Below are positions 1-12,142 of a stretch of DNA of 12,142 bases, piece after piece. This DNA is from Candidatus Hydrogenedentota bacterium. GTDB taxonomy: Bacteria; Hydrogenedentota; Hydrogenedentia; Hydrogenedentales; JAEUWI01. The translations under genes and the position numbers were made by a program. How positions within the stretch are numbered: position 1 is the first letter of the stretch; every line of letters begins with the position of its first letter. The DNA is taken from the NCBI GenBank assembly GCA_030430835.1, contig JAUIKJ010000041.1:1-12142 (forward strand), read 5' to 3'. The notes beneath the pieces are model-generated. The model did not search any database. It had not been told where the DNA came from and saw nothing but the letters and a program-made list of their open reading frames with translations.

Positions 1-280
1 TCGGACCCACAAGCGTACTCATGTCCCGGGTCGCCGCGCGAAACAGGGGCAATATCCTGGCCAAGTGCCCGAATACCGGGAATCCCGCAAATTCGGTCGC
101 CCCCCCTTGGCTTACGCCGTTTCCGTGCTTCTGGGCCGTATCGATCGCACACACCCCGTGGGTGCCGTTGCGCCGCTACGCCTCGATCGGACAGATTCGT
201 TACACTGCGGGAGCACAAACTTGTTGCCCGGTTCCTGACGCGCGCGTCCGGAAGGCGCTGGGTGGGAAGGAGGGCGAAGC

Positions 281-1609
281 GTGCGCACGCGCCTCTTGAA
301 CCTGTGGGATACGATCGTATCGAGCTACTGGCTCGTGCCCGGCAGCATGGCCACGGGCATGGTGCTCATGGCCTTGGGCCTGCCAGTCGTCGATGCGCGC
401 TTCAAGCCGGATGTCATCCAGCAGTTCATGTGGCTGGAGATTACGCCACGGTCCGCACAGACGATTCTGGCGAGCATCGCCAGCGCAAACGTATCGATCG
501 TCGGCGTCGTCTTTTCGATCACGATCCTCACGCTGTCGATCGCGTCGTCGCAGTTGGGGCCGCGTCTGCTCCGAACCTTCATGGCGGAACGCTCCACACA
601 CTTCGCTCTGGGGCTGTATCTCTCAACGGCGGTGTACTGTCTGATTCTTCTCACCATCGTGAAGGATATCGAGAACAACGGCTTTGTGCCGCACCTCTCC
701 ATGATATTTGCGCTGCTCTGTGCCATCTTCGGCCTGGGATATCTCATCTTCTTCATCCACCGCGTGGCACAGTTGATCCAGACGCCGAACATTGTCGAGT
801 CCGTGGCCTGCGATTTGGATCGTGCGATTCTCCGCCTCTTCCCCAAGGCGCTTGGCGAAGGCGGTTCGCCCCTGGATCGGCCGGAGGATCTTCCGGCGGA
901 AGACGCCTTCGCCCCGATACAGGCACGCAACGAGGGCTATCTGCAGGGCCTGGATCAAGAGGATCTCTTTCGTCTCGCGAGACGCGAGGACGTGCTTGTC
1001 CGTTTCCTCCACCGGCCGGGGCAGTTTGTCGCGCGCGGCGAAACGATCGCGGCCGTCTGGCCCGCGGAGAAGTTTTCGGAGGACCTGGAATCGGCACTGA
1101 ACGAAATCTGTGTTTTCGGCAACCGCCGCACACCGCGGCAAGATCTCGAATGCGCCATTGATGAGCTGACGGAGGTGGCCGTGCGCGCCTTGTCCGCGGG
1201 GATCAACGATCCCTTCACCGCGGTGAACTGTGTCGACCGGCTGGGCGCGGCCCTCGCGCGGCTCGCACAACGCGAGATACCCAGCGCCTATCGCTACGAC
1301 GACGCGGGTGCGTTGCGCGTCATCGTGCAACCCGAGAGCTTCTCCTCCGCGCTGAACGCGGCCTTTGACCAGATTCGGCAGTATGGATGTGAGAGTGTCG
1401 CCATTCTGATCCGCATTGTTGAAGCGCTTACGACAATCGCCCGGGTGGCTCGCCGCGATGCGGATCGTGATGCCGTGGCGCGGCAAGCCGAGATGGTGCT
1501 GCGCGCGGCGGAAGCGCATATCCAGGAACAGAACGACCGCGCCGACATCGCCGAGCGCCACGCCGCACTTCAGATCATCCTCGATAACCGGCCACCGTTG
1601 GCACGTTGA
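281..1609 (+). CDS. DUF2254-type multi-pass membrane protein of unknown function
   Basis: 442-codon ORF with GTG start at 281. AAGGAGGG Shine-Dalgarno at 266-273. N-terminal half has several hydrophobic helices (LVPGSMATGMVLMALGLPVV, IVGVVFSITILTLSIASS, LGLYLSTAVYCLILLTIV, LSMIFALLCAIFGLGYLIFFI). C-terminal half is soluble. Overall architecture resembles DUF2254 family proteins. TGA stop at 1607-1609. Confidence 0.7.
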   Translation: MRTRLLNLWDTIVSSYWLVPGSMATGMVLMALGLPVVDARFKPDVIQQFMWLEITPRSAQTILASIASANVSIVGVVFSITILTLSIASSQLGPRLLRTFMAERSTHFALGLYLSTAVYCLILLTIVKDIENNGFVPHLSMIFALLCAIFGLGYLIFFIHRVAQLIQTPNIVESVACDLDRAILRLFPKALGEGGSPLDRPEDLPAEDAFAPIQARNEGYLQGLDQEDLFRLARREDVLVRFLHRPGQFVARGETIAAVWPAEKFSEDLESALNEICVFGNRRTPRQDLECAIDELTEVAVRALSAGINDPFTAVNCVDRLGAALARLAQREIPSAYRYDDAGALRVIVQPESFSSALNAAFDQIRQYGCESVAILIRIVEALTTIARVARRDADRDAVARQAEMVLRAAEAHIQEQNDRADIAERHAALQIILDNRPPLAR

Positions 1610-1775
1610 GGGGACGACGGTGGTGGCATGGATATTGCGCTTTGATTCGGCAGACCGCAATGGCCCCCTAAGCATCGAAGGTTCCGGCGTCCCGCGGTGC
1701 CGGGGACTGAATCGCGTTTCTGATCGTCGTGGTTCCGATTTGCCCGTAGCACTTCGGCGCCCGCGTTCCGCTCAA

Positions 1776-1810
1776 CCCCGCGCCGAAACTTCGCCGGCGC
1801 GGGGCGTTTT
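1776..1810 (+). terminator. GC-rich hairpin (CCCCGCGCCG / CGGCGCGGGG, 9-nt loop) followed by CGTTTTCCC; candidate intrinsic terminator or leader attenuator between the DUF2254 gene and the encapsulin operon
   Basis: Perfect 10-bp inverted repeat 1776-1785 / 1795-1804 with a short T run at 1807-1810. Confidence 0.4.
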
Positions 1811-1893
1811 CCCGCACCGACCGGGTTGCGCACCGAACCCACCGGCGCGTGTCCGGCGCGAGCACCATAGATACCCAACCCAAGGAGACGAAG

Positions 1894-2250
1894 ATGACCA
1901 TTGAATACCACGAGCCGCCATCCGAATTGAGCGCGCGCACGCGCGATCTCCACCGCGCCTATTGCAGTGTGGTCGAGGAGTTCGAGGCCATCGACTGGTA
2001 CGAGCACCGGCTCGATGTGACCGAGGACGAGGAGTTGCGCAGCCTCATCAAGCACAATCAGGACGAGGAGTGCGAGCACGCGGCGATGGCGTTGGAATGG
2101 CTTCGGCGGCGCGTGCCTGCGCTGGATGCGCAATTGCGCAAGTACCTGTTTACCGAGGGCCCCCTGACCGAGGTGGGCCACGGCGAAGCGAAGGGGAACA
2201 CGGACGGCAGCCTCGGCTTGGCCAAGGCAACGAAAGGAGAGAAGGCATGA
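1894..2250 (+). CDS. Encapsulated ferritin-like protein (EncFtn), the predicted cargo of the downstream encapsulin
   Basis: ATG at 1894, preceded by GGAG at 1883-1886. Protein MTIEYHEPPSELSARTRDLHRAYCSVVEEFEAIDWYEHRLD...EECEHAAMALEWLRRR carries the EncFtn-type four-helix-bundle half-ferritin iron-binding motifs (EEFEA, EHAAM). C-terminal extension ...GNTDGSLGLAKATKGEKA resembles the G/S/L-rich encapsulin targeting peptide. Stop TGA 2248-2250 overlaps the encapsulin ATG (ATGA). Confidence 0.85.
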   Translation: MTIEYHEPPSELSARTRDLHRAYCSVVEEFEAIDWYEHRLDVTEDEELRSLIKHNQDEECEHAAMALEWLRRRVPALDAQLRKYLFTEGPLTEVGHGEAKGNTDGSLGLAKATKGEKA

Positions 2251-3050
2251 AGAGCCTACTCAAACGGGATATTGCACCCGTCACCGAGAAAGCCTGGAAA
2301 CTGATCGACGCGGAAGCGACCGAACTGCTGCACACACACCTGAGTGCGCGCAGCGTGTGCGACCTGTCGGGTCCGCATGGCTGGGAACATGCCGCGGTCA
2401 ACACGGGCCGCCTGACCCTTGCCGAGTCCCAGAAGGACCAGGACATCGCATGGGGCACGCGTGAGGTGTTGCCGCTGGTCGAGGTGCGGGTACCCTTCCG
2501 CATCGCACAGATGGAGCTGGATTCCGTGGATCGTGGCCTGCAGAATCCCAACCTGGATGCACTGGAGCAGGCCGCGCGCAAGATCGCCACCTTCGAGGAA
2601 CGTGCGATCTACCATGGCTTCGAGGCCGCGGGTATCGCAGGCATCCGCGAGGCATCGCCGCATGCGGCGATCACGTTCCCGAAGGACCCGGCGAAGTACT
2701 CGCATACCATCGCGGCGGCCATTGAACAGCTGAAGGCGGCGGGCGTCGAAGGCCCCTATGCTGCCGTGCTGGATACGGATCGCTACCGCACCCTGATGCA
2801 GAGTGTGGAGCCCGGCTTCCCGCCTGCGCGGGTGGTGGAGCAGTTGCTGGAGAGCCACGCGATCTGCTGGAGCCCCGGCATCGACGGGGGTGTGGTGGTG
2901 TCGCAACGTGGCGGCGATTTCGAGCTCACGATTGGACAAGACCTCTCCATCGGATACGCGGAGCACGATCGCGACGAGGTGGAGCTGTTCTTTACGGAGT
3001 CCTTCACCTTCCGCGTGATCGAGGGTGCGGCAGCGGTTGCGCTGAACTGA
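2247..3050 (+). CDS. Family 1 encapsulin nanocompartment shell protein (linocin M18 / HK97-fold)
   Basis: Internal ATG at 2247 of the 1962..3050 ORF, overlapping the upstream stop. [24 protein letters not shown]...GPHGWEHAA...[10 protein letters not shown]...[15 protein letters not shown]...[41 protein letters not shown] aligns along its full length with Thermotoga maritima encapsulin as I recall it ([52 protein letters not shown]). Confidence 0.92.
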   Translation: [267 protein letters not shown]

Positions 3051-3074
3051 AGGGGACACAGACAGCCTCGCTTT

Positions 3075-3105
3075 GCCCGGGCCGGCGACGGTCCGGGCAT
3101 TTTTC
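3075..3105 (+). terminator. Rho-independent terminator of the encapsulin operon
   Basis: GCCCGG(3075-3080)...CCGGGC(3093-3098) stem, immediately followed by ATTTTT (3099-3104), 25 nt after the encapsulin stop. Confidence 0.6.
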
Positions 3106-3271
3106 ATAGCCTAGTCCTTGCCGGATGCACGTGCGCTTTTGCGTGGTCCTTGCACAATGCAAAGCAGACCTGGTTCCCACCCCTCAGGGTGTAACGAATG
3201 TAGGCGAATTTTCTGGCATCGAAGTTGCATTACCCAGACACCGCAGACGCGGGCAACAAGGAGGACAGAAA

Positions 3272-3727
3272 ATGACAAAGACATTCATCGCCGCTCTATG
3301 CACCGTCGCGGCATTCACCTTTACCGGCTGTCCGACGGTCCCGGGCACCTTTGAAGTGTGGGTCGTGAACACCAGCGGAACGGTCACCGTAACGAACGTC
3401 AAGTTGGTGAACGATGCCGACATGGACGACTTTCGCGAGTTCCCGGCGGATCAGGATCCGGCCACCGCGCGGGTGCTGACCAATGTCCCGCTCGGTGATC
3501 TGGAAGGCAATACGATTACCGTCGAAGTGACGGGCGAAACCGGCGGCCAGGTCTTGGAGGATGTTGACGCGGACATCCGTGTTCCCGATGCGCTGCAGTC
3601 AGGTTCGGTATTGGTCATCGTGCTGGGCGGCGACAACATCGTCAGTTTCAGCGGTGAGTACATTCCGCTTGAGGACGCCAGCAAGGGAGAACTGATGTTC
3701 CGCAACCATTTGCTCGGCGCGCTTTAA
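3272..3727 (+). CDS. Small secreted lipoprotein of unknown function
   Basis: ATG 3272 with AAGGAGGA at 3258-3265. Signal peptide MTKTFIAALCTVAAFTFTG|C with a lipobox-like FTGC. Mature part is Thr/Val/Asp-rich (TVTVTNVKLVNDADMDDF...). Followed by a 12-bp perfect-stem hairpin. Confidence 0.55.
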   Translation: MTKTFIAALCTVAAFTFTGCPTVPGTFEVWVVNTSGTVTVTNVKLVNDADMDDFREFPADQDPATARVLTNVPLGDLEGNTITVEVTGETGGQVLEDVDADIRVPDALQSGSVLVIVLGGDNIVSFSGEYIPLEDASKGELMFRNHLLGAL

Positions 3728-3789
3728 CCCCACTCCCGTCGGGCGTGAGCATTCCCACTCTCCCTCACGTCCCGTCCCACTCCCACCGG

Positions 3790-3821
3790 CCCCGTGCAGC
3801 GTTTCCCGCCGCTGCACGGGG
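3790..3821. terminator. 12-bp perfect-stem hairpin (CCCCGTGCAGCG / CGCTGCACGGGG, loop TTTCCCGC) between convergent genes; probable terminator, possibly bidirectional
   Basis: Perfect inverted repeat 3790-3801 / 3810-3821. Lies between the lipoprotein stop (3727) and the hydrolase stop (3863). A weak T-run follows on the + side only. Confidence 0.45.
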
Positions 3822-3862
3822 CTCGTCGTTTGATTGGACGTGGGAAGTGGATCCGCCGCGGG

Positions 3863-4807
3863 TCAGGCGGCGTCGTCCAGCGTCGCCGCGGGTGCGATGG
3901 GATGGCGCGAGAGGAAATCGAGGATCTCGCTGCGGTACGCCGGGTCGCGCTGGATATAGAAGTGATCGGCCCCTTCGATAATGCGGGTCTCGTGGTGCTG
4001 CATCACGCCTTCCGCCCGGCGCACATCGGCCACCAACGGGTCAAGGCTGCCGATGATAAACAGCACCGGTACCTCGTTGACGCGCACGTAGGACTCGGGT
4101 ACCGCGAGCGCGCCCATGGAATCGGCCAGCGCCGCGAGGGCGGCTTCATCGTTCATGTAGCCGACCACCGCGTTCGCGACGGTGACGGTCATCCAATCGG
4201 GTTCTTTGCCGCCGGGGCGCAGGGTCTCCAGCAGTACATCGAAACCGCCTCCTTCCTTGAGGGCCTTGGCCAGGGCCTGCGCCACGGGCAGCCGTTCTTC
4301 CGGCTCCGCCCAGCCGAAGCCGCTGATCACCGCGCTCTGGAAGCGGTCGGGATAGCGGGACAGCGCCTTGAAGGAGATCATGCCGCCGAGCGAGTGGCCG
4401 CCGACGTGTGCCTTCTCGATGTCCAGATGGTTCATCAGGCGAACGATATCGTCGGTCAACCGCAGACCATAGGCCTCGGGGTCGTGCGGCTTGTCGCTGT
4501 AGCTGTGACCGCGGCAGTCGAGCGTGATCACGCGGTAGTGCTCGGCGAGCGCATCGAGGGTGCCGGATCGCCGCCAGGTGAGATCGCCATTCATGGCGAA
4601 GCCATGCAACAGGATCAGGGGCTCACCGCTGCCCTGATCGGTGTAGTGCAGACGAACGCCGGCAGAGTCGAAGTACTGCCCTTCCAGGGGGTAGCCCATG
4701 AGCGGGGCGAAGGACCCCCAGGCGGTGTAGCCGGTCACCAGGACGAGCGAGGCGAGGAGATAGGACTTCTTGCGAACGATGAACTGAGGTAGGCTGGAGG
4801 GATTCAA
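3863..4807 (-). CDS. Membrane-anchored alpha/beta-fold hydrolase
   Basis: TTG start (complement of 4805-4807) with AAGGAG 5 nt upstream on the minus strand; there is no in-frame ATG nearby. N-terminal hydrophobic anchor SYLLASLVLVTGYTAW, HGF oxyanion-hole region, and GHSLGG nucleophile elbow (GxSxG). Confidence 0.8.
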   Translation of the reverse strand: MNPSSLPQFIVRKKSYLLASLVLVTGYTAWGSFAPLMGYPLEGQYFDSAGVRLHYTDQGSGEPLILLHGFAMNGDLTWRRSGTLDALAEHYRVITLDCRGHSYSDKPHDPEAYGLRLTDDIVRLMNHLDIEKAHVGGHSLGGMISFKALSRYPDRFQSAVISGFGWAEPEERLPVAQALAKALKEGGGFDVLLETLRPGGKEPDWMTVTVANAVVGYMNDEAALAALADSMGALAVPESYVRVNEVPVLFIIGSLDPLVADVRRAEGVMQHHETRIIEGADHFYIQRDPAYRSEILDFLSRHPIAPAATLDDAA

Positions 4808-4957
4808 TGGGGCTCCTTTTCTAGAACGCGGAGCGCATCATATCTCATAACTCGTTTTATAGCAATACTTTAAGACCAAACGGTCAGATATGGAATCGTT
4901 AAGAAACAAACACTTCGTAGTATTACATCCCGATGTCAACAATATCCTCGAGCGTGC
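4808..4957. promoter_or_regulatory. AT-rich divergent intergenic/promoter region between the hydrolase (-) and the EamA transporter (+)
   Basis: About 150 bp of markedly AT-rich sequence (TCATATCTCATAACTCGTTTTATAGCAATACTTTAAGACCAAAC...TTCGTAGTATTACATCC) set in otherwise high-GC DNA. Contains several TATA-like hexamers on both strands. Exact promoters not resolvable by eye. Confidence 0.4.
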
Positions 4958-5914
4958 ATGGCACGGTCACCAACGGGGATAATGGGGGCAGCTATGACTG
5001 CCCACGATGCCGCCCTCCTCCAGAACACCGCCAGCCTGAACCGCCGCGCCGCGACCGAGATGTTCTTCGCCGCCTTCGCGTTTTCGGTGATGAACTGTGT
5101 CGCCCATGGCCTCGGCGGGGTCTTGCCATGGCCCGTGATCGCCTGTGGCCGAATCGCCCTGACGCTGGTCTTTGCGCTCGCGGTTCTCTGGCGGCTGGGG
5201 CGCAAGCCGATCGTGGTGGGCACCCCGGCGCTGTGGTGCCGCAGCCTGGCCGGATCCTGCGGCCTGCTCTTCACATTCTATAGCCTGACGCACCTCTCGA
5301 TTACCGAGGCTTCCGCCATCATCGCGACCAACCCGCTCTGGCTCGTGGTCATCCTCGCGGTGGTTTTTCGCGAACCGATCCACGCGCGCACCTGGTTCTG
5401 CATGGCGCTGGCGCTCTTCGGGGTATGGCTGATCAAGCGGCCGTCTTTCTCGCTCGACGCGCTGGCGGGCGACAGTTTCCCCGTCTTCGTCGCACTGGCG
5501 GGCGCCTTTGTCATTGCCGTGGCAAAGGTGGCGCTGAGCCGCTGTGGTGACCTGCCGGCCACCGCCGTGGTGGCGCACTACGCGGCGTGCGCCACCATTG
5601 TTTCTGCAGCGCTCGCCTTTGCCCTCGGTGGCTGGACACAGTCCGGACCGGCGCTGGCCGCATCGGCCTGGGTCGGTCTCGCGGCGATGGGCGTCGCCGG
5701 TACCTTTGGCCAGTACTTCATGACCCGCGCCTACGGCCGTGGCTACGCGCCGATGGTCGCGCTGATCGGGCTCGTGCACATCGTGTTCGGCGCCGCCTAC
5801 GACGTGTTTATCTGGGGCCACGCCTTTGACCGCTGGACGGCGATCGGCATTACGACCATTGTCGCCGCCGTCGCCTTCAGCGTCACCGCGAACGCAGGGC
5901 GCGCGAAGGCCTAG
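4958..5914 (+). CDS. DMT superfamily (EamA-like) transporter, about 10 TM helices
   Basis: Highly hydrophobic 318-aa ORF with two repeated 5-TM halves and G/A-rich helices typical of EamA/DMT permeases. True start may be ATG 4958, 4982 or 4994 (4994 has GGGGG 5 nt upstream). Stop TAG 5912-5914. Confidence 0.75.
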   Translation: MARSPTGIMGAAMTAHDAALLQNTASLNRRAATEMFFAAFAFSVMNCVAHGLGGVLPWPVIACGRIALTLVFALAVLWRLGRKPIVVGTPALWCRSLAGSCGLLFTFYSLTHLSITEASAIIATNPLWLVVILAVVFREPIHARTWFCMALALFGVWLIKRPSFSLDALAGDSFPVFVALAGAFVIAVAKVALSRCGDLPATAVVAHYAACATIVSAALAFALGGWTQSGPALAASAWVGLAAMGVAGTFGQYFMTRAYGRGYAPMVALIGLVHIVFGAAYDVFIWGHAFDRWTAIGITTIVAAVAFSVTANAGRAKA

Positions 5915-5944
5915 GGGCGCCTCGGAAGCAACGCGCCCGGTGGA

Positions 5945-6808
5945 CTACTTCAAGATCGCGCGTGCGCGGAGCCAGTCGAGGCAACGGTCGGGCCAGGTTG
6001 CGAAGGCGGGATCGCCACCACCAAGCCCGAGGCCGTGGCGGCCTTTCTCGTACACGTGCAGTTCGGCGGGCACGCCGTGCTGCACGCAGGCCTCGTAGAG
6101 CATCAACGCGTTCTGCACGGGGACGGATTGGTCTTCGGTCGTGTGGACGATAAAGATAGGCGGCGTCTCTTCGTCTACGTTCTTCTCGGCGGACATCCTC
6201 GTGATCATGTCGTCGTCGGGGTTCTCGCCGAGCAGATTCTTACGCGATCCCTTGTGGGTGTAGGGGTCGGTCATGGTGATGACGGGGTACCCCAGAATCG
6301 CGAAGTTCAGTGCCGCGCTCGCCCACTCGATCGGGTCGGCCGCACCGAGGTCGCCGCCCTGCGGCTGCGTCGCCGCAGTTGCGGTGAGGTGACCGCCTGC
6401 GGAAAACCCAATCATCCCGATACGCGCAGGGTCGACCTTCCAGTCGCCCGCGTTGGCGCGCACGGTGCGTACGGCGCGTTGTGCGTCCATCAGCGGCACG
6501 GGATGGCCGTAGTCCGGTGCATGGCGGTAACGCAGCACGAAGGCCGCGATGCCCGCCTCGTTGAGCCATTCCGCGATCTGCTGCCCCTCGTGATCCACGG
6601 CAAGGTTGCCATAGCCCCCGCCGGGACACACGACGACACCCACGCCAGTCGCCTCGTCCGGAAGGTAGACGGTGAGCGTTGGATCGTGGCCCTCGCCCGT
6701 ACCCTTCGACATCGGCGGACCGTCTGGCCAGAGCGGGAGCACAAGCGGCTCAGCGGTGGCGGTGAGGGCAAGGCATGTGAAAGCCATGGCGGCGAGCAGG
6801 GTCTTCAT
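5945..6808 (-). CDS. Secreted alpha/beta-hydrolase esterase (GFSAGG serine esterase, BD-FAE / prolyl-oligopeptidase-like fold)
   Basis: Start taken at the internal ATG (complement of 6806-6808) giving signal peptide MKTLLAAMAFTCLALTATA|EP. GGGAGA lies 8 nt upstream. Motifs VVVCPGGGY (HGGG-type oxyanion region) and GFSAGGHL nucleophile elbow. The 55 codons upstream of this ATG in the ORF track run into an inverted-repeat element and are not coding. Confidence 0.75.
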   Translation of the reverse strand: MKTLLAAMAFTCLALTATAEPLVLPLWPDGPPMSKGTGEGHDPTLTVYLPDEATGVGVVVCPGGGYGNLAVDHEGQQIAEWLNEAGIAAFVLRYRHAPDYGHPVPLMDAQRAVRTVRANAGDWKVDPARIGMIGFSAGGHLTATAATQPQGGDLGAADPIEWASAALNFAILGYPVITMTDPYTHKGSRKNLLGENPDDDMITRMSAEKNVDEETPPIFIVHTTEDQSVPVQNALMLYEACVQHGVPAELHVYEKGRHGLGLGGGDPAFATWPDRCLDWLRARAILK

Positions 6809-6886
6809 GTGGCATATCTCCCAAGGGTTCGTGCGAGTATAGCGCCTGCGGCGAAAGAATGCTGCATGAGGTGTAGTGCGCGTCCC

Positions 6887-7074
6887 GGAGTGCATGAGCT
6901 TGCTCATGCCTCGCGACAGCGAGACGCGCCAGTAGGCCTCCGGTGCTACCCTGAAGCTCGGGCGCATCCTCATGTTTCAAGTCTTCGTCCGCACCTACGC
7001 GCTTCCACGGCCTGCACCGTAATGACGCGTCTCGCGGCGAAACGCCACGAGGCATGAGCAAGCTCATGCACTCC
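6887..7074. repeat. Inverted-repeat element: 27-bp perfect terminal inverted repeats (GGAGTGCATGAGCTTGCTCATGCCTCG / reverse complement), extended imperfectly by GAGACGCG / CGCGTCTC, around a spacer of about 134 bp; MITE-like or paired operator
   Basis: 6887-6913 is the exact reverse complement of 7048-7074. 6921-6928 is the reverse complement of 7026-7033. Each arm itself contains the palindrome GCATGAGC-NN-GCTCATGC. Lies in the intergenic region between the dapB stop and the esterase start. Confidence 0.55.
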
Positions 7075-7110
7075 CCGGAGACAGACTGCGACGTCCTGCA
7101 CACCCCCGGG

Positions 7111-7911
7111 CTACTTGAGTCCCAGCACGTCCTGCATGTCGTAGAGGCCGGGCTTGGCCTTGACGGCGAAGCGGGCGGCGACGAGCGCGCCGCGTGCGAA
7201 ATTGTCGCGGTTGTGCGCCTTGTGCGTCAGCTCGATGCGCTCGCCCTGGCCGATGAAGGCGACGGTGTGCTCGCCCACGACATCGCCACCGCGCAGGGTG
7301 TGCATGCCGATCTCGGCGCGCGGGCGCTCGCCGACCATGCCTTCGCGGCCGTGCGCGACGTGCTCATGGTAATCGAGACCAAGACCTTCCGCCGCGCGTT
7401 CGGCGAGGCGCACTGCGGTGCCGCTCGGCGCGTCCTTCTTCAGGTTGTGGTGGATCTCGGTGATCTCGCAGTTGTAGTCGAGCCCGAGGATCTCCGACAC
7501 CTCGCGCGTGAGCTTGAAGAGCAGGTTCACGCCGACGCTCATGTTCGGTGCGAAGACGATGGCGATCTGCTTCGCGAGTTCCGCGAGTTCCGCCTTCTGC
7601 GCGTCGTCCAGCCCCGTGGTGCCGATGACGCAGGGCACGCCCTTCTCCACCGCAAGGCGCACCGTGGGCATGCAGACATTCGCCAGGGTGAAGTCGATGA
7701 TTGCGTCGCTCTTGCCGATCTCCGCGCCGGGGTCGTTGCCGACGACAAGCGTCTGCGGCTTGCCGCTTTCGCTGCCCACGGTGAACTCCATCCCCGCGTT
7801 CTGCGGCGCATCGATGATGCCGCCGATTTCGAGGTCCTCCGCCGCGGCGGTCAGTTCAAGGATGCGTCGTCCCATGCGCCCGAGGGCGCCGGCCATACCG
7901 ATTCGAATCAT
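7111..7911 (-). CDS. dapB: 4-hydroxy-tetrahydrodipicolinate reductase
   Basis: MIRIGMAGALGRMGRR N-terminal NAD(P)-binding motif. Central EIHHNLKKDAPSGTA and C-terminal GEHTVAF...ELTHKAHNR motifs match DapB along the whole length. ATG is the complement of 7909-7911. Confidence 0.93.
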   Translation of the reverse strand: MIRIGMAGALGRMGRRILELTAAAEDLEIGGIIDAPQNAGMEFTVGSESGKPQTLVVGNDPGAEIGKSDAIIDFTLANVCMPTVRLAVEKGVPCVIGTTGLDDAQKAELAELAKQIAIVFAPNMSVGVNLLFKLTREVSEILGLDYNCEITEIHHNLKKDAPSGTAVRLAERAAEGLGLDYHEHVAHGREGMVGERPRAEIGMHTLRGGDVVGEHTVAFIGQGERIELTHKAHNRDNFARGALVAARFAVKAKPGLYDMQDVLGLK

Positions 7912-8061
7912 GTTCTAGGTCCTGTAGTGTCGTATTTATTTCGTAGCGCTTACTACGTCCCAACATCCCCCGCCCTTCGGGCACCCCCTTCAAAGGGGGA
8001 CAAGGAGCGGTTGAATCAATTTTCAGCAATTACCTGAATTTTGACCGCATCACCTCGACGC

Positions 8062-8233
8062 CGTCATTCCCGCGAAGGCGGGAATCCACCAACGTGCAGG
8101 AAGCCTCAAGTCATCGAGTTCGCGTCGTGCGCGACAACATTACCTCCGGGCGTTTGTCCCGCGCTCGACATCCTTCTCTTCGCCCCGCCGTCTTGCGCCG
8201 CGCTGGTGGATTCCCGCCTTCGCGGGAATGACG
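8062..8233. repeat. dRS3-like (ATTCCC-N8-GGGAAT) inverted-repeat-bounded element of about 172 bp, similar to the Neisseria intergenic elements formed by dRS3 pairs
   Basis: CGTCATTCCCGCGAAGGCGGGAATCCACC (8062-8090) is the perfect reverse complement of GGTGGATTCCCGCCTTCGCGGGAATGACG (8205-8233). Each terminal repeat is itself an ATTCCCGC...GCGGGAAT palindrome. Located between dapB and the large dehydrogenase gene. Confidence 0.6.
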
Positions 8234-8304
8234 CAACGCGGGGTGGTCGCGGGTGAGGCTGGATATTCTCGCTTATCTCTGTCGTGCGGCGCTACCCCTG
8301 TCGC

Positions 8305-11301
8305 CTACTTCAAGGTCTCCAGATACGCCACCAGGTCGCTCAGGTCCTGCGCGGTCATGGCGGCGGCGAGGCCGGTGGGCATGAGCGACACGGCACTCTC
8401 GACCTTCTGTTTCACGTCGTCGTTCTCGATGCGGAGCACCTGCCCCGCGGAATCCATCAGTTCGAAGCCGTCCTTGTCTTCGCTGCGGATGAAGCCGCTG
8501 AGGAAGCCTTCTTTCGCGCTGTTCACGATGTAGACCTTGTACTCGTGCGAGATGGCGGCGCTCGGGTTCAGGATGGATTCGAGCAGGGCCTCGCGGCCGT
8601 ATTTCTCGCCGATCTTCGAGAGGTCCGGGCCGACTTCCTTGCCTTCGCCATTCACCTGGTGACAGCGGCTGCACTCGGCCTTTTCCGGGCTGAAGAAGAT
8701 CGTGCGGCCCGCTTCCGCATCGCCGCTCATCGCGACGAGATCCGCCATCGGCGGCAGCGCGTTGCCCTCGCTGGTCACTTCGCGCGGCAGCAACTGTTCC
8801 GCCATCATGCGCACATCGTCGAAGGCGCTGGCGTGGGCGAGTTCCTGCACCTCGATGCGCAGGTCCGCCGGGAGCTCGTCCTGTTCGACCAGATTCATCA
8901 GCAACACCGCGCCGGACTTGTTCCCGCCGAGCTGTTGCACGGCGTCGATGCGAACGAGCTTGGAGTAGTCCGCGTTGGTGACGATCTCCTGCAGCACGGG
9001 CGTCGTGTCCATGTGCTGGAAGGCGCTGATGGCGTTCAGGGCGTGCGTGCCAATGAGCGCGTTCTCGTTTGCGAGCAGGGGCTTCAGTGCCGCGACGGAT
9101 TCCTCGGCCTTGCTCTTCATGGCGTTCGGTGCGAGGCGCGCGATGGCGTTGAGCGCGTCGCGCCGCGGGGGGAGTTCGGCGCTCTCGTCAAGCGCCGCCG
9201 TCAGCAGCCGCGGCAGCAGGATGACCTGCCGCGTCTCGGCGGCGAAGCTGGAGGCGGCGGGCTGCAGGGCGGCGTCATCCAGTGCAGCGTCGAGCCAGGC
9301 CTGGAAGGCGTCGTCCTGGATGGTCTTGCGCCAGGCGTCGCCCTCGTCCCGCGCGAGCAGATGCAGGGTGTATTCCGTCACCTCGGCGGGCAGGCCAGTG
9401 TCGAGGAGGGCAACCAGCAGCGCACCGGCCGCTTCCGTACCCTGCACTTCGATTGCCTTGATCGCCTGCTGGCGCAGATCGGCGCTGAGCGCGTTGTTCC
9501 GCGCCGCGGCCTCTGCCACGGGGAAAGCCTCCGCCGGATGCCACTGGATCGCCAGCCCGGCGAGCCGCGCGTCCCAGGTATCGCCCGCTTCGCGCAGGAC
9601 CTGCGTGAAGCAATAGGACTCGATCCCGCGCGCGCCAATGCCGAGGGCTTCGCGGTAGAAGCGGTCTTCGCCGTCGTACTGCAGCGCGAGTTGCGGCACG
9701 ACCTTCGTGCGCAGGCCATTCGCCTCGGGACGGCGCGTCAGTTCGAGGAGGAGTTGGCGGCGCACCTGCGGGTCGGAGTCGTCCTGAAATTCGTAGTCGA
9801 GAAGTTTCGTGGGTTCGTATTCCGCGACAATGCGCATCGCCAGGATACGATCCGAGACTGCATTGCGGTCGGTAAGCGCCTTCAGTACCTCGGCGCGCAT
9901 CGCTGGATCCGTGGCCAGAATCCAGGCACCGCGTGCGCGTGCGGTTGCATTGTCATTGGCGAAGAGCGATTTGATCGTTTTCTCTTGACCGTTTTCGATC
10001 ATCGAACGTGCGATGAGATCGCCGGTGTAGCGCAGGGCATGGTTTGCGGATTGCAGCGCCGCTGCGACATGGCTGTCCTCCGCGCCCATGTGTAGCCTAG
10101 GCACATCGTAGGCCGTTCCCACCGGCGCAAGCCGGTAGATCCGCCCGCGCAGCACATCGCCCATCCGGTGTCCGCCCACGCCTGGGTCATACCAGTCCGA
10201 AATGAACACCGATCCATCCGGCGCGGTACACACGTCGCTCGGTCGGAACCAGGTGTCGTCTTTGCCCTCGACGAGGATCTTCATCTCCGCGCTGAAGCCC
10301 GCGCCGTCGGGGATGGGACGATAGGAGCGGATCACGCGTGGACCGGCATCCGCGTGGATCAGCGTGTTCCGGTAGGCCTCGGGCAACAAGTCGCCCTCGT
10401 AGAAGAGCATGCCCGTCGGTGATCCGAAGCCGGTCTTGAGCATGGTGGGCACGGTGCCGGGGCGGTCGGTGTTCCAGTGGACTTCGTCGAGCTTGCGGTC
10501 GCCCTTGCGGCGTGGCCAGTAGCCGTAGCTGCCGCCTTCCATCACGTAGTTGATCCGCGTCTGCTCGTTGCCGTCGTCGTCGTTGTCGGAGATGAAGATA
10601 TTGCCGAAGGAATCGAGCGCGGGTTCGTAGTTGTTGCGCATGTTCTCGGCGAGCAGCTCGAGGTGTTTGCCCTCGAGGTCCGTGCGCAGCACGGTCGCCG
10701 CGCGGTAGGGCGCGTCCTTCCCCGCGAAGACGCGGTGGCCGGACTTGTCGGTCACGTCGAGACCGCGATCGCCCACGCTGAAATAAAGCCAACCGTCGGG
10801 ACCATAGACCAGCCCGTGGATCGCGTGGTCGTGGTCCACCCCGCCGAAGCCGGTGAGGATGACCTTCTTCTCGTCGGCCACGCCATCGCCATCGGTATCG
10901 CGCAGATAGAAAAGATCCGGCGACTGCGCGACGTAGACGCGATCCCCCAGCACCGCGATACCCAGCGGCGCCTGCAGGCTGGGATCCTGATAGAAGGTCC
11001 GGGCGTCATCCGCCTTGCCGTCGCCGTCTGTGTCTTCCAGCACGACGATGCGGTCGCCCTCGGGGCGGGCCATGTCCTGATTGAAGAGCCGGTAGTTCGC
11101 CGCTTCCGCCACCCAGACCCGGCCCTCGGCGTCCACGTCGATACAGGTGGGGTTCACCAGCATCGGCTCCGCGGCGAAGAGCGTCAGCTCGAGGCCCTCG
11201 GCCACGCTGAGCGACGCGAGGGATTCCTCGGCGGATTGCTGCGCGGCAGCGGGCAGCGCAAGCAGCAGCAGTGCAAGACAGGCGAGACGGTTCCTGGACA
11301 T
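8305..11301 (-). CDS. Exported PVC-type membrane-bound dehydrogenase domain protein: N-terminal glucose/sorbosone-dehydrogenase-like beta-propeller, central HEAT/ARM repeats, C-terminal cytochrome c domain
   Basis: 998-aa ORF. ATG is the complement of 11299-11301, with GGGAG 8 nt upstream. Signal peptide MSRNRLACLALLLLALPAAAQQ. N-terminal propeller-like region with repeated DGDG/DTDGDGxAD motifs. Ala/Leu-rich helical repeat middle. CSRCH haem-binding motif near the C-terminus (EKAECSRCHQVNGEGKEVGPDLSKIG). Stop TAG is the complement of 8305-8307. Confidence 0.85.
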   Translation of the reverse strand: MSRNRLACLALLLLALPAAAQQSAEESLASLSVAEGLELTLFAAEPMLVNPTCIDVDAEGRVWVAEAANYRLFNQDMARPEGDRIVVLEDTDGDGKADDARTFYQDPSLQAPLGIAVLGDRVYVAQSPDLFYLRDTDGDGVADEKKVILTGFGGVDHDHAIHGLVYGPDGWLYFSVGDRGLDVTDKSGHRVFAGKDAPYRAATVLRTDLEGKHLELLAENMRNNYEPALDSFGNIFISDNDDDGNEQTRINYVMEGGSYGYWPRRKGDRKLDEVHWNTDRPGTVPTMLKTGFGSPTGMLFYEGDLLPEAYRNTLIHADAGPRVIRSYRPIPDGAGFSAEMKILVEGKDDTWFRPSDVCTAPDGSVFISDWYDPGVGGHRMGDVLRGRIYRLAPVGTAYDVPRLHMGAEDSHVAAALQSANHALRYTGDLIARSMIENGQEKTIKSLFANDNATARARGAWILATDPAMRAEVLKALTDRNAVSDRILAMRIVAEYEPTKLLDYEFQDDSDPQVRRQLLLELTRRPEANGLRTKVVPQLALQYDGEDRFYREALGIGARGIESYCFTQVLREAGDTWDARLAGLAIQWHPAEAFPVAEAAARNNALSADLRQQAIKAIEVQGTEAAGALLVALLDTGLPAEVTEYTLHLLARDEGDAWRKTIQDDAFQAWLDAALDDAALQPAASSFAAETRQVILLPRLLTAALDESAELPPRRDALNAIARLAPNAMKSKAEESVAALKPLLANENALIGTHALNAISAFQHMDTTPVLQEIVTNADYSKLVRIDAVQQLGGNKSGAVLLMNLVEQDELPADLRIEVQELAHASAFDDVRMMAEQLLPREVTSEGNALPPMADLVAMSGDAEAGRTIFFSPEKAECSRCHQVNGEGKEVGPDLSKIGEKYGREALLESILNPSAAISHEYKVYIVNSAKEGFLSGFIRSEDKDGFELMDSAGQVLRIENDDVKQKVESAVSLMPTGLAAAMTAQDLSDLVAYLETLK

Positions 11302-11416
11302 GGGCTTCTCCCCGGGATCGGCAATGAAAGCGGCATTCTAGCCCCGCAGAGAAGATTCGGCAAACCGCCCGCGCGGGCCCGTGCGGTGAAGGGCAGGTGC
11401 CGCGAGGCTGGGTGAT

Positions 11417-11485
11417 CTCCCCTGTGTCACCTCGACCGAAGGGAGAGGTCTTAGATTTCTCCCTTCGGTCGAAATGACACGGAAC
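11417..11485. repeat. Hairpin repeat copy 1: 15-bp perfect stem TCGACCGAAGGGAGA / TCTCCCTTCGGTCGA with an 11-nt loop, extended by GTGTCAC...GACAC pairing
   Basis: Stem arms at 11432-11446 and 11458-11472. Flanks GTGTCA / TGACAC extend the pairing. Confidence 0.6.
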
Positions 11486-11495
11486 ACCCCTGCAC

Positions 11496-11529
11496 CCTCG
11501 TCATTCCCACCTGCGCGGGAATGACGAGG
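11496..11529. repeat. dRS3-like palindrome CCTCGTCATTCCC-ACCTGCGC-GGGAATGACGAGG
   Basis: 13-bp perfect arms around an 8-nt centre. Matches the ATTCCC-N8-GGGAAT pattern. Confidence 0.6.
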
Positions 11530-11540
11530 CTGAGTAATCG

Positions 11541-11644
11541 CTCCTGTGTCACCTCGACCGTAGGGAGAGGTCTTGTGTTCCCATGTCACCGCGTCTTTAG
11601 CGAGAGGTCTTGGATTTCTCCCTACGGTCGAAATGACACGGAAC
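11541..11644. repeat. Hairpin repeat copy 2, with a 37-bp internal insertion that duplicates GAGAGGTCTT, and a compensatory stem change
   Basis: Arms TCGACCGTAGGGAGA (11555-11569) and TCTCCCTACGGTCGA (11617-11631). Relative to copy 1, the A:T pair at one stem position is T:A on both arms, so pairing is preserved. Confidence 0.6.
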
Positions 11645-11676
11645 GGCGGAAACGACATGGTACGCCCTCGCACCCC

Positions 11677-11840
11677 CGTCATTCCCGCGGAGGCGGGAAT
11701 CCAGCGATCGTGGAGTACACGCGTATGCATGCGATGCGCGCCTTGGTGCGGTGATACGCGGTGACGTTGGTTGCGCCGGATGGCGCAGCGTGGTTGTTTG
11801 GCGCTTCGCGCACTGGATTCCCGCCTCCGCGGGAATGACG
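11677..11840. repeat. Second dRS3-like inverted-repeat-bounded element (28-bp perfect terminal inverted repeats, spacer of about 108 bp)
   Basis: CGTCATTCCCGCGGAGGCGGGAATCCAG (11677-11704) is the exact reverse complement of CTGGATTCCCGCCTCCGCGGGAATGACG (11813-11840). The interior is unrelated to the interior of the 8062-8233 element. Confidence 0.6.
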
Positions 11841-11867
11841 AGGCTGCGCTCCGTGCCGCATTGATCA

Positions 11868-11903
11868 AGAAAAAGGCGGCTACGGCATTTGCCGCAGCCG
11901 CCT
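11868..11903 (-). terminator. Rho-independent terminator of the minus-strand gene that ends at 11923
   Basis: On the minus strand: AGGCGGCTGCGGC-AAA-TGCCGTAGCCGCCT hairpin (about 13 bp, one G-U/mismatch) followed by TTTTTCTT. This is the plus-strand AAGAAAAAGGCGGCTACGGCATTTGCCGCAGCCGCCT. Confidence 0.6.
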
Positions 11904-11922
11904 ATGCGCTCTTACGTCTTCG

Positions 11923-12142
11923 CTACTGCAGGCCGGGACAGTAACCATCCTCGGTGGCATCCAGCGGGCAGTAGTAGTAGCCGCCGCTGTTGAAGAACTG
12001 GATGAGGCGGAGCAGTTCGCTCAGGCTGATTTCCCAGTCCTGCGGGTTGTAGTCGCTGGTGTGGGGTGTGCAGCCGGTGTCGGGGTCGTTCGGGTTGTAG
12101 CCGTCCTCGGTGCCGAACTCGCAGCCGAAGCCATCCGAGTTG
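11923..12142 (-). CDS. 3' end (C-terminal 73 codons) of a Cys-rich secreted protein; gene continues beyond the window
   Basis: Open minus-strand frame from the window edge to TAG (complement of 11923-11925): ...NSDGFGCEFGTEDGYNPNDPDTGCTPHTSDYNPQDWEISLSELLRLIQFFNSGGYYYCPLDATEDGYCPGLQ*. Consistent high-GC third positions. A strong terminator lies immediately downstream. Not in the ORF track because it is truncated by the window edge. Confidence 0.55.
   Translation of the reverse strand, partial: NSDGFGCEFGTEDGYNPNDPDTGCTPHTSDYNPQDWEISLSELLRLIQFFNSGGYYYCPLDATEDGYCPGLQ

Follow-up and report, generated by a model that had tools for sequence, protein, structure and literature searches.

In the 12,142-nt stretch of DNA analysed here (the window), which makes up a whole contig, the spacer between dapB and an esterase gene holds a perfect 27-bp inverted repeat that we read, with a probability of roughly 0.8, as a REP doublet, that is, a REPIN-like non-autonomous element of a RAYT-associated family. 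REPs are common small selfish DNA elements that depend on a dedicated transposase (RAYT) for their copying, and the element in the window is probably an ordinary genomic passenger and no regulatory switch. Once it is recognized as a REP doublet, the repeat is no longer liable to be taken for an esterase regulator, a riboswitch or a phase-variation switch.

Structure and setting of the repeat

The features of the locus, in window coordinates, are as follows.

5945-6808, minus strand: esterase gene (BD-FAE / Abhydrolase_3, Pfam), the downstream gene, with its ATG at 6808
6883-7079: whole hairpin-forming element, including three weak outer pairs (from the folds and from the insertion relative to locus L118)
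6887-6913, plus strand: left REP unit, with tag GGAGT at 6887-6891, stem GCATGAGC at 6892-6899 and loop TT at 6900-6901
6914-7047: spacer of 134 nt, an imperfect palindrome (from the folds and a half-alignment)
7048-7074, minus strand: right REP unit, identical to the left unit on the minus strand, with tag GGAGT at 7074-7070
7111-7911, minus strand: dapB (Pfam DapB_N and DapB_C), the upstream gene

An earlier note on this DNA had placed the repeat in the dapB-esterase intergenic region, and the Pfam assignment of both minus-strand genes bears this out. The region spans 6809-7110 (302 bp) between two genes of the same strand, which on the minus strand are arranged as the dapB stop codon, 36 nt, the 188-nt element, 78 nt and the esterase ATG. 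The named relatives of the window's dapB protein are labelled Candidatus Hydrogenedentes, and the closest relative, at locus L118, is 78% identical and retains the gene order DUF7133/cytochrome c, dapB, esterase; the genes adjoining dapB differ in more distant relatives. In L118 the dapB-esterase spacer is 43 bp long and contains no palindrome, which argues that the element is an insertion specific to the window's lineage and no conserved regulatory region, as judged from this sequence comparison. An assembly artefact was considered and rejected on the grounds that the repeat has an internal position and that dapB and the esterase gene on either side of it are complete and arranged as in L118. 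The scans of the region for other features were negative, with no Rfam match at E <= 1 in the window or six related loci, no sigma-70-like promoter in 6500-7500 (the scan covered sigma-70 alone), no intrinsic terminator in the dapB-esterase spacer and no U-tract after the stem. Nor did the Pfam scan, of ten large ORFs covering 281-11301, find a regulator gene in the 12-kb window.

The two 27-nt arms returned by the repeat finder, GGAGTGCATGAGCTTGCTCATGCCTCG on the left and CGAGGCATGAGCAAGCTCATGCACTCC on the right, are 100% complementary and lie 134 nt apart, just as the earlier note had described them. Among perfect inverted repeats with loops of 20-500 nt, the longest in each of 300 first-order Markov randomisations of the window measured 10-15 nt, and the arm motif, with up to three mismatches allowed, occurs in the window at these two sites only, against 0.01 expected. 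The proposed extension of the arms to about 45 bp holds in interrupted form and fails as a continuous repeat, because pairing is broken by an asymmetric internal loop of 5 nt (6914-6918) against 12 nt (7036-7047). Beyond this loop a 13-nt inner repeat, 6919-6931 with 7023-7035, is complementary at 12 of 13 positions, and on the outer side 6883-6885 can pair weakly with 7077-7079 beyond a bulge.

Each arm is built around a single 23-nt unit that has the short palindromic form of a tagged REP, with a perfect 8-bp stem and a TT loop. In the left unit the loop is followed by the second half of the stem, GCTCATGC (6902-6909), and then by CTCG (6910-6913), which pairs with the other arm. The 8+2+8 palindrome noticed earlier in each arm is indeed there, with a TT centre in the left arm, an AA centre in the right one and mirrored flanks. 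The tags lie outside, so that the units 6887-6909 (+) and 7052-7074 (-), which are identical in sequence, form a head-to-head (HH) homodimer, and the identity of the two units accounts for the 27-bp perfect repeat. The doublet thus consists of two REPs in inverted orientation, as in a REPIN, and it is extragenic, lying between dapB and the esterase gene. It is the one doublet (two units) of the GGAGT family in the 12-kb window, in which a tblastn search found no RAYT gene.

The spacer contains a small hairpin in 7036-7047 and further short pairings that lead up to an apical loop of about 23 nt. Folded alone it gives z = -3.1, and when a spacer half was aligned with the reverse complement, an equal or better score was reached by 40 of 2000 shuffles. 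It resembles nothing else in the window or in loci L001-L123, and tblastn of RAYT against the window revealed no transposase remnant between the arms. Because the units are identical and the spacer is palindromic, the whole element folds into one hairpin: the predicted ssDNA fold of -72.5 kcal/mol (z = -10.4) joins the arms, the 13-nt repeat and the spacer pairs in a single structure, so that doublet and spacer have the predicted hairpin of a REPIN in ssDNA or RNA. Folding of a transcript through the region, which had been suggested as a check, gives an intergenic RNA predicted to be very stable, at -161.7 kcal/mol (z = -7.3).

The symmetry of the arms also affects gene calling. Identical ORF starts (MSKLMHS) on the two strands had been put down to a by-product of the repeat, correctly, as ATGAGCAAGCTCATGCACTCC is read from each arm. 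Two mechanical ORF calls that begin inside or cross the REP arms are artefacts of the repeat: 5945-6973 (-) is a 342-aa version of the esterase that starts at 6973 and runs through the REP, and 7054-8037 (+), of 327 aa, is antisense to dapB and begins at the MSKLMHS codons. The REP-doublet identity explains these spurious ORFs starting within the arms, which could mislead automatic annotation.

Related units flank RAYT genes in other genomes

The exact tagged 23-mer GGAGTGCATGAGCTTGCTCATGC lies between genes in a Chloroflexus MAG (L105) and in the JGI metagenome contigs L124, L127, L129, L139 and L142; the family units of L105, L124, L127, L139 and L142, like that of the window, are located between ORFs. 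A second, inverted GGAGT-tagged hairpin lies 5-40 nt away in five of these six loci. A scan of metagenome contigs with a looser pattern returned 29 loci, most of which are coincidences within conserved coding sequence. A distinct subset, comprising L124, L129 (twice), L139 and L142, together with L105 from a scan of genome contigs, has in common the tag, the TT centre and a downstream element ending GCACTCC, in the form GGAGT-GCATGAGC-TT-GCTCATGC, followed after 5-40 nt by 8 nt-AA-8 nt-ACTCC. On the opposite strand the second hairpin of this subset likewise reads GGAGT followed by 8-TT-8, which makes an inverted pair with the tags outside. A metagenome scan that required both flanks (AGTGCATGAGCNNGCTCATGCCTC) gave no match. 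The bare 16-base palindrome GCATGAGCNNGCTCATGC has at least 117 single sites in genome contigs of unrelated taxa, where about 140 would be expected by estimate; among the matches listed, most look intragenic from their sequence context, and L105 is a true family member. The element had no match in plasmids and phages (blastn) or in viral contigs (exact scan).

At L129, at least six REP units within 1.5 kb surround a 181-aa ORF, and this ORF is a RAYT: it matches NCBIfam NF047646 with 120.7 bits (cut-off 80; E = 4e-35), and it also matches Pfam Y1_Tnp and PDB 4ER8 (TnpA-REP), the latter at E = 7.7e-8. Homologues of this enzyme were found by protein search, and their contigs were taken without reference to the DNA motif; two of them, L163 and L164, were chosen as the NCBI homologues richest in alanine and arginine. 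GGAGT + 8-TT-8 units flank every one of the RAYTs with 65% (L153), 60% (L157), 51% (L160) and 36% identity (L163, 69% G+C, from an organism other than the source of the window), and the stems of these units vary by compensatory changes (GCACCAGC/GCTGGTGC, GCATCAGC/GCTGATGC, GCAGAAGC, GCAAGAGC and GCGGCGGC). The arrangement that defines a REPtron, a RAYT flanked by the same REP, is thus found for this family at L129, L153, L157, L160 and L163. Matches to the family format were distributed as follows.

Unrelated loci, 881 kb scanned: 0 matches
dapB loci of the window's relatives, 58 kb scanned: 0 matches
RAYT loci, 72 kb scanned: 14 matches, of which 12 are no more than about 0.8 kb from the RAYT gene

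The two sets of control loci together amount to 0.94 Mb with no match. Counting of pairs across the units gave 99% paired cells and changes on both sides in five of the eight stem pairs, figures that are inflated by the preselection of the units as hairpins; for this reason the enrichment next to RAYT genes, and not a covariation statistic, is the real evidence. The tag GGAG plus T is invariant in all 12 distinct units.

The window doublet differs from the other members in having two identical units and a long, imperfectly palindromic spacer: it measures 188 nt with a spacer of 134 nt, whereas the other doublets of the family measure 49-86 nt and are mostly heterodimers. In the short-spacer heterodimers (L105 3946-4001; L142 5500-5548; L139 2281-2339) the GGAGTGC/GCACTCC tags can form a 7-bp stem that closes two different hairpins, giving a three-way junction, whereas the window homodimer forms a single long hairpin.

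The RAYT of L164, which is 43% identical to the L129 enzyme, has different REP flanks (GGGAAC GCGGACT TT AGTCCGC at 380-445 and 1010-1060), which fits a co-diversification of REP and RAYT. A junction between a dehydrogenase (isocitrate/isopropylmalate type) and a radical SAM gene recurs among these loci, with a single REP doublet in L124 (4500-4600) and a RAYT gene plus at least five doublets in L129 (1-1531); the RAYT of L153-L159 sits there too. This suggests long residence of REP and RAYT at one junction, with loss or gain of the transposase gene.

Known systems and alternative readings

In the parts of the REP survey drawn on here (PMC3733652), REPs are described as units of 20-40 bp with an unpaired tag, a stem of 6-13 bp and a loop of 2-3 nt that often fits TY. 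They form homo- or heterodimers, termed head-to-head when the tags are outside, with spacers of usually 20-100 bp that sometimes have complementary ends or inserted DNA, and they lie mostly between genes of the same strand; GTAG-type REPs flank RAYT genes. The window element resembles the head-to-head dimers of this GTAG superfamily (Di Nocera et al. 2013, PMC3733652; including Stenotrophomonas SMAG) in its tag-stem-loop modules, and the likeness extends to homo- and heterodimers, complementary spacer ends, same-strand intergenic position and REPtrons. It differs in that its 134-nt spacer exceeds the usual range and in its tag: GGAG matches GTAG at positions 1, 3 and 4, but the G at position 2 places it outside the variants (GYAG, GYRG, GTRG, GTMG, GTGG) listed in those parts of the survey, which spans 8 phyla (PMC3733652).

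The term REPIN denotes a doublet of inverted REPs that folds with its spacer into a hairpin, and such doublets have been proposed as the unit mobilised by RAYTs (PMC3116915). The REPINs of Pseudomonas fluorescens SBW25 (Bertels & Rainey 2011, PMC3116915) likewise consist of inverted REPs around a less conserved spacer that fold into a long hairpin, are extragenic and are linked to RAYT genes flanked by the same REPs, but their REP sequence and tag are unrelated to those of the window. The GI doublets of SBW25 have 71 bp between the first residues of their invariant 16-mers, against 188 nt for the whole window doublet, and a population of copies is documented in that one genome (PMC3116915), whereas the window doublet is known from a single 12-kb contig. 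In E. coli, TnpA-REP requires the 5' GTAG both to bind and to cleave, and A3 and G4 of this tag are free to serve in recognition of the cleavage site (PMC3479197). The E. coli REP/BIME and TnpA-REP system (4ER8, PMC3479197) also uses a hairpin at whose foot four 5' nucleotides are unpaired; its alternating Y and Z units, often with different stems, resemble the heterodimers of L105, L129, L153 and L160, and the enzymes are of the same family. However, the tag here is GGAG(T) and not GTAG, though A3 and G4 are kept (PMC3479197), the window stem is perfect and not mismatched, with a loop of 2 nt, and the L129 RAYT is distant from TnpA-REP.

Against this background several other readings of the repeat can be weighed. 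A recombinase could flip the 134-nt segment between the 27-bp repeats and so switch esterase transcription, and the locus does show the typical geometry of invertons, perfect inverted repeats bounding a short segment that precedes a gene start by 78 nt. We consider such an inverton very improbable: with a palindromic spacer, inversion would have almost no effect, the arms are part of a RAYT-flanking REP family that lies beside unrelated genes with spacers down to 5 nt, the sigma-70 scan found no promoter of that type around the repeat, and no recombinase domain occurs in the ten large ORFs of the window (Pfam; 281-11301), though a recombinase could be encoded elsewhere.

DDE transposases mobilise MITEs, whose insertion creates target-site duplications. 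The 188-bp size, perfect terminal inverted repeats, intergenic position and absence from the orthologous site would suit a MITE that arose by deletion from a DDE-transposase insertion sequence and has the 27-bp arms for terminal inverted repeats, and classical MITEs such as the Correia elements of Neisseria are similarly small, non-autonomous and intergenic, with possible effects on transcripts. The flanks, in contrast, ...GCGCGTCCC and CCGGAGACA... (GTCCC|element|CCGGA), show no direct repeat at either the 27-nt or the extended boundary, each terminal repeat can fold on itself into a hairpin and bears a conserved tag at the 5' side, the transposases linked to the family are of the Y1 and not the DDE type, and no plasmid or phage record matched. 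The chance that the element is a classical MITE is therefore very small, and the MITE-like terminal repeats of the earlier note give way to self-folding tagged REPs, which lack a target-site duplication and point to the HUH tyrosine transposases that act on ssDNA. The broader claim of that note, an inverted duplication of mobile type with a long hairpin as opposed to independent operators, stands: it is supported by the asymmetric tag and mirrored loop, by the recurrence of the REP in other genomes where it flanks RAYT genes, and by its absence from the L118 spacer.

A dedicated structured RNA in the dapB-esterase transcript (a processing site, attenuator or small RNA), selected at this locus and not mobile, would agree with the very stable predicted RNA fold (z = -7.3) and with same-strand neighbours that make transcription probable. 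We find it highly unlikely, since Rfam gave no match at E <= 1 in the window and six related loci, the nearest orthologous locus (L118) does not conserve the structure, no U-tract follows the stem and the 23-mer unit occurs in unrelated gene contexts.

Least probable of all is a dimeric transcription factor bound to two GCATGAGC-NN-GCTCATGC palindromes and looping the DNA at the esterase promoter, for although a perfect 8+8 palindrome in each arm is the typical format of an operator, and the L105 palindrome lies downstream of an ORF whose C-terminal sequence looks TetR-like by eye, the identity of the arms extends over asymmetric flanks and a mirrored centre, which is unexpected for independent operators, the centres are 161 bp or about 15.3 helical turns apart and hence out of phase, the palindrome is absent from the orthologous L118 spacer, the window encodes no regulator gene, the 23-mer stands beside unrelated genes, and the bare palindrome occurs in unrelated taxa at about the chance rate and, among the matches listed, in mostly apparently intragenic positions. 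The looped double operator that the earlier note had offered as its second reading is thus not upheld.

Proposed mechanism, wider meaning and neighbouring elements

Taking the element as a REP doublet, we propose that the two tagged hairpin units and the partly palindromic spacer fold into one long hairpin in ssDNA or RNA, and that elements of the GGAGT family are substrates of a RAYT clade (HUH/Y1 enzymes akin to the TnpA of IS200/IS605). On the model of E. coli TnpA-REP, such a RAYT would bind the REP hairpin and its 5' tag in ssDNA and would then cut and rejoin strands without target-site duplications. The window copy would have arrived by RAYT-mediated insertion into the dapB-esterase spacer, and its perfect symmetry may reflect a recent origin or selection for the hairpin. 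We infer that the source genome holds more copies, together with a cognate RAYT. As the element lies between same-strand genes that are only 43 bp apart in a relative, it is probably transcribed together with dapB. In that case the 27-bp stem could, speculatively, shield the dapB message from 3' exonucleases or be a target of RNase III; if the REP hairpin acts as such hairpins do elsewhere, it would uncouple the mRNA levels of dapB and the esterase.

The identical tagged 23-mer is found in at least three distant lineages: the source MAG of the window, which from the names of its dapB relatives appears to be Hydrogenedentota, the Chloroflexus MAG and the L124/L129 lineage with its RAYT. Because the GGAGT + 8-TT-8 format is kept down to 36% RAYT identity, it is conceivable, though in our judgement unlikely, that the REP-RAYT system is passed from phylum to phylum or that its recognition code has stayed unusually constant, in which case the window homodimer could be a recently active or newly formed REPIN variant. 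Cross-phylum transfer, if true, would bear on the view of strictly vertical REPIN-RAYT inheritance and on how such systems persist. The catalogue of these elements gains a GGAG-tagged REP family and a RAYT clade in poorly studied, MAG-only phyla, in which REPs break assemblies and inflate intergenic regions.

The window also contains a second REP family, CGTC ATTCCCGC GAAG GCGGGAAT CCA, in which a CGTC tag is followed by an 8-bp stem beginning with AT around a 4-nt loop, and then by a CCA tail. This unit format agrees with that published for the CGTC-1 family, the type to which Neisseria dRS3 belongs. The copies of the second family are the following.

8062-8088 / 8207-8233: dimer with the CGTC tags outside
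11677-11703 / 11814-11840: dimer with the CGTC tags outside
11499-11526: extra unit

These dimers lie in two other intergenic regions and have unrelated spacers; the first explains much of the longer DUF7133-dapB spacer of the window (393 bp, against 153 bp in L118). The presence of CGTC-1-type dimers on the same contig indicates that the source genome accumulates such elements. The idea that the three REP dimers of the window are copies of one MITE was rejected, their spacers being mutually unrelated. A third palindromic repeat, GTGTCACCTCGACCGAAGGGAGAGGTCT / AGATTTCTCCCTTCGGTCGAAATGACAC, occurs once intact (11424-11480) and once split by a 48-nt insert (11546-11568 with 11617-11639), and its only Rfam matches are weak, below-threshold ones to microRNA models. 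The intergenic region at 11.3-11.9 kb is thus a mosaic of repeats.

Elsewhere on the contig, an encapsulin shell gene (1962-3050, +) carries a Linocin_M18 domain from residue 99 of a 362-aa ORF, which points to an N-terminal extension or else to a start codon placed too far upstream. The gene adjoins one for a DUF2254 membrane protein (281-1609, +) and is followed by a 200-aa ORF (3125-3727, +; no Pfam match) that could be cargo.

Follow-up and report, generated by a model that had tools for sequence, protein, structure and literature searches.

A composite array of CGTC- and TGTC-tagged hairpin repeats beside a 998-aa gene of an uncultured Hydrogenedentota bacterium

Locus and repeat array

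The window, by which we mean the whole stretch of DNA that was analyzed, is an entire contig of 12,142 bp with a G+C content of 64%. It carries a 998-aa gene with DUF7133, GSDH-like, HEAT and cytochrome c assignments (8305..11301, minus strand, start at 11301), whose named homologues reach at best ~53% identity and come from Hydrogenedentota MAGs. This gene is bracketed on both sides by repeat clusters that contain NTS units; in Neisseria, the NTS is the single-stranded DNA (ssDNA) sequence on which the GIY-YIG nuclease SsnA acts (Chenal et al., 2025, PMC11893778). Between the gene and the array described below lies a promoter-like site, TTGCCG-17-TAGAAT (11335..11363, minus strand), and beyond the array there is an intrinsic terminator of the upstream minus-strand gene (11874..11903, minus strand, 13 pairs with a T-run), the stop codon of which is at 11923-11925. 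An earlier reading of this DNA made from the letters alone, referred to here as the sequence-only reading, had described an order of strong terminator, array and gene start, and both the terminator (11903-11874) and the start at 11301 are indeed present. An orthologous locus in another genome (L123, 82% amino acid identity) has neither the array nor the NTS dimer; the promoter-like site is conserved there, and the equivalent downstream spacer holds a GTAG-type REP dimer. An unannotated 176-aa ORF (11338-11868) overlaps the array.

All of the features that the sequence-only reading had listed for this region were recovered at the coordinates given, far beyond chance. Specifically, there is a tandem composite array in which two copies align over their full length (~122 nt plus insertions). 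The hairpins of the two copies (11417-11485 and 11541-11644) have full arms of 28 nt with 86-91% complementarity, and the 15-bp stem attributed to them corresponds to the uninterrupted Watson-Crick run TCGACCGNAGGGAGA / TCTCCCTN'CGGTCGA. The first is predicted to fold at -47.1 kcal/mol as RNA (z -8.8, 0/200 shuffles) and at -24.5 kcal/mol as DNA (z -7.4), and the second at -53 kcal/mol as RNA (z -6.8). The second hairpin also contains the 37-nt insertion ascribed to it, the bulk of which is a decayed extra left-arm copy, TGTCACCGCGTCTTTAGCGAGAGGTC (11584..11609, plus strand), at a spacing of 37 from the copy at 11547. An additional 19-nt insertion holds CGGCGGAAACGACATGGTAC (11644..11663, plus strand; 75% over 57 nt), in which the right-arm end is duplicated in part and has decayed.

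Rather than being a single unit, the 69-nt hairpin consists of two 26-nt TGTC-tagged arms that form an inverted dimer. Either arm has a stem-loop of its own, and it is the 26-nt arm that is the conserved structural unit. Hairpin 1 is composed of a left arm of the CC/GG subtype (L1, TGTC-ACCTC-GA-CC-GAA-GG-GA-GAGGT-C; 11425..11450, plus strand) and a right arm of the TT/AA subtype (R1, TGTC-ATTTC-GA-CC-GAA-GG-GA-GAAAT-C; 11454..11479, minus strand). The corresponding arms of hairpin 2, both with loop GTA, are L2 (11547..11572, plus strand, CC/GG) and R2 (11613..11638, minus strand, TT/AA). The left arms (A-CC-TC…GA-GG-T) and the right arms (A-TT-TC…GA-AA-T) are both paired internally, and as a consequence of this pairing being retained in every arm, the long stem of each dimer includes two C.A mismatches as well as two G.T wobbles. 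With a spacer of only ~3 nt between its arms, such a pair resembles one long hairpin. Between the two composite copies the arms differ at 2/54 positions and the linkers at 8/34 (Fisher p = 0.012). Energy minimization predicts the arm-level fold for the arm, but this fold is weak, at -2.6 and -4.2 kcal/mol, which is no better than shuffles under nearest-neighbour models, and in naked ssDNA the dimer fold would be expected from such models to dominate over it.

NTS units in the window and TGTC arms in other genomes

An NTS is defined by a 28-nt oriented consensus, CGTCATTCCCGCGMAVGCGGGAATCYRG, with at most one mismatch (PMC11893778). Four units in the window, at 8062, 8206 (minus strand), 11677 and 11813 (minus strand), each have exactly one mismatch to it. 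Judged by sequence, the dRS3 units are true NTS units, and the dRS3 label applied by the sequence-only reading is substantively correct even though the host is not Neisseria. The dRS3 core ATTCCC-N8-GGGAAT has five exact matches in the window (8066, 8210, 11503, 11681 and 11817) against 0.02 expected; the cores at 8066 and 8210 were missing from the earlier list. The extended motif GGGAATGACGAGGCTG proposed for these units likewise holds up: it is exact at 11517 and 11831, and the other strand carries it at 11493 and 11671 with 1-2 mismatches.

Within the array, the unit CGTCATTCCCGCGGAGGCGGGAATCCAG (11677..11704, plus strand) and its inverted partner (11813..11840, minus strand) have a common GGAG loop and 36-nt arms that are 94% complementary, and enclose a 108-nt spacer (11705..11812) that corresponds in position to the 'RS element' if the dimer is viewed as a NIME-like unit. 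This spacer is unrelated to that of a second inverted dimer on the far side of the 998-aa gene (8062..8089, plus strand, and 8206..8233, minus strand), where 116 nt separate the 28-nt units and 124 nt separate the 20-nt dRS3 cores. Folded as ssDNA, the unit at 11677-11704 is predicted to form an 8-bp stem with a 4-nt loop (-8.9 kcal/mol) that leaves the tag and the CCA tail unpaired and places a C directly 3' of the palindrome. The CGTC tag, 8-bp stem starting with AT, 4-nt loop and CCA tail fit the definition of CGTC-1 REPs (PMC3733652). A further element, CGTCATTCCCACCTGCGCGGGAATGACG (11499..11526; -14.8 kcal/mol as DNA), has one dRS3 core, a CGTC tag on both strands and a G instead of a C after the palindrome. 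It falls outside the NTS definition because it has tags on both sides, and it may have originated by deletion of the spacer between the two units of an NTS dimer. The published SRM pattern, HGTCWYN(0-2)YYVSBRHN(0-5)WNVSBRGN(0-2)RNCYNB, which was hand-built from 29 genomes (PMC11893778), matches the units at 8062 and 8206 (minus strand); the two units with a GGAG loop (11677 and 11813) and all of the TGTC arms fall outside it. When phage and plasmid collections were searched, the NTS part was matched in Photobacterium, Azospirillum, Novosphingobium, N. gonorrhoeae and one 'Microcystis phage' record, and the TGTC dimer gave no match in these collections.

A scan of a genome collection found exact 21-25-nt identity to the TGTC arms at no fewer than 120 loci (at least that number, across many phyla), where by our own calculation ~4 chance matches are expected in the whole collection. 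The arms occur as singletons in 50/149 cases and are also found in mixed-type dimers and in direct tandem arrays; in a metagenome contig of 64% G+C (L135) the NTS and TGTC classes co-occur. The sequence-only reading had called for a covariation analysis across copies. Among 150 arms retrieved with a search pattern in which the 3' half of the outer stem was unconstrained, this stem pairs in 145, and 14 of the 17 variants that depart from TT are exactly compensated. The outer triplet is complementary in 98 of 115 units that were not selected by the search pattern (shuffle mean 44, maximum 57), with 33/43 non-TTT variants compensated and 11 pair types represented. The compensation is located inside each arm, and the window follows the same pattern, with CC..GG in its left arms and TT..AA in its right arms. 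The arms form a stem-loop of their own that is conserved by covariation, with the weak predicted stability given above.

Several other identities were considered for these elements. A CRISPR array, suggested by an arm spacing of ~72 nt at one locus (L037), was rejected since the 'spacers' are near-identical to each other. An insertion sequence bounded by arms, suggested by a contig with arms at both ends (L041), was rejected since the enclosed ORF is an acetyl-CoA synthetase and contigs break at repeats, as is also seen in L003, L004 and L010. The hairpins are followed by no T-run, and a reading as intrinsic terminators was dropped; attC sites and dif-like Xer sites were likewise considered from sequence and dropped.

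GIY-YIG genes and related repeat systems

The TGTC arm is physically associated with small single-domain GIY-YIG genes in other genomes. Three loci that were found through the arm (L112, L117 and L138) have GIY-YIG (PF01541) genes of ~100 aa at 34-50 nt from arms. When homologues were chosen by protein similarity alone, YGTC units lay at a distance of 10-45 nt in 4/5, and three of these genes had them on either side; in Flavobacterium resistens (L147) the GIY-YIG gene is flanked by a 25-nt unit identical to the window right arm R1 minus the first base of the tag. NCBIfam naming of these proteins returned only sub-threshold group I intron endonuclease matches, and a sequence comparison with the PDB returned only a UPF0213 GIY-YIG protein. 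SsnA, the one characterized protein partner of the repeat superfamily, acts on ssDNA only and not on RNA or double-stranded DNA (PMC11893778). Because no GIY-YIG ORF lies on the 12,142-bp window contig, Ssn activity in the window organism is inferred.

The closest comparison is with this NTS/SsnA system of Neisseria meningitidis (PMC11893778). The window units have the oriented CGTC tag, the 8-bp stem, the 4-nt loop and the C after the palindrome, and inverted NTS pairs flank unrelated spacers of 100-120 nt in an NTS-gene-NTS layout. The TGTC arms resemble the system in their GTC tag, A-T first pair, 3' C and adjacency to ~100-aa GIY-YIG genes. Unlike that system, the window comes from an uncultured bacterium with 64% G+C on a contig without an ssn gene, the TGTC arms have a stem interrupted by tandem G.A and a variable distal hairpin and lie outside the SRM pattern, and both classes are fused in one tandem composite.

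There is a similar correspondence to the CGTC-tagged REPs, which were described as families CGTC-1 to CGTC-4, with the repeats of Neisseria mosaic regions equated with CGTC-1 and with an associated enzyme not found (Di Nocera, De Gregorio and Rocco, 2013, PMC3733652). Shared features are the CGTC or TGTC tag, stems of 8-9 positions that start from A-T, loops of 4-5 nt and a short 3' tail (CCA in NTS units), as well as an arrangement mostly as inverted dimers of the same or mixed type with spacers from 1-2 nt to 100 nt and a broad phylogenetic spread that includes Bacteroidetes and Chlorobi. In this comparison the TGTC arm is likened through the family descriptions rather than through the consensus sequences of families 2-4. 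The linkage to GIY-YIG genes observed here, together with that of Chenal et al. (2025), fills the enzyme gap left by the 2013 study. NIMEs, which have the structure dRS3-RS-dRS3 and whose arrays were stated to be specific to Neisseria (Bentley et al., 2007, PMC1797815), are also similar in their 20-bp ATTCCC-N8-GGGAAT inverted repeats around variable spacers of 50-150 bp and in forming intergenic clusters mixed with other repeat types beside particular genes. The window array differs from them in being small (three dRS3 cores) and in residing in an unrelated high-G+C genome.

REPINs and BIMEs with their RAYT partner provide a more distant likeness: they too are short tagged palindromes in inverted doublets able to form a long hairpin, they cluster intergenically, a single-copy nuclease-type gene is flanked by the repeats, and recognition is as ssDNA hairpins. 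The window tags are CGTC or TGTC as opposed to GTAG, and the gene is a GIY-YIG nuclease as opposed to an HUH/Y1 transposase. That the YGTC and GTAG systems are distinct is shown by the orthologous locus, where a true GTAG-type REP dimer fills the equivalent spacer. Finally, in regard to the Correia elements, to which the sequence-only reading had pointed, these Neisseria MITEs measure 100-155 bp, end in terminal repeats of a type specific to them, duplicate a TA target and carry features of IHF sites and promoters. The window array resembles them as a small intergenic inverted-repeat element of a kind that can sit near promoters. A Correia-like reading is unsupported here, with no such terminal repeats, target duplication, IHF or promoter features, or sequence similarity seen.

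Interpretation of the array

The sequence-only reading had taken an A:T to T:A double change between the two hairpins as a compensatory substitution, and the change itself is present (A11439/T11465 in copy 1 versus T11561/A11624 in copy 2). As proof of selection on the long hairpin it is weak, as the changed site is the apex of the GNA loop of each arm, the sole freely variable position of the family (A 75, C 42, T 17 and G 16 over 150 arms). That the long dimer-level hairpin is itself selected, whether as leader RNA, small RNA or DNA cruciform, with a truly compensatory double change, is in our judgment unlikely. Its very stable folds speak for it, as does the concordance of loop bases in 13/17 distinct same-type dimers against 6.8 ± 2.0 in shuffles (a value reached in 12/5000), and we infer that independent loop drift at the linker rate would give two changes to one base only ~2% of the time; the loop concordance is compatible with a degree of dimer-level constraint. 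On the other side, loop bases are discordant in 4/17 same-type dimers, including 2/3 of the dimers found elsewhere with the CC/GG plus TT/AA subtype of the window (L131 and L135), and inverted partners more often differ in the inner stem-loop than have it in common (56 arm-partner pairs versus 43, where the 43 are arm-based counts with most dimers counted from both arms, and the 17 are distinct, exact dimers in a later and larger locus set). In addition, within-arm pairing is kept at the cost of the C.A and G.T positions of the long stem, and arm sequence is conserved beyond pairing alone. The specific proposal of a 5' leader or small RNA is not favored either: a leader role is unlikely because the promoter-like site conserved in the orthologous locus separates the array from the gene, SsnA is inactive on RNA (PMC11893778), and an Rfam scan of the whole window at E values up to 1 gave only chance-level microRNA-hairpin matches (24-26 bits versus gathering thresholds of 72-100). 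As for the A-to-T change shared by both arms of copy 2, the best reading is that the arms of a dimer evolve in concert at an unconstrained loop position, which could proceed by one arm templating the other or by replacement with a dimer variant.

We regard it as rather improbable that the hairpins are MITEs, Correia-like or REPIN-like, with the arms as terminal inverted repeats moved by a DDE or RAYT (IS200-like Y1) transposase. Such elements would account for inverted 28-nt arms with copies scattered over many genomes, for contigs that break at repeats and for presence or absence between orthologous loci, and REPINs are hairpin-forming REP doublets too. Yet the ~135 inspected loci, in which only GIY-YIG genes were searched for systematically, had no transposase noticed between or next to the arms, the gene that abuts arms is a GIY-YIG nuclease, and the sole contig bounded by arms encodes the acetyl-CoA synthetase. 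A target-site duplication is not evident around 11425-11479, a parent IS was not found, arms also exist as singletons, mixed-type dimers and direct tandem arrays, the tag is YGTC and not the GTAG of RAYT-associated REPs, and a transposase association of CGTC REPs was not found by Di Nocera et al. (2013). Far less probable still is the view that the array is inert slippage or duplication debris that has no sequence-specific partner and resembles NTS units and arms through convergence of GC-rich palindromes. The decayed partial copies at 11584-11609 and 11644-11663 and the tandem period of ~122 nt would agree with it, but this view is effectively refuted by the cross-genome identity of the arms, and it is also opposed by NTS units within one mismatch of a 28-nt consensus, by arms that stayed conserved while linkers diverged, and by the linkage of arms to GIY-YIG genes.

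We therefore consider it likely that YGTC-tagged extragenic hairpin repeats of two classes make up 11417-11848, in an array that was duplicated locally and has partly decayed. Units of ~26-28 nt each form a stem-loop of their own and are usually laid out as inverted pairs with tags outward. Class 1 is the NTS unit, CGTC + ATTCCCGC-GNAG-GCGGGAAT + CCA, which contains dRS3 and corresponds to the CGTC-1 REP, and class 2 is a sister type with the plan TGTC + A-NNN-C / tandem G.A / short variable distal hairpin / G-NNN-T + C. By analogy with the Neisseria system, the units may be recognized at times when DNA is single-stranded, of which replication, repair and DNA uptake are examples. An Ssn-family enzyme, a small nuclease with a single GIY-YIG domain, may then bind the hairpin together with the GTC on its 5' side and the C on its 3' side, and nick a few nucleotides upstream. 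If the units are recognized as ssDNA by an Ssn, the repeats would therefore act at the DNA level and not as RNA, and could modulate ssDNA recombination and genome dynamics around the flanked gene. That the window organism encodes a cognate Ssn, that this Ssn cuts the units and that a biological consequence follows would be expected on the same analogy, and cleavage of the class 2 arm by an Ssn is putative.

The array belongs, as an ordinary member, to a repeat system that has been described, and is not a new structured RNA. A reading of the window in terms of structured RNA and compensatory evolution is replaced by a documented DNA-level repeat system with the real covariation located within each 26-nt arm. 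A broader possibility, which we put forward tentatively and do not expect to be the likelier outcome, is that the TGTC arm is a distinct pan-phylum Ssn-related motif class missed by search patterns, built in modules from an outer stem that stays constant (A-NNN-C / G-NNN-T), a platform of tandem G.A and a distal hairpin that is hypervariable and spans 5 to ~30 nt, and that the flanked GIY-YIG gene encodes the mobilizing or homogenizing enzyme of CGTC-type REPs. Such a role, if true, would also explain why dimer arms tend to a common loop base, and in the window the two classes would then be undergoing joint amplification as a single composite. A modest excess of loop bases that match between dimer partners hints at how dimers are made or homogenized. 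YGTC repeats also break assemblies and create spurious ORFs, of which the 176-aa ORF overlapping the array is an example, and the arm family is relevant to the cataloguing of Ssn targets, to metagenome annotation and to scans for structured RNA. For the biology of the family, the window indicates that NTS units close to the Neisseria consensus bracket a gene in an uncultured high-G+C bacterium, and that such units can occur fused to units of a second class, which has a TGTC tag and escapes the published SRM pattern.

The repeat array and its NTS units

The dRS3 core ATTCCC-N8-GGGAAT occurs at 11503, 11681 and 11817, as the sequence-only reading had it, and two cores missing from that reading's list are present at 8066 and 8210, for a total of five in the window versus 0.02 expected. 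The rest of the described anatomy is likewise found in the sequence. Specifically, the folding energy of the hairpin at 11417-11485 is -47.1 kcal/mol as RNA (z = -8.8) and -24.5 kcal/mol as DNA, the hairpin at 11541-11644 reaches -53 kcal/mol as RNA, the full arms are 28 nt with 15 bp of unbroken Watson-Crick stem, and the extended motif GGGAATGACGAGGCTG is common to the dRS3 units. Copy 2 carries both a 37-nt insertion and a double change from A:T to T:A (copy 1 has A11439/T11465, copy 2 T11561/A11624). The two composite copies are alignable over their full length. Both insertions are degenerate duplicates of arm sequence, the 37-nt one of the left arm (11584-11609) and a second one, of 19 nt, of the right-arm end (11644-11663). 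Between the two composite copies, the arms show 2 differences in 54 positions, both of them at apex bases, versus 8 in 34 for the linkers (Fisher p = 0.012). Such conservation of arm sequence is expected where recognition by a protein requires sequence as well as shape (PMC11893778). A 176-aa ORF that crosses the array (11338-11868, - strand) has no Pfam match. It is almost certainly an artefact, of a kind that repeats of the YGTC-tagged superfamily would produce.

When read with their flanks, four units (8062 and 11677 on the + strand, 8206 and 11813 on the - strand) take the form CGTCATTCCCGCG[A/G]AGGCGGGAATCCA[C/G]. All four depart by no more than one base from the published 28-nt Neisseria Transformation Sequence (NTS) CGTCATTCCCGCGMAVGCGGGAATCYRG, and two match the published degenerate pattern of the Ssn-related motif, SRM (PMC11893778). 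The NTS includes dRS3 and folds into a hairpin, which the 94-aa single-domain GIY-YIG nuclease SsnA binds and cuts solely in its ssDNA form, without acting on RNA or dsDNA; the critical bases are a GTC upstream of the palindrome and a C directly after it, and ssn homologues in diverse bacteria are bordered by SRM-type motifs (PMC11893778). NTS-type units were catalogued earlier as CGTC-tagged REPs, which have a CGTC or TGTC tag, an 8-9-bp stem beginning with AT, a 4-5-nt loop and a CCA tail, occur in the main as inverted dimers and have no transposase, with the Neisseria mosaic-region repeats classed as CGTC-1 (PMC3733652).

The two inverted NTS pairs of the window have spacers of 108 and 116 nt that are unrelated to each other, which is the layout of the Neisseria NIME (PMC1797815). 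Comparable pairs are seen in Photobacterium, Azospirillum, Novosphingobium and one 'Microcystis phage' record. The pair at 8062-8233, in which 116 nt of unrelated interior separates the 28-nt units, is placed between the 3' end of a 998-aa gene (8305-11301, - strand) and an ORF at 7111-7911 that is probably dapB, judged by its length and its position as in the orthologous locus L123. Thus, the 998-aa gene is bracketed on both sides by NTS-containing clusters, matching the NTS-gene-NTS layout of Neisseria. At 11499-11526, the palindrome is tagged with CGTC on each strand, and its post-core base is G, not C; we infer that it is an NTS dimer whose spacer was lost by deletion between directly repeated core halves. 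An orphan CGAGGCTG, the 3' flank of other NTS units, stands without an NTS core at 11403-11410, ahead of the first TGTC dimer, and may be what is left of a third NTS unit that has eroded.

Covariation within and between TGTC arms

A search with the arm query GTCAYYTCGACCGNAGGGAGA of genomes from 185,579 species gave at least 120 loci, which among the matches listed are from Bacteroidota, Desulfobacterota, Ignavibacteria, Riflebacteria, Nitrospirales, Anaerolineae, Gammaproteobacteria (including Luteimonas) and one Bathyarchaeota MAG. The arm consensus is (T/C)GTC-A-YY-TC-GA-CC-GNA-GG-GA-GA-RR-T-C. The search pattern left the 3' RR free, and RR pairs with YY in 145 of the 150 arms among the matches listed, where 14 of 17 non-TT arms are exactly compensated (TC/GA 13 times, CC/GG once). 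A second test set comprised 115 further units of those loci, outside the selection by the search pattern, many being partner arms with other inner sequence such as TGTCATTTCGAGCAAAGCGAGAAATC and TGTCACCCCGAAGGAGCGCAGCGACTGAGGGGTC. Their outer triplets are complementary in 98 cases (shuffles: mean 44, maximum 57), with 33 of 43 non-TTT variants compensated by 11 pair types. This arm-internal compensation across loci indicates that the 26-nt arm is the conserved structural unit, with a predicted build of a 5-bp outer stem, conserved GA...GA dinucleotides that plausibly pair as tandem G.A, and, distally, a mini-hairpin of variable sequence. Nearest-neighbour energies of single arms (-2.6 and -4.2 kcal/mol) are not better than those of shuffles; support for the predicted fold is comparative, not thermodynamic.

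Within the window, the left arms (A-CC-TC...GA-GG-T) and right arms (A-TT-TC...GA-AA-T) are all compensated internally; the cost falls on the long hairpin, which thereby carries two C.A mismatches and two G.T wobbles. The real covariation of the window is that within arms (CC..GG versus TT..AA). The double change, which the sequence-only reading took as evidence for a selected RNA or cruciform structure, falls at the apex of the GNA loop in each arm, the free position of the family (A 75, C 42, T 17 and G 16 in the 150 arms among the matches listed), and the inference of a structured RNA is not borne out.

An inverted partner is within 170 nt for 99 of 149 arms among the matches listed. For 56 of the 99 the partner has a different inner stem-loop, which would leave a long hairpin unpaired at its centre; same-type partners account for the remaining 43, an arm-based count into which most dimers entered from both arms. 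Counted by dimer over a larger set of loci, 17 distinct ones have two CCGNAGG-type arms; the apex bases match in 13 of these and differ in the other 4 (6.8 +/- 2.0 agreements expected from shuffles, with at least 13 in 12 of 5000). Three dimers elsewhere have the window's combination of CC/GG and TT/AA arms, two of them discordant (T/A in L131, A/T in L135) and one concordant (L133). Together, the 13 of 17 agreements and the discordant dimers indicate that the likeness of loop bases between partners is a real tendency and not a strict requirement. Selection at the level of the dimer on the long stem, as an explanation of the double change, is a minor rival. Our reading of the concordance at the apex is instead that the paired arms evolve in concert, which could proceed by hairpin-templated repair or conversion, or by replacement with a dimer variant.

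Several arm loci have features of their own. L135, a metagenome contig of 64% G+C, has both repeat classes and a three-arm cluster resembling that of the window. The arm dimer at L033 3207-3290 is on a contig binned as an archaeal (Bathyarchaeota) MAG, reflecting either mis-binning or a repeat that occurs across domains. Six low-G+C, Bacteroidota-like contigs (L037 at 1-260, L128, L130, L134, L136 and L137) have same-orientation arms in direct tandem arrays of period ~72 to 210 nt; these resemble CRISPRs at first sight and are not CRISPRs, their AT-rich spacers being near-identical. In L010, L041 and L092, from one MAG, an acetyl-CoA synthetase gene is flanked by identical mixed-type dimers located at the contig ends or close to them; evidently these repeats disrupt short-read assemblies.

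Arms beside GIY-YIG nuclease genes

Three ~100-aa GIY-YIG (PF01541) genes were found at the arm-selected loci, and all three adjoin arms. Specifically, arm units are 34 and 39 nt from the two ends of the gene in Flavobacterium panacis (L112), and the distance from arm to gene is 50 nt in Mucilaginibacter lappiensis (L117) and 41 nt in L138. For the reciprocal test, these proteins were used in a profile search and the contigs of five homologues were picked by protein similarity alone. YGTC-tagged units of the arm family are 10-45 nt from the gene in four of the five (P0139, P0174, P0221 and P0129), on both sides in three of these four. One unit of 25 nt (L147) is identical to the window's right arm minus the first base of the tag. 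No YGTC units are near the gene of the fifth homologue, P0142 (contigs L148-L151), showing that some members of its family are without flanking repeats; its gene adjoins an MmeI-type restriction-modification gene and, in one of the contigs, has a terminase gene close by. One of the four homologues with units, a GIY-YIG protein of 98 aa, has a tandem array directly upstream of its gene (L142 1012-1479; also L143-L145); over ~4.5 repeats of ~110 nt period, arms of two types take turns there, each type opposite in orientation to the other.

The layout of arms around GIY-YIG genes is the repeat-ssn-repeat layout of the Ssn system (Chenal et al., PMC11893778), which argues that the TGTC arm is a sister class of the NTS, although the SRM pattern from the same work does not match it. 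The window, which is an entire contig of 12,142 bp, has no GIY-YIG ORF.

Flanking genes, turnover and the place of the array

The array lies, as described, between a strong terminator (11903-11874, - strand) and the start of the 998-aa gene at 11301. This gene codes for a DUF7133/GSDH/HEAT/cytochrome c protein, with best named homologues of ~53% identity in Hydrogenedentota MAGs. The terminator is that of the upstream gene (11926-12142, - strand; stop codon 11923-11925), of which the C-terminal end, …DYNPQDWEISLSELLRLIQFFNSGGYYYCPLDATEDGYCPGLQ*, is on the contig and the rest beyond its edge. The only sigma-70-like site within 11250-12000, TTGCCG-17-TAGAAT at 11363-11335 (- strand), is between the array and the 998-aa gene, is kept in L123 (82% protein identity) and is likely the promoter of this gene. 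With the array upstream of this putative promoter and downstream of the terminator, the proposed role as a 5' leader is disfavoured. A G+C-rich perfect hairpin at 3783-3828 (- strand) has a sub-threshold Rfam 'F6' match (27 bits versus a gathering score of 46) and is probably a terminator-like stem only.

Similarity between the window and L123 stops at ~11380, just short of the array, and both the array and the NTS dimer are absent from L123. In place of the latter, the spacer that separates the dehydrogenase-like gene from dapB in L123 (3420-3580) is occupied by a REP dimer with GTAG tags, made up of GTAGCCCCGGGCGTGAGCCCGGGGTAA and its inverse. Among close relatives, the repeat system that fills this intergenic niche varies.

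Overall, the array is real and non-random and is part of the described CGTC/TGTC-tagged REP (NTS/SRM) system; the dRS3 call and the anatomy of the original reading hold, while its step from compensatory change to structured RNA does not. The novelty that remains lies in the concordance of dimer partners and in a modular TGTC class that escapes current SRM patterns.
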